This document shows positions 1 through 64,000 of a stretch of 64,000 nucleotides of DNA, in pieces. The stretch spans positions 96,001 through 160,000 of the forward strand of contig JBMFIG010000001.1 in NCBI GenBank assembly GCA_049976425.1, written 5' to 3'. The notes beneath the pieces were generated by a model. It was not told the DNA's origin, made no database searches, and saw nothing but the letters and a program-made list of their open reading frames with translations. A program made the translations under genes and the position numbers. Source of the DNA: Thermoproteus sp. (GTDB lineage Archaea; Thermoproteota; Thermoprotei; Thermoproteales; Thermoproteaceae). The first letter of the stretch is position 1. Every line of letters begins with the position of its first letter.

Positions 1-1
1 G

Positions 2-460
2 CAGGCCCTGCTCTCGCTGGGCGAGGAAAGGCTTGCGGAGCTCATAAGGCCTGCGGGGATGCATAGAGTCAGGGCCAGGAAGCTGATAGAGCTCTCCAGA
101 TCGCTCTCCGGCGTGGATTTGTCCAGGATAGCGGATATGGACGTGGGGGAGGCCCGGCGCTTCCTGACGTCGTTGCCGGGAGTCGGCGAGAAGACGGCCG
201 ACGTCGTGTTGGCCAACCTGGGCAAGCCCGCGTTCCCCGTGGACACCCACATAGCCAGGATCGCGCGGCGTTGGGGCATAGGTAAGAGATACGGCGAGAT
301 AAGCAGGTGGTTCATGGAGCGTCTGCCCCCCGAGAGGTACCTCGAGGTCCACCTTAAGCTCATACAGTTCGGCCGGGACTACTGCAAGGCCAGATCGCCG
401 CGTTGCAGGGAGTGCCCCGTGAGCGATCTCTGCCCCTGGCCGGGCAAGCCTACCGCTTGA
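2..460 (+). CDS. nth: Endonuclease III / HhH-GPD DNA glycosylase (5' partial)
   Basis: HhH motif LPGVGEKTAD, FPVDTH, C-terminal 4Fe-4S motif CKARSPRCRECPVSDLC; frame open from the window edge. Confidence 0.9.
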   Translation, partial: QALLSLGEERLAELIRPAGMHRVRARKLIELSRSLSGVDLSRIADMDVGEARRFLTSLPGVGEKTADVVLANLGKPAFPVDTHIARIARRWGIGKRYGEISRWFMERLPPERYLEVHLKLIQFGRDYCKARSPRCRECPVSDLCPWPGKPTA

Positions 461-2333
461 CCAAAAAGGCCACGGCTTGTTTGGGGCCGAGCTTGAGGCT
501 TATGGGCTCAGTCCCCTCGACGGAGCCGGAGCCGGCCACCGCCTCGACCGACTTAACCCCATGCGCGACCACGGCCGCCGTCACGGTCTCGTAGGAGTGG
601 TTAATGGCTATGACCAAGTCGCCGTCCTTACCCTCGAACCTCGACAGCTCCACCCTCGGATCGGTCGAGTAGTAGGGTATGTCCAGACCCGCCATCTGGG
701 CCAGCGCCGCGTAGATCCTGTGGTATCCTCTCAGCCAGTCCACGTGCTCCATGTAGGCGAGCATCAGCTCGAACGGCATCACCGAGAGTACAGCGCCTTT
801 TCTCGCCAACACGACGGGCCTATTCTTGTGATCTACCGCTACTATCTCCGCGTCCACGGGCCTTACCGCGTAGGTGTACACCGGCGTGTCGAGGGCGAAC
901 TCCAACTCCTCGCCGGATCTGATAGGGCCGAAATCCGCGACGAATTTAACCCTGAAGATCCCGCCGTAGCGTATGCCGACGCTCCCGGGCAGAAGGACGT
1001 TCTCTACGCCGAACAGCTCCCGCCAGAGGTGGGTGGCCGCGTCGTGTGTGATAGGAGCGATGTTGCCGAAGCTTCTGAAGAACGAGGCGTATACCAAGCC
1101 GCCCGAGTTGGCTATCTCGTAGGCCAGGCGCCAGGTGGTCGCCAGCGCGGTGGGCGCCGAGGGGAACACGACGAGCCTCTTCCGCTTCAGCCTCTCCCTC
1201 GACAGCTCATATACGGAGGATATGCGGAGGCCCGACATGAAGCCGAGGGTCAGCCCCATCAACGCCGGCTTGAGCCCAGGCTCGTTGCGCCAGCCTTGGT
1301 ACACGAACTCGTAGTCTCTATACATGTAGAACGGGACGACGACCGACGCCTGCGCCTCCGGCCTCTTGAAGCGGTCGCCGAGCCCTACCTCCTCGAGCCT
1401 CTTCAGATCCTGTGAGAACTTCTTGACTACGGTAGCCGCGGGCTTCAGGGTGCCGTCGGCTCTCACGATGCCGAAGCCGAGCTCGAGAAGCCTCCACTCG
1501 TACGGCGGATCGCCCTCCTGGGAGAAGTCGGAGAAGCACCAGATGAAGGCGCCGAAGGCGCCGTGGGCCAGCGCCGACCACAACACGTCGTTTATGAAGT
1601 TGGCGTGTTGCTCCTCCGAGAATTGATATGTGCCGAAGCCGAACTCCTCCAAGAGGACGGGCATATCGCCGTCGTTTGAGAAGAGCTCGACGAGCGCCGG
1701 ATAGAGGTATCCGTGCCGTACGAGGTTCGTATCGTAGCGGTATATGTGCGGCCCGACCCAGTCAACCAGCCCCTTCACGTTAGGCGTCTCCTGGAGATAC
1801 GAGCCGGAGACATCCCCCGAGGAGAAAGGATGCGCCGGGTCCACCGATTTTATGGCGGAGGAGTACGCCCTGAGGAGGCTCAGGGCCTCGTATCTGTTCC
1901 TGGCCGCCTTCACTAGGCTTAGCTCGTTGCTTAGGATCCAGCCGCCGAGAGCCTTGTGGTCCCTAAGCGCCTTGACCACCTCGAGGACAGCCCTCACGCC
2001 CCGCTCGACCGCCTGAGGCGCGTAGATGTCCCAGTCCGGCGCCCACGGTATCGCCCAGTTGCGCCCCGACATGTGGCCGACGATCAGCGTCGGGTAGCCC
2101 AACAGCCCGCGTTCGGCCAACATGTCCATGAAATGCCTCAGCTTGGCGAGCGCCTCGCTCGACACTCCGCCGTAGGGGTCGAAGAAATCCTCGGCGAGTA
2201 TGAAGAACCTCAACGCCCTTATGCCGAGGTCCTTCATCGCGTCTAGGTCCTCCCTTATATCATCGGGGTTCCACTCCTTCCACATCTTTATATTGTGTTT
2301 CCGGGGCCAGTAGTTAACCCCGAGTATAAACAT
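450..2333 (-). CDS. Clan GH-A glycoside hydrolase (GH5/GH2-like beta-mannanase or beta-galactosidase-like)
   Basis: GVNYWP N-terminus, WILSNE acid/base and LEEFG nucleophile motifs; ATG at 2333. Confidence 0.8.
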   Translation of the reverse strand: MFILGVNYWPRKHNIKMWKEWNPDDIREDLDAMKDLGIRALRFFILAEDFFDPYGGVSSEALAKLRHFMDMLAERGLLGYPTLIVGHMSGRNWAIPWAPDWDIYAPQAVERGVRAVLEVVKALRDHKALGGWILSNELSLVKAARNRYEALSLLRAYSSAIKSVDPAHPFSSGDVSGSYLQETPNVKGLVDWVGPHIYRYDTNLVRHGYLYPALVELFSNDGDMPVLLEEFGFGTYQFSEEQHANFINDVLWSALAHGAFGAFIWCFSDFSQEGDPPYEWRLLELGFGIVRADGTLKPAATVVKKFSQDLKRLEEVGLGDRFKRPEAQASVVVPFYMYRDYEFVYQGWRNEPGLKPALMGLTLGFMSGLRISSVYELSRERLKRKRLVVFPSAPTALATTWRLAYEIANSGGLVYASFFRSFGNIAPITHDAATHLWRELFGVENVLLPGSVGIRYGGIFRVKFVADFGPIRSGEELEFALDTPVYTYAVRPVDAEIVAVDHKNRPVVLARKGAVLSVMPFELMLAYMEHVDWLRGYHRIYAALAQMAGLDIPYYSTDPRVELSRFEGKDGDLVIAINHSYETVTAAVVAHGVKSVEAVAGSGSVEGTEPISLKLGPKQAVAFLVKR

Positions 2334-2379
2334 GGTTGTTCGGCCGGATGGCAAATATAACAGTTAAAGCGGAAGCTCT

Positions 2380-3528
2380 TTATCGAAATTCCCTAGATTT
2401 ATATCCATATAACTCTCTTATTTTATCTATAGAATCCACGAACTGCTTCTGGGCAGGCGTTATCAAAGGCCCGTAGGACTCGGCTAAAGGTTGCCTCTGC
2501 TCTATATCCAGCCCGTCGGCCAGGTTCAAGATCAAGGAATGCACAGTGGCCAAGCTCACCGGCTCCCTCAGCTTAATCCGCCTCCTCGACTTGATCCACA
2601 ACGGGACTCTGATCAGCTCGTCGTAGAGCCAGTAGCCGTGCCCCAAGGCGCCGCGCTCGCCGAGCATTTGGCCGTGATCCGACACTATCACCACGACGAA
2701 GTCCTTAAGCGCGGCGATTATGGTCCTCAAGATCCTAGAGAGGTAGGAGATCTGCCGGGGATAATGGCGCCTCCACGTGTTGACTATGCCGGGCGGCGCC
2801 CCTCCGCCGACTAAAGCCTTTATGTAGGCCCCTCCCGACCGAGCCCAGTCGGTGGCCGTGTAGGGCTCGTGCGCCTCCATTAGGTTTATGAACAGGAAGA
2901 TGGGCCCCTCGCCGGCAAGCTTCTCGACGAATTTTGAGGCTAGCTTAGCCCCCTTCTCCCTAGGCACGCCGAGGGCGAGCAACTCTATCGATTTGGCCAG
3001 CAACTTCGCCGAGGAGATCGGGCCGTTCTTGAGGAAGGCGTTCAGGACAGTCCTCACGGAGGCCCCCTCCTCGAATATCTCCCTAATCGCCCCAACCTCC
3101 TTCTCGTTTAGCTTGATGCCTCTGTTTAGGTAGCTTGTGCCTATGTCGTAGAATTCGTCGAACTTAAAGCCGAAGTCCTCGTTTATGTAGGGATTCGCCG
3201 ATAGCCCCACAGCCTTGTACCCCAGATCCTTCAAGTAGCCCAAGATCCCGCCGCGCGCACGCGCCATGAAGAAGGCCGCGCGTTCCTTCGTCACGTTTAG
3301 CCAGTTCCACCCAATCCATCTACTGGGCTCGTGCACCTCGTGCTCCGACGGATAGAGCCCGGTGAACATCGACACGTGGGCCGGCAGAGTCCACGGCGCC
3401 GTGGTCCACGCCTCGTATTTCTCGAACCCCCAGCCGGACAGCCAGTCGAGGGGGGTCGAATAGTCCCACCGTAATGTGTCGAGGACTATGAGGGCTATAT
3501 TCTCCACTTGCCCGTCCCCGTGTTGCAT
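2380..3528 (-). CDS. Sulfatase-like / alkaline phosphatase superfamily protein
   Basis: LIVLDTLR, APWTLPAH (Thr in the nucleophile position), NLMEAHEPY, SDHG, GHG; start may be GTG at 3507. Confidence 0.8.
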   Translation of the reverse strand: MQHGDGQVENIALIVLDTLRWDYSTPLDWLSGWGFEKYEAWTTAPWTLPAHVSMFTGLYPSEHEVHEPSRWIGWNWLNVTKERAAFFMARARGGILGYLKDLGYKAVGLSANPYINEDFGFKFDEFYDIGTSYLNRGIKLNEKEVGAIREIFEEGASVRTVLNAFLKNGPISSAKLLAKSIELLALGVPREKGAKLASKFVEKLAGEGPIFLFINLMEAHEPYTATDWARSGGAYIKALVGGGAPPGIVNTWRRHYPRQISYLSRILRTIIAALKDFVVVIVSDHGQMLGERGALGHGYWLYDELIRVPLWIKSRRRIKLREPVSLATVHSLILNLADGLDIEQRQPLAESYGPLITPAQKQFVDSIDKIRELYGYKSREFR

Positions 3529-3539
3529 TTATATATGTC

Positions 3540-3573
3540 GCTCACCTGTGGTGAGCATGCTTGAGTATACTCA
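3540..3573. promoter_or_regulatory. Two adjacent palindromes between the divergent sulfatase-like gene and fba-pfp
   Basis: GCTCAC-CTGTG-GTGAGC (3540-3556) and TGAGTATACTCA (3562-3573). Confidence 0.35.
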
Positions 3574-3633
3574 GACTATTATAAATTAACGATAAGTAAT
3601 GTGATGCTATAAAGGTTAAATACTCGCATTGCC

Positions 3634-4464
3634 ATGCACACTATGCGGACGTACACGTTAACGGACAAGTTCAAGTCCATATTCGCCAGGAGAGGCCACT
3701 CGATAGTGTTGGCATACGACCACGGCATAGAGCACGGCCCTACGGACTTCCTAGACAACCCAGACTCCGTAGATCCGGAGTATATACTGAAGATAGCGCG
3801 CGACGCGGGGTTCGACGGCGTCGTGTTCCAGAGAGGCATAGCCGAGAAGTACTACGACGGGAGCGTGCCGCTGATACTCAAGCTCAACGGCAAGACGTCG
3901 CTCTACAACGGGGCGCCTATATCGGCGCCTAACTGTACTGTCGAGGAGGCGGTGAGCCTCGGCGCGAGCGCGGTGGGCTTCACGATATACGCCGGGAGCG
4001 ACTACGAGTGGAAACAGATAGAGTACCTGGCCCAGATCAAGAAGGACGCCTCGAAATTCGATATACCACTCGTCGTGTGGTCCTACCCGAGAGGGGGCAA
4101 GGTCGACACAAAGTACAACGGCAACGAGCACCACCCCGAGGTCGTGGCGTATGCGGCCAGAATCGCGCTGGAGCTGGGAGCCGACGCCATGAAGATAAAA
4201 TATACTGGAGATCCCAAGACGTTCGCCTGGGCCGTTAGAGCCGCCGGCAGGGTACCGGTGCTCATGTCCGGAGGCCCTAAGACCAAGACAGACGAGGAGT
4301 TCTTGAGGCAGGTGGAGGAGGTCATCAGCGCTGGCGCCTTGGGCGTGGCGGTGGGCAGAAACGTATGGCAGAGGAAGAACGCCGTCGAGTTCGGCAGATT
4401 GTTAGGCCAGATAGTCTACGAGGGCAAGAAAGTCTCCGAGGTGTTGAGAGCGGCGGCGCCATGA
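3634..4464 (+). CDS. fba: Archaeal class I fructose-bisphosphate aldolase
   Basis: LAYDHGIEHGP, LKLNGKT, WSYPRGG, Schiff-base KIKYTG, SGGPK, GRNVWQ. Confidence 0.95.
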   Translation: MHTMRTYTLTDKFKSIFARRGHSIVLAYDHGIEHGPTDFLDNPDSVDPEYILKIARDAGFDGVVFQRGIAEKYYDGSVPLILKLNGKTSLYNGAPISAPNCTVEEAVSLGASAVGFTIYAGSDYEWKQIEYLAQIKKDASKFDIPLVVWSYPRGGKVDTKYNGNEHHPEVVAYAARIALELGADAMKIKYTGDPKTFAWAVRAAGRVPVLMSGGPKTKTDEEFLRQVEEVISAGALGVAVGRNVWQRKNAVEFGRLLGQIVYEGKKVSEVLRAAAP

Positions 4465-5471
4465 AGATCGGCGTATTGACCGGCGGAGGCGACGCGCCGG
4501 GCCTCAACATAGCTGTATATACCTTTGTCAAGCTCGCCGAGAGGAAGCACGAGGTCTACGCTATCTTCCACGGCTGGAAGGGCCTCCTCAACAAGGAGGT
4601 CAGGAGGGTAGCGTCTGCGGACCTGCTGGACTTCGCCTTTACGGGAGGCACCTACATAAAGACCTCAAGGACCAACCCGTTCAAGGACGAGGAGCGGGCG
4701 AAGACGTTGGCTAAGAACGTCGAGGAGCTGGGCCTAGACGTCGTTGTGGCTATAGGGGGCGACGACACGTTGGGAGCCGCCGGCGAGGCGCAGAGGCGCG
4801 GGATACTGGATGCGGTCGGGATACCGAAGACTATAGACAACGACGTCTGGGGCACCGACTTCACCATAGGCTTCGACACGGCCGTTAACGAGGCCGTCAA
4901 GGCCGCCGAGAGTTTCAAGACCACGTTGATATCCCACGAGAGGGTCGGCGTAGTGGAGGTGATGGGCAGAGAGGCTGGGTGGATAGCGCTACACACAGGT
5001 CTCGCGACCATGGCCGACTTCGTGTTGATACCTGAGAGAGAGGTAAGCTGGGACTTCGTGGCCGAGCGCGTGAAGAAGGCCTACGAGGCCAAGAGGTGGG
5101 CGCTGGTCGTCGTGTCGGAGGGCATCAAGTCCTACGGAGGACCTGTGGACGAGTTCGGCCACGTAAGGCTCGGCGGGGTCGGCAACGAGCTCGCCGCCTT
5201 CCTCGAGAAGAGGACAGGCCTCGAGACTAGGGCCACGATACCCGGCCACATAATCAGGGGAACCCCGCCGTCCGCCTTCGACAGAGTGCTGGCGGTCAGA
5301 TACGCCACGGCCGCCTACGAGGCCGTGGAGGAGGGCAAGTTCGGCGTCATGACCGCGTATAGGGACGGCGAGATATCATACATCCCCATAACGGAGGTCG
5401 TGGGCAGGAACAAGCTTGTGAACGGGCCCTGGCTCAAGCTCTACGAGACGTATTGGGGTAACTCGGAATAG
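4461..5471 (+). CDS. pfp: PPi-dependent phosphofructokinase (PFK-A family)
   Basis: TGGGDAPG, GGDDT (Asp is the PPi-specific signature), PKTIDND, VMGREAG; ATGA overlap with fba. Confidence 0.93.
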   Translation: MKIGVLTGGGDAPGLNIAVYTFVKLAERKHEVYAIFHGWKGLLNKEVRRVASADLLDFAFTGGTYIKTSRTNPFKDEERAKTLAKNVEELGLDVVVAIGGDDTLGAAGEAQRRGILDAVGIPKTIDNDVWGTDFTIGFDTAVNEAVKAAESFKTTLISHERVGVVEVMGREAGWIALHTGLATMADFVLIPEREVSWDFVAERVKKAYEAKRWALVVVSEGIKSYGGPVDEFGHVRLGGVGNELAAFLEKRTGLETRATIPGHIIRGTPPSAFDRVLAVRYATAAYEAVEEGKFGVMTAYRDGEISYIPITEVVGRNKLVNGPWLKLYETYWGNSE

Positions 5472-5657
5472 GTAGAGGATATATTACTAAAGCGTAAAGT
5501 TTTTAAATAGACCTTACAAAGCGTCTTTCGGCGCCGTGCGGCACCGCCTTTGGCAATTAATTTCTACGAGGCAAACGCCCTATCAATAATGCGATCCTCG
5601 CAGAAATACGCCTATTTTTTGTAGTTAAGTTTTTATATTTACTCTTTCTCTAAGCAC

Positions 5658-6134
5658 ATGGCAAGCACCGAGGAATTAAGGCTAACCGATAGACAGGTCC
5701 AGATACTCCAACACCTGCTCCAACGCGCCCAGCCCATGAGGGTCTACACGGTTTACGGCGATCAGGACGAGATAGCCCGCGAGCTGGGCATGACAAGGCA
5801 GGCGCTGGCGATACACCTCAAGCGACTAAAGGAGTTGGGGCTTGTCAGGACAGGCCGCGAGTTCGTCGACGTCACGGAGAAAGCCGTCAAGTTCCTCAAG
5901 GGCCAGAGCAACGACGTCATAGTTCTGGTCAAGGTCGAGCCGAAGTACCGCGACAAGGTCTACGACTTCTCCAAGAAGCTACCCATCGAGAAGGCGCTCA
6001 GGCTAGCTGGCGAGTACGACCTCGCAGTGATAACGCAGGAGACGGTGCTCGACAAGGTCCTCGACTCCCTCAACAACCTAGAGGGCGTAAAAGAGACCAA
6101 GACGTTTATCAGCATAGGCGCTATAAAGGAATAA
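5658..6134 (+). CDS. Lrp/AsnC-family transcriptional regulator
   Basis: HTH QDEIARELGMTRQALAIHLKRLKELGLV plus RAM domain (GEYDL...EGVKETKTFI). Confidence 0.8.
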   Translation: MASTEELRLTDRQVQILQHLLQRAQPMRVYTVYGDQDEIARELGMTRQALAIHLKRLKELGLVRTGREFVDVTEKAVKFLKGQSNDVIVLVKVEPKYRDKVYDFSKKLPIEKALRLAGEYDLAVITQETVLDKVLDSLNNLEGVKETKTFISIGAIKE

Positions 6135-6498
6135 GAGAATTTATAAAATACATAAATTTTCCGCGAGTTTTTCCCATAGAGGCAGAGGATCCGTTGCGCC
6201 TTGTTGTAGCAGTTTAGGTTTTGTCGTACCTAAATGGTCGACGGCAAACCCCGCCCCTAAGGCAGAGGAGAGGCCAGAGTCGGCCCGCCCCATCTATTCG
6301 GCGACTCTCCGTAGTGACCGCCACCTTACATACTGACCCATTAACCGAGCTGGCCCGAGCCACAGATAGAGAGCTAGAGCCGACACCACTAACGTCCTCC
6401 AACCCCGCCAAGGTCGACGACTGCAAGCCGCATTGAGAGAGGAGGGAATAAGCCAACATGGTGTAATGTACCTATATAGGGAAGGAAGAGGTCGTCTC

Positions 6499-6988
6499 AT
6501 GGGCCTGGCCAGGGAATGTCTCTTTCTCGTTCGCCGGCTCTACCACAGCACTTGGTATACTCGCTACGCTGAATTTGCCGCCTTACGTCTCTGTGCCAAC
6601 AGCTCTCCTCTCCCTCTCTGTTGTACTGACCACCTACTTCGCGATCAGGGCAAAGTGGGATGAAAAGGGCTTGCTCAACTTCGTCGAGCCCCTAGGTAAG
6701 GGAGTCTCCAAGGCCTTCCTCGTTACGTGGGTCGTTAGCTACTACCTTTACGTGGTCTATACTTCGGTTTACGCCCCCTGCTACTCGCTAGGGCTAGATG
6801 GGCTTCAAGCCGTGGCGGTAACTCTCCTGGTCTCCGCCTCGGCTTTCTTCGTTACAGAGCTGAAGAACCCGCTCTACGCCTTCCCCACTAGTCCCCCAGC
6901 TAGTCCTGGTCTTGCCGGTAGGCTGGTCATACTCCGAGGGATCTGTATGAATCCCGCAAAGAACAGACCAAGGCGTGGAGGCGTCTAG
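6499..6988 (+). pseudogene. Frameshifted, truncated multi-pass membrane protein
   Basis: ATG 6499 (MGLARECL) joins by a frameshift near 6525 to a hydrophobic frame SFAGSTTALGILATLNLPPYVSV...; the sequence degenerates after NPLYAF. Confidence 0.5.
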
Positions 6989-7064
6989 ACCGGCGAGGCG
7001 CGCCCGACGGCCATTCGCCAGAGCGGCGGAGCAAAGCTTAAAAAGCGATAAAAACATATGTAAA

Positions 7065-7177
7065 GGGCCCGTAGCTCAGCATGGATCAGAGCGGCGGCCT
7101 CCGGAGCCGTAGACCCCAGTGGGGGCGGAGGTCGCGGGTTCGGGCACAGCCGCCTAGAAATCCCGCCGGGCCCGCCA
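7065..7177 (+). tRNA. tRNA-Arg(CCG) with two non-canonical introns (45/46: 7113-7130; 56/57: 7142-7157)
   Basis: GGGCCCG/CGGGCCC acceptor stem, encoded CCA, anticodon CCG 7101-7103; removing both introns restores AGGTC and TTCAAAT; both junctions form BHB motifs; TATA at about 7037-7044. Confidence 0.93.
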
Positions 7178-7223
7178 GTGCTGTTTGTCCGCATATTTTA
7201 ATACCTATAGCCGAGTTCGTGCC

Positions 7224-7691
7224 ATGAGATTTTCGATAATCATCACGATGATGGGAGTTGCGATGGTGGCCATTGCGGCTGTTCTGTTCTTCTTAGGATC
7301 TTCGGCAAGCTCTTTGGCGGCTTCTGTCAATGCGGCGTTGGCGCAGTTGAACAAGACGTCGGCCTTGACGCTGTCTCCGGGCGGCAACGTGAGCTTCTCC
7401 TTCTCGGAGCCGTCGATATTGTTGATCAACTCGTCGGCGCCGCTGAAGATAGTGCCGGAGTCTCTGAGGGTTGCCGTCCAGGGGACAATCACGGCGGTTG
7501 CTGTCCAGCCGGGCGTGAGGGTCTACGTCGTCAACAACTACACGCGCCCCGTCTCTCTTAGGTATGCGGTGGTGACCATAAGCCCGTCTCTGTCGAGGGC
7601 GGTGTTCTTCGCCCTCGTCTCGCTGGGTCTCGGCTTTGTCGGCTTCATGGTGCTTGTGATAGGCGTCGTGCTGTACGTATTAAAGAGATAA
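7224..7691 (+). CDS. Hypothetical membrane protein with two terminal TM helices
   Basis: Hydrophobic N- and C-terminal segments; TATA-like TTTTAATA upstream. Confidence 0.7.
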   Translation: MRFSIIITMMGVAMVAIAAVLFFLGSSASSLAASVNAALAQLNKTSALTLSPGGNVSFSFSEPSILLINSSAPLKIVPESLRVAVQGTITAVAVQPGVRVYVVNNYTRPVSLRYAVVTISPSLSRAVFFALVSLGLGFVGFMVLVIGVVLYVLKR

Positions 7692-7711
7692 ATTCACGCC
7701 CCGTACAACAC

Positions 7712-8722
7712 GTGGACTTGTTCCGCGTCGACGTCTCGCTTATAAGAGACGGCGTGGTGGCGCTCGACTCAGAGACAGCGCTCCTCTTGAAGTATATAGA
7801 GGAGACAGGCTCGATATCAGCCGCCGCGAGGAGGCTCGGGATCCCCTACTCCCGCGCTTGGGGGTACATCGCCAGAGCCGAGAGGGCGCTCGGCGTACGC
7901 CTCGTGGAGCCCAGGAGAGGCTATGCGGGAGGTGCCCGGCTCACCGATGAGGGCAGGCGCCTGTTAGCCCGCTATCTGGAGTTCGTGTCGAGGAGGCTCG
8001 GCGGGCTCGAGTCGCTGACGGAGGGCATGTGCGACTTCGTGTATGCCGGCAGCTCTGATCTCTTCGTTAAGGATCTGCTGGAGAGGCTGAGGGAGGAGGG
8101 CTTCTGCGTGGAGGCCAAGTGGGTCGGCTCCGCAACTGGACTTATAATGGCCGCGGCCGGCCTGGCCGACGTGGCCGGCGTCCATCTATTGGATCCGGCG
8201 TCTGGCGAGTACAACGTCCCCTACGTGGAGAGGCTTGGGCTGTCCCACGCGGCGGCCCTTCACAGAGGCTTTATGAGGTCTATAGGCTTCGCGTTTAGGC
8301 CGGACGTGGAGTTCAGAGGCTTGGAGGACTTGTTGAGATACAAGGTGATCGCCCGCAATCCTGGATCGGGGACGCGCCTCCTCCTCGAGTTGCTGGTCGA
8401 TAAGCTCGCCGAGAAGGTCGGCAAGCCTCGCAAGGCAATCGCCGACGCCATAAGCGGGTACAACACGTCCGCAAGGACCCACGAGGAGGTGGTCGGGGCG
8501 ATAGCCCGAGGGGAGGCCGACGTCGGGCTGGCCATTGCGGCGGCCGCGGAGAGGTACGGCTTGGCCTATAGGCATATAGCGCTGGAGCGTTTCGACTTGG
8601 CGGTGAACAGATATAGCCTGGAGAAGCCGGCCGTGAGGCGTTTGTTGGAGCTGTTGAGGAAGGAGCAACCGCCGCCGGGATATACGCCGGTCAGAAGCGC
8701 TGGCCAGAAGGTATTAGTATAG
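7712..8722 (+). CDS. ModE-type HTH regulator fused to a molybdate/tungstate-binding PBP domain
   Basis: ETGSISAAARRLGIPYSRAW...GGARLT; GSATG, AGVHLLD, RNPGSGTR. Confidence 0.85.
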   Translation: MDLFRVDVSLIRDGVVALDSETALLLKYIEETGSISAAARRLGIPYSRAWGYIARAERALGVRLVEPRRGYAGGARLTDEGRRLLARYLEFVSRRLGGLESLTEGMCDFVYAGSSDLFVKDLLERLREEGFCVEAKWVGSATGLIMAAAGLADVAGVHLLDPASGEYNVPYVERLGLSHAAALHRGFMRSIGFAFRPDVEFRGLEDLLRYKVIARNPGSGTRLLLELLVDKLAEKVGKPRKAIADAISGYNTSARTHEEVVGAIARGEADVGLAIAAAAERYGLAYRHIALERFDLAVNRYSLEKPAVRRLLELLRKEQPPPGYTPVRSAGQKVLV

Positions 8723-8741
8723 GAATCGGCCCACTCGACGC

Positions 8742-8918
8742 ATGGCAAAGGTGGTGATACACTCAATAGCTGACGGCCCCAACGAGGTGCTGGTCGACGG
8801 GAGGCCGGTTGCTTACCTGTGCCGTTGCGGCGGCTCCTCAAAGAAGCCGTACTGCGACGGCACCCATAAGAGGGCTGGCTTCAAGGCGCCTGAGGCCTAC
8901 GTCAACGTCTTGGAATAG
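8742..8918 (+). CDS. CDGSH iron-sulfur domain protein, 58 aa (absent from the ORF track)
   Basis: Manual translation MAKVVIHSIADGPNEVLVDGRPVAYLCRCGGSSKKPYCDGTHKRAGFKAPEAYVNVLE; matches C-x-C-x2-S-x3-P-x-CDG-T-H. Confidence 0.92.
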   Translation: MAKVVIHSIADGPNEVLVDGRPVAYLCRCGGSSKKPYCDGTHKRAGFKAPEAYVNVLE

Positions 8919-8945
8919 CTTTTTTATTAGAGTCGCCAAAATCCC

Positions 8946-9770
8946 GTGCAGGTTTTTCTCGCCACCGAGAGGGGCGTCTACGAGCTGATCCCCACCGGCG
9001 GCGCTCACAGGATATGTTGCCCCGATCTCGAGGTAGTCGATGTAACTACGTTCGAGGGCCACCTCTACGTCTGTTCGCCTAGATCGGGCCTCTTCGAGGT
9101 TGGCGGGGGCAGGCTCAAGAGACTGGCGTCAGGGCCTTGTTGGCGCCTCGTTAGGCTGGGCGACTCGCTCGTGGCGTCTATGGACGGCCCGGTGCTGGTG
9201 GACGTCCTCTCCGGCGCTAAGATAGCCGAGTTCCCAGACTACGCCGAGAGGTTCGGCTGGAGGTTCCTCAGGGGGCCCGCCCACATAACCGACATAGCGC
9301 GGTTCAAGGATCTATACGTGGCCTCCGTCGAGGAGGGCAACCTACTGGCTGGGGACGACCTGCGCGGGCTGAGGCCCACCCGCTTCTGGGGAGATCTCCA
9401 CGCCCTTCTTCCCGATAGGGAGAGGCTGTACATCTCCACGTCCACAGGGATCTACTACACGAACGACCTCGAGAGGTTCAACATGGGCCTCGGCCCGACG
9501 GGCTACACCCACGCCGTGGTGCGTTGCGGCGGCTATCTGGCGACCCACGAGATGTCGACGAGGCCTCTCTGGGTGTCGGTTGACGGCGTATCGTGGCGCA
9601 ACCTCCCGATAGATCTGCCCAAGCCAGAGTACGGCACGACTAATCTAGCGTGCGTCGGCTCTAGGGCGATATACGCGGTGAGGCAGGTCTACGTGATAGA
9701 CATAGCTCGCCTTATAGTGGAGAAGCTCGCCTCAGGCCTCCCGTTGGTGTTGAGGGTATCCGTCCTTTAA
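8946..9770 (+). CDS. Hypothetical protein, probable beta-propeller
   Basis: Repeated blade-like segments (VFLATERGVY, LYISTSTGIYYTND, VSVDGVSW). Confidence 0.6.
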   Translation: MQVFLATERGVYELIPTGGAHRICCPDLEVVDVTTFEGHLYVCSPRSGLFEVGGGRLKRLASGPCWRLVRLGDSLVASMDGPVLVDVLSGAKIAEFPDYAERFGWRFLRGPAHITDIARFKDLYVASVEEGNLLAGDDLRGLRPTRFWGDLHALLPDRERLYISTSTGIYYTNDLERFNMGLGPTGYTHAVVRCGGYLATHEMSTRPLWVSVDGVSWRNLPIDLPKPEYGTTNLACVGSRAIYAVRQVYVIDIARLIVEKLASGLPLVLRVSVL

Positions 9771-9833
9771 ACTAGGAAAAATTATGGTATAATTTTGGAA
9801 AAAGCATTTAACGGCAGAACGCACGGTTTATCC

Positions 9834-11201
9834 ATGTCAAGAACAACCACAATACTGGCCGTAACGGCCGTGGTGCTGGCGATACTGGGATTCGTGGCCG
9901 GCTACTACTCCGCGCCGAGAGCCGCCCCAATGCCGACTACCCAGACGGTTACACAGACGTTAACAACTACCCAAACGGTCACCGCAACTCGGATGTCGAC
10001 GGCTACCCAGACAGTCACCCAGACGGTCACGGCTACCCAGACCGTAACCGCGCCTAGCATGCAAGCGGAGCCTGAGCTGGTGCCGATAACTATGGCGACG
10101 GTCAAGGTCGACGCGATGACCGGAGCCACGGTCAGGGCAGGCCCCGTAATAGCAGTGGTGAGGCCGGGCACATACGCTATGGTCGGCAACACCACGTTGA
10201 GCGTCTACAACTTCTCGATAGTGCTGTACGCCGTTAAGAACGTGGGCGCGGCGCCCGACGGCGGCGTGCCCACCTACGCCTTCGCGTTCGCCGTCAACGG
10301 ACAGGTGAGCCCCGCCATATCCTTCGTCGATAGGTCGGGGAAGCCGAGGCAGATAATCACCGTGGCCTACGCCCCCGCCGACTGGTCCAGCTGGACTTGG
10401 CTCGGGTATAAGGCGTTGCCCAACGGCACGCTGGTCGGCGGCAAGTACGCCTTCGCGAATGTCTGGCACTACGTAGGAGGAGGCGTAATGGTCAACATCC
10501 AATTCTTCAAGCCAGTCCCGTGGATATTCACTGCCGGTCCCTACGTGCACAAGATAAACTACGTCGAGTTCACTCCGCCTGTGGGCAATGCGTCGAGCGG
10601 GCTTGTGCCTATCGAGATAGCCGAGGCCCGGATAAACGGCACTGTCGGAGGCGCGTTGAGGGTCGGCAATATAATAGCGGTGATACCGCCCGGCACCTAC
10701 CTCACCGACGGGCAGATGACCTATAAGGTCTACAACTTCAGCTTGATATACTACGCGACGCTCAACATGCCCGGAGTTGCTGGCATGGCGCCGCTCGGCG
10801 CCTATGCATTCGCCGCCAACGGCCTCGTCACAGCCAAATACACGTTCGTCGACGCAAACGGGGCCGGATCGCCGATAATCACGATAGCTTTGTTCCCCAG
10901 GACCGTGACCAGCTGGACCTGGTTGCCCCAAGGCGCGGCGCAACAGAACGCCACCCTCTCGGTAGGGGCCTATAAATTCCCCGACGTGTGGCTCTACGGC
11001 GACGGCTACATTGTGAATGTGCTATTCGTGAAGCCTGTTCCGTGGGTGTTCCTAGGGCCTTGGCCGCCCCAGCAAGCCACGTCCATGACTGCCACTACAA
11101 CAGCCACTACCGCCACTACCACGACAGCCGCGGCCACATCCACAGCTACGGCCACGACGACCTCTTCAACTACTACGACCAGCCCGTATGTCTGGGGTTA
11201 A
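9834..11201 (+). CDS. Membrane-anchored surface glycoprotein with two tandem homologous domains and Thr-rich linkers
   Basis: N-terminal TM, TQTVT repeats, duplicated domain of about 155 aa, N-x-S/T sequons, poly-Thr tail. Confidence 0.75.
   Translation: MSRTTTILAVTAVVLAILGFVAGYYSAPRAAPMPTTQTVTQTLTTTQTVTATRMSTATQTVTQTVTATQTVTAPSMQAEPELVPITMATVKVDAMTGATVRAGPVIAVVRPGTYAMVGNTTLSVYNFSIVLYAVKNVGAAPDGGVPTYAFAFAVNGQVSPAISFVDRSGKPRQIITVAYAPADWSSWTWLGYKALPNGTLVGGKYAFANVWHYVGGGVMVNIQFFKPVPWIFTAGPYVHKINYVEFTPPVGNASSGLVPIEIAEARINGTVGGALRVGNIIAVIPPGTYLTDGQMTYKVYNFSLIYYATLNMPGVAGMAPLGAYAFAANGLVTAKYTFVDANGAGSPIITIALFPRTVTSWTWLPQGAAQQNATLSVGAYKFPDVWLYGDGYIVNVLFVKPVPWVFLGPWPPQQATSMTATTTATTATTTTAAATSTATATTTSSTTTTSPYVWG
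9936..10050 (+). repeat. Coding tandem repeat (T-Q-T-V-T units)
   Basis: Several imperfect ACCCAGACGGTCAC-type units. Confidence 0.7.
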
Positions 11202-11289
11202 GATTTGCCAGATCACTGCGCCTAAGTATCAATAAAGACCAAACAATGTTTCTTCTCTGTGGGCAGACCGGCGCAATCTCAGGAGAGTT

Positions 11290-11571
11290 TTGCTGTTCGT
11301 ACTGCTAGGCACGCGCGGGGGTCCAGCGCGCCTCAAGATACTCGCGCGGCTGAAGGAAAGGCCCATGAACGCCCACCAGCTCTCGAAGGAGCTGGACATG
11401 GACTACAAGACGGCGCGCCACCATCTAGAGGCCTTGGAGAAGAACGGGCTCGTGGAGAGGCTGGGCGAGGGGTACGGCGCTGTCTACGCGCTGTCGGAGT
11501 CGCTCCAGAGGAACTGGGACTTAATAGTAGAGGCGGCCAAGTATCTGGGCTATGATACCCTGGATCATTGA
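11290..11571 (+). CDS. ArsR-family winged-helix regulator
   Basis: GTRGGPARLKIL, PMNAHQLSKELDMDYKTARHHLEALEKNGLV, YGAVY; start uncertain. Confidence 0.85.
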   Translation: MLFVLLGTRGGPARLKILARLKERPMNAHQLSKELDMDYKTARHHLEALEKNGLVERLGEGYGAVYALSESLQRNWDLIVEAAKYLGYDTLDH

Positions 11572-11827
11572 CATAGCGCTCGCGTCTATCGCGTCGATCT
11601 TCTCCTTGCTCAGCTTGAGGAACTACGCCGATCTCAAGAGCACCCATGTGGGCAGATACGCGTTGGCTATCGCAACCGCTCTGACGGCCGCCTCGTTAAT
11701 AGCCCTCGCCTCCTTCGCGTTCTGGATGTCTAGAGGGCACGGCCCCGACGTGGCAATGCCGTCTATGGCCATCGCCGCGTTGCTCGCGGTGTCCTCGCTT
11801 GCGTTCTACAAGCTCTCGTCCATATAG
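11552..11827 (+). CDS. Small 3-TM membrane protein
   Basis: Three hydrophobic helices; overlaps the ArsR gene end. Confidence 0.7.
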   Translation: MIPWIIDIALASIASIFSLLSLRNYADLKSTHVGRYALAIATALTAASLIALASFAFWMSRGHGPDVAMPSMAIAALLAVSSLAFYKLSSI

Positions 11828-11877
11828 GCCTCGTCGCGGCACGTTGCAAAGATTTAAGTATATGTCGCGGAAGATAT

Positions 11878-12990
11878 GTGGAGGTGGATGCGCTGATTCA
11901 AGACATCGCGAAGGTCCGTCAGTACCTGGATAAGTACTTCTTCAAGTTCTCGGACGAAATAACGGGGGCCTTGATAGCTATACTCAGCCGCGAGAACTAC
12001 ATAATGATAGGTCCCCCAGGCACCGCCAAGACCATGTTGGTGGCGTCGCTCTCTAAGCTACTCAAGGCGCGGTGGTTCTACCGCCTCCTAACAAAGTTCA
12101 CCGAGCTGGAGGAGATCATAGGGCCTATAGACGTGGTGGAGTTGCTCAAGGGAAATGTGAAGAGGATCTACGCGAACTCCATAGTGGAGGCCGACGTGGC
12201 TCTGCTGGATGAGATATTCAACGCCTCCAGTGCCATACTCAACACGCTTCTGACGATACTAAACGAGAGGGCTATCTTCGACGGCGGGGCTGTGGTGCCG
12301 GTTAGGACGTGGACTGTCTTCGGGGCCTCCAACAGAGTACCCGACGAGGAGGAGCTACAAGCCCTCTACGACCGCTTCCCGCTGAGGGCCTTCACCAAGT
12401 ACGCCTCGCCTGAAGAGACCGAGGATCTGCTCAGATCCGGGCTGGCCCTCCGGCAGGAGTTCGATCAGATGTCGCATTTGATGACCATGGACGACATCAA
12501 GGGCCTCAACGAGTACGTGAACAAGATGGTCTACGAGAATAGAGACGTGTTGGTGAAGCACGTGTCCCCGCTGATAGCGGCCTATCTGGACCACGTGGTG
12601 ATATCCAACCGCACCAGGGTCAAGGTGCCCATATACGTCATGGCGTACCTAACGATCCTCGGCATCAGGCCCAGCGACCTGGACGCGTCGAGCATAAGGG
12701 CGGGCACCATAAAGGTGTTGAAGTACCTCGTCCACGACAAGGAGGATCTAAGCGAGTACGAGGCATTTGTGGCATCCCACATGCCTGGGAATCTGTCCAC
12801 GCTCTACGATATGATAAACGAGATAAAGGCCTTGATAGCCAACAACGCGATAACTATAGCGCGCGAGAAGTTGAGGGAGGCCGAGGAGCTGTTGGATAAG
12901 GCGTATGCGGACCCCACGCTCTACAAGTTCTTCATGACCGAGATGTCGGAAATAAGGGATGCCCTAAGCATGTTGAGGAGCCAGCTTTAG
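11878..12990 (+). CDS. MoxR/RavA-family AAA+ ATPase
   Basis: Walker A GPPGTAKT, Walker B LLDEIF, ILNTLLTILNER, ALYDRF. Confidence 0.9.
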   Translation: MEVDALIQDIAKVRQYLDKYFFKFSDEITGALIAILSRENYIMIGPPGTAKTMLVASLSKLLKARWFYRLLTKFTELEEIIGPIDVVELLKGNVKRIYANSIVEADVALLDEIFNASSAILNTLLTILNERAIFDGGAVVPVRTWTVFGASNRVPDEEELQALYDRFPLRAFTKYASPEETEDLLRSGLALRQEFDQMSHLMTMDDIKGLNEYVNKMVYENRDVLVKHVSPLIAAYLDHVVISNRTRVKVPIYVMAYLTILGIRPSDLDASSIRAGTIKVLKYLVHDKEDLSEYEAFVASHMPGNLSTLYDMINEIKALIANNAITIAREKLREAEELLDKAYADPTLYKFFMTEMSEIRDALSMLRSQL

Positions 12991-12992
12991 TC

Positions 12993-14291
12993 GTGGGCGC
13001 CCTGCTCAACGTAGACTACTCAGACGAGCTGACGAGGCTCAGAGTCCAGGAAATAATACGCTATATCCAACGGCTGGGACTCCCCGTAAAGCTGAACAAG
13101 ATACCGATGGAGTACATCGCCGACTCTTTCTACACCCACTACCGCGTCCCCATACTCTCCGCCGCTCCTAAAGACGAAAACGAGGCGTTGTGGTACGTAT
13201 TCCTCAAATCCTACATCTCCTCTGATCTATATCAAGAGATCAGCAAGCTCAGTAAATACAACTACTCGATTTCCAGATCGGCGTCGGTCAAACTGCTTAG
13301 GGCATACAACAGCCTGCTCTCGCGCATAGAGCGCGGCACCGTGCAGGGCATGAAGGAAGGCGACGAGAAAAACGTACAGAGGTTGATGAACAACCAGTCT
13401 CTGAGGCAGGAAATAAGCAATCTATTGAGGTTCTATATGGGCAATGTAAAGAATTTAGACAAGATAAGGAAATCGATTTCGAAAATTCTCGGCGACGATG
13501 TGGGGAAGGAGGTCGCAGATCTCCTATTCGACGTCGACATCGATCCGTACAGGGCCAGGCTGGCCAAGATCTTGGAGTCCTTGGTCAAGATATTGTCCAA
13601 GGTGGATCCCTACGTCGAGGAGGGGGCGGTCTTCGAGCGAACCGGCGTGCCGTCGGGCATCAGGAGCATCAGGAGCTTCTCGGATCTACGTAAGGTGACC
13701 AACTTGAGCAAGGCCATCTACAGAGCATCGCCGACGTTATTCGCCTACAAGCTGGCCACGAGGTCGCTTTCGGTGAAGGACGTCTCGCTCGACACCAGAG
13801 AGAAGATCTACATGCTGGTGGACAAGTCGGGCTCCATGTTCTACTCGGTCTACGACGGGTTCGCCATGGACATGACGCAGAAGATAACGTGGGCCACCGC
13901 GTTGGCCGTCGCGCTGATGAGACACAGCAGGAAAGTTATACTGAGATTTTTCGACCAGATGGTGTACCCCCAGTTGACAAATATTAAGGATGTGATCAAG
14001 GCGTTGCTCAGAGTCCTGCCGCTGGGCGGCACCGATATAACATCGGCGGTCCACACAGCCGTCATGGACTCCAAGAACGCCGGTCTTAGGAGCTATAAGC
14101 TGGTCATAATCACAGATGGCGAAGACGACTTCGTAAACCCCGAGGTGCTGAGGCAGGCGAAGACGGCTTTTAGGGATGTCAAGGCGCTTTTGATAGGAGG
14201 CTCCAACTCGGTGATAGAGTCCGAAATACCGACCATAAGGATTGACTCGACAGATATAGAATCTCTTAAATATATATTGAAAAATATATAA
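12993..14291 (+). CDS. VWA-domain protein (ViaA-like partner)
   Basis: MIDAS DKSGSM, GGTDI, ITDGED; directly follows the AAA gene. Confidence 0.88.
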   Translation: MGALLNVDYSDELTRLRVQEIIRYIQRLGLPVKLNKIPMEYIADSFYTHYRVPILSAAPKDENEALWYVFLKSYISSDLYQEISKLSKYNYSISRSASVKLLRAYNSLLSRIERGTVQGMKEGDEKNVQRLMNNQSLRQEISNLLRFYMGNVKNLDKIRKSISKILGDDVGKEVADLLFDVDIDPYRARLAKILESLVKILSKVDPYVEEGAVFERTGVPSGIRSIRSFSDLRKVTNLSKAIYRASPTLFAYKLATRSLSVKDVSLDTREKIYMLVDKSGSMFYSVYDGFAMDMTQKITWATALAVALMRHSRKVILRFFDQMVYPQLTNIKDVIKALLRVLPLGGTDITSAVHTAVMDSKNAGLRSYKLVIITDGEDDFVNPEVLRQAKTAFRDVKALLIGGSNSVIESEIPTIRIDSTDIESLKYILKNI

Positions 14292-14353
14292 AAAGCATAT
14301 CTATATAGGAGGATATAGAGGAAAATTTTTATATTTCCTGAAAATAAAAGGCC

Positions 14354-14776
14354 ATGAAAGTTAAGGAAATATTGCGCAGACCGCCGGTCACCATACCGGT
14401 AACGGCCACGGTCGAGCAGGCGGCCGAGGCTATGGCCAATAACAACGTCGGCCTTCTCGTGATAGTCGACCCGAAAGAGCCCAAGAAGCCTATCGGCGTC
14501 ATCAGCGAGAGGGACATAATCAGGACCATAGCCGGCAAGGCTCCGTTGACCGTCACGGTGGACAAGGCGGGCACCATGGGTAACTTCATCTGGATAAGAG
14601 AAGACGAGACGATATACAGAGCCGCATATCTCATGAGGAAGCACCATATAAGGCATCTGGTAGTCCTCGACGACAAGGGCGAGCTCGTCGGCGTGTTGTC
14701 CATCAGGGATCTCATAGCCGAGGACAGGATAATCGAGAGCCTATCAGCCGACAGGAGGCCGTCGACAAAGGAATAA
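14354..14776 (+). CDS. CBS-pair protein
   Basis: GVISERDII, IRHLVV, GVLSIRDL. Confidence 0.9.
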   Translation: MKVKEILRRPPVTIPVTATVEQAAEAMANNNVGLLVIVDPKEPKKPIGVISERDIIRTIAGKAPLTVTVDKAGTMGNFIWIREDETIYRAAYLMRKHHIRHLVVLDDKGELVGVLSIRDLIAEDRIIESLSADRRPSTKE

Positions 14777-14806
14777 TTTAAATAACAAGGTCCGTTTTTC
14801 GGGCCC

Positions 14807-16042
14807 ATGAACAGAATAATTCCGGCCGTAATCGCCGTAGCCGTTATAATCGCCATCGTCCTTATCCTTCTGCTGAAGCCGTTTTCGCCGCAGTATCCAA
14901 AGACCCTAAACGTCTCAGCTATAAGTTACCCCAACGGCGTCTACCTCTACGACGTATATGTCGGCAGCAACAAGGTGCCCCTAGTCTACGTTCAGTACAA
15001 TCAAAGCGTGTTGCTCGTCTCGGCACATAACGGAAGCGAGGCCTACTTATTGCTCTCGCCGCAGAGGCTCAGCGAGCTGTATAGAACAGCCAACACGACG
15101 TTTCTATTGGTAAACTATCCAGAGTTGCTGGGATATACATGTTCGAACTTCACCATAACTCAAACAATCGCGGGCATACCTGCAAGAGTGTCTAACAGAG
15201 TATGTTCGCCGCAACAGTTCTCGACCTCTACGAACTTCGTCCAAGTGGTATCTGCCCTATCGCAAGTGCCTCCGCCTTCGATGCTCGCGTTTAGCGGCGT
15301 GACGGCGACGCCATTCGGCGATGCGGCGATCTATAAAAATTCCACACTTACTACATATCTATTCTATACAATAAATATTACATATTATCTATATAAACTT
15401 AATAATAATGTAATATATAGATATAGTATAGTTTTATCGATGGGTCCATCTACCTTTAATGTGACGTATCTGTTAAGGTCTATGAGTAGCGTGAACTCTA
15501 CATATACTGCGATTATATCGAATCTCTCGGGCGAAATGCCGATTAGGGATATGGGAGGCCTCACTCTAGTTACGGTAGCTAAAAAGGTCGGCATGGTCGC
15601 CGCAACAGGCAACACAACGGTGCTTGCCTTCATAGGCCTCAACGACACGTCATCAGCCCAGCTGTTCGTGGATAACTATACGTTGTTTAGGGGCGTCGGC
15701 CTCATAATACTGGACGCCCCGAACCAGCCGTTGAGCTATGCGGAGAGGCTGAGGTGCCTATACTCATCTCTAGAAAACAAGAGCGCCGTAGTGGATCTCC
15801 TACGGGAGATGTATAAAGGCCTACTGAACAACTCGACAAACCCGTATAGGGTTCTGCCAAACAGCACATGTCCCGTGGATATATCCTCTGAATCCGCCCT
15901 CCTGAGCCTGGCGCTTGAGGGCGCCAACATGCCGCCTCAGACAGTCGCCCCTCCGGTGTTCGTCGTTGTCTATCCCAACAGCTCCTATGTTGTCGTGACC
16001 GGCTACAACCCCTCGGCGCTCGCGGCGGCGCTCGGTAGATGA
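14807..16042 (+). CDS. Hypothetical secreted or membrane-anchored glycoprotein
   Basis: N-terminal TM anchor and many N-x-S/T sequons. Confidence 0.7.
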   Translation: MNRIIPAVIAVAVIIAIVLILLLKPFSPQYPKTLNVSAISYPNGVYLYDVYVGSNKVPLVYVQYNQSVLLVSAHNGSEAYLLLSPQRLSELYRTANTTFLLVNYPELLGYTCSNFTITQTIAGIPARVSNRVCSPQQFSTSTNFVQVVSALSQVPPPSMLAFSGVTATPFGDAAIYKNSTLTTYLFYTINITYYLYKLNNNVIYRYSIVLSMGPSTFNVTYLLRSMSSVNSTYTAIISNLSGEMPIRDMGGLTLVTVAKKVGMVAATGNTTVLAFIGLNDTSSAQLFVDNYTLFRGVGLIILDAPNQPLSYAERLRCLYSSLENKSAVVDLLREMYKGLLNNSTNPYRVLPNSTCPVDISSESALLSLALEGANMPPQTVAPPVFVVVYPNSSYVVVTGYNPSALAAALGR

Positions 16043-16734
16043 AATGCAAGGCGTTAGTCGCCGATATAGACGGCACTCTGACCCTCTCTAGAGACACCTA
16101 CGAGCTCTCCCTTGAGGCGCTTGCGGCCCTCAGAAGGCTAAGGAATCTGGGCGTGCGGGTGGCGTTGGCCACCGCCAACGGCCTCGACTACGCGCTATCT
16201 ATAGCGCGCTATCTGGGAGTCAACTCCGTGATAGCGGAGAACGGCTGTATAGTGGCTCTCGAGGGGGAGATCCATGAGCTATGTGCGGCTTTTCCGCGCC
16301 AGGAGGTTGTGGACGTAGTATTATCTACAGGCCTCGTGAGGGAGAGCGAGCAGAATAGGTGCAGGAAGTACGACCTAGCGTTTTACCCAGTAGCCGATCC
16401 GGCCGCCGCGCTGTCGGCTATAAGATCGCGGTTGGGCAATTCCTATAGGGTGGAGTACAGCGGCTATGCGATACACGTGAGGCCTCAAGGCGTCGACAAG
16501 GGCACAGGCCTGGCGTTTTTATGCAGGGCGTGGGGCCTTCCGTGTAGCTTGGTGGCGGTCGTAGGCGACAGCGAAGTTGACGCCCCTATGTTGAGGCTTG
16601 GGTGGGGAATAGCCGTGGGCAATGCCGATGAGGAGGCTAAAAACGCCGCGCGGATCACCGTCGAAGGCCCCAGCGGCCTCGGCTTCGCGGAGGCCGTGGA
16701 TATAATCATAGATGGGATTGCTTGTTCAGACTAA
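16039..16734 (+). CDS. HAD-superfamily phosphoglycolate phosphatase (Cof/SPP-like)
   Basis: DIDGTLT, ATAN, AENG, DKG, GDSEVD, AVGNA. Confidence 0.88.
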   Translation: MKCKALVADIDGTLTLSRDTYELSLEALAALRRLRNLGVRVALATANGLDYALSIARYLGVNSVIAENGCIVALEGEIHELCAAFPRQEVVDVVLSTGLVRESEQNRCRKYDLAFYPVADPAAALSAIRSRLGNSYRVEYSGYAIHVRPQGVDKGTGLAFLCRAWGLPCSLVAVVGDSEVDAPMLRLGWGIAVGNADEEAKNAARITVEGPSGLGFAEAVDIIIDGIACSD

Positions 16735-16770
16735 ACGCAATGGATAATAATAAACTCTTCCTCATTTTGC

Positions 16771-17571
16771 GTGAGTTATCAAGTCGAGGTCGGGGTGCTC
16801 AGCAGCAACTTCGCAAGGCTGGCGCTCATGAACGCCGCGATTAAGCCAGACAACAGGCTGGAGAGGCTGTACTCGATCTTGGCGCGTCTGGGGTACTTCA
16901 TCAAGAGGGGGGATACGTACATAAGGACCGGCAAGTTGCCCCCCGACAGAGGAGATCCCGTGGTGGCCAGGGTCGTTGACGACATCATAGTTCCGTATCT
17001 GTTAGGCAAGTCGATAGAGCACAACCCCGCCCTTATACACTCTTTTACATACATCTTCCAGAATATCAGAATACGTATGGCGGCCGAGATCCTCCCCTGG
17101 GGAGGCCTTACCTTAGTCGCCGGCTTTCTGCCGTGCGGATTCTCGTCGGAGCTCTCGGCGCAAGCGGGCCGGGATCTGGTGATAGTCGACGATTTTCAAG
17201 ACGTATTGGACATAGAGAGCGAGCGTCTATCCCTTTTGCCCGTCATGGCTTCCCCCATGTCGTCGTTCTTGGCGCCGGCGGTCTTCATAGCGCTGGAGCC
17301 CTCTACCGATATGGAGTTTATTAAATCTAAATATGGTAATTTTAATACTGCGCTAGTATGTCATAGAAATATTAATTTAAAAGAATTAAGCAGTATTGCC
17401 GAGGAAGTTATATATGTATATATAAACGGCGTCCTCGGCGAGCTGGCCTCGCTCGTGAATGAGGCGCTCGGCCTAGGAACTCCGCCGACCTGTGATCAGA
17501 TCGTGAGGGACGCGGGGGGCCAGATAATCCACAACGACGAGGAGATCTGCATTATAAGTTTTCGAGGATAG
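16771..17571 (+). CDS. Hypothetical protein
   Basis: 266-aa ORF with upstream TATA-like AATAATAAA; no recognised motif. Confidence 0.6.
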   Translation: MSYQVEVGVLSSNFARLALMNAAIKPDNRLERLYSILARLGYFIKRGDTYIRTGKLPPDRGDPVVARVVDDIIVPYLLGKSIEHNPALIHSFTYIFQNIRIRMAAEILPWGGLTLVAGFLPCGFSSELSAQAGRDLVIVDDFQDVLDIESERLSLLPVMASPMSSFLAPAVFIALEPSTDMEFIKSKYGNFNTALVCHRNINLKELSSIAEEVIYVYINGVLGELASLVNEALGLGTPPTCDQIVRDAGGQIIHNDEEICIISFRG

Positions 17572-18037
17572 GCCTTATCAACTCGTTAGGCGGATCCTTG
17601 AGGGCCGATATGTAGTAGATCTTGCCGGCTCCTATGGCTTGGGCCATCTCGTCGCCCTCTATGAGCGTGCCGATCTCTTCAGCAAGATCCCTCTTATTGC
17701 CTATGAGTATAACTTTCCGAAACGGCTTAAGGCCTGCGTCGAGTAGCGCGCTGTGTATATCCGCTATGGCCCTCAACGAGGAGGGGTCGGTCACGTCGTA
17801 CATATACGCCAGGAGGTCGACGTAGAACGACCACATCCTGCTGAAGTTCAGAGCGACTTCGCGCGCCAGCTGGCCCGGCACGTCTATGACGTCCATCTCG
17901 TAGTCGCCGTAGTAGTATCTGTATATGCCCGGCCTCAAAGTCACTCGGGGCCTTAGGGAGAGGCCCAAAAGCCTATATATGTAGGTGGTCTTGCCGACGC
18001 CTCCAACGCCGAGGACAGCCCATACCACTCGCTTCAC
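17552..18037 (-). CDS. Stand-alone small Ras-superfamily-like GTPase
   Basis: G1 GVGGVGKT, G3 DVPGQ, G4 NKRD, G5 SALK. Confidence 0.85.
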   Translation of the reverse strand: MKRVVWAVLGVGGVGKTTYIYRLLGLSLRPRVTLRPGIYRYYYGDYEMDVIDVPGQLAREVALNFSRMWSFYVDLLAYMYDVTDPSSLRAIADIHSALLDAGLKPFRKVILIGNKRDLAEEIGTLIEGDEMAQAIGAGKIYYISALKDPPNELIRPILENL

Positions 18038-18076
18038 AAATCACCCAGCAGTCTATCTACTAATAACTCTAACTTT

Positions 18077-18370
18077 CTAACTTCTGCCTCTATCTTCTTT
18101 ATCTTGTCGTAGAGAGGCTCGCCTCGGCCGGTTAATATAGCTGCCAGGATCTCCACGTCCTTCACGCTCGCACTGCTTCTTCGCCACGATTCGCCCGACG
18201 AGGTAGACGGCATATCCGTATAATAGGATTAAAGCAACTGCCACGAAGTCGCCGACGTTTACATACGGCAGAGGTCTGATCCTTAGATACCCTAGAAGGA
18301 GCCCTCCGAGATAGAGATATGCCAGGAGAAGCGCGAACGAGAACAACACGACTGCCAAGGCGCTCTTCAT
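18077..18370 (-). CDS. Small 2-TM membrane protein
   Basis: Two hydrophobic helices; ATGA overlap with the upstream gene. Confidence 0.55.
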   Translation of the reverse strand: MKSALAVVLFSFALLLAYLYLGGLLLGYLRIRPLPYVNVGDFVAVALILLYGYAVYLVGRIVAKKQCEREGRGDPGSYINRPRRASLRQDKEDRGRS

Positions 18371-19287
18371 ATAGCCACCGAGGCCAACGACGTGATGGCC
18401 GTGAGGAGGACTAGGCGCTTAAATATCTCGTACTCGCCCAAGGCGCCGTCCCCAACCAGGAGGCGCACCAGGCTCAGAATATTCGAGTCGCAGTTCTGCA
18501 CGACCTTTCCGTCGACCAGAACTGTGGGCCGTCCTATCTTGTTTCTGCCTCTGATGCCGCGCGCCGAGAATATAATGAGGACGCCGTTGACTATATAAGG
18601 CATAGACGCGAAGACGAGCTGGGGCACCATGTTGTAGAGGGCCGCCAACGTGGCGATCTCGGCGCCTAGGAAGTAGCTACCCACGTTGCCGTTGAAGGCC
18701 TTCGCCGGATAGCGGTTGTAGACGAAGAGCGCTAGGGAAGCCGCCACGTGAACGGCGAAGGCGTAGGAGGCCTCGACGTCCCCTCTGAGGAGCGCGCCCG
18801 CGGCTAGAGACGCGCCGATTATGGCGTTGGACAGCGGCAGGAACCCGTTGACGGGGTCCAACATGTTGTACGCGTTCGTCATTATGGGGATCGCGAGCAC
18901 CGCCAGCCAGGCGGGGCTGTAGAAGGTGCCCATGAAGGGCAACGTCATGCGTAGCTTCACGGCGAAGTAGAGGGCCATGGCCGCCAGAAGGGGGACTGCG
19001 ACCCTCACGAGCTCGTTCACGTCGTACACGTCGTCGAGCAACCCGACGAGCCCCACGACGCCGGTCAACGCTACGACGTACCACAGCCTAAAGTCGAAGA
19101 GGGACAGGATGGACAGCCCCACAATACCGGCGATCATGGCAATAAGCCCTCCCGCCTTAGGCACGCCCTGTCTGCCCTTGTAGACGTCGAGCGACACTAA
19201 GCCTCTGGCGCTCTGGTAACGCAACCACGCCGGCCCCAGCGCCACTCCTGCCGCGAAGGCGGCGACTATCGCGACTATCTGTAGCAT
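18367..19287 (-). CDS. aglH: MraY/GPT-family UDP-GlcNAc:dolichol-phosphate GlcNAc-1-P transferase
   Basis: DVYK...VPKAGG, GLLDD, NAYNMLDPVNG, NRYPAKAFNGNVGSY. Confidence 0.78.
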   Translation of the reverse strand: MLQIVAIVAAFAAGVALGPAWLRYQSARGLVSLDVYKGRQGVPKAGGLIAMIAGIVGLSILSLFDFRLWYVVALTGVVGLVGLLDDVYDVNELVRVAVPLLAAMALYFAVKLRMTLPFMGTFYSPAWLAVLAIPIMTNAYNMLDPVNGFLPLSNAIIGASLAAGALLRGDVEASYAFAVHVAASLALFVYNRYPAKAFNGNVGSYFLGAEIATLAALYNMVPQLVFASMPYIVNGVLIIFSARGIRGRNKIGRPTVLVDGKVVQNCDSNILSLVRLLVGDGALGEYEIFKRLVLLTAITSLASVAI

Positions 19288-19307
19288 GGGCGGAAGAGGA
19301 GGGGTAG

Positions 19308-20186
19308 TTATAAGTAACCTAGGAGTATCGGGAGGACCAACGTGGCGTCCGCCATTATGTGGACCGACTTCGCGTTGCGTTTGACTTTGCCCCAGGTTAT
19401 GGCTTCTCTAGGCCTCGCGCCGCTCAAAGAGCCGTCGTACTCCGTGGCCGTGGTTATGTACACTACGTAGTCCAGCCCGCCCTTGAATTGCGCCCACCAG
19501 ATCACGTGGTGTTTAGATATGCCGCCCCCCACGATGAGCGCCGCTAGGCTTTTTGCGGACGCCACGAGATCCCTCAGCTCCTCCTCGTCCCTCAACACGT
19601 CGACTACTATACGCCTGCCGCCCCTCTTCACCCTCTGCACGTCGTTGTAGGTCAATATGGCCGTGCCGACGGCTCCGTCAACTATACCCGGCACAAACAC
19701 CTTGACGCCGGCTCTGGCCGCGGCCCCGAGGATGGAGCTCTCGGGCATCAACTTGCCGAAATGCTCGGCCAGCTCGAAGGTGCCTACCCTATCTTTCTCC
19801 AACGAATCCAACGCCTTGAACACGAAACGCTCGACGTAAGGGCCGTACTCGTCCCTCCTAAGCACCAGATTGCCCAATCTGTGATAGCCCCTGTCGGCTA
19901 GATCTACGTCGTCTAGGTCGAAGGACGCCGGCATGTACCTGGCGCCTTCAGCCTTGGCTATATCGTGGTCGAGCGTTCCCGCTGTGGTCACCACTACGTT
20001 GAAGAGCCCCCTCCGGATCGCGTCGGCGATAATCTCCCTAAGACCTGTCGCCACCAAGTTAGCTGTGAATGAGAAGAAGCGCAGATCTGCGTTCCCTACA
20101 GCCTCCTTAAGAATGTCGGCGGCCTCCGCTACATGGAGAGCTTGGAATCCGCCGATCTTTCTATAGATCTCTATGACTTCTTTCAT
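19308..20186 (-). CDS. dys: Deoxyhypusine synthase
   Basis: FTANLVATGLR, GGGISKHH, YDGSLSGARPREAITWGK, ADAT. Confidence 0.95.
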   Translation of the reverse strand: MKEVIEIYRKIGGFQALHVAEAADILKEAVGNADLRFFSFTANLVATGLREIIADAIRRGLFNVVVTTAGTLDHDIAKAEGARYMPASFDLDDVDLADRGYHRLGNLVLRRDEYGPYVERFVFKALDSLEKDRVGTFELAEHFGKLMPESSILGAAARAGVKVFVPGIVDGAVGTAILTYNDVQRVKRGGRRIVVDVLRDEEELRDLVASAKSLAALIVGGGISKHHVIWWAQFKGGLDYVVYITTATEYDGSLSGARPREAITWGKVKRNAKSVHIMADATLVLPILLGYL

Positions 20187-20848
20187 CTAATGGTCTTTAT
20201 CCCCTCGACGAGGCCGGCGTCCATAAGCTTCCTCAACGCGTTTCTGATCTCGCGCGGCGTTGTGTTCAGCTTCACGGCTATGTCCTCTATGGAGTTGTTG
20301 CCGTCAACCAAAGCCATGACCTGCCGGGTGAACGGATCCTCCAGTGGGGCGGTCTTGCCCGAGGGTATCGGGACCTCCTTGCCCGGGATCTTGTAGAGGT
20401 ATATCTTGTGGGAGCGCCACTCCTCGTACACCTCCTCGATAACTACAGGCCTCCACCCGGATACCTCGAAGTCGTGGCTGACGACTCTGGTCCCTGGCCT
20501 CAGCTCCTTCTCGAGCTTCGGCTTCAGCCGCTCGTTGACCGAGGTGAGCAGATACATCGTGACGACGTCGGCGTCCGAGATATCGGCGTCGAAGAAGTTA
20601 GTATTTATTATCCTGGCCCGCCCCTCCAAGCCCAGATCCCTAATCTTTGCCGTGCTCTGTTCGTAGAGATCCTTACGTATCTCTATGCCGTAGGCGTATG
20701 CCCCGAACTCCTTGGCGGCCATTATCACTATTCTGCCATCGCCGCTGCCGAGGTCGTAGAGGACCTCGCCGGGCCTTACTCTGGCCAACTGCAACATACG
20801 CCTGACGACGACCTCAGGCGTCGGCACAAACGGGACGTCGTAGTACAT
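20183..20848 (-). CDS. SAM-dependent protein lysine methyltransferase (aKMT-like) with C-terminal wHTH
   Basis: VPFVPTPE, YDLGSGDGR, VTMYL, RVVSHDF. Confidence 0.8.
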   Translation of the reverse strand: MYYDVPFVPTPEVVVRRMLQLARVRPGEVLYDLGSGDGRIVIMAAKEFGAYAYGIEIRKDLYEQSTAKIRDLGLEGRARIINTNFFDADISDADVVTMYLLTSVNERLKPKLEKELRPGTRVVSHDFEVSGWRPVVIEEVYEEWRSHKIYLYKIPGKEVPIPSGKTAPLEDPFTRQVMALVDGNNSIEDIAVKLNTTPREIRNALRKLMDAGLVEGIKTIR

Positions 20849-21022
20849 ATAGGTCAGGACAATATCCCCATATAAATTTACTAACGGGAGATCCCAAGGC
20901 CATGGAGACGGCTCGCCCATTGGCGGGACGCGTGTCTGTAATTTAATCACTGGCGTCGAAGACCGCCGCTTGTGATATAGGGCCTCCGGTAAAACTTATA
21001 TATCGCCTAGAACACTAACGCC

Positions 21023-21478
21023 GTGCCTCACCGTAGCAGGCATAAGAAGGGCAGATCGTCGTCGACGAGGCCGCCGCACCCCACCGCCCCCAGCTGGATC
21101 CAGTACACGCCTGAGGAGGTAGAGCAACTTGTGCTAGAGCTCTACAGAAGGGGATTTCCGCCGTCTCAGATCGGCGTGATCTTAAGGGACCAGTACGGGA
21201 TACCCCTCGTCAAGGTCATAACCGGGAAGAAGATCGTCAAAATATTGGAAGAGCACGGCGTGCGGATAGAGATGCCCGAGGACTTGCTTAATCTAATCAA
21301 GAAGGCCTTGAGGATACGGAGGCATCTAGAGGAGCATCCTAAGGACATGGGTTCCAGAAGGGGGCTACAGCTCGTCGAGTCGAAGATACACAGACTGGTG
21401 AAGTACTACAAGAGGACTGGGCGGTTGCCCGCCGACTTCGAATACTCGCCGGAGAGGCTGTCGCACCTAGCTACGTGA
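21023..21478 (+). CDS. rps15: 30S ribosomal protein uS15
   Basis: [31 protein letters not shown]. Confidence 0.97.
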
Positions 21479-21479
21479 T

Positions 21480-22538
21480 GTGGAGCTAGAACAATTCTTT
21501 CTCAATAACATAAATAAGATCCTTGAATATCTCGATCAAGATATCCTTACAATATATATAAGAAAAACTGTAGATGCATTGGTAGCGGGATACTTTCTGA
21601 TGAATAAGTTTGCCGATACGGCGCAACTAAGGCTAGCGGACTGGCCCCCGGAATCGGGCATATGTCTGGGGTTTAGATGCGGCGGGTTCTATATGTACGA
21701 GAACGAGGTCGGCGTAGAGGGCTCCTCGATAAAATTACCGACGCCGCTACCTATAAGCTATATAATATATAAATTAGCCAGATCTATCATATCATTAAAT
21801 AAAGATGATATTCTAGAGCTATATCTAGGAATTTTTAGTTGGTTAGTCGACAACTGTACACTTAGATGCGAGGATCCGGTCGAGCTGGTCGGCGAGCTCG
21901 AGGCGCGCCGCGGCTTCTCCTTGCCGTTTCCCGACAGGCCTCTGGGCGAGGCGCTGTCTCTTCTAACGTTACCTCTGCTCCCCGGCGTTCTGGGCCGCGG
22001 CGTCGATGAGGACAAGCCGCTGAAAGCATTGGACCAGAGGAGGATGCTGGATGTTCTTGACGAGGCCCTAGGCCGTGTCTACGAGGCCGGCTTCTATCCG
22101 GCTATCGCCGACAAAGGTTTGCGGTACATACCTACAGACATAGAGCCCACGGGCAGAATTATAGAACTCGAAGCTCTGCTGGCGGGCTTCACGCCCGACA
22201 GCCAAGGCGTGATCTCCTATGTTGATAATCTAACTAAAATATTAGATGAAATAACAAGATCTTATCAAAATAATATAATAAATATTAGTAATACTTATTA
22301 TATTTATAAATTGATGAACTATTTACCTTATTTCTCGAAACTTAAAGATGTTTTAATACTTAGGGCAGATATAGGGAAGGGCTTCGTAGCATCGCTCATA
22401 GCGCCTTTGAAGGAAAGCCAGAGGCTTAAGGCGATCGCGGACAGACTTAACGATATTCAGTACATAGCCTACGACTCGAGCATTCTGGTATTCGTGCCGA
22501 GGGATCGATGGCCGGAGGTGGTAGGGTTGATCAAGTAA
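21480..22538 (+). CDS. Degenerate DHH/RecJ-like protein (called from synteny)
   Basis: Occupies the conserved archaeal rps15-DHH-pcc1-rps3ae slot; no DHH motif visible. Confidence 0.5.
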   Translation: MELEQFFLNNINKILEYLDQDILTIYIRKTVDALVAGYFLMNKFADTAQLRLADWPPESGICLGFRCGGFYMYENEVGVEGSSIKLPTPLPISYIIYKLARSIISLNKDDILELYLGIFSWLVDNCTLRCEDPVELVGELEARRGFSLPFPDRPLGEALSLLTLPLLPGVLGRGVDEDKPLKALDQRRMLDVLDEALGRVYEAGFYPAIADKGLRYIPTDIEPTGRIIELEALLAGFTPDSQGVISYVDNLTKILDEITRSYQNNIINISNTYYIYKLMNYLPYFSKLKDVLILRADIGKGFVASLIAPLKESQRLKAIADRLNDIQYIAYDSSILVFVPRDRWPEVVGLIK

Positions 22539-22762
22539 CGGTAGAGATCTCTACAGATCTGCCCTGCGCCGCCGCCTTGGTGCTGGCGCCTGACGACGTC
22601 AAGATGCCCGAGGGCTTCAGCATCAGTCATATATGCCGCGACAATAGATACGTCGTAGTGATCGGCGGCAACGACGTGCTGACCCTTAAAAACACCGTGG
22701 ACGATGTATTACGGTGCTTGAAGGTCGTCGACGCGCTGTGGCGCGAGCTGGCAGATCGCTAA
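22508..22762 (+). CDS. pcc1: KEOPS complex subunit Pcc1
   Basis: LAPDD...TLKNTVDDVLRCL; synteny before eS1. Confidence 0.75.
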   Translation: MAGGGRVDQVTVEISTDLPCAAALVLAPDDVKMPEGFSISHICRDNRYVVVIGGNDVLTLKNTVDDVLRCLKVVDALWRELADR

Positions 22763-22792
22763 TGTATTTATACCCCTAGGTACGCGAGGGAC

Positions 22793-23458
22793 GTGGCCGA
22801 GAGGCAACAAGCGGTGGCGCAACAGGAGAAGGTGGTGGTGTCTAAGCGGGATGTATGGGCTTCGAAGAAGTGGTATACTGCATACGCCCCTGTTTATCTA
22901 GGCGGAGCGGCGGTGGCCGAGGTGCCTGCGTCCGAGCCGCAGAAGTTGCTCGGAAGGACGTTGGAGATCTCCTACTTCGAGATAACCAAGGATATATCCC
23001 ACCTCCCGATAAAGATAAGGCTTCAGATAAACAAGGTCGACGGCGATAACGCATACACGCGCTTTAAGGGCCTCGAGCTGTCCAGAGACTACATAAGGTC
23101 TTTGGTAAGGCGCGGCACCAGCAAATCCGTAGCCTATGTGGACGTTACGACGAAAGACGGCTGGAGGTTGCGCCTAACCGTGCTGGGGATAACCTCGGCG
23201 TCTGTGTCCACCAGCAGGAAATCGGCGATAAGGAAGGCCTTCGCGTCTTTGCTGGCCCAGAAGGTGCCAGCGTTAGATATAGGTTCTCTGTTGAAGGAGG
23301 TGCTCGAGGGCACGCTGGCCGCGGAGCTCTTCGTAGCCGCCAAGAAGGTGTACCCGATGAGGAAGGTGGAGATAGCGAAGATAAAGGTCCTCGCCTTCCC
23401 CAAGGGCGAGGAGATCGCCGAGCTTAAGGAATTGCCGGCTCAGCAGATAGAGCAGTAG
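22793..23458 (+). CDS. rps3ae: 30S ribosomal protein eS1 (S3Ae)
   Basis: KKWYTAYAP, RDYIRSLVRRGTSK, VTTKDG, KKVYPMRKVEI. Confidence 0.96.
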   Translation: MAERQQAVAQQEKVVVSKRDVWASKKWYTAYAPVYLGGAAVAEVPASEPQKLLGRTLEISYFEITKDISHLPIKIRLQINKVDGDNAYTRFKGLELSRDYIRSLVRRGTSKSVAYVDVTTKDGWRLRLTVLGITSASVSTSRKSAIRKAFASLLAQKVPALDIGSLLKEVLEGTLAAELFVAAKKVYPMRKVEIAKIKVLAFPKGEEIAELKELPAQQIEQ

Positions 23459-23459
23459 T

Positions 23460-23984
23460 CTAGGTAAGATCTCTAACGGCTCTCTGGATATATTTATAGA
23501 CAGTTCCGTGTTTCCTGCCCTCTATAAGCATCAGTAGTGCGTCTCTCGCCACCTCCACCGCCTCTGCCTCGCCCAAAATACCGACGTATCTGTCCCCTAC
23601 GACTATCTTGACGCCCGCCAGCGATTCTATAGTTGTCTTGGCTCTGCCGTCCTCGCCGATAATCCTGGCCTTGACCCTCGACATATGCTGGCGTCCTACG
23701 TGTTCCTTGAGATCTATGTACTCAAGACGGTATCCCTCGTTCTCCAGCTTAAGCGCCTCCTCGGGGGAGAAGCCCAGCGCTATCGCCTCCGCCATGTTGC
23801 GTAGTTTGAGGAGCTCGTCGACCGTTATGCCCTCCGCCGGCTTTATGACTATGTAGGAGAGGGCCGTATCGATGCGGATCTCAGCCCTATATCTGCCAGC
23901 TACAGCCTCGGCCCACCTCCTCGCGTTGGGCAGAAACTTTGGCTCTATCGGGATCTGCACAACTCCGCGTAGGTACTCGCTCAT
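23460..23984 (-). CDS. KH-domain rRNA-processing protein (Dim2/Pno1/Krr1-like)
   Basis: AIALGFSPEEA, RVKARIIGEDGRAK, GRKHGTVY. Confidence 0.88.
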   Translation of the reverse strand: MSEYLRGVVQIPIEPKFLPNARRWAEAVAGRYRAEIRIDTALSYIVIKPAEGITVDELLKLRNMAEAIALGFSPEEALKLENEGYRLEYIDLKEHVGRQHMSRVKARIIGEDGRAKTTIESLAGVKIVVGDRYVGILGEAEAVEVARDALLMLIEGRKHGTVYKYIQRAVRDLT

Positions 23985-24055
23985 GGAAATCACCGGGGTT
24001 ATTAAAATAAAAGATGAAGGCATCTCGGCAACACAGCGATGTATTTATTTGTAGG

Positions 24056-24919
24056 ATGGCAATAGTTCAAGTGTCGTCTGCAGACGATATAGACATAGAG
24101 AGGGAAAATAGGACCGAGAAAGATCACGAGTATTTCGAGACTCTCGACGAGGTTTTCAACGCCTATACCTGGCGAGCTTTGTTCTCGTTGATGAACAGAG
24201 GCGTGGTGGATCAGATCTTAGGCCCTTTGTCGCAAGGTAAAGAGGCTCGCGTGATCCTTGCAAAAGATAGAGAGGGAACCCGCATCGCTTTGAAGATATA
24301 TTACACAACTACTTCGACATTCATAAAATCAAGATATAAATATATCATGGGAGATCCAAGATTTAAAAATAAAAGGATAAAAAAGGATATAATAGATATA
24401 GTCGAGGCGTGGAGCCGTAAAGAGTTCGGGAACCTCTCGGCGGCATATAGGGCAGGCGTCAAGGCGCCTAGGCCGATCGCTGTCGAGAGGAACATTCTGG
24501 CCATGGAGTTCATAGGCGAGGGCAGCCGGCCGGCGCCTACGTTGAACGATTTAGGCATCGACGGCCTTGACGACCCCGACGAGGTCTTCTGGGAGATTTT
24601 GAGGAACGTGGAGAGGACCTACGTCTTGGCTAAACTGGTGCATGCGGATCTCAGCGAGTTCAACGTCCTCTATCACAACGGCGATATAAGGATAATAGAC
24701 TGGGGTTCGGCGGTCAAGCGGGAGCACCCGCTAGCGTTCGAGTATCTGGCGCGGGATCTCGACAACGTATTCAGGTTCTTCGGCGTGAGGCTTGAGGGGC
24801 GGCAAGCGGCTAGCCTCATAGCGGAGAGGGCCGGCGAGCCCTACGAGGAGGACGAAGACGGCTGGCTGGTGGTGAAAGGCAAGAGGCTCTACGAGGTTAT
24901 CGACGAGGCGTTTAGCTGA
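24056..24919 (+). CDS. rio1: RIO1 serine kinase/ATPase
   Basis: SQGKEA, LKIY, YIMGDPRF, LVHADLSEFNVL, IIDW. Confidence 0.92.
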   Translation: MAIVQVSSADDIDIERENRTEKDHEYFETLDEVFNAYTWRALFSLMNRGVVDQILGPLSQGKEARVILAKDREGTRIALKIYYTTTSTFIKSRYKYIMGDPRFKNKRIKKDIIDIVEAWSRKEFGNLSAAYRAGVKAPRPIAVERNILAMEFIGEGSRPAPTLNDLGIDGLDDPDEVFWEILRNVERTYVLAKLVHADLSEFNVLYHNGDIRIIDWGSAVKREHPLAFEYLARDLDNVFRFFGVRLEGRQAASLIAERAGEPYEEDEDGWLVVKGKRLYEVIDEAFS

Positions 24920-25455
24920 AGATCGCCGGAGGCCAGCCTCCGGCCCTCATCGAACGCCCTACGGTTCCTCTCGTCTAGCCAGTCAACGCGCCCGTCTATG
25001 CCCAGTAGTTTGGCTAAGTATCCGAGCAACACCGAGTTCTCGTATATCGGGTCGCCTATTTTCATCGCTATATCGAACGCTGGCACCAGCCGCAAGTTCT
25101 TGTAGGTCTGTAGCGCCCTGTAGACCTGCTCTGGGTCGAGGTATCTGCCGGGTATTTGGATGACCCGCTTGTTGACTATTAATACGGTGTTCCCTCCTAT
25201 GTACCTAAACGCCCTCAACGCCTCTAGGGCCTCCATGGCCACCACGTAGTCGGCATCTCCCTCGGACACCACCGGCCCGTATACCCTATCGCCGAGCCTT
25301 ACGTGGACCTCTACAGAGCCTCCGCGTTGGCTCAAGCCGTGGATCTCCGCTATCTTGACGTCGTAGCCCGCCGCCATCGCCGCTCTGCCCAGCCACCTGG
25401 CCAGCGTCATGACTCCCTGGCCTCCCACCCCTACGATGACTACGCTTGTGACCAT
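24889..25455 (-). CDS. iorB: Indolepyruvate:ferredoxin oxidoreductase beta subunit
   Basis: GVGGQG, EIHGLSQRGGSV, ALEALR. Confidence 0.92.
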   Translation of the reverse strand: MVTSVVIVGVGGQGVMTLARWLGRAAMAAGYDVKIAEIHGLSQRGGSVEVHVRLGDRVYGPVVSEGDADYVVAMEALEALRAFRYIGGNTVLIVNKRVIQIPGRYLDPEQVYRALQTYKNLRLVPAFDIAMKIGDPIYENSVLLGYLAKLLGIDGRVDWLDERNRRAFDEGRRLASGDLQLNASSITS

Positions 25456-27227
25456 AGCTCCAACCACTTGCCTACTTTCTCCGGTTCGGTGGGCTTTATG
25501 GCGTCGTAGGGACAGACCTGTGCACACATGGAGCATCCGTTGCAGAGGCTGGGATCTATCCAGGCCTTGCCGTCGGGGAGCTTGGCTATGGCGTAGCATT
25601 TCAACACGTTGTAGCATATGCCGCAGCTCCGGCACTTGTCCGCAACTACGTAGAACTTAGGCGGCTTGAAGCCGGACCTCCTGGCGTGTCTGAGCGCCTC
25701 CAGAGTACACGGCCTTCTGGAGACCACGACGACGGGCTCGCCTGACTTCGCGTCGGCTACTGCGGACTTGGCGATCTCGACGCTCCTCTTGAGATCGGCC
25801 GGGTCGATGACGTAATGCTTGATCCCGACCGCCTCGGCCAGCCTCTCAGCCGGGACCGATCTGCTGGGGCTGGGCTGTCCGCCGGTCATCGCCGTGTATT
25901 CATTATCCATCACGACGAGCACCAGAGGCACTTTCTTCGTCTTGAGGTCGATCAGCTGGGGCAACGCGGCGTGGTAGAACGTGGAGTCCCCCACGGTGGC
26001 CACGACCAGCTTCTCCCTATCGGCCACCGCTATCCCCATGCCCAGGCCGAGGCTAGAGCCCATGTGGGTCGCCAAGTCTTGTTGCCCCGTGTTGATTCCC
26101 AGCGTGTAGCACCCTATATCGCCCGACCAGATCACCTTCTGGCCGGCGCTAGCTATCCTGAAGGCGTAGAAGGTCCCCATGTGGGGACATCCAGGACATA
26201 GATAGGGCGGCCTAGGCGGCGGCTGTAGCGGCGGGGTCGGCGGATCGGGCAACCTCACGCCGAGCCCAAGCGCCCTGGAGATGCCCTCGACGACGGATCT
26301 AAGCGTGAGCTCGCCGATCTTGGGGAAGAACCCGTCGATCTTCCCGCGGGTCTTGACGCCCATGGCGCGGAGTTGCATCTCGACCACGGGATCGCCCTCC
26401 TCGACCACCACGACCTCGCCAGCTCCGATATCGGCCAGCTTCTTGGGGAGAGGAACAGGCATGCCCACCTTCACGACGGCGGCCCTCACGCGCAACCTCT
26501 CGAGCGCCTCCACGGCGTAGAGATACCCAACCCCCGAGGCCACCACCACGATCTCGCCGTCGCCCTCTACTCTGAGAAAACGAGAGGAGAGATCCGCGAA
26601 GGAGTCCCACTTCCTCAATACCTCGGCTTTCCTGCGCCGGGCGTTCTGCGGCACGAGGACGTACCTCTCGACGTTCCGCGCGAACTTGCCGAACTTGGGC
26701 GGAGCCGGCGGCTCCACGACAACCGGCGCCCTCACGTGGCTCACCCTCGTGACGCTCCGGAGGATGACAGGGTGCTCCAAGGCCTCGCTCAGCATAAGGC
26801 CCTCCTTGGCCATCTCGAAGGCCTCCTGGGGGTCGGCGGGCTCCAACACAGGTATGTAGGACTGGAGGCCGTACCATCTGGTATCCTGCTCGTTCTGGGA
26901 CGACCACATATTGGGATCGTCGGCGGTGACTATCAGGAGGCCCCCCACCACGCCCGTATAGGCCGCGCTGTGTAGCGGATCGGCAGCCACGTTGAGGCCC
27001 ACGTGCTTCATGGCCGCCAGCGCTCTGGCGCCGGCCAACGCCGCGCCATAAGCCATCTCCACCGCCGTCTTCTCGTTGGAGGCCCATTGCACGAACCTAT
27101 CTCTGTACTCCAATAGGGTCTCTATTATTTCCGAAGACGGTGTGCCGGGATAGCCGGCGGCGACGGCGACGCCGGCAGAGAGGGCGCCGTAGGCTATGGC
27201 CTCGTTGCCTAAAAGCAGATGCCTCAT
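25440..27227 (-). CDS. iorA: Indolepyruvate:ferredoxin oxidoreductase alpha subunit
   Basis: LLGNEAIA, YPGTPSSE, MKHVGLNVA, CPGCPH, GDIGCY, GDSTF, two ferredoxin motifs. Confidence 0.95.
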   Translation of the reverse strand: MRHLLLGNEAIAYGALSAGVAVAAGYPGTPSSEIIETLLEYRDRFVQWASNEKTAVEMAYGAALAGARALAAMKHVGLNVAADPLHSAAYTGVVGGLLIVTADDPNMWSSQNEQDTRWYGLQSYIPVLEPADPQEAFEMAKEGLMLSEALEHPVILRSVTRVSHVRAPVVVEPPAPPKFGKFARNVERYVLVPQNARRRKAEVLRKWDSFADLSSRFLRVEGDGEIVVVASGVGYLYAVEALERLRVRAAVVKVGMPVPLPKKLADIGAGEVVVVEEGDPVVEMQLRAMGVKTRGKIDGFFPKIGELTLRSVVEGISRALGLGVRLPDPPTPPLQPPPRPPYLCPGCPHMGTFYAFRIASAGQKVIWSGDIGCYTLGINTGQQDLATHMGSSLGLGMGIAVADREKLVVATVGDSTFYHAALPQLIDLKTKKVPLVLVVMDNEYTAMTGGQPSPSRSVPAERLAEAVGIKHYVIDPADLKRSVEIAKSAVADAKSGEPVVVVSRRPCTLEALRHARRSGFKPPKFYVVADKCRSCGICYNVLKCYAIAKLPDGKAWIDPSLCNGCSMCAQVCPYDAIKPTEPEKVGKWLELWSQA

Positions 27228-27326
27228 AAATAAATAGATATATATAGCTTATAAACTTATCCATATCGCCGACGCTCGGCACCCGCCGCGGCTCATGCTT
27301 ATATACTTCCCACTAACTCGTATGGG

Positions 27327-27596
27327 ATGAGATTCTGCCCGAAGGATGGCACCTTGATGGTGCCTGTGAGGAAGGACGGGCAGACCGTCTTGAAATGCCC
27401 CAAGTGCGGCTATGAGGTGAGGCTGACCGAGAGGGACAAAAAAGCGTACAGCGTCAAGACGACGGTGTCTGAGGACAAGAAGCGCGGCGTCATGACCGCC
27501 GCCGAGACGAGCGCTGAAGTGGATCAGGAGGAGCTCGAAGAGTTGAGGAAGCAGTTGTTGGAGAACCTCCAGGAGGGGGAAGAGGGGGAGGACTAG
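27327..27596 (+). CDS. TFS/RpoM paralogue with only the N-terminal Zn ribbon and an acidic tail
   Basis: MRFCPKDGTLM...CPKCGY; no C-terminal Zn ribbon or RSADE hairpin. Confidence 0.8.
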   Translation: MRFCPKDGTLMVPVRKDGQTVLKCPKCGYEVRLTERDKKAYSVKTTVSEDKKRGVMTAAETSAEVDQEELEELRKQLLENLQEGEEGED

Positions 27597-27628
27597 CGTT
27601 TTTAACCGGTCGGTTTGTCTGAGGCGTT

Positions 27629-29395
27629 ATGAGGATAGCGGTAGTAGATCGCGATTCTTGCGATCCCAAGAAATGCGGCCATGAGTGTATAAAGTACTGT
27701 CCCGTGAACAAGAGCGGCAAGGTTATCTGGATAGACGAAAATACTGGCAAGGCGGTCATATCGGAGAAGCTGTGTATAGGGTGCGGCATCTGTGTCCATA
27801 AATGCCCGTTCTCGGCGATAACCATAACCAATCTGCCGGAGGAGCTCGAGACGGATTGCGTGCACAGATACTTCCCCGGCGGCTTTAAGCTCTACAGGCT
27901 TCCCATGTTGAGGAAGGGCAGTATAGTCGGCGTGATGGGGCGCAACGCGTTGGGCAAGACAACCATAGCGCGGATACTCGCGGGGGAGCTGATCCCGAAC
28001 CTCTGCAGGGAGGGGGGAGCCGAGCCTGCCGAGGTGGTCAAGTCGTTTAGAGGCACCGAGCTCCAGACGTTCCTCTCGGAGCTCTACGGCAAGAGGCTGA
28101 GGGCCGTGCACAAGATACAGTATATAGAGCTCATACCTATGTACCTAAAAGGCACCGTCAAGGAGATCGCCGAGAGGGCGAAGATACCGCAGAGCTTGAT
28201 GGAGAGGCTCGGCCTCTCCAAGCTCGCCGATAGGGACATCTCCCATTTGTCCGGAGGCGAACTACAGAAGCTGGCGATAGCAGCGGCGCTGGCCAAGGAC
28301 GCCGACGTCTACATCTTCGACGAGCCGGCCACCCACCTGGACATAGTCGAGAGGCTCAAGGTCGCCTCGATTATGAGGGAGAAGGTCGAGGGGAAATACG
28401 CCGTGGTGGTGGAGCACGACCTGACAGTCCTCGACTATCTAGCGGACATAGCAGTAGTCCTCTACGGGAAGCCGGGGGCCTACGGCATAGTGTCCAGGCC
28501 GGCGGGGGCGAGGGAGGCTGTCAACGAGTACCTCAAGGGATTCTTGACGCATGAGAACTTGCGTATAAGGGACGAGCCCATAAAGTTCGAGTCGAGGCCG
28601 CCGGAGCGGAGGGCCTCGCGGCAGAGGGCCTTGAGCCAATGGACCGACCTACTCGTGGAGCTCGGCTCTTTCAAGCTGAGGGTCAAGGAGGGCTATATAG
28701 GGAGGGGGGAGGTCGTGGGCGTCATAGGGCCTAACGGGGTGGGCAAGACCACCTTCGTGAGGACCTTGGTGGGCGAGGTGAAGCCGGCGGAGGGCGAGGT
28801 GTACTCGGCGCCTTCCATAAGCTACAAGCCGCAATACATAAGGGACATAGCGGTGAGGAACTCCGAGGTGCCCGTGAGGCTGTGGCTCGCCAAGGAGGCT
28901 CAGGACTACGCCGATTCGCCGATATGGCCCGACGTGTCCTCCGGCCTCGGCCTCTCTGCAATACTAGATAAGAAGATGGGCGAGCTCTCCGGCGGCGAGC
29001 TCCAGAGGGTTGTGGTGGCCGCCGCGTTGTTGAGACGCGCTGACCTCTACGTGTTGGACGAGCCCATGGCCTACCTAGACGTGGAGCAGAGGATATCAGT
29101 GGCGAGGACCATAAGGCGAATAATTGAGGAGAGCGAATCGGCCGCGCTCGTAGTCGAACACGACGTAGCCATGCTCGACTACATGTCCAACTCCATAATG
29201 CCGTTCGTAGGGGATCCAGGCGTCGAGGGATATGCCGAGGGACCGTTGGACATGAGGACGGGCATGAACGTATTCCTGAAATGGGTAGACGTAACGTTCA
29301 GAAGAGAGCCGACTACCGGCAGGCCGAGGGTCAACAAGCCGGGCTCCGTGCTGGATAGAGAACAGAAAGAGAGGGGGGAGTACTACTACGCCTAA
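27629..29395 (+). CDS. rli: ABCE1/RLI ribosome recycling ATPase
   Basis: N-terminal Fe-S cysteines, two NBDs with LSGGELQ, C-terminal RPRVNKPGSVLDREQK. Confidence 0.96.
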   Translation: MRIAVVDRDSCDPKKCGHECIKYCPVNKSGKVIWIDENTGKAVISEKLCIGCGICVHKCPFSAITITNLPEELETDCVHRYFPGGFKLYRLPMLRKGSIVGVMGRNALGKTTIARILAGELIPNLCREGGAEPAEVVKSFRGTELQTFLSELYGKRLRAVHKIQYIELIPMYLKGTVKEIAERAKIPQSLMERLGLSKLADRDISHLSGGELQKLAIAAALAKDADVYIFDEPATHLDIVERLKVASIMREKVEGKYAVVVEHDLTVLDYLADIAVVLYGKPGAYGIVSRPAGAREAVNEYLKGFLTHENLRIRDEPIKFESRPPERRASRQRALSQWTDLLVELGSFKLRVKEGYIGRGEVVGVIGPNGVGKTTFVRTLVGEVKPAEGEVYSAPSISYKPQYIRDIAVRNSEVPVRLWLAKEAQDYADSPIWPDVSSGLGLSAILDKKMGELSGGELQRVVVAAALLRRADLYVLDEPMAYLDVEQRISVARTIRRIIEESESAALVVEHDVAMLDYMSNSIMPFVGDPGVEGYAEGPLDMRTGMNVFLKWVDVTFRREPTTGRPRVNKPGSVLDREQKERGEYYYA

Positions 29396-29474
29396 TATCT
29401 ACCGACGCGCGGCGCCGCGGTCTAGACGCACGCGCTGGCCGGCGAATGTTTTATTTCCGCGGATCTGGAGAGCC

Positions 29475-29939
29475 ATGCCCTTCATCTACGGCATCTTGCC
29501 CCCGATAGCCACGCTTAGGCCCTTCGAGGGGGTTATGCCGGTCAAGCCGCATATTACCATCCTCAAGGTGAGGGAGCCTAAGGTCGTCGATGTGAGGCTT
29601 AGGCCGTTCACGGCGCGGCTCGGCGACGTGGTGCTTCTTCCCAGCAGGTCGAGGCCGCGCTATATCGCCCTATCCGTCGAGCCGTTCTCGGAGCTCCTCG
29701 CCTTAAGGAAGGCGCTTGAGGCGCTTCTGGGCGATACAGTGGAGGAGAAGCACGGCGATTTCAAGCCCCATCTCTCCGTCTACTCGATCAGACTGAAGAA
29801 CCCCGCCGTAGAGGATCTGGCGCCGGCGATAGAGGAGGCTAGGTCTCTACGCGGCTCAGCCTTCGAGGTACGCGCCGTCAGCTTGATAGATACCACAGGA
29901 GGCGAGTATAGGCCAATACATACGGTGGAGTTCAGATAG
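29475..29939 (+). CDS. 2H phosphoesterase (2'-5' RNA ligase-like)
   Basis: Two H-x-T/S motifs: PHITI and PHLSV. Confidence 0.75.
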   Translation: MPFIYGILPPIATLRPFEGVMPVKPHITILKVREPKVVDVRLRPFTARLGDVVLLPSRSRPRYIALSVEPFSELLALRKALEALLGDTVEEKHGDFKPHLSVYSIRLKNPAVEDLAPAIEEARSLRGSAFEVRAVSLIDTTGGEYRPIHTVEFR

Positions 29940-29941
29940 CT

Positions 29942-30304
29942 ATGGTTGATCAGGCCGACCGGACTCCGTCTAGACGCGGCGCCGAGCCCGAGCGCTGTCC
30001 GTGCGACAGACACGACGACGCGGCCGCGTATGTGCGCGGCCTATTCGAGCGCATCGGCGAGTTCTTCGACCCGGATCCACATGTGGAGAGGAACCTCATC
30101 GTAGTGTTTAGGGACCCGCCTAGGTGTCTCGCTAGATGTCTGGAGTTGCTCGGGATAGGGAACATGGAGACGTCGGACGAGAGAGGATCTGCGAGGTACG
30201 TGGTGATCTACGAGGTGGATGCGGTGAGGAGGTTCCTCGCGGTGGTGAGGCCCTCTATCCCCGACGTGGAGCCTCTGGCGAGGAAAATAGCTGGGTACAG
30301 ATGA
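29942..30304 (+). CDS. Hypothetical protein, possible degenerate LAGLIDADG domain
   Basis: AYVRGLFERIG, LELLGI, YVVIY...RRFLAVVRPSI. Confidence 0.5.
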   Translation: MVDQADRTPSRRGAEPERCPCDRHDDAAAYVRGLFERIGEFFDPDPHVERNLIVVFRDPPRCLARCLELLGIGNMETSDERGSARYVVIYEVDAVRRFLAVVRPSIPDVEPLARKIAGYR

Positions 30305-30918
30305 TAGCCGATTTAGTCCTCGACGTGCTGAACTACGTAGGGATAGTGGCCTTCGCCGTGTCGGGTGCGCTCAAGGCGGGGGAGAAGGGCATGGACCTGC
30401 TGGGCTTTATAGTGCTGGGGTTCTCGACGGCGCTGGCCGGCGGCATAATAAGAGACGTCTTGTTGAGCCGTCTGCCGCCGGTCAATATAACCTATCTGCC
30501 GTACCAGCTGACGGCCATATCGGCCTCCGTGGCTACCTTCGTCTTTTACGATAAGGTGAGCAGACACAGAGACGTAGTGCTGTACCCCGACGCCGTTGGG
30601 CTGGGCGCATTCGCGGCCATAGGCGCTGATGTGGCCCTCAGAGCGGGCCTCAACCCGCTCGCTGTGATAGCCATGGCCGCCATAACGGCGGCTGGCGGCG
30701 GCGTCGTGAGGGACGTGCTGGCCGCGGAGATACCGGTGGTGTTGAGGCGGGAGATATACGCCACAGCCGCCGCGATCGGGGGCGGCATCTACATGCTTCT
30801 CTACTATTCGTTGGGCAGAGGCCCCGCTTTGCTGGGCACCACAGCTATTGTGGTGGCCCTGAGGCTTGCGTCTCTGCGCTACGGCTGGGAGTTGCCCAAG
30901 GTTAAGAACATGGCCTAA
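30301..30918 (+). CDS. TRIC channel / UPF0126 membrane protein
   Basis: AFAVSGA, GGGIIRD, DAVGLG, GGGVVRD, EIYATAA. Confidence 0.9.
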   Translation: MIADLVLDVLNYVGIVAFAVSGALKAGEKGMDLLGFIVLGFSTALAGGIIRDVLLSRLPPVNITYLPYQLTAISASVATFVFYDKVSRHRDVVLYPDAVGLGAFAAIGADVALRAGLNPLAVIAMAAITAAGGGVVRDVLAAEIPVVLRREIYATAAAIGGGIYMLLYYSLGRGPALLGTTAIVVALRLASLRYGWELPKVKNMA

Positions 30919-31579
30919 GGGCCAGCAGTTTGGCCAAGCCGCGGGGAGCCACGGCGCCGCCGTCGACGGCCACATCCTCTATCAGACATCGCGGCTCGCC
31001 GCGGGTTGCTATGGCGAAGCCTGCCTGGCTGAGCGCCTGGAGCGGATGTAGATCCTCGGGCCTGCCCGAAGGCGAATACGGAACGACGCACATGGTGTCC
31101 AAATCGATCACTCTCCTCACCCCTTTATTGATCACTAGATACAGCGGCGCCTTTGCGGAGGCCGCTATGGCGTTGTTTGGGGGTATGCGGTAGGGCCTTC
31201 CGTAGAGAGACAGGCGGGGGTTCTCGACGAATATCGCCGCGCCTAGATCGCACGTGGTCTTGCCTATGCCCAACATTAATACCCTTTGTAGGGCCAAGGC
31301 ATCTACGTGGTCCATATCGGCGAACAGCTCCGCTATCCTCAACAAGAGATGTTGCTCGTCTATCAAGCCCCGCCGTAGTTGAAGTACATATGCATATATA
31401 GCCTCGGCCAGCCTCTGATCCCCGACGCGCGCCCATGTGTTGACGGCCTTCTCGAGCATCTCGGGAGCCTCGGAAAATACAAGCGCCGAAAGGAAAAGCC
31501 TAGGCTCTTCAACGACCTTGCTCAAGCCCTCCTTGTCGGCTATAGGCCCTCCATCGGGGTGATCCACATATGCTATCAT
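30902..31579 (-). CDS. Hypothetical protein
   Basis: 225-aa ORF overlapping the upstream gene stop. Confidence 0.6.
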   Translation of the reverse strand: MIAYVDHPDGGPIADKEGLSKVVEEPRLFLSALVFSEAPEMLEKAVNTWARVGDQRLAEAIYAYVLQLRRGLIDEQHLLLRIAELFADMDHVDALALQRVLMLGIGKTTCDLGAAIFVENPRLSLYGRPYRIPPNNAIAASAKAPLYLVINKGVRRVIDLDTMCVVPYSPSGRPEDLHPLQALSQAGFAIATRGEPRCLIEDVAVDGGAVAPRGLAKLLALRPCS

Positions 31580-31935
31580 CTAAATAGGCTGTTGCGTCTA
31601 TCGACTAATTTATCGAGATCTGCAACAACTTGTAATAATCCATCATAATTCTTCGATTGTATTAAAGAGAAAATATTATTTATTTTATCGAAGATCTCGC
31701 CGTCGATCTCCTCAAGGCGTTCGAGATCGGACGGCTTGCCTCTAGGCGACTTTACCTTCACCGAGATCATGTTGACGGCCTTCAGCGCTCTGCCCAACGA
31801 ATCCAGCGCCTCCTCTCCGACCATCCGCCGCCTTATTGCAGCCTCGGCGTCTTTCAACGCCTTGTATATCTTTTGCCTTATCTCTGGCTCGTCGTCTATA
31901 TCGTCGTATCCAGGAAACACATAGAGGCGCGCCAC
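31576..31935 (-). CDS. Hypothetical alpha-helical protein
   Basis: 119-aa ORF with upstream TTTAAA. Confidence 0.6.
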   Translation of the reverse strand: MARLYVFPGYDDIDDEPEIRQKIYKALKDAEAAIRRRMVGEEALDSLGRALKAVNMISVKVKSPRGKPSDLERLEEIDGEIFDKINNIFSLIQSKNYDGLLQVVADLDKLVDRRNSLFR

Positions 31936-32085
31936 GAATAAGACCCGCCTTCCCTTTAAATGGATTTTCTAGCAAAATATTTAAGCCAGAATAGTCATAG
32001 GTAGATTACGTAACCCTCTGAGACGCCCAATTATTTAGGGTCCATCTGCAACGTAACGATTTTAAAGATAGAAAACTATAGATAT

Positions 32086-32421
32086 GTGGCGGTAGTTCAA
32101 AAGTTCAAGTGTCCAGTCTGTGGGGCCGAGGTGGAGCCGACCCTCACGCCGGAGGCCTTAAGGGCCTATGAGGCGGGGGAGGCGCTCTTCTTAAACTTAA
32201 CATGTCCCCATGGGCACACCTTCTCCGTGGTGTTGAAGAAGCCCACGGCTGAGGAAGATGTACTGCTCGACTGCGAGATAAGGGACTGGGACCGCTTCTC
32301 TTTGCTACCCGTACAACAACAACAGGTGGTCCTAGAGTCGATACAGAGCGGGAGAGCAAGCCCGTCGGTGAGGGCGTTGTTGCGCCGGCTCAAAGATGCC
32401 GGCATAGTGGTCTGTACATGA
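32086..32421 (+). CDS. Zn-ribbon protein
   Basis: CPVCG...CPHGH; TATA TTTTAAA upstream. Confidence 0.7.
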   Translation: MAVVQKFKCPVCGAEVEPTLTPEALRAYEAGEALFLNLTCPHGHTFSVVLKKPTAEEDVLLDCEIRDWDRFSLLPVQQQQVVLESIQSGRASPSVRALLRRLKDAGIVVCT

Positions 32422-33398
32422 GCTTTCTCGCTAGGTTTGTGGAGGATCTCAACGTAACTCGTTATTACGGGGATTTCATAAAGGCCGCGGGGGGCCTGGA
32501 CGAGGTCAGGAACGCGTTGAGGTGGAGCGTTTGGTATGCCCTTAAGTGGTGGTACGAAATATATAGAGAGGGGCTACATAAAAGCAATAATATATTCGTG
32601 AAAGCACTGTATTTATCTCTTTTCGAGAATGGATATATAGATAGAGAAGGAAGAATAATGAAGAGGGTAAAGGAGCCGAGACCCCCCATCAACAGCTACG
32701 CGGCGGAGTTTGTAGGGCTCCACGAATCTTTCGATAAGCTAGGCGCCGCGAGGATAGCGGCCAATCAGGTAGACGAGAACACCATTGGCGTGCTGTATTC
32801 TGCGATGCTATCTCAAGGCTGGTATGACATAATGAGGGTCACGTTCTATAGGTTGGTCGGAGCCACGGAGGCGAAGAGGCTTTTTGCTCCTATAATTAAG
32901 GAAGGCCACGACATAGCCTCCCTTCTGGCGATCTCGCAATCGCCGCCGGAGCTGGTAGTCGGGTATGATTATAGGCCCGACTCGGTGGAGCTGTCTAGGG
33001 AGATCCTAGGCAGGAATATAAACATCGGTTCTTGCCCGGGCCAAGGCGGCGTCTGTGTATTCCAAGCGGCCAGTTCATGCGATGTGGCGGACGCTTTGGG
33101 CCCGCAATTCGCGAGAAGCTTCGACTCGGCGTTGGTGTTCCACTCGCTTTACTGGATGCTGGATCCCATAAAGGATCTCCAATGCATGCGCCGGCTCTTG
33201 AAGCCGGACGGCCGGCTCCTCGTGGGGCAACAAGTCATAGAGTCGACGCCGGGGCTCGTGGCCATAGTGGCCTCAATGGGGGCAAAACACGTGTTCAGAT
33301 CGTCGGACGTCGACAACATGCTCGCGGCCGCCGGCTTCAAAAGGGAGCGTCTGTATCTAAGGACCATGCCGTTTTACATAGCTATATGGCGTAGTTAG
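32418..33398 (+). CDS. Class I methyltransferase-like protein with degenerate motif I
   Basis: VVGYD, FDSALVFHSLYW, RRLLKPDGRLLV, LAAAGF. Confidence 0.6.
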   Translation: MSFLARFVEDLNVTRYYGDFIKAAGGLDEVRNALRWSVWYALKWWYEIYREGLHKSNNIFVKALYLSLFENGYIDREGRIMKRVKEPRPPINSYAAEFVGLHESFDKLGAARIAANQVDENTIGVLYSAMLSQGWYDIMRVTFYRLVGATEAKRLFAPIIKEGHDIASLLAISQSPPELVVGYDYRPDSVELSREILGRNINIGSCPGQGGVCVFQAASSCDVADALGPQFARSFDSALVFHSLYWMLDPIKDLQCMRRLLKPDGRLLVGQQVIESTPGLVAIVASMGAKHVFRSSDVDNMLAAAGFKRERLYLRTMPFYIAIWRS

Positions 33399-34078
33399 CG
33401 CCTTATCGTCCACCGCGGCCTCTCGCCGTAAAACATGTATATAGCGCCTAGTCCTCTAGTGCCGAAATATCTCAGCTCTAACAGTTTCTCGAGAAACGCC
33501 CTGAGGTCCTTGTTCGGGGTGGCGGCATCCAAGATCTCCTTAAGCGCTCTGTATTCGTCCACATGGCCTGGAGCCAACACGTAAGCCAACGCAGGTATGA
33601 AATAGGCCACGTAGAGCCTAAAAAGGCGTCGGACGAGGGGGTTGTCGGGCTTGCCCATGCTAACCGCAGCCACTCCGCGGGCTACCCGAGTTAGCTCCGC
33701 GAGCGCCCTTTCCAGATCCCTGGCGGCGTGTAGGGCATAGGCCAGCACGGCCACGTCAAATGCGCCATCTCTAAACGGCAACATCTCAAACACGCCTTGT
33801 ACTTTATCTATGTCGAGCCTCATAGCCTTGAGCATCTCCGCGGAATAGTCGAGGCCGATAACGTAACGGCCGGCAGAGATCAGATGCCTAGTCATGTTGC
33901 CCGGTCCGCAACCGGCGTCTAGTACGCGCCTGGCGTTCTGCGGCAGGAGCGTTGCCAGCTGCCTCCTCCATCTGTCGACCTGCCCCCACGTCATGGCCAA
34001 ATTCATGCGCTCGTAGACTGAGGGCAGTCTGTCGTAGGCGGGGTAAACTCTACGCCACCTGTCGCCCAGACCTGTCAT
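33395..34078 (-). CDS. UbiE/MenG-family methyltransferase
   Basis: YERMN...WRR, VLDAGCGPG, LPFRDGAFD; ATGA coupling to taw3. Confidence 0.8.
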   Translation of the reverse strand: MTGLGDRWRRVYPAYDRLPSVYERMNLAMTWGQVDRWRRQLATLLPQNARRVLDAGCGPGNMTRHLISAGRYVIGLDYSAEMLKAMRLDIDKVQGVFEMLPFRDGAFDVAVLAYALHAARDLERALAELTRVARGVAAVSMGKPDNPLVRRLFRLYVAYFIPALAYVLAPGHVDEYRALKEILDAATPNKDLRAFLEKLLELRYFGTRGLGAIYMFYGERPRWTIRR

Positions 34079-34734
34079 ACCGATCTCCAGAGACACGATG
34101 ACAGCGATCTGAGGGCGCTCTTCACGGCCTCCTCATCTACGGAGGATCCGCCAAGATATCTCGCCTCAACTACCCCGGCGAAAAAGGCGAGCCTCGCCTT
34201 AGCCAGCAATAGAACTCTGTTGGCCATCGCCACGGCCTCCTCCAGGTCGGCTACGAGCCTGCCGCCTGACTTCAGCGGTAGGTCGAGCCTCTCCTCGCCC
34301 AGTATCTCTACTATTATGCCGGCTCTATTGATGGCGATGATGCCGCTGTGTTTGTGGCCTGTTCTATGCCCTATGGAGATGAGCTCGTACGCGCGTCTGG
34401 CTGAGTCCACGGCCACGTGCAGTATTCCGCCTCTGACGAGCATCCACACATCGTCGTGGGGCTCCACGGCGGCGCGCACCTCGTCGACGGACACGGCCCT
34501 ATGCCATTTAGCTATGGGCGTGAACCCCCTCCCCTTGCTGTAGCTCGGAGTCCTCACAGACGCCAGCAGTATGCGGCCGGAGCAACTGCTCGTCGTGTAG
34601 AGCCAAGGAAGCTCGTTGAGCCTCTTGAGCAACGGGTATATATCCTGGTCTACGCGCCCCTGCGTGGCCTCCCTCTCGAGCCTCTCGACGAAGGCCCGTT
34701 TCCTGTTGGCGAAGGCGGCGTCGTCGACTATCAC
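34075..34734 (-). CDS. taw3: tRNA wyosine methyltransferase Taw3 (TYW3)
   Basis: VDQDI, YTTSSCSGRI, KWH, ILHV, KHSGI. Confidence 0.92.
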   Translation of the reverse strand: MIVDDAAFANRKRAFVERLEREATQGRVDQDIYPLLKRLNELPWLYTTSSCSGRILLASVRTPSYSKGRGFTPIAKWHRAVSVDEVRAAVEPHDDVWMLVRGGILHVAVDSARRAYELISIGHRTGHKHSGIIAINRAGIIVEILGEERLDLPLKSGGRLVADLEEAVAMANRVLLLAKARLAFFAGVVEARYLGGSSVDEEAVKSALRSLSSCLWRSV

Positions 34735-35672
34735 TGGAGGTTCTCCTCGATCACCCTTTTAGCGTTTCTGTACGCTATCCCCTCCAGCTCCGAGTCGCTG
34801 AACCCCGCCTCCTTCAGAAGCTCGAGGAAGGCCGGGAGCTTGTCGACGGTCTCAAGACCCTCAACCATCCTGTCGACGCCCAGCGCATCGGTGCCTATGG
34901 CCAATATATCTGCGCCGAAGCTCTCCTTGATATACACGGCGTGCCTCACCAGCTCTTGCACGGTCCCGCGCTCCCCCGTCAACGAAGGTATGGCCGTTAT
35001 GCCTATCACGCCTCTGTTCTTCTTAAGGGCCTCGAGAACTTCGTCGTCGACGTTGCGGACGGTCCTATGGACGGAGGCCGCGTTGGCGTGGCTTATGACG
35101 ACCGGCTTCTTGCTGGCCGAGATCGCCTCCAAGGCAGTCCTCTTGCTGGCGTGGGCCAGGTCCAGGATCACGCCCAGCTTGTTGGCCAACGCCACCAGCT
35201 CCTCGCCGTAGGCCGTGAGGCCGTAGTCCTTCCGGGAGAGACACGATGCGCCGAACTTGTTGTCGAGATTCCAGGTGATGCCGAGGGCTCTGAGGCCCAG
35301 CCTGAAGTAGAGCAGGAGGTCCGACGGATCGTCGAGTGCGTCGGCGCCTTCCATCAGCAAGAGGAATTTCAAGCCCTCCCTATCCAGATCGGCGGCTCTC
35401 TCCACGATATGTACGCCGTGTCTCTCGGAGAGCCTATAGAGCATCTTGAACATCTCTAGCGCTATGCTCTTAGTGCCCACGGCCGCGGCGTTGCCAGGCC
35501 CTGTGGGTCCATAGGTAGCGGCCACGGGGAATATAGAGGCGAATACGAGATCCACCCCCGCCCGCCTAAGCTTAGGCAGATCGGACTGCCTGCCTTCATC
35601 GTCTATGTCGAAGTCGGGCCTGCGGCCCGAGAAGAAGTAGTGGGCTATGTCCTCGTGTAGATCGTATATCAT
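34731..35672 (-). CDS. M19 membrane dipeptidase family protein
   Basis: DLHED, MEGAD, ITWN, DLAH, SHAN, RNVDD, GTD. Confidence 0.9.
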   Translation of the reverse strand: MIYDLHEDIAHYFFSGRRPDFDIDDEGRQSDLPKLRRAGVDLVFASIFPVAATYGPTGPGNAAAVGTKSIALEMFKMLYRLSERHGVHIVERAADLDREGLKFLLLMEGADALDDPSDLLLYFRLGLRALGITWNLDNKFGASCLSRKDYGLTAYGEELVALANKLGVILDLAHASKRTALEAISASKKPVVISHANAASVHRTVRNVDDEVLEALKKNRGVIGITAIPSLTGERGTVQELVRHAVYIKESFGADILAIGTDALGVDRMVEGLETVDKLPAFLELLKEAGFSDSELEGIAYRNAKRVIEENLQ

Positions 35673-35756
35673 GGCTAAGACAAAACATAAACCTTAATCG
35701 CCATTAGTCCCGTTTATTATAACGCAAAATTTATTAGATAACTATAGAGCTAGTTT

Positions 35757-36062
35757 GTGCAAGTCGGTGAGAGGCCTATCATTAAGCTCGGATATAGTGA
35801 ATCTCTAATAGAATTCTTTCAATATTTAGATCCTATATATAGGCAAGTTATCAATATAAGGCTAAAAATAGTAACAGGTAAGGACTTCATCGAACTCGTT
35901 TCCGAGAAGCCACGAGATATCTTCGATGCCTTGTCCTCCGCATTAGGTCGACACAACGCCGAGGTATTTCTATATTTATTTACAAAATGGCTTACAGAGA
36001 TCAACAAAGATAAATTAAATAAAAATGAATATCTATCTTTATTTACTTTTCTAAAATATTGA
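35757..36062 (+). CDS. Small helical protein (DUF3227-like), paralogue 1
   Basis: TGKDFIEL..EKP....AL...LG.HNAEVFL. Confidence 0.6.
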   Translation: MQVGERPIIKLGYSESLIEFFQYLDPIYRQVINIRLKIVTGKDFIELVSEKPRDIFDALSSALGRHNAEVFLYLFTKWLTEINKDKLNKNEYLSLFTFLKY

Positions 36063-36112
36063 CTTGTTTAAATCAGCAATATTTAAATGGACAAGGCAGT
36101 GGGACCAACGCT

Positions 36113-36403
36113 ATGGACTCCGGCGATCTTTTGAGATTCCATAGGTCTCTGGAGATCTCGCTAAGACTACTAATATCTTTCAAGTTTAGATATACGGTAG
36201 GGAAAACGTTCGAGGAGGTGGCAGAGCACGAGCCTTGGCGCCTATACTACGCTTTAATAGAGGCGATAGGAGAGCACAACGCCGAATTGTTTTTAAATAT
36301 GCTTAGGGAGTGGCTTATGAGGAAGGGCGAGGTAGTGGACTTGAGGACTCTGAGGGCTATGTTGAGCGACGAGAAGGCGTGGGCCAAGAGGGCTAGGGCA
36401 TGA
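36113..36403 (+). CDS. Small helical protein (DUF3227-like), paralogue 2
   Basis: VGKTFEEV..HEP....AL...IG.HNAELFL; own TATA at 36081-36088. Confidence 0.65.
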   Translation: MDSGDLLRFHRSLEISLRLLISFKFRYTVGKTFEEVAEHEPWRLYYALIEAIGEHNAELFLNMLREWLMRKGEVVDLRTLRAMLSDEKAWAKRARA

Positions 36404-37569
36404 GCGCCGGCCTGGAGCTGAGGGGGGTGACCGCCATAGTCGGCGAGCCCGGCACAGGCAAGACGAGTCTGTGCATGAGGATAGCGCACGAGGCGCTACG
36501 CGCTGGCAGGAGGGTGCTGTGGGTGTCGCTGTATGAGGGGAAGGATCTCTTCCTCCAAGAGGCCGCCGGGCTGGGCTACAAGCTGGAGGGCGTCGATTTC
36601 TGGGAGGCGGTGATGGCGGAGCCCGAGGCTTTCTGGAATAGGTTGCTGGATTATGTGGCCGAGCGTAGGCCGGACGTCTTGGTGCTGGACTCGGTCACGC
36701 CTCTGGTGGAGGGAGTCGGCGGCAGGTCGTTGATGCTGAACGCCCTATATAGGGTCCTGCGCCCGTCCTCCATCGACGTCTTCATGACAGTGGAGGTGGA
36801 CACGCCCCCCTTCGTGCTCTACATAGCCGACAACGTCGTCAGGCTGTTTCTGGAAAGGACCGAGGAGGGGGTGCCGGAGAGGAAGATGTGTATAGACAAG
36901 GCCAGGGGCCTGCCCGGGGGATACTGCAGACAGTTCGACATAATTAGCTCGGCCGGCTTGGTTTTCTTCGATGAGCTGAAGCCGGTGCCGGGGAGGCCGG
37001 CCGAGGTGCGCACAGGCACGGCCCTCGACGAGCTGGTGGGAGGCTCGTTTCTTGGCAACACGTTGTTGTTGGGCCCCGTCGGTTCCGGCAAGACCAGGCT
37101 AGCGGTTAAGATAGCCGCCGCGGCGGCCGCCAACGGCTATAAAGTCGTATACAGATCCTTCGCCGAGGAGCCCTGGCAGATAAAGGAGCTGGCGAAGGAA
37201 TACGGGGCCGACTTCGAGGTGATGGCTATGAGGATCAAGCCGCCTACGTACGGCACCCACGTCTATGAGTTCTATAGGTTGATAAACGAGGCGAGGCCCG
37301 ACTTGTTAGTGTCCGACGGCTTCGACGTGGAGTTCAGAGTCTACGGCGAGAAGGCCTTCGAGCTCAATATGAGGATGTTGTCGGCTCTGAAGGAGGCCGG
37401 CGTCGCCTTCGTCGGGACTATGGCCAAGTCGTACGGCCTCGCCAACTACGTCGACAATGTGTTGAGGCTGAGGCGCGCCAAGGAGGGCGTAGTCGTCGAG
37501 GCCATCAAGTCGTTTAGGAAGCCCAAGAGGACCCGTTGCGTCCTCACGGAGAGGCTCGACTGCTCCTAG
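36400..37569 (+). CDS. Two-domain KaiC/RAD55-like RecA-family ATPase
   Basis: Walker A GEPGTGKT and GPVGSGKT, VLDSVT, YIADNVV, KARG. Confidence 0.85.
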   Translation: MSAGLELRGVTAIVGEPGTGKTSLCMRIAHEALRAGRRVLWVSLYEGKDLFLQEAAGLGYKLEGVDFWEAVMAEPEAFWNRLLDYVAERRPDVLVLDSVTPLVEGVGGRSLMLNALYRVLRPSSIDVFMTVEVDTPPFVLYIADNVVRLFLERTEEGVPERKMCIDKARGLPGGYCRQFDIISSAGLVFFDELKPVPGRPAEVRTGTALDELVGGSFLGNTLLLGPVGSGKTRLAVKIAAAAAANGYKVVYRSFAEEPWQIKELAKEYGADFEVMAMRIKPPTYGTHVYEFYRLINEARPDLLVSDGFDVEFRVYGEKAFELNMRMLSALKEAGVAFVGTMAKSYGLANYVDNVLRLRRAKEGVVVEAIKSFRKPKRTRCVLTERLDCS

Positions 37570-37776
37570 AGCTTCATCTCCCTCCTCCTGGCCACGATAA
37601 GCTCTTCTTGGGCTTGCGGGAGGCGGAGCTACGCGTCGCAACTCTGCTAAATAGCCCTGGCCGGCCACGCGACGTTATCCCCTGCGCGGGTCGCCGTTGC
37701 TACGACCTCTAGAGGCGCTCTGCCGCGTCTTTCGGAATCTCCCAACGCGGCTTGTTAGGCACGTCTCTGTAAAGCC

Positions 37777-38826
37777 CTAAGGCCTTCTGAACACGTACAG
37801 CTCGGAGAGGAGGTAGTTGGCGGCGAAGCCGGCGAGCACGCCGAGGAGGTAGGCCAGATAGCGCGACGTGCCGGCCAGCACCAGGGCGTTCGAGAGGGCG
37901 TAGTTGGCGGCGATGCCCGCGAAGTTCGCGAGGTGGTATTTGAGCCACCCCTTCAGCCACGGCATTTCCCTATCTCTGAACGTCCACGCCTTGTTGAGGG
38001 CGTAGTTGGAGGTGAGCGATACCTCTATCGCCGCCAGGGCCGCGACGGGGTACGCCACGTCCCTCAAGGCGTAGAGGACGGCCTCAGCGACGCCTATGCC
38101 GGAGGCCCCAACTGCGGCGAATTTAAAGGGCCTCCAGCCGGCCAGCCTCATCAACTGCGCCAGGTAGTCGGCCACGTGTACCAGCCCCAGCTTAGACCTC
38201 CCCGCCCTCCGCGGCCTGAAGACGTACGGGACCTCGGCTATCTTAGAGGGCCTGCACTGGACGGCCACGTCCAGCAGTATCTTGTAGAGGCCCGTCGGCT
38301 TGACCGACGCGAGACATGCCCTCCTCGTGGCGAAGAAACCCGATTCCGGGTCTGAGAGGAGCCTAGCCTCCGGCAACAGGAGCTTGGCCAGCGCGGCGGC
38401 CCCCCGCGATATGAGCAGGCGGGCGGGCGACCACCCCTCGATCCCGCCGCCTCTCCCGTACCTAGTGCCCACCGCCAGCTCCGCGCCCGACAACACGGCT
38501 TGGGCCAGCGCTGGCGCCAGCTCCGGCGGATGTTGGAAATCGGCGTCCATGACGACCACCACATCGCCCGCGGCTACTCTGGCGCCGTCCACCACAGCGC
38601 TCGATAGGCCGAGGCGGCGGGGCCTAGAGACGACTCTGACCGGGTACTCCTTGGCGAGCTCCCTAGCTATCTCCGCCGTGCCGTCGGGACTGCCGTCGTC
38701 GACTATCACCACCTCGTAGGGCGTGCCGGCGAAGGCTCTGGCCAGCGCCTCGACCAGCGGCTTGATGTTGTCGGCCTCGTTGTACGTCGGGACCACGACG
38801 GAGATCGGCACAGGAGCGCTCCTCAT
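37777..38826 (-). CDS. GT2 dolichol-phosphate hexosyltransferase fused to GtrA
   Basis: VVPTYNE, VDDGSPDGT, MDADFQHPPE, C-terminal KFAAVG...NYALNKAWTF. Confidence 0.9.
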   Translation of the reverse strand: MRSAPVPISVVVPTYNEADNIKPLVEALARAFAGTPYEVVIVDDGSPDGTAEIARELAKEYPVRVVSRPRRLGLSSAVVDGARVAAGDVVVVMDADFQHPPELAPALAQAVLSGAELAVGTRYGRGGGIEGWSPARLLISRGAAALAKLLLPEARLLSDPESGFFATRRACLASVKPTGLYKILLDVAVQCRPSKIAEVPYVFRPRRAGRSKLGLVHVADYLAQLMRLAGWRPFKFAAVGASGIGVAEAVLYALRDVAYPVAALAAIEVSLTSNYALNKAWTFRDREMPWLKGWLKYHLANFAGIAANYALSNALVLAGTSRYLAYLLGVLAGFAANYLLSELYVFRRP

Positions 38827-38883
38827 CGGATCGGCATTGGAGTCTCTCCTCACACGTTAAAAAGGGCCTCTTCTTAAAAGGCT

Positions 38884-40329
38884 ATGCTGAGGGGGGCGGG
38901 GATCCTTCTGCCTCTATTCTCCCTCCCGGGCCCCCACGGGATCGGCGACATGGGGCCCGCCGCGTACCGATTCGTGGAGCTCTTAAGGGATGCCGGCCAG
39001 ACGTATTGGCAACTGTTGCCCCTAAACCCCGTGTTGCCGGAGTACGACAACTCGCCCTACAGCTCCACCTCGTCCTTCGCCGGGGAGCCGGCGTACATAA
39101 GCCTGGAGCTCCTGGCGGAGCAAGGCGTGTTGAGGAGATCCGCCTCGGCGGAATTCGGGGCGGGCCGCGCCGATTATGAGGCCGCGCGGGCCTACAAGGT
39201 CAAGATAATCGCCGAGGCGGAGAGGCCGAAGGATCTCGACGAGTTCGTGGGGAGGAACGAGTGGCTTGAGGACTACGCCCTCTACTCGGCGTTGCGGGAA
39301 TATTTCGGGCGGCCTTGGGTGGAGTGGCCGAGGGAGCTGAGGGATAGAGATCCGGCGGCCTTGAGGCAGTGGCGCGAGAGGTTGCGGAGGAGGATAGAGC
39401 TCGAGTACCTCCTCCAGTACTTCTTCTGGACGCAGTGGCGCGAGCTGAAGCGGCACGCCAACTCGCTGGGCATCTTCCTCATAGGCGACCTCCCCATATA
39501 CCTGAGCCTCGACAGCGCCGACGTGTGGGCCCACAGAGAGCTGTTCAAGCTCGACGCGGAGGGCCGGCCCCTATACGTGGCGGGGGTGCCGCCCGACTAC
39601 TTCTCGCCCACCGGCCAGCTGTGGGGCAACCCCGTCTACGATTGGGACGCCATGAGGAAGGAGGGGTTTAGGTGGTGGCTCGACAGGCTGAGGTACACGC
39701 TCTCGGTCTTCGACTACGTCAGGCTTGACCACTTCCGCGGCTACGCCGCCTACTGGGAGGTGCCAGCTGGCGAGAAGACTGCTGTGAACGGCCGCTGGGT
39801 CCCCGCTCCGGGCGGGGAGCTCCTGGAGAGGGCGAGGGGCGAGCTGGGCGGGCTCAAGATCATCGCGGAGGATCTCGGCTACATAACGCCCGACGTGATA
39901 GAGCTGAGAGACCGCTTCGGATTGCCTGGCATGAGGGTGCTGCAGTTCGCCTGGGACGGCAACCCGGCGAACGAGCACAAGCCCCACAACCACGTCAAGA
40001 ACTCGGTCGTCTACACGGGCACCCACGACAACAACACGATAGTGGGCTGGTTCTTCCATGAGGCCTCCCCCAAGGCGAGGAGGGAGGCGTTGGAGTACAT
40101 GGGCAGACGCTCCGCCAAGGATATACACTGGGCCTTTATAAGGCTGGCGTACTCCTCGGTGGCCGACGTGGCCGTCGTGCCTATGCAGGACTTCATGGGG
40201 CTTGGGCCAGAAGCGCGTATAAATAGGCCGGGAACTAGAGGCGGAAACTGGGTCTGGAGGATGACAGAGCTCCCCGGGCGGGCGTTGGCCAGGCGGATAA
40301 GGCGGCTGGTCCGGCTCTACGGACGTTGA
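38884..40329 (+). CDS. malQ: 4-alpha-glucanotransferase (GH77)
   Basis: WQLLPL, GVPPDYFSPTGQLWGNP, RLDHFRG, AEDLG, GTHDN. Confidence 0.95.
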   Translation: MLRGAGILLPLFSLPGPHGIGDMGPAAYRFVELLRDAGQTYWQLLPLNPVLPEYDNSPYSSTSSFAGEPAYISLELLAEQGVLRRSASAEFGAGRADYEAARAYKVKIIAEAERPKDLDEFVGRNEWLEDYALYSALREYFGRPWVEWPRELRDRDPAALRQWRERLRRRIELEYLLQYFFWTQWRELKRHANSLGIFLIGDLPIYLSLDSADVWAHRELFKLDAEGRPLYVAGVPPDYFSPTGQLWGNPVYDWDAMRKEGFRWWLDRLRYTLSVFDYVRLDHFRGYAAYWEVPAGEKTAVNGRWVPAPGGELLERARGELGGLKIIAEDLGYITPDVIELRDRFGLPGMRVLQFAWDGNPANEHKPHNHVKNSVVYTGTHDNNTIVGWFFHEASPKARREALEYMGRRSAKDIHWAFIRLAYSSVADVAVVPMQDFMGLGPEARINRPGTRGGNWVWRMTELPGRALARRIRRLVRLYGR

Positions 40330-40366
40330 AAGCCGAACCTATTTAAACTCCGATGTCTCCAGCTCC

Positions 40367-41410
40367 ATGAGGTTGTTGGTGGCGTTGATCTTGTTCGTCT
40401 CGATAGTCGCGGCACAGGCGCTCAACCTATGCCCCAACGCCGTCATAGTTGGTCCGCAGAACTCCACCGCAATATTGGGATATATCTCGAAGGCCCAGAA
40501 AGCGGTCTACATAGAGGCCTATGCCCTCACTTGGCGGGAGCTGGCCCAGACGTTGGCCTCGCTGGCGCAGAGAGGGGTGCAGGTCTACGTGGTCTTGTCG
40601 GGCAACGTCTACGGCGGGATCCCGACAACGGAGAAGCAGTTGGTGGATTACCTCAAGAACAACGGCGTCAACGTCGCCTACAACTACGACTTCAAGTTCG
40701 TCCACTCCAAGGCCTTCGTGGTGGACAACAAGACCGTGATAATAGGGTCCATAAACCCCACGTACTCCGGCGTGACGAACGACTTAGGGCTCGCCGTCGT
40801 CGTCCAGAACTCCACGTTGGCCCGGGAGATAGCGACCGTGATACTGAACGACTTCAACGGCGTGTACCCCAACTACAACTACACCGGCGTGGTGATATCG
40901 CCGATTAACTCCTACCGATATCTGAGCTGGTTGCTCCAGCAACGGGGCAAGGCCTACGCGGCCGTCGAGGAGATCTACGAAAGCTCCGGGCTGGCCGACG
41001 CCTTGATGTCGAAAGCCGCCTTGGCTCTGGCTAGGGTCACCGACGTCCCGGGAGTACAGACGGTGGGCGATCTAACGGCGAAGGTCATCGTGGTGGGCGA
41101 CTACGTCTACGTGGGATCTATAAACTTGAGCGGGAGCTCCATAAGGAACAATAGGGAGCTAGGCCTTCTGCTCCGTTGCCCCAGCCTCGCCGCCGCGGCG
41201 ATCGGGCTCATAAACCAGTGGGCCGGGACAGCCGCGACGCGGCCGGCCAGCACGGCGACGTACAGATCCTCGGCGACGGCCTCGACGACGCCGGCCGCGC
41301 AGACCGGCGCGCCGCAACTCTCCAATCTGTTGGCCCTACTCCTAGCGATCCTCCTAGCTCTGGCGATACTCTCAGCGGGGGGCAGGAGAAGGAGGAAAAG
41401 AAAGGCCTAG
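40367..41410 (+). CDS. Secreted phospholipase-D-family protein with C-terminal membrane anchor
   Basis: Signal peptide, HSKAFVVD...GSIN, degenerate second motif TAKVIVVGD...GSIN...NRE, TM plus basic tail. Confidence 0.8.
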   Translation: MRLLVALILFVSIVAAQALNLCPNAVIVGPQNSTAILGYISKAQKAVYIEAYALTWRELAQTLASLAQRGVQVYVVLSGNVYGGIPTTEKQLVDYLKNNGVNVAYNYDFKFVHSKAFVVDNKTVIIGSINPTYSGVTNDLGLAVVVQNSTLAREIATVILNDFNGVYPNYNYTGVVISPINSYRYLSWLLQQRGKAYAAVEEIYESSGLADALMSKAALALARVTDVPGVQTVGDLTAKVIVVGDYVYVGSINLSGSSIRNNRELGLLLRCPSLAAAAIGLINQWAGTAATRPASTATYRSSATASTTPAAQTGAPQLSNLLALLLAILLALAILSAGGRRRRKRKA

Positions 41411-41817
41411 GCGCTTGCGGCGAGCTCCAGCGCCACCTCGAGGAGGCTCACGAAGTCGCCCTCGGTCTTCACCGACTTGACCGCGTTGATGAGCTCCGGG
41501 TCGTTGCCGAGATCTATCACCTTGTCTTGCGCCGGCTCTCTCCTCTCTGCGGTCTCGTCCGGGCCCTGCCCGCACCTCTGGTAGTTGCCCGAGGCGAGCT
41601 TGAGGCTGACCCTATCGCCGACCAACGAGATCGAGGCCAACGCGTACGGGCCGGCTAGACACGTCCCGCTGGACTCTATGCCCTGGAGGACCAGCGTCGC
41701 CGTGACGGTCTCGTTGCCCCTTATCAGCTCGAAGCTGTGGAAATTGCTTTCCGACTTGCCTATTCTGTTAAACGCCTGGATCCAGGCGTTAACCGCTTGG
41801 AGTCCTTCCCTTTCCAT
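41407..41817 (-). CDS. Hypothetical protein
   Basis: 136-aa ORF with TATA-like GATAAATA upstream on the minus strand. Confidence 0.65.
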   Translation of the reverse strand: MEREGLQAVNAWIQAFNRIGKSESNFHSFELIRGNETVTATLVLQGIESSGTCLAGPYALASISLVGDRVSLKLASGNYQRCGQGPDETAERREPAQDKVIDLGNDPELINAVKSVKTEGDFVSLLEVALELAASA

Positions 41818-41931
41818 TAGAGCTTAGAGCGAGGCGTATTTATCTCTTTCTTAACTCCGCGCTCGCGGTTGGCGTAAGGATGCTTCACGCGGCCGGCGCC
41901 GCCCTTTTATAGGGGACGCGTCGGGTATCTA

Positions 41932-43548
41932 GTGCGCGTGGCCATAGTCGACGGCTATACTGACGAGCCCGCCGGCTTGGGAGTGCCGCCCTATATCGAC
42001 GTATATCCCCGCTACGTCGCCGGGGCCGTCAAGATGGCCGACCCTGGGAACGAGGTGAGCTACTTCACGATAGATTCGCTGAGGAGGGACTGGCCCGCCT
42101 CGCTCAGAGCGCTCGCCGGCTTCGACATGGTAGTCGTCGTGGCGGGCGTGACGACTCCCGGCAAGTATCTGGGCGGGACGCCGATATCCTACGACGAGTT
42201 GCTCGACATAGGGAGGCTGGAGGGGCCCGTCAAGATATTGGGCGGGCCGGTGGCTCGCTACGGCTACGGGATAGAGGGCGGCACCGCGGCGATTCCGCCT
42301 GGCCGATTCAAGCGTTATTACGACATAGTGGCCACGGGCGATGTGGACCTAGTCGTCTACGAGGCGCTTAAGTTCGGCGTAGAGAAGGCGCGCCCCTCAG
42401 CCACTCATGAAGGGTACGAGCTGGTGGACCAGTTCGCGGTCCGCGGCGCCTTCGTGGTACAGCAACACCCGAACTTCGGCGTCAACCTCGTAGCCGAGAT
42501 AGAGACATACAGCGGATGTCCCCGCTACGTCTCAGGCGGCTGTTCCTTCTGCACCACAGTGGCCTACGGCGCCGTGGAGTTCAGATCGCCCGAGGCCGTG
42601 GCTCGGGAGGTCGAGGCGCTCTACAAAGCCGGCGTGGTGCACTTCAGGCTGGGGAGGCAGGCCGACTTCTACGCCTATATGGCCGAGGATACCGGGAAGG
42701 TAGATCTGCCTCGGCCCAACGTAGCCGCCGTGGAGCGCTTGCTGGCGGGCGTGAGGAACGCCGCGCCGGGCCTGGAGACCTTGCATATAGACAACGTAAA
42801 CCCGGGCACTGTCGCCAGGTGGCCGAAGGAGTCCGCCGAGGTGACGCGGCTGTTGTTGAAGTACGGGACCCCGGGCAACGTGGCTGCTATGGGCGTGGAG
42901 ACCGCAGATCCCAAGGTGGTCAAGGCCAACAACCTCAAGGCGATGCCCGACGAGGCCCTCGAGGCGGTGCGGCTTATAAGCAAGATGGGCGCGGTGAGGG
43001 GGCCCAACGGCATGCCCTGGCTGTTGCCCGGCCTCAATTTCGTGCTGGGCCTCCCCGGCGAGACCAAGGAGACCTACGAGCTCAACAAGGAGTTCTTGAG
43101 GAGGATCTTGGACGAGGGCTTGTTGGTGCGGCGGGTCAACATACGGCAAGTCCTCGTCTTCCCCGGCACCAGGCTCTGGCCCGTGGCGAGGAGGCTGGAG
43201 GCGAGGCTGAGGGAGAAGAAGAGGCTGGTACACGCCTTCAAACGTTGGGTCAGAGAGAACTTCGATAGGCCTATGCTGGAGAGGGTAGTGCCTAGAGGGA
43301 CCGTCTTGAAAGGCGCCGTCGCGGAGCAGAACTACGGCGGCGGGACGTACGCCAGACAGCCCGGCTCCTACCCACTGTTGATCTATCTGCCTCTCCGCAT
43401 ACCTCCCGGGACGAAGCTAGACGTCGTGGTGGTGGAGCACGGGTTCAGAAGCGTCCTGGGCATCCCGCACCCGCCGCCGGCCAGCTCAAAGCGAGTAGCT
43501 AGATACCTTAGGAAGCTCAACGACGCCTCCGGCCCGCCTCCCTCCTAG
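41932..43548 (+). CDS. Archaeal radical SAM protein of unknown function
   Basis: DGYTDEPAGLGVPPY, CPRYVSGGCSFC, HFRLGRQ, HIDNVNP, GLPGET. Confidence 0.85.
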   Translation: MRVAIVDGYTDEPAGLGVPPYIDVYPRYVAGAVKMADPGNEVSYFTIDSLRRDWPASLRALAGFDMVVVVAGVTTPGKYLGGTPISYDELLDIGRLEGPVKILGGPVARYGYGIEGGTAAIPPGRFKRYYDIVATGDVDLVVYEALKFGVEKARPSATHEGYELVDQFAVRGAFVVQQHPNFGVNLVAEIETYSGCPRYVSGGCSFCTTVAYGAVEFRSPEAVAREVEALYKAGVVHFRLGRQADFYAYMAEDTGKVDLPRPNVAAVERLLAGVRNAAPGLETLHIDNVNPGTVARWPKESAEVTRLLLKYGTPGNVAAMGVETADPKVVKANNLKAMPDEALEAVRLISKMGAVRGPNGMPWLLPGLNFVLGLPGETKETYELNKEFLRRILDEGLLVRRVNIRQVLVFPGTRLWPVARRLEARLREKKRLVHAFKRWVRENFDRPMLERVVPRGTVLKGAVAEQNYGGGTYARQPGSYPLLIYLPLRIPPGTKLDVVVVEHGFRSVLGIPHPPPASSKRVARYLRKLNDASGPPPS

Positions 43549-43798
43549 CCGGCTTCTGGGGGGCGGCCGCCTTAGCCTTCTCCTCCTCGACGTATCTGAG
43601 ATATAGGGCTAGGATAGTGGCGGCTCCGAAAACCGCGGCCACGAACTCGGCTAGGTTCAACGACGTGTTGCCTATGGAGATATTCGGCGTTATGTATCCG
43701 CCCAACGTGGCGTAGAGGTAGAACACGGCGACGCCCACGGCGAACCCTATATAGGCGTAATAGTAGTACCGATACACCCTCTCGTCTATCCTAGGCAT
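43517..43798 (-). CDS. Small 2-TM membrane protein
   Basis: MPRIDERVY followed by two hydrophobic helices. Confidence 0.6.
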   Translation of the reverse strand: MPRIDERVYRYYYYAYIGFAVGVAVFYLYATLGGYITPNISIGNTSLNLAEFVAAVFGAATILALYLRYVEEEKAKAAAPQKPARREAGRRRR

Positions 43799-44673
43799 GG
43801 CGTCCCCCAAACACACCCATATAAATATAGAGCCGACATAAGCGCCGCCGAGTAGAGCGCCATGGATATAGCCATCAGCCCGAGGCCCCGCCGCACTTGT
43901 CCCCGGTCGGGCAGATCGCCGACGCCGACGGCGTAGGAGCCCGGCTTCTCCAGCCTGACGCGTAGCGATGCGGCCACGGCCGAGATAGGCCATCTCGCGT
44001 TGGGGCTCTCAACAGACCTATCGCCTAGGACGGACAGATCCGGCTTGAGGCCGGACAGATATGCAGAGGCGAGTATAAGCCCGGCGGCGATCCTCGCCGG
44101 TATCCAGTTCACGGCGGTGTCGAGATAGGCGGCGGGCGCGCCGGATATCCCCCAGTCCCTAAAGCCGATCAAGCCGTCAAGAGTGTTGACGACTCTTTGG
44201 ACCCAGGCGCCGGGGAGGCCGAAGATGGCGTACCAGAAGAGCGGCGACACGAACGAATCCGCGAGCGACTCGGCGGCCGTCTCGAGACATGCAGAGGCCA
44301 CGTGGCCACAGTCCGCCCGGGAGAGATCGCGTCTCACGAACTGCTGGACGACGTCTCTGGGACAGGGATCCAGCCCATACGCGGAGGCGCAGGGGTAGAG
44401 TATCTGGGTCTCGGAGAACGAGAGCTTGAGGAGGTAGGCCTCCAGGAAGATCCCCCAGACGCTCGACGAGAGGTAGGACTGGGCGAGCCAAAACGCGGCG
44501 GCCGTCAACGCGGCGAACGAGGCCACCACCGCGGCGTTTCTGGCGGCGCGGCCTCTAGCAACTAAGCGCGCGGCGGCTTTATAGATCAAGGAGACGGGAT
44601 GTATCTGGGGCGGGATCAGCCTGCTGACCAGATAGCCGCGCCACCGCCTCGGCACGTCGAGGGCCTCCAACAA
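43786..44673 (-). CDS. cbiB: Cobalamin biosynthesis protein CbiB/CobD
   Basis: HPV, VRRD, ETAAESLADSFVSPLF, VNTLD, NWIPARI, SPNA, LEKPGSY. Confidence 0.9.
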   Translation of the reverse strand: MLEALDVPRRWRGYLVSRLIPPQIHPVSLIYKAAARLVARGRAARNAAVVASFAALTAAAFWLAQSYLSSSVWGIFLEAYLLKLSFSETQILYPCASAYGLDPCPRDVVQQFVRRDLSRADCGHVASACLETAAESLADSFVSPLFWYAIFGLPGAWVQRVVNTLDGLIGFRDWGISGAPAAYLDTAVNWIPARIAAGLILASAYLSGLKPDLSVLGDRSVESPNARWPISAVAASLRVRLEKPGSYAVGVGDLPDRGQVRRGLGLMAISMALYSAALMSALYLYGCVWGTPCLG

Positions 44674-44678
44674 CAGAG

Positions 44679-45227
44679 CTATCGCGAGGACGAGCGGAGA
44701 TCCCCACTCAACCTCCTCGCGACCGTCCTTAAAAGCCTTCTGATGGTCCTCCTCCTCTCCACCGAGCCGTAGAGCTTGACGGCGGCCCTCCTCACGCTCT
44801 TGTACTTGGCGACGGCGGCTAGGACCCTCCTCTCCTCCTCGGTCAGCTCGAGCCGCCTAAGCGCCAGCTCGGCCAGCTCGTAGGGCTTCAGCCCTCCGTA
44901 GGCCCAATCGTCCGGCAGGTCCACGGGCTTGACGGAGCCGAACACTATTATGGAGACCACGTCGTCGTCCTTAATACCGCGGTAGTGCCTCCTCAACGCC
45001 CTCTTAAGCTCCTCCACGTTGCTGTACCCGTCGAGCTCCGCGTCGAAGTCGTCCAGCTCGGCCACCCGCTTATACCTGACGTCGAGCACCTCGGCCACTG
45101 CAACTATCCGGCCCCCGCTGTGTATTATGGCCTCCCTATCCCTCCTCACCATCCCGAGCCGCACCGTGGCCCTCTTCCTGCCGGAGAGCAGATCGGCGAC
45201 GTAGCGGCTCGAGAGCATTAAATGCAC
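44679..45227 (-). CDS. ASCH-domain protein with C-terminal HTH
   Basis: SGRKRATVRLG, DAELDGY, LRRHY. Confidence 0.8.
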   Translation of the reverse strand: MHLMLSSRYVADLLSGRKRATVRLGMVRRDREAIIHSGGRIVAVAEVLDVRYKRVAELDDFDAELDGYSNVEELKRALRRHYRGIKDDDVVSIIVFGSVKPVDLPDDWAYGGLKPYELAELALRRLELTEEERRVLAAVAKYKSVRRAAVKLYGSVERRRTIRRLLRTVARRLSGDLRSSSR

Positions 45228-45279
45228 ATAGGCTCCCGGGGCCCGGATAAAATTTTTGTTTCCGTCGAGCTGGGCCGAT

Positions 45280-46155
45280 GTGAGGTGGGACCCCGAGGCG
45301 GCCAGCTCGGCTTTCTGGCGGTACCTCAAGTTCGTGCGGATAGAGCACACCCTCTTCGCGCTCCCCATGGCCTACGCCGCCGCGTTGGAGGCCTCCGGCG
45401 GCTCCTTGACCCTATGGCAAGCCGTCTGGATAGCGGCGGCCTTCGTCGGGCTGAGGATAGCCGGGATGTCGTACAACAACATCGCCGACCGCGAGATAGA
45501 CGCGTTGAACCCGAGGACCAAGAGCAGGATGCTGGTGACGGGCGCCGTCAGTCTGAGAGGCGCCTACGCGGCCTTCGCCGTAGGGATCGCGCTCTTCGAG
45601 CTGTCGGCCGCTATGCTGGGCCCGTGGCCTCTCTACCTCAGCCTCCCCTACCTCGCCGTGACGGTGACCTACCCCTACGCGAAGCGCCTCCACTGCCTCC
45701 CGCACCTACACCTAGGCGCCGTCTACGCGTTGGTGCCGTTAGGCGCATCTATAGCCATATATAGCAACGACATACGCACCGCCGTATTGCACACGCCGTG
45801 GTTGCTGGTGCTGGGATCGGCCCTCTGGGTCGCTGGATTCGACACTTTCTACTCGAAGATGGATCTGGACTTCGACAGGAGGATGGGGCTGGGAAGCATA
45901 CCCGCCTGCTACGGCGAACGCGCGGCGAGGGCCTCGTGGGTCTTTCTGTTGGCCGCATCGGCCGCGCTGTATTTGTGGAACTACTTGTCGCTAGGCGGCG
46001 GGTTGCCCGGCCTCGCGTTGACGGCCTTGGGATCCGCCGTAGAGGTGTGGTCAGCCATAACGGCGCTGGACGAGAAGAGGATACCCACGGCGTTCAACGC
46101 CAATCTGTCGGTCGGACTGCTCATCGCCGCGGGGATACTGGCGAATTATCTGTAG
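45280..46155 (+). CDS. ubiA: UbiA-family prenyltransferase
   Basis: IEHTLFALP, NNIADREIDALNPRT, YPYAKR, WVAGFD. Confidence 0.88.
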   Translation: MRWDPEAASSAFWRYLKFVRIEHTLFALPMAYAAALEASGGSLTLWQAVWIAAAFVGLRIAGMSYNNIADREIDALNPRTKSRMLVTGAVSLRGAYAAFAVGIALFELSAAMLGPWPLYLSLPYLAVTVTYPYAKRLHCLPHLHLGAVYALVPLGASIAIYSNDIRTAVLHTPWLLVLGSALWVAGFDTFYSKMDLDFDRRMGLGSIPACYGERAARASWVFLLAASAALYLWNYLSLGGGLPGLALTALGSAVEVWSAITALDEKRIPTAFNANLSVGLLIAAGILANYL

Positions 46156-46212
46156 GGCATTCACGAAGGCGGCCGAACGGCATCGGGCGCCTGCGCAGTT
46201 TTTAACCGGCAA

Positions 46213-47649
46213 GTGGTAGAGCCTATGGACGACCTCAGGGAGTTCCTCGAGGCGTTGGAGGCGCGGGGCCAGCTGAGGAGGGTATCGGCAGAGCTCTCGC
46301 CGGAGCTGGAGATCCCGGAGGCCATAAGACAGGCCGCGTACAGAAGGGGCCCCGCCCTCTTGTTCGAGAAGGTCAAGGGGCATCCAGGCTGGCGGGTGGC
46401 CGGAAACCTCTTCACTCTGGACAGGATAAAGCTGGCGCTCGGCGTCGAGAGGCTGGAGGAGGTGGGCGATAGGCTTCTGGCCCCCCTCTCGGCGCCTCCG
46501 CCCACCACGTTCTTGGAAAAGCTCAAGGCGTTCGCCGAGGCGGCCTCGTTGGGCAGATACATGCCGAAGCTGGTCAGAGGCGGCCCCGTCAAGGAGGTAG
46601 CGGCAGACCCAGACCTGACCTCGCTCCCGGCGTTTAGGTCCTGGCCGAAGGACGCGGGGCGCTACATCACCTACGGGCTGTTCATCACGAGGGACGCGAG
46701 GGGGATAACCAACATAGGGGTGTACAGGATACAGATACTGAACAAGACAGAGGCCGTGGTCCACGCCCAGATACACAAGAGGGCGGCGGAGCTGTTCTCC
46801 AGCTCCGAGGGTTGCGTCGACGCGGCCATAGCCATAGGCGGAGATCCCGCCTTGATGCTCAGCGGCATGATGCCGACCCCCTACCCGCTGGACGAGTACC
46901 TGTTCGCCGGCGTCGTCAAGGGCGACGGAGTCGAGGTGACGAAGGGCGTCGCGACGGATCTCTTGATACCCGCGAGGGCCGAGGCCGTCGTCGAGGGTTG
47001 CGTCGACGTGAGGGACCTACGCAAGGAGGGGCCTTTCGGCGACCACTACGGCGTGTACGACAGAGGGGGCCTCTACCCAGTCTTCAAGGCCAAGGCCCTC
47101 CTCCGGAGGGAGGACCCTATATACTACGGCACGGTCGTGGGGAAGCCTCCGCTGGAGGACGCCTGGATGGGGAAGGCTGTGGAGAGGATATTCCTCCCCG
47201 TGTTGAGGTTCCTGGTGCCCGAGATAGTCGATCTGAATCTGCCCGAGCACGGGCTCTACCAAGGCGTCGCCATAGTGTCCATTAGGAAGAGGTACCCGGG
47301 GCAGGCCAAGAAGGTGATGGCCGCCCTCTGGGGCCTCGGCCACATGATGTCGCTGACCAAGATAGTCATCGTTGTGGACCACGACGTGGACGTCCACGAC
47401 CTGAACCAGGTCGTCTTTGCCCTAGCCCAGCGAGTCGATCCCCAGAGGGACGTGGTGGTCGTGCCGGGCGCCCACGTGGACGTGCTGGACACAGGCTCGC
47501 CGGTGCCCGGCTACGGCTCCAAGCTCGGCATAGACGCCACGCGGAAGCTCCCGGAGGAATACGGCGGAGGGCAGTGGCCGGAGGAGGTGGAGCCGGATCC
47601 CGAGGTGGCTAAAAAGATCTCCGATGTGCTGAGGTCCGTGCTTCAGTAG
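46213..47649 (+). CDS. ubiD: UbiD-family decarboxylase
   Basis: DLREFL, NIGVYR, EGPFGDH, VVDHDVD, GSKLGIDAT. Confidence 0.92.
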   Translation: MVEPMDDLREFLEALEARGQLRRVSAELSPELEIPEAIRQAAYRRGPALLFEKVKGHPGWRVAGNLFTLDRIKLALGVERLEEVGDRLLAPLSAPPPTTFLEKLKAFAEAASLGRYMPKLVRGGPVKEVAADPDLTSLPAFRSWPKDAGRYITYGLFITRDARGITNIGVYRIQILNKTEAVVHAQIHKRAAELFSSSEGCVDAAIAIGGDPALMLSGMMPTPYPLDEYLFAGVVKGDGVEVTKGVATDLLIPARAEAVVEGCVDVRDLRKEGPFGDHYGVYDRGGLYPVFKAKALLRREDPIYYGTVVGKPPLEDAWMGKAVERIFLPVLRFLVPEIVDLNLPEHGLYQGVAIVSIRKRYPGQAKKVMAALWGLGHMMSLTKIVIVVDHDVDVHDLNQVVFALAQRVDPQRDVVVVPGAHVDVLDTGSPVPGYGSKLGIDATRKLPEEYGGGQWPEEVEPDPEVAKKISDVLRSVLQ

Positions 47650-47767
47650 CTTTCCGGCCGCAACGCCGGCAGGTAGGCGCGGGGATCTAACAGCGTGGGG
47701 CTGGGCTTAGCCGGAATTCGTAGATAGGGAGGCGGTGAGGAGGGCGCCGAGGACGGGCAGGCGCGCC

Positions 47768-48922
47768 TCAGTACTCCAGAAGATCGACGCCGAGCAGATA
47801 GGCGACGGCCCTAAGCTCCTGCCTCACGTCGCCCGGGATAAAGACGTGGTGGTTCGCCGGAGCCGCCTCGAAGATCCTCCTGCCGTCGAAATGCGGCCTC
47901 GCCCTCAGTTGCGTCCTGCAGGCCCAGTCCACCAAGTTCCCGGACTCGATCGCGTCGAAGACGCCCACGGCCAGCCTCTCGAAGGTCGGGCCGAAGCTGA
48001 CCGCCGTATATCTCGACTCGGCCAGCGACGCGGCGAGGCCCCAAGGCCTCCCGGTCTCGAAATGCGGCATGAGGCGCCAGCCCCTCGCCATGTCGAGAGA
48101 CACCGTGCAGTGGGCGAAAAACGCCTCTCCAGACCCGGCGTACACCACGTTGGCTATCCAGCCGCTACGCCCAGTCAGCCCCCTGGAAAGCAACATGCCG
48201 GCGAGCGCTTGGAGATCCCCCTCGCAGGCCACCAAGTCGCCCCTCGCGTTGGCTAAGGCGAGCGCCAGACAGGGGGTGACGCCGTATTTCACGATATAGG
48301 GAAAACACGCCAGCGCCTTGCCGTCGTACCCGCCGAGAGATCTAAGCGCAGTGTATATTTTAGCCGCCTCCTCGACGCCGAAAATCGCCATGAATTCGGG
48401 ATCCGGCGGAGAGCTCCTCACAAGCTCGGCGAATTTGTCCAGATCCATCACGTCGACGGAGCCCCCGAACTTCGCCGAGAACCTATCCGCCTGGGCGCTA
48501 CGCCTCCCTATCAACAAGACCCTCGGCGCCGTCAAGAGCGCGGCCGTCCTCGCGATCTTCCTGGCGCTGGCGGCCGCGCCGCCGCAGTCCCCGCCGGGGG
48601 CGCAGTGCAGAGGCCAGACCCTGACCCCCTCCGCCTCCAGATAGGATCGGGCCGAGAGAGACGACGCGGCGCCGTTGTGCTCGGGAAAGCCCAGCGTCAC
48701 CACGGCCCTGACGCCCAGACGCCTCGCGTAGTCAGCCACGGCGACGCCCGTGCCGCCCGTCAAGGTGACGGCCAGCAGTACCTTGGCCTCGGCGTCCGGC
48801 GCCTCGTCGGAAGACTTGAAGGGGCCCAACACCTCGGGCAGAACGCGCCTCACCTCCTCGAAAGCCCTCTTGACATACGCCCCGCCGTGGATCGGCGAGT
48901 AGAACGCCGCGGCCACGTACAT
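47768..48922 (-). CDS. L-fucose isomerase-like protein
   Basis: LTGGT, PCLAL, ACEGD, AHCT, HFETG, CRTQ, NHH. Confidence 0.75.
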   Translation of the reverse strand: MYVAAAFYSPIHGGAYVKRAFEEVRRVLPEVLGPFKSSDEAPDAEAKVLLAVTLTGGTGVAVADYARRLGVRAVVTLGFPEHNGAASSLSARSYLEAEGVRVWPLHCAPGGDCGGAAASARKIARTAALLTAPRVLLIGRRSAQADRFSAKFGGSVDVMDLDKFAELVRSSPPDPEFMAIFGVEEAAKIYTALRSLGGYDGKALACFPYIVKYGVTPCLALALANARGDLVACEGDLQALAGMLLSRGLTGRSGWIANVVYAGSGEAFFAHCTVSLDMARGWRLMPHFETGRPWGLAASLAESRYTAVSFGPTFERLAVGVFDAIESGNLVDWACRTQLRARPHFDGRRIFEAAPANHHVFIPGDVRQELRAVAYLLGVDLLEY

Positions 48923-48971
48923 CGCATCTACACGAGGCAAAATTAATAAATGTAGGCGTGGTGTTCTGAGA

Positions 48972-49092
48972 GCCGCCGTAGCTAAGCCCGGTATAGCGGC
49001 GGACCCTGCAGGGGGCCGACGCTGCAGACCCGTAGGTCCCGTCGAGCCCCCGCGAGGGGGTTCGGGATAGGGTTCAAATCCCGGCGGCGGCT
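48972..49092 (+). tRNA. tRNA-Cys(GCA) with two non-canonical introns (30/31: 49003-49020; 51/52: 49042-49070)
   Basis: GCCGCCG/CGGCGGC acceptor, U73, anticodon GCA 49024-49026, TTCAAAT T-loop; both introns form BHB motifs. Confidence 0.92.
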
Positions 49093-49243
49093 TCCATAGG
49101 GCTCTGCCCGTCGCCACAGAATTCTGTCATTCTGTAGACAGGCCCAGGCCTCATCAGCGCCTCCAGTGCGCCGCCTGTGAGGTGTATCTGCTTGAGTACT
49201 CAGCTAGATCCGTAGCCCTACCCCCGTCTACACTTCAGCCGCT

Positions 49244-49756
49244 TCAAGATCTGTCGGATAAGCCCGCCGCCCCCAGCCTCGCCGCCAGCTCCAGCACAGC
49301 GCCGGCGAGCCTCTTCACGTCCTCCTCCACGAACTCAAGAGAGGGGTATCTGCTAAAGACGCCCGCCCTATCCAGCCCGTTATACTGAAACTCGTGCAGA
49401 TTCAAGGCCACGTTCGTCAAATCCACAAGGGCGATTCCGGCCGCCTTCTCAAGCACGCCGGCCACCGCCAGCATGTAGCCCGTAGGCATAAACGCCGCGA
49501 TAAAGTCGGCGAGCCTAACCCTCCTACCCTCTCTAGTGCCCCTAACCCCGCGGAAGCGCTCCGCCAACACATCCACGTAGTCGACAGCCAACGCAGCCAG
49601 CAGAGCCTTCCAGGCCTGAAAAGCCTTGCCGGCCGCGTTCCGGTAAAGACCCTCCTCCAGAAACCTCAAGGCGAGCTCGGCCTCGTACCGCGCCTCCAGA
49701 AGCCTCCCCCTCTTGTAGCCAGCGGGATCTCTCCAGGGCTTCGAAAGCTCAAGCAC
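49244..49756 (-). CDS. PaREP1-family (HEPN-like) protein
   Basis: KPW...Y...RLLEARYEAELALRFLEEGLYRNAAGKAFQAWKALLAALA, LHEFQYNG. Confidence 0.88.
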   Translation of the reverse strand: MLELSKPWRDPAGYKRGRLLEARYEAELALRFLEEGLYRNAAGKAFQAWKALLAALAVDYVDVLAERFRGVRGTREGRRVRLADFIAAFMPTGYMLAVAGVLEKAAGIALVDLTNVALNLHEFQYNGLDRAGVFSRYPSLEFVEEDVKRLAGAVLELAARLGAAGLSDRS

Positions 49757-50243
49757 GGAACCCCCGGGATGCGTAAATATATCCTTACAGCCCAAAGATC
49801 TACTGCTCTCCTTAAGCGGCCCCAGGCCACGCCAAGCGGCGAGGAGGCCGCGGCGGCTAAGTCTCCGGTCGCGCCCTACACGCCGGTGTTCGTCTGCAAG
49901 GAGAGGAGGTTACGTGAGGGCCGCACGCGTCCTCACCGACCTCCTCTTATGCAGGCGGCAGATGCCTCTCTACGAGAAGGCCTCGGAGAGAGCTGTGACG
50001 TATATAGCTGAGGCTGTGGTAAGGTACATAGGCCTCTTCGAAGCCGATAAAAAGAGTCATACATAACCATTGAATTGAGAAATGTAAAAAAGGAAAGTTT
50101 TTAAAGTTGCCCCTCACTTCTATTATGGTCAACGAAGTAAAAGGAGAGATATATGAAAGATCCGAGGCAAAACCGTCGGTAGGCGCGTGTGGGGACGTGG
50201 GCAGAGACGCGCCGCAGGGTCAAAGTGGCGGCGCTGGCCCCTC

Positions 50244-51407
50244 ATGGCGTGGATTAAGCGGAACGTAGCTATACTCTACGGAGTTGGCTACAGTAAGGGG
50301 TTTATAAACGGGTTTCTAACGTGGTACCTATCCCTCAAGCTGTACGACTGGGGTCTCGCCGTCTTCGCCGTGGTGAGGCTCGCGGCGCAAGTGCTAGACT
50401 CCGCCGCCAATCTGGCGGGGGGCTACCTAGCCGATAGAATTGGGCGGAAGCCCACGTTGATAATTACAGACGTGGTGTACATCTCCTCAATCCTATGCCT
50501 CCTAAAGCCGGAGCTCCTCCCGCTGGCGGTGTTGCTGTTCTATACCGCAGACGGCCTCCCCACGTCGGCCTCCTTCGTCATGCGTATGGAATCCGTGCCC
50601 GAGAACTGGAGGGGGAAGATCATCTCAATAGGCCCCGCCCTCTCATACGCCTCGTACGCCGCCGGCTCCTTTGCCCTGGGGCTAATCGCCGCCTCCCACG
50701 GACATACGTGGGCTATCTACGTCATACTGGCGATATCAGCCGCGGGCCTCGCCGCCAGATTCCTCCTCATAGAGACCGCGAGGAGGGCCTCGACCTCCAC
50801 CTCCCTCAGCTACCTCAGGGAGTTGAAAACTGTATTCACCTCGCGTATATACGGCAGAGTACTCGCCGTGATGACGCTTCTCGGCATCTCCTTCGCAATC
50901 TCGCCCTTCATAGCACCCTTCCTAAAAGAGGTGGTGGGCATGTCGGAGCGCGAGATCGCCATGTTCTTTACACTCTACAACCTCGTGCCTATACCCATCT
51001 CGCTGGCGCTGGGCCACCTCGTGGATAAGTACAGAGAGTCGATCCCCCGGCTCATGGCGGCTCTGCTACTCGCCGACTTCCCCTTCATAGCCTTATTCGC
51101 GTTGTTCAGCCCAGCGGCGCCCATCTTCGCCTACGCCATGCTGGGAAGCGTCTCCCTGGCGTCTATATACAGAGCGGCGTTAAACATATACGTCTCCGAC
51201 GTCTTCAAAACCCACAGAGGTCTGCTAGTGGCCCTCAACGCGATCCTCATGGCGAACCTCCCCGGCGTTGCGATCCCCCTGGTAGCCGCGTTATGGGCCG
51301 TGCTAGGCCCCACGCTGGCTATTCTCCTAGTGGCGGCGGTCAGACTCGCCGCCGCGGCCGTACTGCTGGCCAGCTACGGGAAGAGATCCACCGGGCCGCC
51401 CACCTGA
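50244..51407 (+). CDS. MFS transporter
   Basis: Motif A GGYLADRIGRK, ESVPENWRG, GHLVDKY, about 12 TM segments. Confidence 0.88.
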   Translation: MAWIKRNVAILYGVGYSKGFINGFLTWYLSLKLYDWGLAVFAVVRLAAQVLDSAANLAGGYLADRIGRKPTLIITDVVYISSILCLLKPELLPLAVLLFYTADGLPTSASFVMRMESVPENWRGKIISIGPALSYASYAAGSFALGLIAASHGHTWAIYVILAISAAGLAARFLLIETARRASTSTSLSYLRELKTVFTSRIYGRVLAVMTLLGISFAISPFIAPFLKEVVGMSEREIAMFFTLYNLVPIPISLALGHLVDKYRESIPRLMAALLLADFPFIALFALFSPAAPIFAYAMLGSVSLASIYRAALNIYVSDVFKTHRGLLVALNAILMANLPGVAIPLVAALWAVLGPTLAILLVAAVRLAAAAVLLASYGKRSTGPPT

Positions 51408-51649
51408 GGAGCAACGTACACCAGTATGCGGAGGAATTACGGTGAAGACTACATGCGGCGTCCGGCACGTCTGAAGAGGAAAAAGGGGTAGCGCTTGGTG
51501 GATTACCAAAAGACAGTTGCCGCGTTGAAGGACTTGGGAATGGAGAGGTGGAGCAGAGAAGAAAGGCGGAGGCGCCTCGCCAGAGGCGCACCTGAGGCGT
51601 CGATGTGCCTAGAGCTCACATGCGCTACTCTGGGCATCCCCCAGAGAAA

Positions 51650-51870
51650 AACTTAAAAACACACAACCGGATGATTATCGATATATTTAAAATGAAAAAG
51701 ATTAATATTATTAAGAATTTTTAATTTCTTAAAAATATTTAAATGATATATTTATATATAAAATATAAAATTAAACGTGACCAATCGCTTTACTTTATTA
51801 AAGTTTTTAAATAGATAAATCGAGGAAAATTTCTCATTTAAGATAACCTTTTTAACTATAAATCGGATTT
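51650..51870. other. Extremely AT-rich intergenic tract
   Basis: 8 G/C in 51681-51780 by hand count. Confidence 0.8.
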
Positions 51871-51875
51871 ACTAT

Positions 51876-52289
51876 GTGAAAGCCCTTGAATTGGCCAGAA
51901 AAGTTGCTCTCCTTTCGTTCAAGGATAGACTGCGCGACGCCGCCGCGGCTGTGCTTCGGGACGGCATCTGCGCCGCCGTTGTCGACGGCGACCACATCAT
52001 AGGTCTGTTAACCGAGAGCGATATCGTCGAGGCGGTTGCCCGCGGCGTCTCCGCCGACGCGCCCGTCGTTGAGGCTGTAGACAAGCCGCCTTTGTTTGTC
52101 GAGGGCCATGAGCCTTTGTGGAGAGTCGCCGAGGCCATGATGGCGGCCGGGACGGCGGTGGCGGCCGTGACTGTCGGCGGCAGGTTCGTCGGCGTTATCT
52201 CGGCCATGGATATGGCCGACGCCGAGGGCCAGCTGGCGGAGGCCGCGCGGTTCTCGGAGCTGGTGGGCTCGTTCGCCCCGCCTGCCTAG
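51876..52289 (+). CDS. CBS-pair protein
   Basis: GLLTESDIV, GVISAMD. Confidence 0.8.
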   Translation: MKALELARKVALLSFKDRLRDAAAAVLRDGICAAVVDGDHIIGLLTESDIVEAVARGVSADAPVVEAVDKPPLFVEGHEPLWRVAEAMMAAGTAVAAVTVGGRFVGVISAMDMADAEGQLAEAARFSELVGSFAPPA

Positions 52290-52323
52290 CGGAATTCTTA
52301 AAACTCCTTTTTTCGCCCCCCTT

Positions 52324-52509
52324 ATGCTCAAGCTTGACAAGATAATAGCGTTGGCGATATCGCTGTTCCTTGCGCTGGCCTTTACGTGGATAGCGCTCGT
52401 GTCGCGCGACTTCGTGTTGCTCGCCTTGGCGTGGTTCGTCGTCTTGCTGGTCGCGGGCCTCGGCGTCTTCGAGGAGAGGACTGAGGGCGGCGAGGAGGGC
52501 GCTACCTGA
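52324..52509 (+). CDS. Small 2-TM membrane protein
   Basis: Hydrophobic 61-aa ORF with TATA CTTAAAA upstream. Confidence 0.6.
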   Translation: MLKLDKIIALAISLFLALAFTWIALVSRDFVLLALAWFVVLLVAGLGVFEERTEGGEEGAT

Positions 52510-52951
52510 ACACCTCGAGGAAGGTGGGCCTCAACGCGTTGACCAAGTCGGCAGTCCTTACCCTTATTAGCCTATTCACGGCGCCTCCGCCGGCGAGCAC
52601 GTACTCGTGCTCTAGTATGCCGGGGTCCGCCACGACCCTAAGCGCCTTAACCCTCTCGCTGAGGGGGGTCACCGCGCCTGGCTCGACCCCCAACACCTCC
52701 CTCACCTCTCTGGCCTTGGCCATGGCTGCCGGCGCCCCCAAAGCTCTGGAGAGGGCCTCCATGTCCACCCTCACGTTGCCTCTCGCCAGCACGACGACGT
52801 AATCCCCGCCGGCCTTAACCAACAGCGTCTTCACTATGGCGTCGGGAGGAGCCCCGCTGGCCTTGGAGGCCCTCTCGACAGTCTCTACGCCTTCGTCGAA
52901 CTCCAAGACCTCCACCTCGACCCCCAAGAGTTGCGCCTTGTAGCTCCTCAT
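52502..52951 (-). CDS. YbaK/EbsC aminoacyl-tRNA editing domain protein
   Basis: IVKTLL, GVEPGAVTP, AGGG. Confidence 0.88.
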   Translation of the reverse strand: MRSYKAQLLGVEVEVLEFDEGVETVERASKASGAPPDAIVKTLLVKAGGDYVVVLARGNVRVDMEALSRALGAPAAMAKAREVREVLGVEPGAVTPLSERVKALRVVADPGILEHEYVLAGGGAVNRLIRVRTADLVNALRPTFLEVFR

Positions 52952-54684
52952 ACGGTCACGGCCTTGACCAATCCCGGCGGGGTGTCTATGGGCGCGCCGA
53001 CCTTGACGCCTGCCCTATACGCCAGGAGCTGTAGGGAGACCGCGTACGATATGGGCGCCAGCTCTCTGTCCGCCTCAACGGCCGGCATATCGCCGCCGGG
53101 GCCCACCGTCAAGACGTCGGCCCCCCTCTCCGACGCCATCTTCAACGCCTTGTTGTAGAGGTCGGCGGCCGATTTGTCCGTGGGCCTCAACACAGCGACG
53201 AGGAGCCCCCGCGACGCCAGGGCGAGGGGGCCGTGCAGGAGCTCCCCCAGCTGGATCCCCTCGGCGTGGAGCAAGGCGGCTTCCTTGAGCTTCAACGCGC
53301 CTTCGAGGGCCACGGGGTACACTATGCCGCTGCCGGCCACGTATATCGCCCCGCGCGCGGCCAGCCTATCCGCCAGACCCTCGGCGGCCTTGTCGAGGCT
53401 CTGCATAGAGCCCGCCAGAGCTCTGGCGAGGCCGTCGATCCTTTCGGCGAGCGCCTTTAGGTCGGCCTGGCTCCTCTTGCCCGTGTGGAGGCCTACGTAG
53501 TAGGCCAATATCAGCAGAGTCTCGAGGGTAGACGTGAAGGTCTTCGTGGCGGGCACCGCCATCTCGGGCCCCGCCGTTATGGGCAGATAGACGTTCGACT
53601 CTATGGCGAGTCTGGAGCTGACGGAGTTCGTGACGCCGATTATCACAGCGCCTTGACGCCTCGCCGCCCTTATGCTCCTTATGACGTCGGACGTCTCGCC
53701 GCTTTGGCTTATGGCCACTATCACCGTGCCGGTGCCGACGTTCTCCAAGGCGTAGTGGGGAAACTCGGCGGCGCTGATCACGTCGACCGGCGTCCCCACA
53801 TCGGCGAAGTAGTACGAGGAGACCATCCCCGCGTGGAGGCTCGTCCCGTTGCCTATGACGTAGACGTTCTTGGCGCCCTGGATTATCATGGAGGCCAGCC
53901 TCAGGTACTTCTCCATAAGCGCAGCCTTGGTCCTCAGAAGGGCCTCAGGCACTTCGTATATCTCCTTGAGCATGAAGTGGGGGAAGCCGGCCTTCTCGGC
54001 GTATAGGAGCTCCTTCACCCTCTTCCTCTCGGGTTGCTGGCCCTCCTCCGCGGGCCGCACCTTGAAGCCGCCGGGCTCCAGCTCCACGTAGGCGCCTTCC
54101 GGCAACAGGTAGGCCTCCTCGGCGAATCCGTAGAGGCTGGCTATATCGCTGGATATATAGGAGCAGTTGCCCGCGACGGCGACGACCAGCGGCTGGCCGC
54201 GTTGCACCGCGAAGAGCCTCCCGTCGGCCGTGAGGGCGGCGAAGGAGAACATGCCGGGGAGGCGCTCGGCCAACGCCGTCGGGTCCGCCCCCTCGAGCAG
54301 ATGGGCCACGACCTCGGCGTCTGTGGTCGACGTGAATTTATGTCCGGCGGCCGCCAGCTCGTCCCTCAACGCCTCGTAGCCGTCTATCACCCCGTCCACC
54401 ACCACCGCTATCCTCCGCCCGCAGTCCAGGAGAGGGTGAGTGTTCTCCAGAGTGACTCTGCCCCTCGACGCGTAGCGGGTGTGGCCGAGCGCCACAGCGA
54501 CATACACGTCGGGGAGCTCCAGCCCGTCCACGTGGCCCGGGCGCTTCACGACCTTCAGAACGCCCCCCTCGAGGTAGGCCACGCCGCTTCCGTCGTAGCC
54601 TCTGTAGACGAGCCTCTTCAGACCGGTCTTGATATCCCTCAAGCTCCTCGGCTCCTTGCAGTAGAAGCCGAATATGCCGCCCAC
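52948..54684 (-). CDS. glmS: Glutamine:fructose-6-P amidotransferase homologue lacking Cys1
   Basis: YRGYDGSG, GHTRYA, SQSGET, ATKTF, EGALKLKE, LVKAVTV; N-terminus MGGIFG. Confidence 0.85.
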   Translation of the reverse strand: MGGIFGFYCKEPRSLRDIKTGLKRLVYRGYDGSGVAYLEGGVLKVVKRPGHVDGLELPDVYVAVALGHTRYASRGRVTLENTHPLLDCGRRIAVVVDGVIDGYEALRDELAAAGHKFTSTTDAEVVAHLLEGADPTALAERLPGMFSFAALTADGRLFAVQRGQPLVVAVAGNCSYISSDIASLYGFAEEAYLLPEGAYVELEPGGFKVRPAEEGQQPERKRVKELLYAEKAGFPHFMLKEIYEVPEALLRTKAALMEKYLRLASMIIQGAKNVYVIGNGTSLHAGMVSSYYFADVGTPVDVISAAEFPHYALENVGTGTVIVAISQSGETSDVIRSIRAARRQGAVIIGVTNSVSSRLAIESNVYLPITAGPEMAVPATKTFTSTLETLLILAYYVGLHTGKRSQADLKALAERIDGLARALAGSMQSLDKAAEGLADRLAARGAIYVAGSGIVYPVALEGALKLKEAALLHAEGIQLGELLHGPLALASRGLLVAVLRPTDKSAADLYNKALKMASERGADVLTVGPGGDMPAVEADRELAPISYAVSLQLLAYRAGVKVGAPIDTPPGLVKAVTV

Positions 54685-54759
54685 ATACGCCCCAAGCCGC
54701 CTCTTAAAAAACATTATCTGTATACAAAAAGGCTTAAATAACTTTTTATAGAGAGATCT

Positions 54760-55680
54760 ATGCTTATTATAGGCGTGGACGCCGGCGGCACGAAGACCGA
54801 GGCGGTCCTGTTGAGAGAGGACGGCGCCGTCTCCTTCGCCTACGCAGGTCCCTCGAACCCCGCCTCGGTGGGCTTCGAGACGGCGTGCCGCAACATAGGG
54901 AAGGCCGTCGAAGGCTTGGGAGCCGTAAAGCCCGACGCGGTGGGGCTGGGCATAGCGGGCCTCGTCGACGAGAGGCTCGCCGGCTCTTTCAGGAAGTGCC
55001 TAGGGCTGGAGGACGCTGTGTTCGTCGAGGACGTGGAGGCGGCCCACGTGTCGGCGTTCCTCTTCGGCGACGGCGTGGTCGGGATCTTGGGGACGGGCAG
55101 TAGCTTCCTCGGCGTCAAGGGCGGGGCCAAGGTCAGGGTAGGGGGATGGGGACATCTGCTCGGCGACGAGGGAGGCGCCTACTATCTGGGCAGAGAGGCC
55201 GTGAGGAAGGCGTTGAGGGAGATCGAGGGGCTGGACAGCCCCAGTTGCTTCGCCGAGGACGTCCTCAGGCACTACGGGGTCAAGAACACGGGCGAGCTTC
55301 TGTACGTTATATATTCGTCGGAGAACCCGCGGGGGAGGATAGCGGAGTACGCGCCGAGGGTGTTCGCCTTGGCCGAGACCTGCGCCGAGGCCCGGGAGCT
55401 GTTGAGGCGGGCCGCGGCCCACGTGGCCGAGTACATAGCGGCGGCCCTCCGCGCCCTCGGCCCCCTCCCCGTGGCGCTCACGGGCTCCGTATACCTCAAC
55501 AACGAGGCGTCGCTGAGGCCCCTCATAGAGGACGCCCTGGAGTCGTTGGGGCACCGCGTGGAGATAAGAGGCCCGGCCGTGAGGCAGAGCTGCGCCGCCG
55601 CGTTGTTGGCGGCGAGGGCTAAGGGCTTGTTGAGCAAGCGTCTCGTGGAGGCCGCCGCGGCGACGTGTCGTTTTAAATAG
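54760..55680 (+). CDS. BadF/BadG/BcrA/BcrD-type sugar kinase (GlcNAc kinase / hexokinase-like)
   Basis: GVDAGGTKT, GIAG, GTGS, GGWGHLLGDEGG. Confidence 0.88.
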   Translation: MLIIGVDAGGTKTEAVLLREDGAVSFAYAGPSNPASVGFETACRNIGKAVEGLGAVKPDAVGLGIAGLVDERLAGSFRKCLGLEDAVFVEDVEAAHVSAFLFGDGVVGILGTGSSFLGVKGGAKVRVGGWGHLLGDEGGAYYLGREAVRKALREIEGLDSPSCFAEDVLRHYGVKNTGELLYVIYSSENPRGRIAEYAPRVFALAETCAEARELLRRAAAHVAEYIAAALRALGPLPVALTGSVYLNNEASLRPLIEDALESLGHRVEIRGPAVRQSCAAALLAARAKGLLSKRLVEAAAATCRFK

Positions 55681-55697
55681 GGAGCTCCGGAGCCTCC

Positions 55698-56411
55698 ATG
55701 CTGGTCGACTGCCACTGCCACTGCCACGAGTTCGGCGACGAGGAGCTGGCCAAGTTCGCCGGGATTAAGCTCGTCGCTGTGTCCGACGACGTGAGGAGCT
55801 CCGAGAGGACTCTGGAGCTGGCGAGGAGGTTCGGCGTCGTGCCATGTCTGGGGATCCACCCCTGGAACGTCGGCAAGGCGAAGCCCGAGGACCTCTCGGA
55901 GGCGTTGCGGCTGATAGAGAGGAGCGAGGCGCCGTGTATAGGCGAGGTGGGCCTCGACAGGAGGTTCGTGCCCGAGACCTACGACAAACAGAGGGAGTTC
56001 TTCTCCGAGTTCCTCCGCCTGGCCAGAGAGTACGACCTGGTCGTGAACGTCCACGCGCCCGACGCCTGGGCCGACGCCGTCGAGGCGTTGAGGAAAGCCG
56101 ACGTCGACAGAGCCCTCATCCACTGGTACACAGGTCCTCTGAACCTCCTGGAGGAGATAGCCCAGTACGGCTTCTACATCTCGATAAATCCGGCAGTCAA
56201 GATACAGAAAAAACACAGAGACGTCGCCGAGGCGGCGAAGCCCGACATGGTAGTCCTCGAGAGCGACGGGCCCTACGAGTACAGAGGGCTGAGGCTGGAG
56301 CCCCCCATGGTTAGGGAAACCCTCAAGACCCTCGCCGAGATATGGAGGACGACGCCGGAGGAGGCCGAGGAGAAGCTCTACCTAAACGCGGCTAGGCTCT
56401 TCAAGCTGTGA
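55698..56411 (+). CDS. tatD: TatD-family nuclease
   Basis: DCHCH, GIHPW, IGEVGLD, VH, HW, ESDGPY. Confidence 0.92.
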   Translation: MLVDCHCHCHEFGDEELAKFAGIKLVAVSDDVRSSERTLELARRFGVVPCLGIHPWNVGKAKPEDLSEALRLIERSEAPCIGEVGLDRRFVPETYDKQREFFSEFLRLAREYDLVVNVHAPDAWADAVEALRKADVDRALIHWYTGPLNLLEEIAQYGFYISINPAVKIQKKHRDVAEAAKPDMVVLESDGPYEYRGLRLEPPMVRETLKTLAEIWRTTPEEAEEKLYLNAARLFKL

Positions 56412-56552
56412 GAGCCGGCAGATAGGCGTCCGCACCTCTCGGGCTCGCCCTCGCCAGTCACCCAGTCCTCGCACCTATGGCCGAGGAGCTTTAAAAACCG
56501 CGCGCCGCGGTCCGCGGCGTGTAGGTATATAGCCGTGGGCGTGGCATAATGC

Positions 56553-57638
56553 GTGCCTATATACTCCTGGCCCCGGCCTACGTACAGGCCAAGCGCGGAA
56601 TTGTTGAGGTTGCCTAACGTGAGGCCGTCGCCCTACCAGATCCCGGCGGGCGGCGCCGCCATCTGCACGTTGTGCCACAGGAAGTGCAGGCTGGAGCCGG
56701 GAGCCGTCGGGGCCTGCGGCGTTAGGTTCAACTTAGGCGGGAGGCTGTACACTGCCGTCTACGGCCTCCTCACGGCGGCTGAGTCGAGGCCCGTGGAGAT
56801 AAAGCCCCTCTTCCACTTCTACCCCGGCACCTCGGCCATGACAATAAGCACGTGGGGCTGTAACTTCCCCTGCGCCTGGTGCCAGAATTGGCAGCTCAGC
56901 AAAGCCGCGAGCCTCACGGGGATCTACGCGCCGCCCGAGAGAGTCGTGGAGTGGGCCTTGGAGAACGGCGACTCCGGCGTCAACGTGAGCTTCAACGAGC
57001 CGACGCTCCTCGCCGAATACGCGGAGGACCTCTTCAGGCTGGCGCGCGCCAGAGGCCTGCACGCGTCTATAAACACCAACGGATACCTCTCGGAGGAGGC
57101 CGTCGAGAGGCTGGCAAAGGCCGGGATGGAGGCCATGAACGTTGACATAAAAGGCGGCCGGAGCACCTACAGGAGGTGGCTAGCCGCTGAGCTGGACAAG
57201 GTGCTGGCGACCTCGCGCCTCGCCAAGAACCTCGGCGTTCATCTGGAGTTCACCTACCTGGTGATACCCGGCGTAAACGACGGCGACGCCGAGGAGGTGA
57301 TAGACGCGGTCGCCTCGTTCGGCAGAGATACGCCCCTGCACGTGACGGCGTACTACCCGGCGCATAGGCTGAACAACCCTCCGACCCCGCCGGAGGTGGT
57401 GGAGGAGATATGGCGTAGAGCCCGGCGGGAGCTCGACTACGTATACGTGGGCAATCTGCCGGGCCATCCAGGGCAACACACGTACTGCCCCAACTGCGGA
57501 TATCCGGTCATCAAACGCGCCGGCGATAGGGCCGTCAGAATAGAGCTGAAAGATGGGAAGTGCCCCAGATGCGGCCGCGAGATACCCATCCGCGGTAGGC
57601 CGGGGCGATACGGCAGGCTATATAGAGCATACATATGA
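56553..57638 (+). CDS. AmmeMemoRadiSam-type (PflA-like) radical SAM enzyme
   Basis: CTLCHRKC, EIKPLFHFYPG, GCNFPCAWCQNWQLS, NEP, YVYVGN, TYCPNCG. Confidence 0.88.
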   Translation: MPIYSWPRPTYRPSAELLRLPNVRPSPYQIPAGGAAICTLCHRKCRLEPGAVGACGVRFNLGGRLYTAVYGLLTAAESRPVEIKPLFHFYPGTSAMTISTWGCNFPCAWCQNWQLSKAASLTGIYAPPERVVEWALENGDSGVNVSFNEPTLLAEYAEDLFRLARARGLHASINTNGYLSEEAVERLAKAGMEAMNVDIKGGRSTYRRWLAAELDKVLATSRLAKNLGVHLEFTYLVIPGVNDGDAEEVIDAVASFGRDTPLHVTAYYPAHRLNNPPTPPEVVEEIWRRARRELDYVYVGNLPGHPGQHTYCPNCGYPVIKRAGDRAVRIELKDGKCPRCGREIPIRGRPGRYGRLYRAYI

Positions 57639-57743
57639 ATCAGCCACGCGCCTATCAAGGCTAGCACATCCTGACGCAAGGATCGTATATTCTACTCTGT
57701 TGGCCGGCCGCGATGGTTTTTTAGGTGTCTGCCCTTCTCGTAC

Positions 57744-59522
57744 GTGGCCGGCCTTGTCGGTGTGGCCAAGGCGTTGGCCGCGTCGGCTGTCTTGGTCCTC
57801 CTCGCGGCGTTGGCTGTCTTGTCGGGCTCGGCGGCGCCGGGGATCTCCGTGGCGACTTGCCTAGACGGAAGCCCCGTCCCAGCCTTCGTCCAAGCCTTCG
57901 CGGCTCTGCCGCCAGGCCACCGCAGAGCTCTCGTCGAGATATGGAACAGCACGGCGAAATACGGCACAGCCAAGATACCGCTCGCCGCCCTCGCAGACAT
58001 AGCAAGAGAATGGGCTGAGAAAGGATACGGCCAAAACGGAGTAGGCCTAGAAATAATCGCGACTTATGTTAACGGAAATAAGACATATTATGAAATGTTA
58101 TTTATCACATATAAGCCTAAAGATCTGATAGATACGCTGGAGAATCCGTTGCTGGCCGCCTCGAGGCTGAACTACGCTACGGTGAGACTAGATCTCGAGA
58201 TCAGTGCGCCTATAACGAGCGGCGCGGCGCATCCACGGCCGGCGTCCACTGCTACGAATGCCCAAGCGCCAACTCCCCCGGCGCCGCCCGGCTGTTGGTG
58301 GGAGCTGATCGGCTCCTCGCAGACGCAACAGACGCAGATACCCATAACTTGGATATTCGATACATCTAGCCTGAGCGGAGTCCTAGGCGCCTACATCCAA
58401 CAGACGACCTCTTCGGCGGCGATAGGCTTCCTGGCCTCCGCCGGCTTCAAATCCGGGGCTTCGGCGACTGTCAACTACCGCTTTATAGGCGCCTCGGCGC
58501 AGATAGGCGGGGCCTATCTTGAGGCGGCCTCAGTGGGACCTGCCTACGGCAACGACGGCGCCTATATATACCAGATAGGCACCATCGGGCTCGCCGAGTT
58601 TCAGCTCTACTGCGGGACCTACGACAGACCGCAGCCGCAGGATCAATACGCATACCAGGCGTTCATAGACGCCGTAGCCGGCAATCTGTACGTCTCGTAC
58701 GACTTGAGCTATATATCAAGTATATTGGCTCAATATAACTACACAGGCTCGTCGATCTTGTACGTGCCGTTTGACGAGGCGTATGCGTCCGGTGGCGGAC
58801 CCGGCTACGGATATCCGTTCTTGCCCATACAGTCCTACGACCAACCCTTCGGATTGATCGGGACGATACCTGTAGGCGCTATAGCGGCGAGGCTCATCGG
58901 GGTGCCAGAAGGCTGGCCTGCCTACCTTCTGCTCAACCTGGTTGCGGGAGTGCAAGCGTCGAGCACGCAAGTGAGCATAATAGAGCTGGGGCTCAGCTCC
59001 TCAACGCCGGCGTATGCTGACGTGTTCGCGGCCGCAGTCCCGGCGGCGTATGCCGGCTCCTCGGGCTATTCTTACTTCCCTTATATACTGGGCTTCAACA
59101 TAACGCCGCCCGGGCACTACTACTCGCCCACGTCCATATACCTAGATGGGCCGGGAAGCGTCTACGGCTGTACCGCGGGCGGAAGTAACGGCTACTACAC
59201 CTACACCGCCTACGTCCAGATAGGCAACACGCCTCTGCTTGTGCCCGGAGGGACCGTCTACGCATACCTCTACGGCCCAGACGGAAAATTAGTCTGGAGC
59301 GGACAAGTGACTCTGCCCAGTAGCGACTACGGAGTAGTTAACAGCACCCCGACGCACCAGCCCGCCGTCATAGATATCCCGAGCTACGTCTTCAGCTACA
59401 GCCCGTTCGGCACGTCCTACACCCTATACGTATACTACGGAGGCTACACGACGCCCTACGGAACGATAACCTACAGCTCATCGTCTGCTCAAATAACTAT
59501 ATACGCCGTGTATAGGTGTTAA
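57744..59522 (+). CDS. Large secreted hypothetical protein (Tyr/Ser/Gly/Thr-rich)
   Basis: Signal peptide, Pro-rich linker, no C-terminal TM. Confidence 0.7.
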   Translation: MAGLVGVAKALAASAVLVLLAALAVLSGSAAPGISVATCLDGSPVPAFVQAFAALPPGHRRALVEIWNSTAKYGTAKIPLAALADIAREWAEKGYGQNGVGLEIIATYVNGNKTYYEMLFITYKPKDLIDTLENPLLAASRLNYATVRLDLEISAPITSGAAHPRPASTATNAQAPTPPAPPGCWWELIGSSQTQQTQIPITWIFDTSSLSGVLGAYIQQTTSSAAIGFLASAGFKSGASATVNYRFIGASAQIGGAYLEAASVGPAYGNDGAYIYQIGTIGLAEFQLYCGTYDRPQPQDQYAYQAFIDAVAGNLYVSYDLSYISSILAQYNYTGSSILYVPFDEAYASGGGPGYGYPFLPIQSYDQPFGLIGTIPVGAIAARLIGVPEGWPAYLLLNLVAGVQASSTQVSIIELGLSSSTPAYADVFAAAVPAAYAGSSGYSYFPYILGFNITPPGHYYSPTSIYLDGPGSVYGCTAGGSNGYYTYTAYVQIGNTPLLVPGGTVYAYLYGPDGKLVWSGQVTLPSSDYGVVNSTPTHQPAVIDIPSYVFSYSPFGTSYTLYVYYGGYTTPYGTITYSSSSAQITIYAVYRC

Positions 59523-59644
59523 AATCGTATATTTGTAAATCCCCCACTGTTTGGTAAATTCGTCTACAGCTCGGAAGGGACTGGGTCCTTTACGTCGGCG
59601 GCTTCCGGACTGAAACCGTAATATTTAGGAGTCGAGTCCGTCCT

Positions 59645-60478
59645 GTGGATCTGAGACAGCTGTTTGCCGACGCTAGGCGTAAGTTCGAGGAGGGGGGTCT
59701 GGTCTTGGACGTGGAGGAGGACAAGTTGGTGATAGTCGGCGATCTCCACGGCGATAAGGAGACCTTGGACTTGGTCTTGAAGAGGTGGGATGGCGGGAAG
59801 TTCCTCTTTCTGGGCGACTATGTGGATAGGGGGGACAAGGGCCTCGAGGTCTTGACCACCGTGGTCAGGCTGTATCTGGAGGGGAAGGCCTACGTGCTGA
59901 GGGGCAACCACGAGTCGCCGTTGATGAACGAGGACGGCGGCTTCATGGAGGAGCTCTGTCTGTACAAGAGGATACCGAACTGCGGCGAGCTCTACGGCGA
60001 TATAGAGAGGATGTTCGCGGCGATGCCCGTGGCGGCTAGGATCAACGGCGCTGTCTTGGCGGTGCACGGCGGGATACCGCTCAAGGAGCCCTCCATGGAG
60101 CCCGCGTCGATAGCGGAGCTGGCGAAGCCCAGCGGCGACCTGGTGTTGCCGGAGGATCCCCTCGTCTATCAAGCCCTCTGGAACGACCCGTGCGACTGCG
60201 AGGCCCACGCCCCGAGCCCCCGCGGGCCCGGCATATGGCTCTACGGCAGAGGCCCGACGGAGAGGTTCCTCAAGGGGGAGGGCCTCAAGGCGATCGTCAG
60301 GGGGCATCTGTACGTCAGCGCCGGGTACGTGAGCCACCACGGGGTTGTCCACACGGTCTTCACGAGCCGGGCCGGGCCCTATAAGGCCGTGAGGCCCAAG
60401 GTGGCGGTGCTCGACGGCGGCGAGCTCCAGATCTACGACTTGTTGAGCAACGAGGCGATCCGCAGAGTCGAGATCTAG
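59645..60478 (+). CDS. PPP-family Ser/Thr protein phosphatase
   Basis: GDLHG, GDYVDRG, RGNHE, HGG, LWNDP, RGH. Confidence 0.92.
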   Translation: MDLRQLFADARRKFEEGGLVLDVEEDKLVIVGDLHGDKETLDLVLKRWDGGKFLFLGDYVDRGDKGLEVLTTVVRLYLEGKAYVLRGNHESPLMNEDGGFMEELCLYKRIPNCGELYGDIERMFAAMPVAARINGAVLAVHGGIPLKEPSMEPASIAELAKPSGDLVLPEDPLVYQALWNDPCDCEAHAPSPRGPGIWLYGRGPTERFLKGEGLKAIVRGHLYVSAGYVSHHGVVHTVFTSRAGPYKAVRPKVAVLDGGELQIYDLLSNEAIRRVEI

Positions 60479-60481
60479 GCG

Positions 60482-60494
60482 GAAAGATTTAATA
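60482..60494 (+). promoter_or_regulatory. BRE/TATA promoter of the SRP RNA precursor
   Basis: GAAAGATTTAATA about 45 nt upstream of the predicted mature 5' junction. Confidence 0.7.
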
Positions 60495-60539
60495 TCGCCA
60501 CGGGGGCATTGATCGGCCCCCGAGAGGCCGTCCCCCGAC

Positions 60540-60846
60540 GGAGCACCCATAAGCCGCCGGGCAGGCGTTCGAGGGGACCCGGGACTGAGGACCCTCTCGG
60601 CGGGTTGCGCGGGTAGGCGCGCGCCGGTAGGACGGGGGTGGCAGTGGGCTGGGCGGCCGCCGCCCGCCCCTCCGAAAGGAGCCCCAGGTCTGGGGGGCCC
60701 GCAACCCCGCCGGGCCGGCCGTAGCCCCCGCGCGGCTCTCCGGGAGGCCGTGACGTCCCGGCCCTCGGGGCTTGCCAAGCCGGCGTGCCCAAGCCGTAGG
60801 GCTTGGAGGCGCCGGCGAAGGCGGCGAACCTGGGGAGGTCCGGGAG
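60540..60846 (+). ncRNA. ffs: Circularly permuted archaeal SRP (7S) RNA
   Basis: Helix 6 CCAAGCC-GTAG-GGCTTGG (60789-60806); long-range pairs 60560-60585 with 60755-60776; helix 8 split, with the 5' half (GAACCTGGGGAGGTCCGGGAG) at the gene end and the 3' half (GGAGCACCCA) at the gene start. Confidence 0.9.
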
Positions 60847-60855
60847 CGCCGGATC

Positions 60856-60904
60856 GTGATGACGTCCGATATGAGGACTAGATGAGCTGGCCGTCCCAGA
60901 CTGA
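60856..60904 (+). ncRNA. Box C/D guide sRNA candidate
   Basis: Box C GTGATGA 60856-60862, internal D'/C'-like CTAGA-TGAG, box D CTGA 60901-60904; about 50 nt long. Confidence 0.7.
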
Positions 60905-60921
60905 CGTCGGTCAAAAAGGCG

Positions 60922-63684
60922 TTATTCCCTATCGGCCTTAGCCTTGCCGCCGCTCAGTATCCTCGCTTGGGCCGCCGCGAGCCTCGCCAGAGGCACTCTG
61001 AACGGCGAGGCGCTGACGTAGTCCACCGCAGTCTTTTCGAAGAAGTATATGGACTTGGGATCGCCGCCGTGCTCGCCGCATACGCCGACCTCTATCTTGG
61101 GGTTCACCTCCTTGGCGGTCCGCGCGGCCAGCTCCACCAGCTTGCCGACGCCTGCGACGTCCAGCGTCTCGAAAGGATCGGCGTCGAGTATCTTGAGCTC
61201 TAGATACTGCGGTATGAACTTGTTCTCGGCGTCGTCTCTGCTGAAGCTGAAGACGGCCTGGGTCAGGTCGTTGGTCCCAAAGCTTATGAAGTCGACCTCT
61301 CTGGCTATCTGGTCCATGGTGAGGGCGGCCCTTACGGTCTCCACCATAGTGCCTATCTTGACCTCCAGCCTCACGCCGGTCTCCCTCTCCACGTCGCGCA
61401 GCGCGGGGAGTATGCCCTTCTCCTTGACGTATCTTATCTCCCTCACGTCGCTTACCTGCGGTATCATTATCTCCACCACCGGGTTGCGCCCCTCCTTCTT
61501 GAGCTCGGCGGCGGCCTCGGCTATGGCTCTGGAGAGGTAGTAGTAGAACTCGGGGTAGGTCACGCCGACGCGCACGCCGCGGTGGCCCAGCATCGGGTTG
61601 GCCTCCTGCAACGCCTTGACTCTGGCGTAGAGCCACTCCAGCTCCTTCGCGTCCTTGCCGGCGGCCTTGGCCTCGTATATCTGTTGCAGGACCTCCTCGG
61701 GCTTCGGCAAGAATTCGTGGAGCGGCGGGTCTATCAACCTGACGATGACGGGCAACCCGTCCATGATCTTGAAGATCTCCTTGAAGTCCTCCTTCAGCAT
61801 CCTGTATAGCGGCTCTAGGTGTTTGACCCTCTCCTCGCGGGTCTCGGCCAGTATCACTTTGCGCAGTAGCTCGAGCCTCTCCGGCTTCCTGAACATCCGC
61901 TCTATTCTCAAAAGCCCTATGCCTCTAGCGCCGAACTTCCTGGCCAGGGCGGCGTCCTCGGGCAGATCGGCGTTGGCCCTCACGCCGAGCCTCCTGACCT
62001 CGTCGGCCCATCCCAACAGCTCCTCCAGCTCCGGTATCAGCTCGGGCTCCACCGTGGGCACCACCCCGGCGTAGACGTTGCCCGTATTGCCGTCTATGGT
62101 GACCCAGTCGCCTTCCTTGAACACCTGCCCGTTGACGCTCATGGTCTTGGCCGCCTCGTCGATTGTCAAGGCCTCGGCGCCGACCACTGCCGGCTTGCCG
62201 ATGGCTCTGGCCACGACGGCGGCGTGGGAGGTCATCCCTCCTCTGCTCGTCAAGATGCCGACAGCTGCGTAGAAGCCGTGGACGTCGTCCGGCTTGGTCT
62301 CCACTCTGGCCAAGATCACCTTCTTGCCCTCGCGCGCCCACCTCACGGCGTCGTCCGGGTGGAACACCAGCTGGCCCGACACGGCGCCGGGGCTCGCGGG
62401 GAGGCCTTTGGCTATCGGCTGGGCTTTGGCCTTGGGATCTATACGCGGGTACAGTAGCTGGAGGACGTGGTCGGGCGATACCTTCAATAAGGCCTCCTCC
62501 TTGGTGATGATGCCTTCCTTGGCCATATCGACCGCCGTCTTGACTCTGGCCAGCGGGGTCATTTTCGCGTTGCGGCACTGGAGGAAGTAGAGCTTGCCTC
62601 TCTCCACGGTGAACTCGACGTCTTGTACGTCCTTGTTGGCTTTCTCCAACAACTTCACGCCCTTGTACAGCTCGTCGTATAGGTGCGGGAACCTCTTCCT
62701 GAACTCCTCTATGTCCATCGGGGTCCTTATGCCGGCGACCACGTCCTCGCCTTGGGCAACGGGGAGGAACTCGCCGTAGAGCTTGTTCTCGCCGGTGGCC
62801 ACATCGCGCGAGAACACGACGCCCGTGCCGGAGTCCCAGCCCATGTTGCCGAAGACCATAGTCACCACGTTGACCGCGGTGCAGTCTGCCACGTCGGGCG
62901 TTATCTTCTCGGCGACTCTGTAGAATATGGCGCGGGGGCTGTCCCAGGAGCGGAAGACTGCCTTTATGGCCAGCTTGAGCTGTTCCCAGGGATCCTGCGG
63001 AAACTCGCCGTAATGTCTCCTTATTATCTCCTTGAACCGTTCGACGGCCTCTTTCAAGCCCTCTAGAGGTACGTCGGGGTCCTCCTTGGCGTTGTACTTC
63101 TTCTTTATCTCCTCCCAAGCCGAGGAGAACAGCTTGTCGTCGATGCCCAGAACTATTCTGCCGAACATGTTGACGAAACGCCTATAGGCGTCGTACGCGA
63201 ACCACTCGTTGCCGGTCTGTTTGGCCAGACCCTTGACGGTCTGGTCGTTGAGGCCCAGGTTGAGCACGGTGTCCATCATGCCGGGCATGGAGACCGCTGC
63301 GCCGGAGCGCACCGAGACCAGCAACGGGTTCTCCGGATCGCCGAACTTCCTGCCCACCTTCTCCTCGAGACGTCTCATGTGTTGCAGGACCTCCTCCCAG
63401 AGGCCTTGCGGCAGGTCCAGGCCGTTAATCAACGCGAAGAGCTTGCCTATCGCCTGGTCCCTTACCTCGGGAGGAGGCTGTTTTTCGAGGAGCGCCTCCA
63501 GCTCGGCTATCTCGGCCCTCCTAGGCGCGAAGAAGTCCTTACAAGCCTCCGTAGTTATTATAAAGCCTGGGGGGACCCTCAGCCCGAGCTGCGTCATCTG
63601 TATTAAGCTGGCCCCCTTGCCGCCGAAGAGCTTCTTATTCCTGTAATCGGCCTCTTCAAAGTCGTAAACGTACTTTTTAGGCAT
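60922..63684 (-). CDS. ppdK: Pyruvate, phosphate dikinase
   Basis: GGKGA, LLVSVRSGA, GEDVVAG, GGMTSHAAVVAR, NPMLGHRG, FGTNDLTQ, CGEHGG. Confidence 0.97.
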   Translation of the reverse strand: MPKKYVYDFEEADYRNKKLFGGKGASLIQMTQLGLRVPPGFIITTEACKDFFAPRRAEIAELEALLEKQPPPEVRDQAIGKLFALINGLDLPQGLWEEVLQHMRRLEEKVGRKFGDPENPLLVSVRSGAAVSMPGMMDTVLNLGLNDQTVKGLAKQTGNEWFAYDAYRRFVNMFGRIVLGIDDKLFSSAWEEIKKKYNAKEDPDVPLEGLKEAVERFKEIIRRHYGEFPQDPWEQLKLAIKAVFRSWDSPRAIFYRVAEKITPDVADCTAVNVVTMVFGNMGWDSGTGVVFSRDVATGENKLYGEFLPVAQGEDVVAGIRTPMDIEEFRKRFPHLYDELYKGVKLLEKANKDVQDVEFTVERGKLYFLQCRNAKMTPLARVKTAVDMAKEGIITKEEALLKVSPDHVLQLLYPRIDPKAKAQPIAKGLPASPGAVSGQLVFHPDDAVRWAREGKKVILARVETKPDDVHGFYAAVGILTSRGGMTSHAAVVARAIGKPAVVGAEALTIDEAAKTMSVNGQVFKEGDWVTIDGNTGNVYAGVVPTVEPELIPELEELLGWADEVRRLGVRANADLPEDAALARKFGARGIGLLRIERMFRKPERLELLRKVILAETREERVKHLEPLYRMLKEDFKEIFKIMDGLPVIVRLIDPPLHEFLPKPEEVLQQIYEAKAAGKDAKELEWLYARVKALQEANPMLGHRGVRVGVTYPEFYYYLSRAIAEAAAELKKEGRNPVVEIMIPQVSDVREIRYVKEKGILPALRDVERETGVRLEVKIGTMVETVRAALTMDQIAREVDFISFGTNDLTQAVFSFSRDDAENKFIPQYLELKILDADPFETLDVAGVGKLVELAARTAKEVNPKIEVGVCGEHGGDPKSIYFFEKTAVDYVSASPFRVPLARLAAAQARILSGGKAKADRE

Positions 63685-63837
63685 AGTTAAAGAACAACTG
63701 TAACCTAAAAAGATTTTCCCTATATATTAGTAGACTTCTATATGGGTATATATAAACGACTTAATTAGATCGAGCAAAACGATTTTTAAGAGTGTTTCCA
63801 GAAGATTTATCATAATAGATCATTAATGTTAATAGAT

Positions 63838-64000
63838 CTAACCGGAGGAAAGTAGACTCGATAAATACTTGGCGAGGGCATATAGCTTCTGGGAGCGGAT
63901 GACGACGTCGGCCGCCTCTTCGACGCGCCTGCTGGTGGGGTTGAACGCTATGGAGAAGCCGGCGGCTTCGAGGAGGGGCAGATCGGTCTCGCTATCGCCT
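63838..64000 (-). CDS. HAD phosphatase, phosphoserine phosphatase-like (3' end only)
   Basis: Manual translation GDSETDLPLLEAAGFSIAFNP...ADVVI; stop at 63838-63840. Confidence 0.75.
   Translation of the reverse strand, partial: GDSETDLPLLEAAGFSIAFNPTSRRVEEAADVVIRSQKLYALAKYLSSLLSSG

Follow-up and report, generated by a model that had tools for sequence, protein, structure and literature searches.

A circularly permuted SRP RNA gene of Thermoproteus sp. and its probable maturation into a 307-nt circle

The locus and its features

Two protein-coding genes, for a calcineurin-like metallophosphatase and for pyruvate phosphate dikinase (ppdK), flank the locus in the window, i.e. in the whole 64-kb stretch of Thermoproteus sp. 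DNA that was analysed. The features placed at and between them are given below with their strand and the evidence on which each rests (BHB, bulge-helix-bulge; BHL, bulge-helix-loop).

59645..60478, + strand: metallophosphatase, calcineurin-like, upstream neighbour (Pfam PF00149, E 8.4e-23)
60489..60494, + strand: putative TATA box TTAATA (read in the sequence; function by homology)
60516..60539, + strand: predicted precursor leader of about 24 nt, discarded (alignment to the ortholog and to the gene described in the available text of PMC4731332)
60519..60525, + strand: distal CCCG (60519-60522) and AGA (60523-60525), an alternative register against C60841-G60844 (present in 7/8 leaders; role hypothetical)
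60534..60537, + strand: proximal CCCG, 5′ strand of the BHB/BHL motif's central 4-bp helix (sequence; invariant in 8/8 leaders)
60538..60540, + strand: 5′ bulge ACG, predicted cut after C60539, with G60540 as first mature nucleotide (sequence; the RNA joint ends at 60540)
60540..60846, + strand: mature SRP RNA, 307 nt, a circle by joining of G60846 to G60540 (RNA joint, profile HMM, covariation, junction 20-mer)
60540..60558, + strand: helix 8 3′ strand with AGCA of the symmetric loop, predicted SRP54 site (alignment columns 1-19 pair with 286-307; profile HMM)
60559..60637, + strand: helix 5 3′ strand (alignment columns 20-99 pair with 167-243)
60620..60638, + strand: continuous 19-nt segment at the place of the canonical 5′ and 3′ ends, helix 1 being absent (the nhmmer alignment stops at 60619 and resumes at 60639)
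60644..60702, + strand: Alu-domain hairpins, a three-hairpin cluster (alignment columns 106-164; aligns to the canonical 5′ domain)
60705..60777, + strand: helix 5 5′ strand (ortholog alignment and covariation)
60779..60816, + strand: helix 6 with GNAR tetraloop GUAG at 60796-60799, predicted SRP19 site (partial Rfam match; helix 10 in the alignment count)
60820..60846, + strand: helix 8 5′ strand with AGG of the symmetric loop, UCC stem, GGGA 60842-60845 and G60846 (sequence, profile HMM, 20-mer)
60841..60844, + strand: CGGG, 3′ strand of the precursor's central 4-bp helix (sequence)
60845..60847, + strand: 3′ bulge or loop AGC, predicted cut after G60846 (sequence; the RNA joint leaves from 60846)
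60847..60855, + strand: trailer separating the SRP RNA from the C box (sequence, precursor fold)
60856..60904, + strand: C/D box sRNA gene with C box GUGAUGA (60856-60862) and D box CUGA (60901-60904) (boxes read in the sequence; sub-threshold Rfam)
60922..63684, - strand: ppdK, downstream neighbour (Pfam PF02896, PF01326 and PF00391)

Along the forward strand, the parts of the RNA follow each other in the order helix 8 3′ strand, helix 5 3′ strand, Alu domain, helix 5 5′ strand, helix 6 and helix 8 5′ strand. The four short elements of the processing motif that an earlier note on this DNA had placed, CCCG (60534-60537), ACG (60538-60540), CGGG (60841-60844) and AGC (60845-60847), were all confirmed in the sequence. 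The same is true of the circle length proposed there: if both strands are cut behind their second bulge nucleotide, 60540-60846 is left, i.e. 307 nt. Transcription would start near 60516, judging from the alignment to an ortholog with a 309-nt RNA and a 23-nt leader; these lengths are also given for the published gene in the available text of PMC4731332, which describes a TTAATA hexamer 26 nt upstream of where transcription begins in T. tenax as well as in T. uzoniensis. Taken with the evidence given below, the stretch 60540..60846 (+) is very probably the only SRP RNA gene of this Thermoproteus sp., circularly permuted and giving a 307-nt circle.

The C/D box sRNA begins 10 nt past the 3′ cut of the SRP RNA and is probably carried on the same transcript. 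Its Rfam matches were sub-threshold (sR22, 14.4 bits; sR11, 12.9 bits), its position shifts among the species of the genus, and a convincing D′ box could not be placed. The 12-nt complement of the D guide had no exact match in the genome besides its own gene. The one-mismatch matches (11 forward, 14 reverse) equalled those of a reversed-pattern control (10 and 14). No target can be named, and the rRNA may be unassembled.

Permuted order, conservation and the joint in RNA

When the whole 64-kb window was searched with Rfam at the gathering score, no match was obtained, and ARAGORN found no tRNA in it. In the 99.4%-complete genome (96 contigs) the sole match to the archaeal SRP model RF01857 was this locus, which in genomic order scored 19.2 bits and failed the gathering threshold of 96.5 bits; a second match was not found at E<=10. 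The genome thus holds no conventional SRP RNA gene elsewhere that RF01857 could match, and annotation pipelines miss the permuted one, as had been supposed, because Rfam gives no match above threshold. The colinear SRP RNAs of the sister genus g2 scored between 70 and 98 bits against the same model. In the partial match, the GUAG at 60796-60799 aligned to the helix 6 loop of RF01857, so that the GNAR tetraloop of helix 6 is present, and a deletion of 45 positions fell at the place of helix 8.

A profile HMM (nhmmer) was built from five full-length canonical SRP RNAs and applied to the genomic order and to the circle closed computationally. The genomic order was matched in two pieces (25.1 and 3.4 bits) that broke at HMM positions 213/214, exactly at 60846 and 60540, whereas the closed circle gave one match over HMM positions 3-292 (50.2 bits, E 4.8e-17). 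Helix 8 is hence split with its halves at opposite ends of the gene, as the earlier note had claimed. Rejoining gives ...GGGGAGGUCC-GGGA-G|GGAGCACCC..., and the sequence spanning the mature joint reads ...GGUCCGGGAG|GGAGCACCC. In the joined RNA, helix 8 ends in a GNRA tetraloop and has the symmetric loop AGG/AGCA, and 20 nt of its tip are the same as in canonical relatives. This 20-mer over the joint G60846|G60540 exists as contiguous DNA in 18 of the 19 canonical SRP loci of sister genera, i.e. in all 18 loci of genus g2 and not in the single locus of g3, and in 0/8 loci of the window's own genus; the proposal that rejoining yields a canonical helix 8 is thereby borne out.

Conservation was followed in a panel of one genome per species, with 9 genomes of the window's genus and 62 in the order. 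An SRP match at E<=1e-3 was obtained in 48/62 genomes of the order, including 18/18 of sister genus g2, but in 0/9 of the window's genus. In each of the other eight genera of the order, a colinear-type match was obtained in one genome or more, and the genomes of the order's other genera that lacked one were all less than 90% complete. Orthologs of the permuted locus were recovered from 8/9 genomes of the genus, the one miss being a 76%-complete assembly. The nearest panel genome (G026) shares 97% identity with the window across a 441-nt query, and a congener (G025) carries a 309-nt ortholog of 82% identity. Within the genus as sampled the permutation is therefore fixed, and its presence in all eight genus genomes in which the locus was assembled is new here. 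Seven full-length orthologs fold into an SRP-like rod with 114 consensus pairs, 21 of them with compensatory changes. In this structure 96.0% of the paired cells could pair, against 41-52% with the partners slid, and 0/500 shuffles reached pairing values as high as those observed. The end-to-end helix is kept in 7/7 orthologs, and two of its eight pairs have changed on both sides. Also, among 16 differences in environmental RNA contigs none broke an existing pair, and two pairs changed on both sides.

One genome of another genus (G031, 95% complete, 32.8-bit SRP match) was considered as a further helix 8 permutation and rejected, because helix 6 and an unbroken helix 8 both lie within its match. 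A pattern scan of 185,579 species genomes gave 75 matches. Only four of these were the SRP locus, all in records named Thermoproteus or Thermoproteaceae, and 71/75 were unrelated chance matches that lacked the leader context. The scan is no census, several known congeners being absent from the matches listed.

RNA evidence came from assembled contigs (not raw reads) of environmental relatives in hot-spring metatranscriptomes. In run X7, a 253-nt contig that is 90-95% like the window runs through 60723-60846 and then continues with 60540-60668; its joint 60846>60540 goes back 307 nt, with a side of 124 nt and an ambiguity of 0. In run X11, two contigs carried the loose end GGGGAGGTCCGGGAG before 60540, which equals 60832-60846. 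For X11 the likeness to the window is a figure for the run as a whole (17/69 contigs at >=99%), covering contigs beyond the two with the junction. X7 and X11 come from two studies that share year and habitat, and one campaign may lie behind both. A DNA run (X1) covered the whole stretch in one colinear piece. The junction G60846|G60540 of the earlier note is thus matched to the nucleotide in the RNA of relatives, by the exact joint in X7 and the agreeing loose ends in X11, while the DNA is colinear. New here is the detection of the circular joint in uncultured relatives, through metatranscriptomes of hot springs.

Some other observations were made on the RNA contigs. In X7, X11 and a third RNA run (X5) the trailer and the C/D box sRNA were uncovered (bins from 60858 on), and in X11 contig depth was much lower in the leader bins than over the mature region. 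This coverage was not taken as evidence, because the parts of a gene cannot be ranked by contig depth and gaps in it are no proof. One X11 contig lacked 47 nt of the Alu hairpins (60645-60691, side 30); this was read as a variant or as a skip of reverse transcription or assembly.

The processing motif and readings of maturation

According to the rule established for tRNA introns, a BHB motif has a 4-bp central helix and is cut after the second nucleotide of each bulge. Both cut positions in the window obey this rule, and the motif consists of the 4-bp helix CCCG/CGGG with a clean 3-nt 5′ bulge. It falls within the definition in the available text of PMC4731332, where a 4-bp helix is flanked by 'at least one' 3-nt bulge, and only partly within the strict hBHBh′ form. 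The pairing of CCCG with CGGG alone is unremarkable because the DNA is so GC-rich; it stands above chance because CCCG is conserved in 8/8 orthologous leaders and because of the RNA joint. Covariation was not found among the orthologs in this central helix, as both of its strands are invariant.

Registers were compared by constrained folds of the full precursor; short two-strand cofolds of leader and trailer ends gave inconsistent registers. When the precursor of the window genome was constrained to the proximal register, leader and trailer formed no pairs and the fold lay 6.6 kcal/mol above the minimum free energy (MFE), so that the wording 'BHB/BHL-type' of the earlier note had the right strength. 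The strict outer helix was not predicted in the window genome or in its nearest relative G026. A textbook hBHBh′ was predicted in G019, with a 7-bp outer helix and only 1.1 kcal/mol above its own MFE. As modelled, the motif of the window genome is relaxed and BHL-like because the outer helix is weak, and for the same reason the loop that holds the 3′ cut site is looser; by these folds, BHB quality ranges from textbook to loop-like among species. This range, together with the shifting place of the C/D box sRNA, is also new here.

The genome encodes SRP54 (446 aa), SRP19 (97 aa), the catalytic subunit of the tRNA splicing endonuclease (182 aa) and the ligase RtcB (504 aa); a PF01974 search found one endonuclease subunit only. 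With these proteins, maturation is proposed to proceed as follows. A precursor would be transcribed from the TTAATA box, with its start near 60516, and probably into the adjoining C/D box sRNA. The leader CCCG would pair with C60841-G60844 and so present both cut sites in a bulge-helix-bulge/loop motif. The tRNA splicing endonuclease would cut after C60539 and after G60846, and RtcB would ligate G60846 to G60540. The resulting 307-nt circle would offer an intact helix 8 (GGGA tetraloop, AGG/AGCA loop) to SRP54, beside helix 6 (GUAG) for SRP19. The enzymes and the binding proteins are assigned by analogy. For T. tenax, the available text of PMC4731332 reports that the motif was cleaved in vitro by the endonuclease of the same species, that all sequenced junctions were identical, that circular forms were seen on Northern blots and that binding of SRP19 and SRP54 was reduced for the open form; RtcB ligation is suggested there and was left untested.

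A variant of this pathway would work in two steps. The BHB formed by the distal CCCG (60519-60522, bulge AGA) would be cut first, after G60524 and G60846, and the first circle would retain 15 nt of the leader (60525-60539), to be excised in the manner of a tRNA intron by way of the proximal register. Such a course, which we regard as possible but doubtful, would refine the account of how the ends of the 307-nt circle arise and leaves the circle itself in place. It would account for the distal motif CCCG-RGA-GRYC being kept in 7/8 orthologous leaders (6/7 of those scored) though the leader is discarded, but G019 lacks the motif altogether. The motif pairs with the 3′-end GGUC-CGGG, and the two substitutions of G025 (GGCC to GAUC) both keep the pairing, although chance alone would give this in an estimated one case in nine. 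The distal register is part of the unconstrained MFE fold of the precursors of the window genome and of G026, and it was cheaper than the proximal one in 5/6 orthologs (e.g. 2.9 against 6.6 kcal/mol in the window genome and 1.7 against 4.2 in G025), G022 being the exception with 9.3 against 8.7. It would also provide a canonical 3-nt bulge at the 3′ cut and, from the inferred or published transcription start, an outer helix of 2-3 bp. In RNA, a 109-nt contig of X5 reads 60774-60846, AGGCCG and 60532-60559, which is the predicted joint G60846|A60525 in a relative without T60531. However, this is one contig of depth 8 from one run, the run holds a second unusual connection (helix 6 sequence as the loose end that follows 60568), and the joint shares the 3 nt GAG, as is typical of template switching by reverse transcriptase. 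The identity of all T. tenax junctions sequenced, as far as the text of PMC4731332 describes them, likewise speaks against two joints. If the two-step course is true, the permuted gene is an intron-containing SRP RNA gene whose opening point lies inside the intron, and the maturing RNA goes through a circular intermediate that still bears the intron. The conserved second register in the leader, which may yield such an intron-like intermediate, is new here and offers a lead, open to test, on how the RNA matures and on whether the permutation arose from an intron.

Three further readings were weighed against maturation of the precursor by endonuclease and RtcB. That a circle is made by other means, i.e. 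by an unknown endonuclease or by exonuclease trimming and a ligase other than RtcB, is quite improbable. The weak outer helix of the motif in the window genome would agree with it, and the role of RtcB is only suggested in the available text of PMC4731332, but on both strands the cuts fall after the second nucleotide of 3-nt stretches flanking a 4-bp helix, CCCG is invariant in 8/8 leaders that are discarded, endonuclease and RtcB are both encoded here, and the in vitro cleavage in T. tenax described above points to the endonuclease itself. It is very improbable that the RNA works as a linear, permuted molecule nicked in the helix 8 loop, with the joint as a minor by-product or an artefact. 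The two ends do form helix 8 in the linear fold; the linear form would, however, be without a closed tetraloop, the joint occurs in two RNA runs exactly where the 20-nt word of 18/19 sister-genus loci is restored, and the reduced protein binding of the open form and the circles on Northern blots in T. tenax argue for a functional circle. Hardly any credence is given to the locus being a rearranged, dead relic whose working counterpart lies elsewhere or is too diverged. The score of only 19.2 bits and the 96 contigs of the assembly would be compatible with a relic, but at 99.4% completeness no other match was found at E<=10, the locus is conserved in the genus with 21 compensatory pairs, RNA contigs of relatives cover it, and SRP19 and SRP54 are intact.

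Comparison with known systems

SRP RNA is universal and essential and forms the RNA core of the protein-targeting particle. If the enzymes act as proposed, the SRP RNA of Thermoproteus works only once the tRNA-splicing machinery has closed the ring, while standard annotation misses its gene; the gene deserves annotation in the window genome and in its congeners. After end joining, the RNA of the locus shares the Alu domain and helices 5, 6 and 8 with canonical archaeal SRP RNA (RF01857, genus g2), and its helix 8 tip equals that of genus g2, GGAGGUCCGGGAGGGAGCAC. In contrast to the canonical form, the parts of the gene are shifted by a rotation of about 210 out of the 318 positions of the profile, and the continuous 19-nt stretch stands in place of helix 1.

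Permuted tRNA genes and the BHB-flanked rRNA precursors of archaea also form a BHB from leader and trailer and pass through circular intermediates, and a permuted 23S rRNA has reportedly been found in Pyrococcus. As is proposed here, endonuclease and ligase close the enclosed RNA of such precursors into a circle. The difference is that here the circle would be the final functional molecule, and that the cargo is SRP RNA.

The closest known system is the SRP RNA gene of T. tenax and T. uzoniensis, of which the window gene is an ortholog according to the available text of PMC4731332. Permuted circular SRP RNA of this kind has been known since 2015 from these two Thermoproteus species, so that the core finding is without novelty and the window genome adds a further species. 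The earlier note had itself called the locus a rediscovery of Plagens et al. 2015, rightly, since neighbours, TTAATA, leader, C/D box sRNA and RNA length match what that text describes. The T. tenax locus is flanked there by ppdK and a phosphatase gene and adjoined by a C/D box sRNA, and the metallophosphatase gene of the window is the counterpart of its 'ppa'. As far as the same text extends, the flanking genes, the TTAATA box, a leader of about 23-24 nt and the C/D box sRNA are alike, both genes have their termini at the tip of helix 8, helix 1 is lacking in both (its absence is described for T. tenax), a junction that restores the helix 8 loop is common to them, and the RNA lengths are close (307 against 309 nt). 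The two differ in the strict BHB outer helix, none being predicted in the window genome, and in the trailer, where the 10-nt spacing of the C/D box sRNA after the cut is unlike that of the published gene. The window genome is a separate species-level genome, and its RNA support comes from environmental relatives and not from a culture.

Locus and restoration of the canonical RNA

The circularly permuted SRP RNA (mature RNA 60540-60846, + strand, 307 nt; circle joint G60846|G60540) lies in a stretch that is intergenic in the gene map of the window. The elements proposed to pair at its ends, CCCG (60534-37) followed by ACG (60538-40) and CGGG (60841-44) followed by AGC (60845-47), were read in the sequence exactly as the earlier note had described them. 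By alignment to an ortholog with a 309-nt RNA, the TSS is placed near 60516, which would give a leader of 24 nt.

Features of the SRP RNA locus
59645-60478, + strand: calcineurin-like phosphatase, 277 aa, upstream neighbour
60489-94: TTAATA hexamer, read in the sequence
60856-62: C box GUGAUGA, directly 3' of the SRP RNA
60901-04: D box CUGA, 3' of the SRP RNA
60922-63684, - strand: pyruvate phosphate dikinase, 920 aa, downstream neighbour

The C/D box region gave weak Rfam C/D sRNA matches. This sRNA (window 60856-60904; loci L006, L007/L017 and L009/L019) was linked to the SRP RNA gene and its place shifted among congeners: in the window's genome (G000), G026, G024 and G021 it directly follows the SRP RNA gene on the same strand, and in G019 it precedes the gene on that strand; G022 and G023 have it on the opposite strand, downstream and upstream, respectively. 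The G025 locus gave no match. These shifts fit a remark in the available part of Plagens et al. (PMC4731332) that genes for C/D box sRNAs are possibly mobile. An ORF upstream of the phosphatase gene (57744-59522, + strand, 592 aa) showed no Pfam family at E<=1e-3.

Searching the whole 64-kb window with Rfam at gathering thresholds yielded no match, in agreement with the expectation that annotation pipelines can miss the permuted gene. At permissive settings, the archaeal SRP RNA model RF01857 produced a single local match at 60756-60845, weak at 19.2 bits (E 0.025) against a cut-off of 96.5, in which helix 6 aligned well and a 45-position deletion fell exactly at the place of helix 8. No other RF01857 match was found across the whole genome (1.84 Mb, 96 contigs, 99.4% complete), i.e. 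the search for a conventional SRP RNA gene elsewhere led back only to the permuted locus.

A profile HMM, for which sister genera supplied five full-length, colinear SRP RNAs (four from g2, one from g3), was run on the genomic order and on the circle. In genomic order, two matches were obtained with a break at HMM position 213/214 (HMM 3-213 at 60639-60846, 25.1 bits; HMM 212-293 at 60538-60619, 3.4 bits), whereas the joined circle gave a single match through the joint (HMM 3-292 of 318, 50.2 bits, E 4.8e-17), confirming that helix 8 is split with its halves at opposite ends of the gene. That rejoining yields the canonical helix 8 was likewise borne out: a 20-nt word spanning the joint was contiguous in DNA at 18 of the 19 loci with a canonical match (18/18 in g2; absent from the g3 locus). 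It was contiguous at none of the eight loci of the window's genus. Where the canonical RNA has its 5' and 3' ends, the permuted gene runs on without a break through 19 nt (60620-60638).

Conservation and the joint in RNA of relatives

DNA searches of 29 genomes of the family, including the window's, revealed the locus in eight of the nine genomes of the genus; the only one lacking it is a 76%-complete assembly. One of the eight copies is cut by a contig end, and the seven full-length copies (304-309 nt) showed a mean column identity of 88% in alignment. RNAalifold folded these seven into an SRP-like rod: helix 8 formed end to end, helix 5, which is long, a helix 6 with GUAG loop and the Alu hairpin cluster. 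Of its 114 pairs, 21 showed compensatory changes. Paired cells amounted to 96.0% versus 41-52% after sliding the partners by 1-3 columns; both partners had changed in 21 pairs versus 3-7, and none of 500 shuffles reached the observed values. The counts are biased towards this structure, which was derived from the same seven sequences; two of the eight pairs of the end-to-end helix nevertheless covaried.

Scans of the family and order with RF01857 (E<=1e-3) gave a match in 48 of 62 genomes, including 18/18 of sister genus g2, and all match-less genomes outside the window's genus were <90% complete. Since the locus was found in nearly all genomes of the genus and an RF01857 match in 0/9 (best score 24 bits), the permutation is a trait of the whole genus, as sampled. 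A pattern scan of one genome per species (185,579 species) yielded 75 matches; the leader context was present in four, all in records titled Thermoproteus or Thermoproteaceae.

The colinear SRP RNAs of g2 matched RF01857 over the S domain only in 11/18 cases (model ~99-273, 70-81 bits; L025-L031, L034-L036, L038) and reached the gathering score in 1/18, indicating that Rfam annotation may truncate or miss these RNAs as well. The sole SRP RNA match of G031, from another genus of the order (95% complete), scored 32.8 bits (L132 796-887, - strand) and spanned helix 6 together with helix 8, which is intact; the remainder of the RNA went unrecognised and may have diverged, been interrupted or been rearranged elsewhere. 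An sR2-like C/D box sRNA (31.1 bits) lies ~200 nt from that match, and a hairpin resembling a tRNA T-arm was observed at L132 590-622.

The joint was sought in three environmental RNA runs (X7, X11, X5), whose contigs, not reads, derive from relatives of the window's organism, and in X1, the sole run with most of the stretch, a DNA run that may be the source of that organism. RNA of the organism itself was in none of the runs. A 253-nt contig of the hot-spring metatranscriptome X7, from a relative 90-95% alike to the window, ran from 60723 to 60846 and then from 60540 to 60668; the joint goes back 307 nt, with a side of 124 nt and no ambiguity. Two contigs of X11 started at 60540 with the loose end GGGGAGGTCCGGGAG, corresponding to 60832-60846. 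The exact junction, marked as an inference in the earlier note, was thus seen in relatives, although the two RNA studies may be one campaign. In X1, the whole stretch appeared in one colinear piece. Among the RNA contigs, 16 differences were counted inside the mature RNA; no existing pair was broken, two pairs had both partners replaced (AU by GC in one, GC by AU in the other) and four differences fell in unpaired columns, a pattern as expected of structured RNA. The observation itself is confirmed, and the reading as a permuted circular SRP RNA, exact junction included, is supported.

One RNA contig of X11 skipped 47 nt (60645-60691) in the Alu hairpin cluster, which may reflect either a strain variant or skipping of a stable structure by the reverse transcriptase. 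Compared with the window, the X1 contig lacked 7 nt just 3' of the sRNA D box (~60905), perhaps because the assemblies or the strains differ.

Cutting motif and a second register

In the archaeal bulge-helix-bulge (BHB), as described for tRNA introns, each strand carries a 4-nt helix followed by a 3-nt bulge and is cut after the second bulge nucleotide. Applied to the register of CCCG 60534-37 (proximal register), this rule gives cuts after C60539 and G60846, the very ends seen in the contigs of relatives and those originally proposed. A 4-bp helix with a 3-nt bulge is also given for the BHB in the available part of PMC4731332. Constrained folds yielded a textbook hBHBh' motif with a 7-bp outer helix in G019, 1.1 kcal/mol above the MFE, and an interrupted outer helix in G025, G022, G024 and G021. 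For the window and G026, the constrained optimum, 6.6 kcal/mol above the MFE, had no leader:trailer pairs, so that the 5' cut would fall within a clean bulge and the 3' cut within a loop that is looser; as modelled, the window's motif is BHL-like. Of the claimed BHB/BHL-type motif, the 4-bp helix and clean 5' bulge thus held, while a strict outer helix did not appear in this fold. Genes for SRP54, SRP19, RtcB and the catalytic subunit of the endonuclease are present in the genome. The endonucleases of these organisms belong to the heterotetrameric family, described as the one with the most relaxed choice of substrate (PMC4731332).

A 12-nt leader element, CCCCGAGAGGCC (60519-60530), was kept in 7/8 species although the leader is discarded. 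In it, a second CCCG (60519-22) precedes AGA and GGCC, and apart from a 3-nt bulge the element complements the mature RNA at its 3' end, so that it can pair with GGUC-CGGG (60837-44). In G025, GAUC replaces the inner GGCC and both changes preserve pairing. The BHB of this distal register has an inner helix of 4 bp and longer, a true bulge, 3 nt long, where the 3' cut falls and an outer helix of 2-3 bp starting at the TSS placed by alignment. The precursors of G000 and G026 include this register in their unconstrained MFE, and in 5/6 orthologs it was cheaper than the proximal register (constrained folds). By the BHB rule, the distal cut would put the 5' end at A60525, giving a circle with a 15-nt insert; insert and proximal CCCG would form a small BHB/BHL intron, removal of which would lead to the mature joint.

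One 109-nt contig of X5 (depth 8) comprised 60774-60846, then AGGCCG, then 60532-60559, and its joint equals the predicted distal joint if the relative lacks T60531. This joint of the mature 3' end to the mid-leader (~60525) represents an intermediate of processing or else an artefact of RT or assembly. Maturation through both registers, with a distal cut, an insert-bearing circle and removal of the insert via the proximal register, is a tentative and rather doubtful proposal. It fits the suggestion, in the available part of PMC4731332, that the permuted gene descended from an intron-bearing gene; however, it depends on one contig, whose joint has 3 nt (GAG) in common as template-switch artefacts do, X5 contains another odd join, G019 lacks the distal motif and the T. 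tenax junctions reported in that paper are all identical.

Comparison with Thermoproteus tenax

In the available part of Plagens et al. (eLife 2015, PMC4731332), the T. tenax SRP RNA measures 309 nt, its gene lies between ppdK and a phosphatase gene and adjoins a C/D box sRNA, helix 1 is absent and the termini lie where helix 8 has its tip. The leader is given as 23 nt long and the TTAATA box as lying 26 nt upstream of the TSS, and RNA-seq revealed circular junctions, all of them identical. The T. tenax splicing endonuclease cut the SRP RNA BHB in vitro, and the open form bound SRP19/SRP54 more weakly. A similar gene is mentioned for T. uzoniensis, the reach of the permutation being worded as 'few species'. 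No later primary report of a permuted or circular archaeal SRP RNA was found in literature searches, in which the 2015 paper alone treated the subject. Each published locus feature was matched in the window; the locus is a rediscovery, as the earlier note had stated, and represents one more species with the system published for Thermoproteus.
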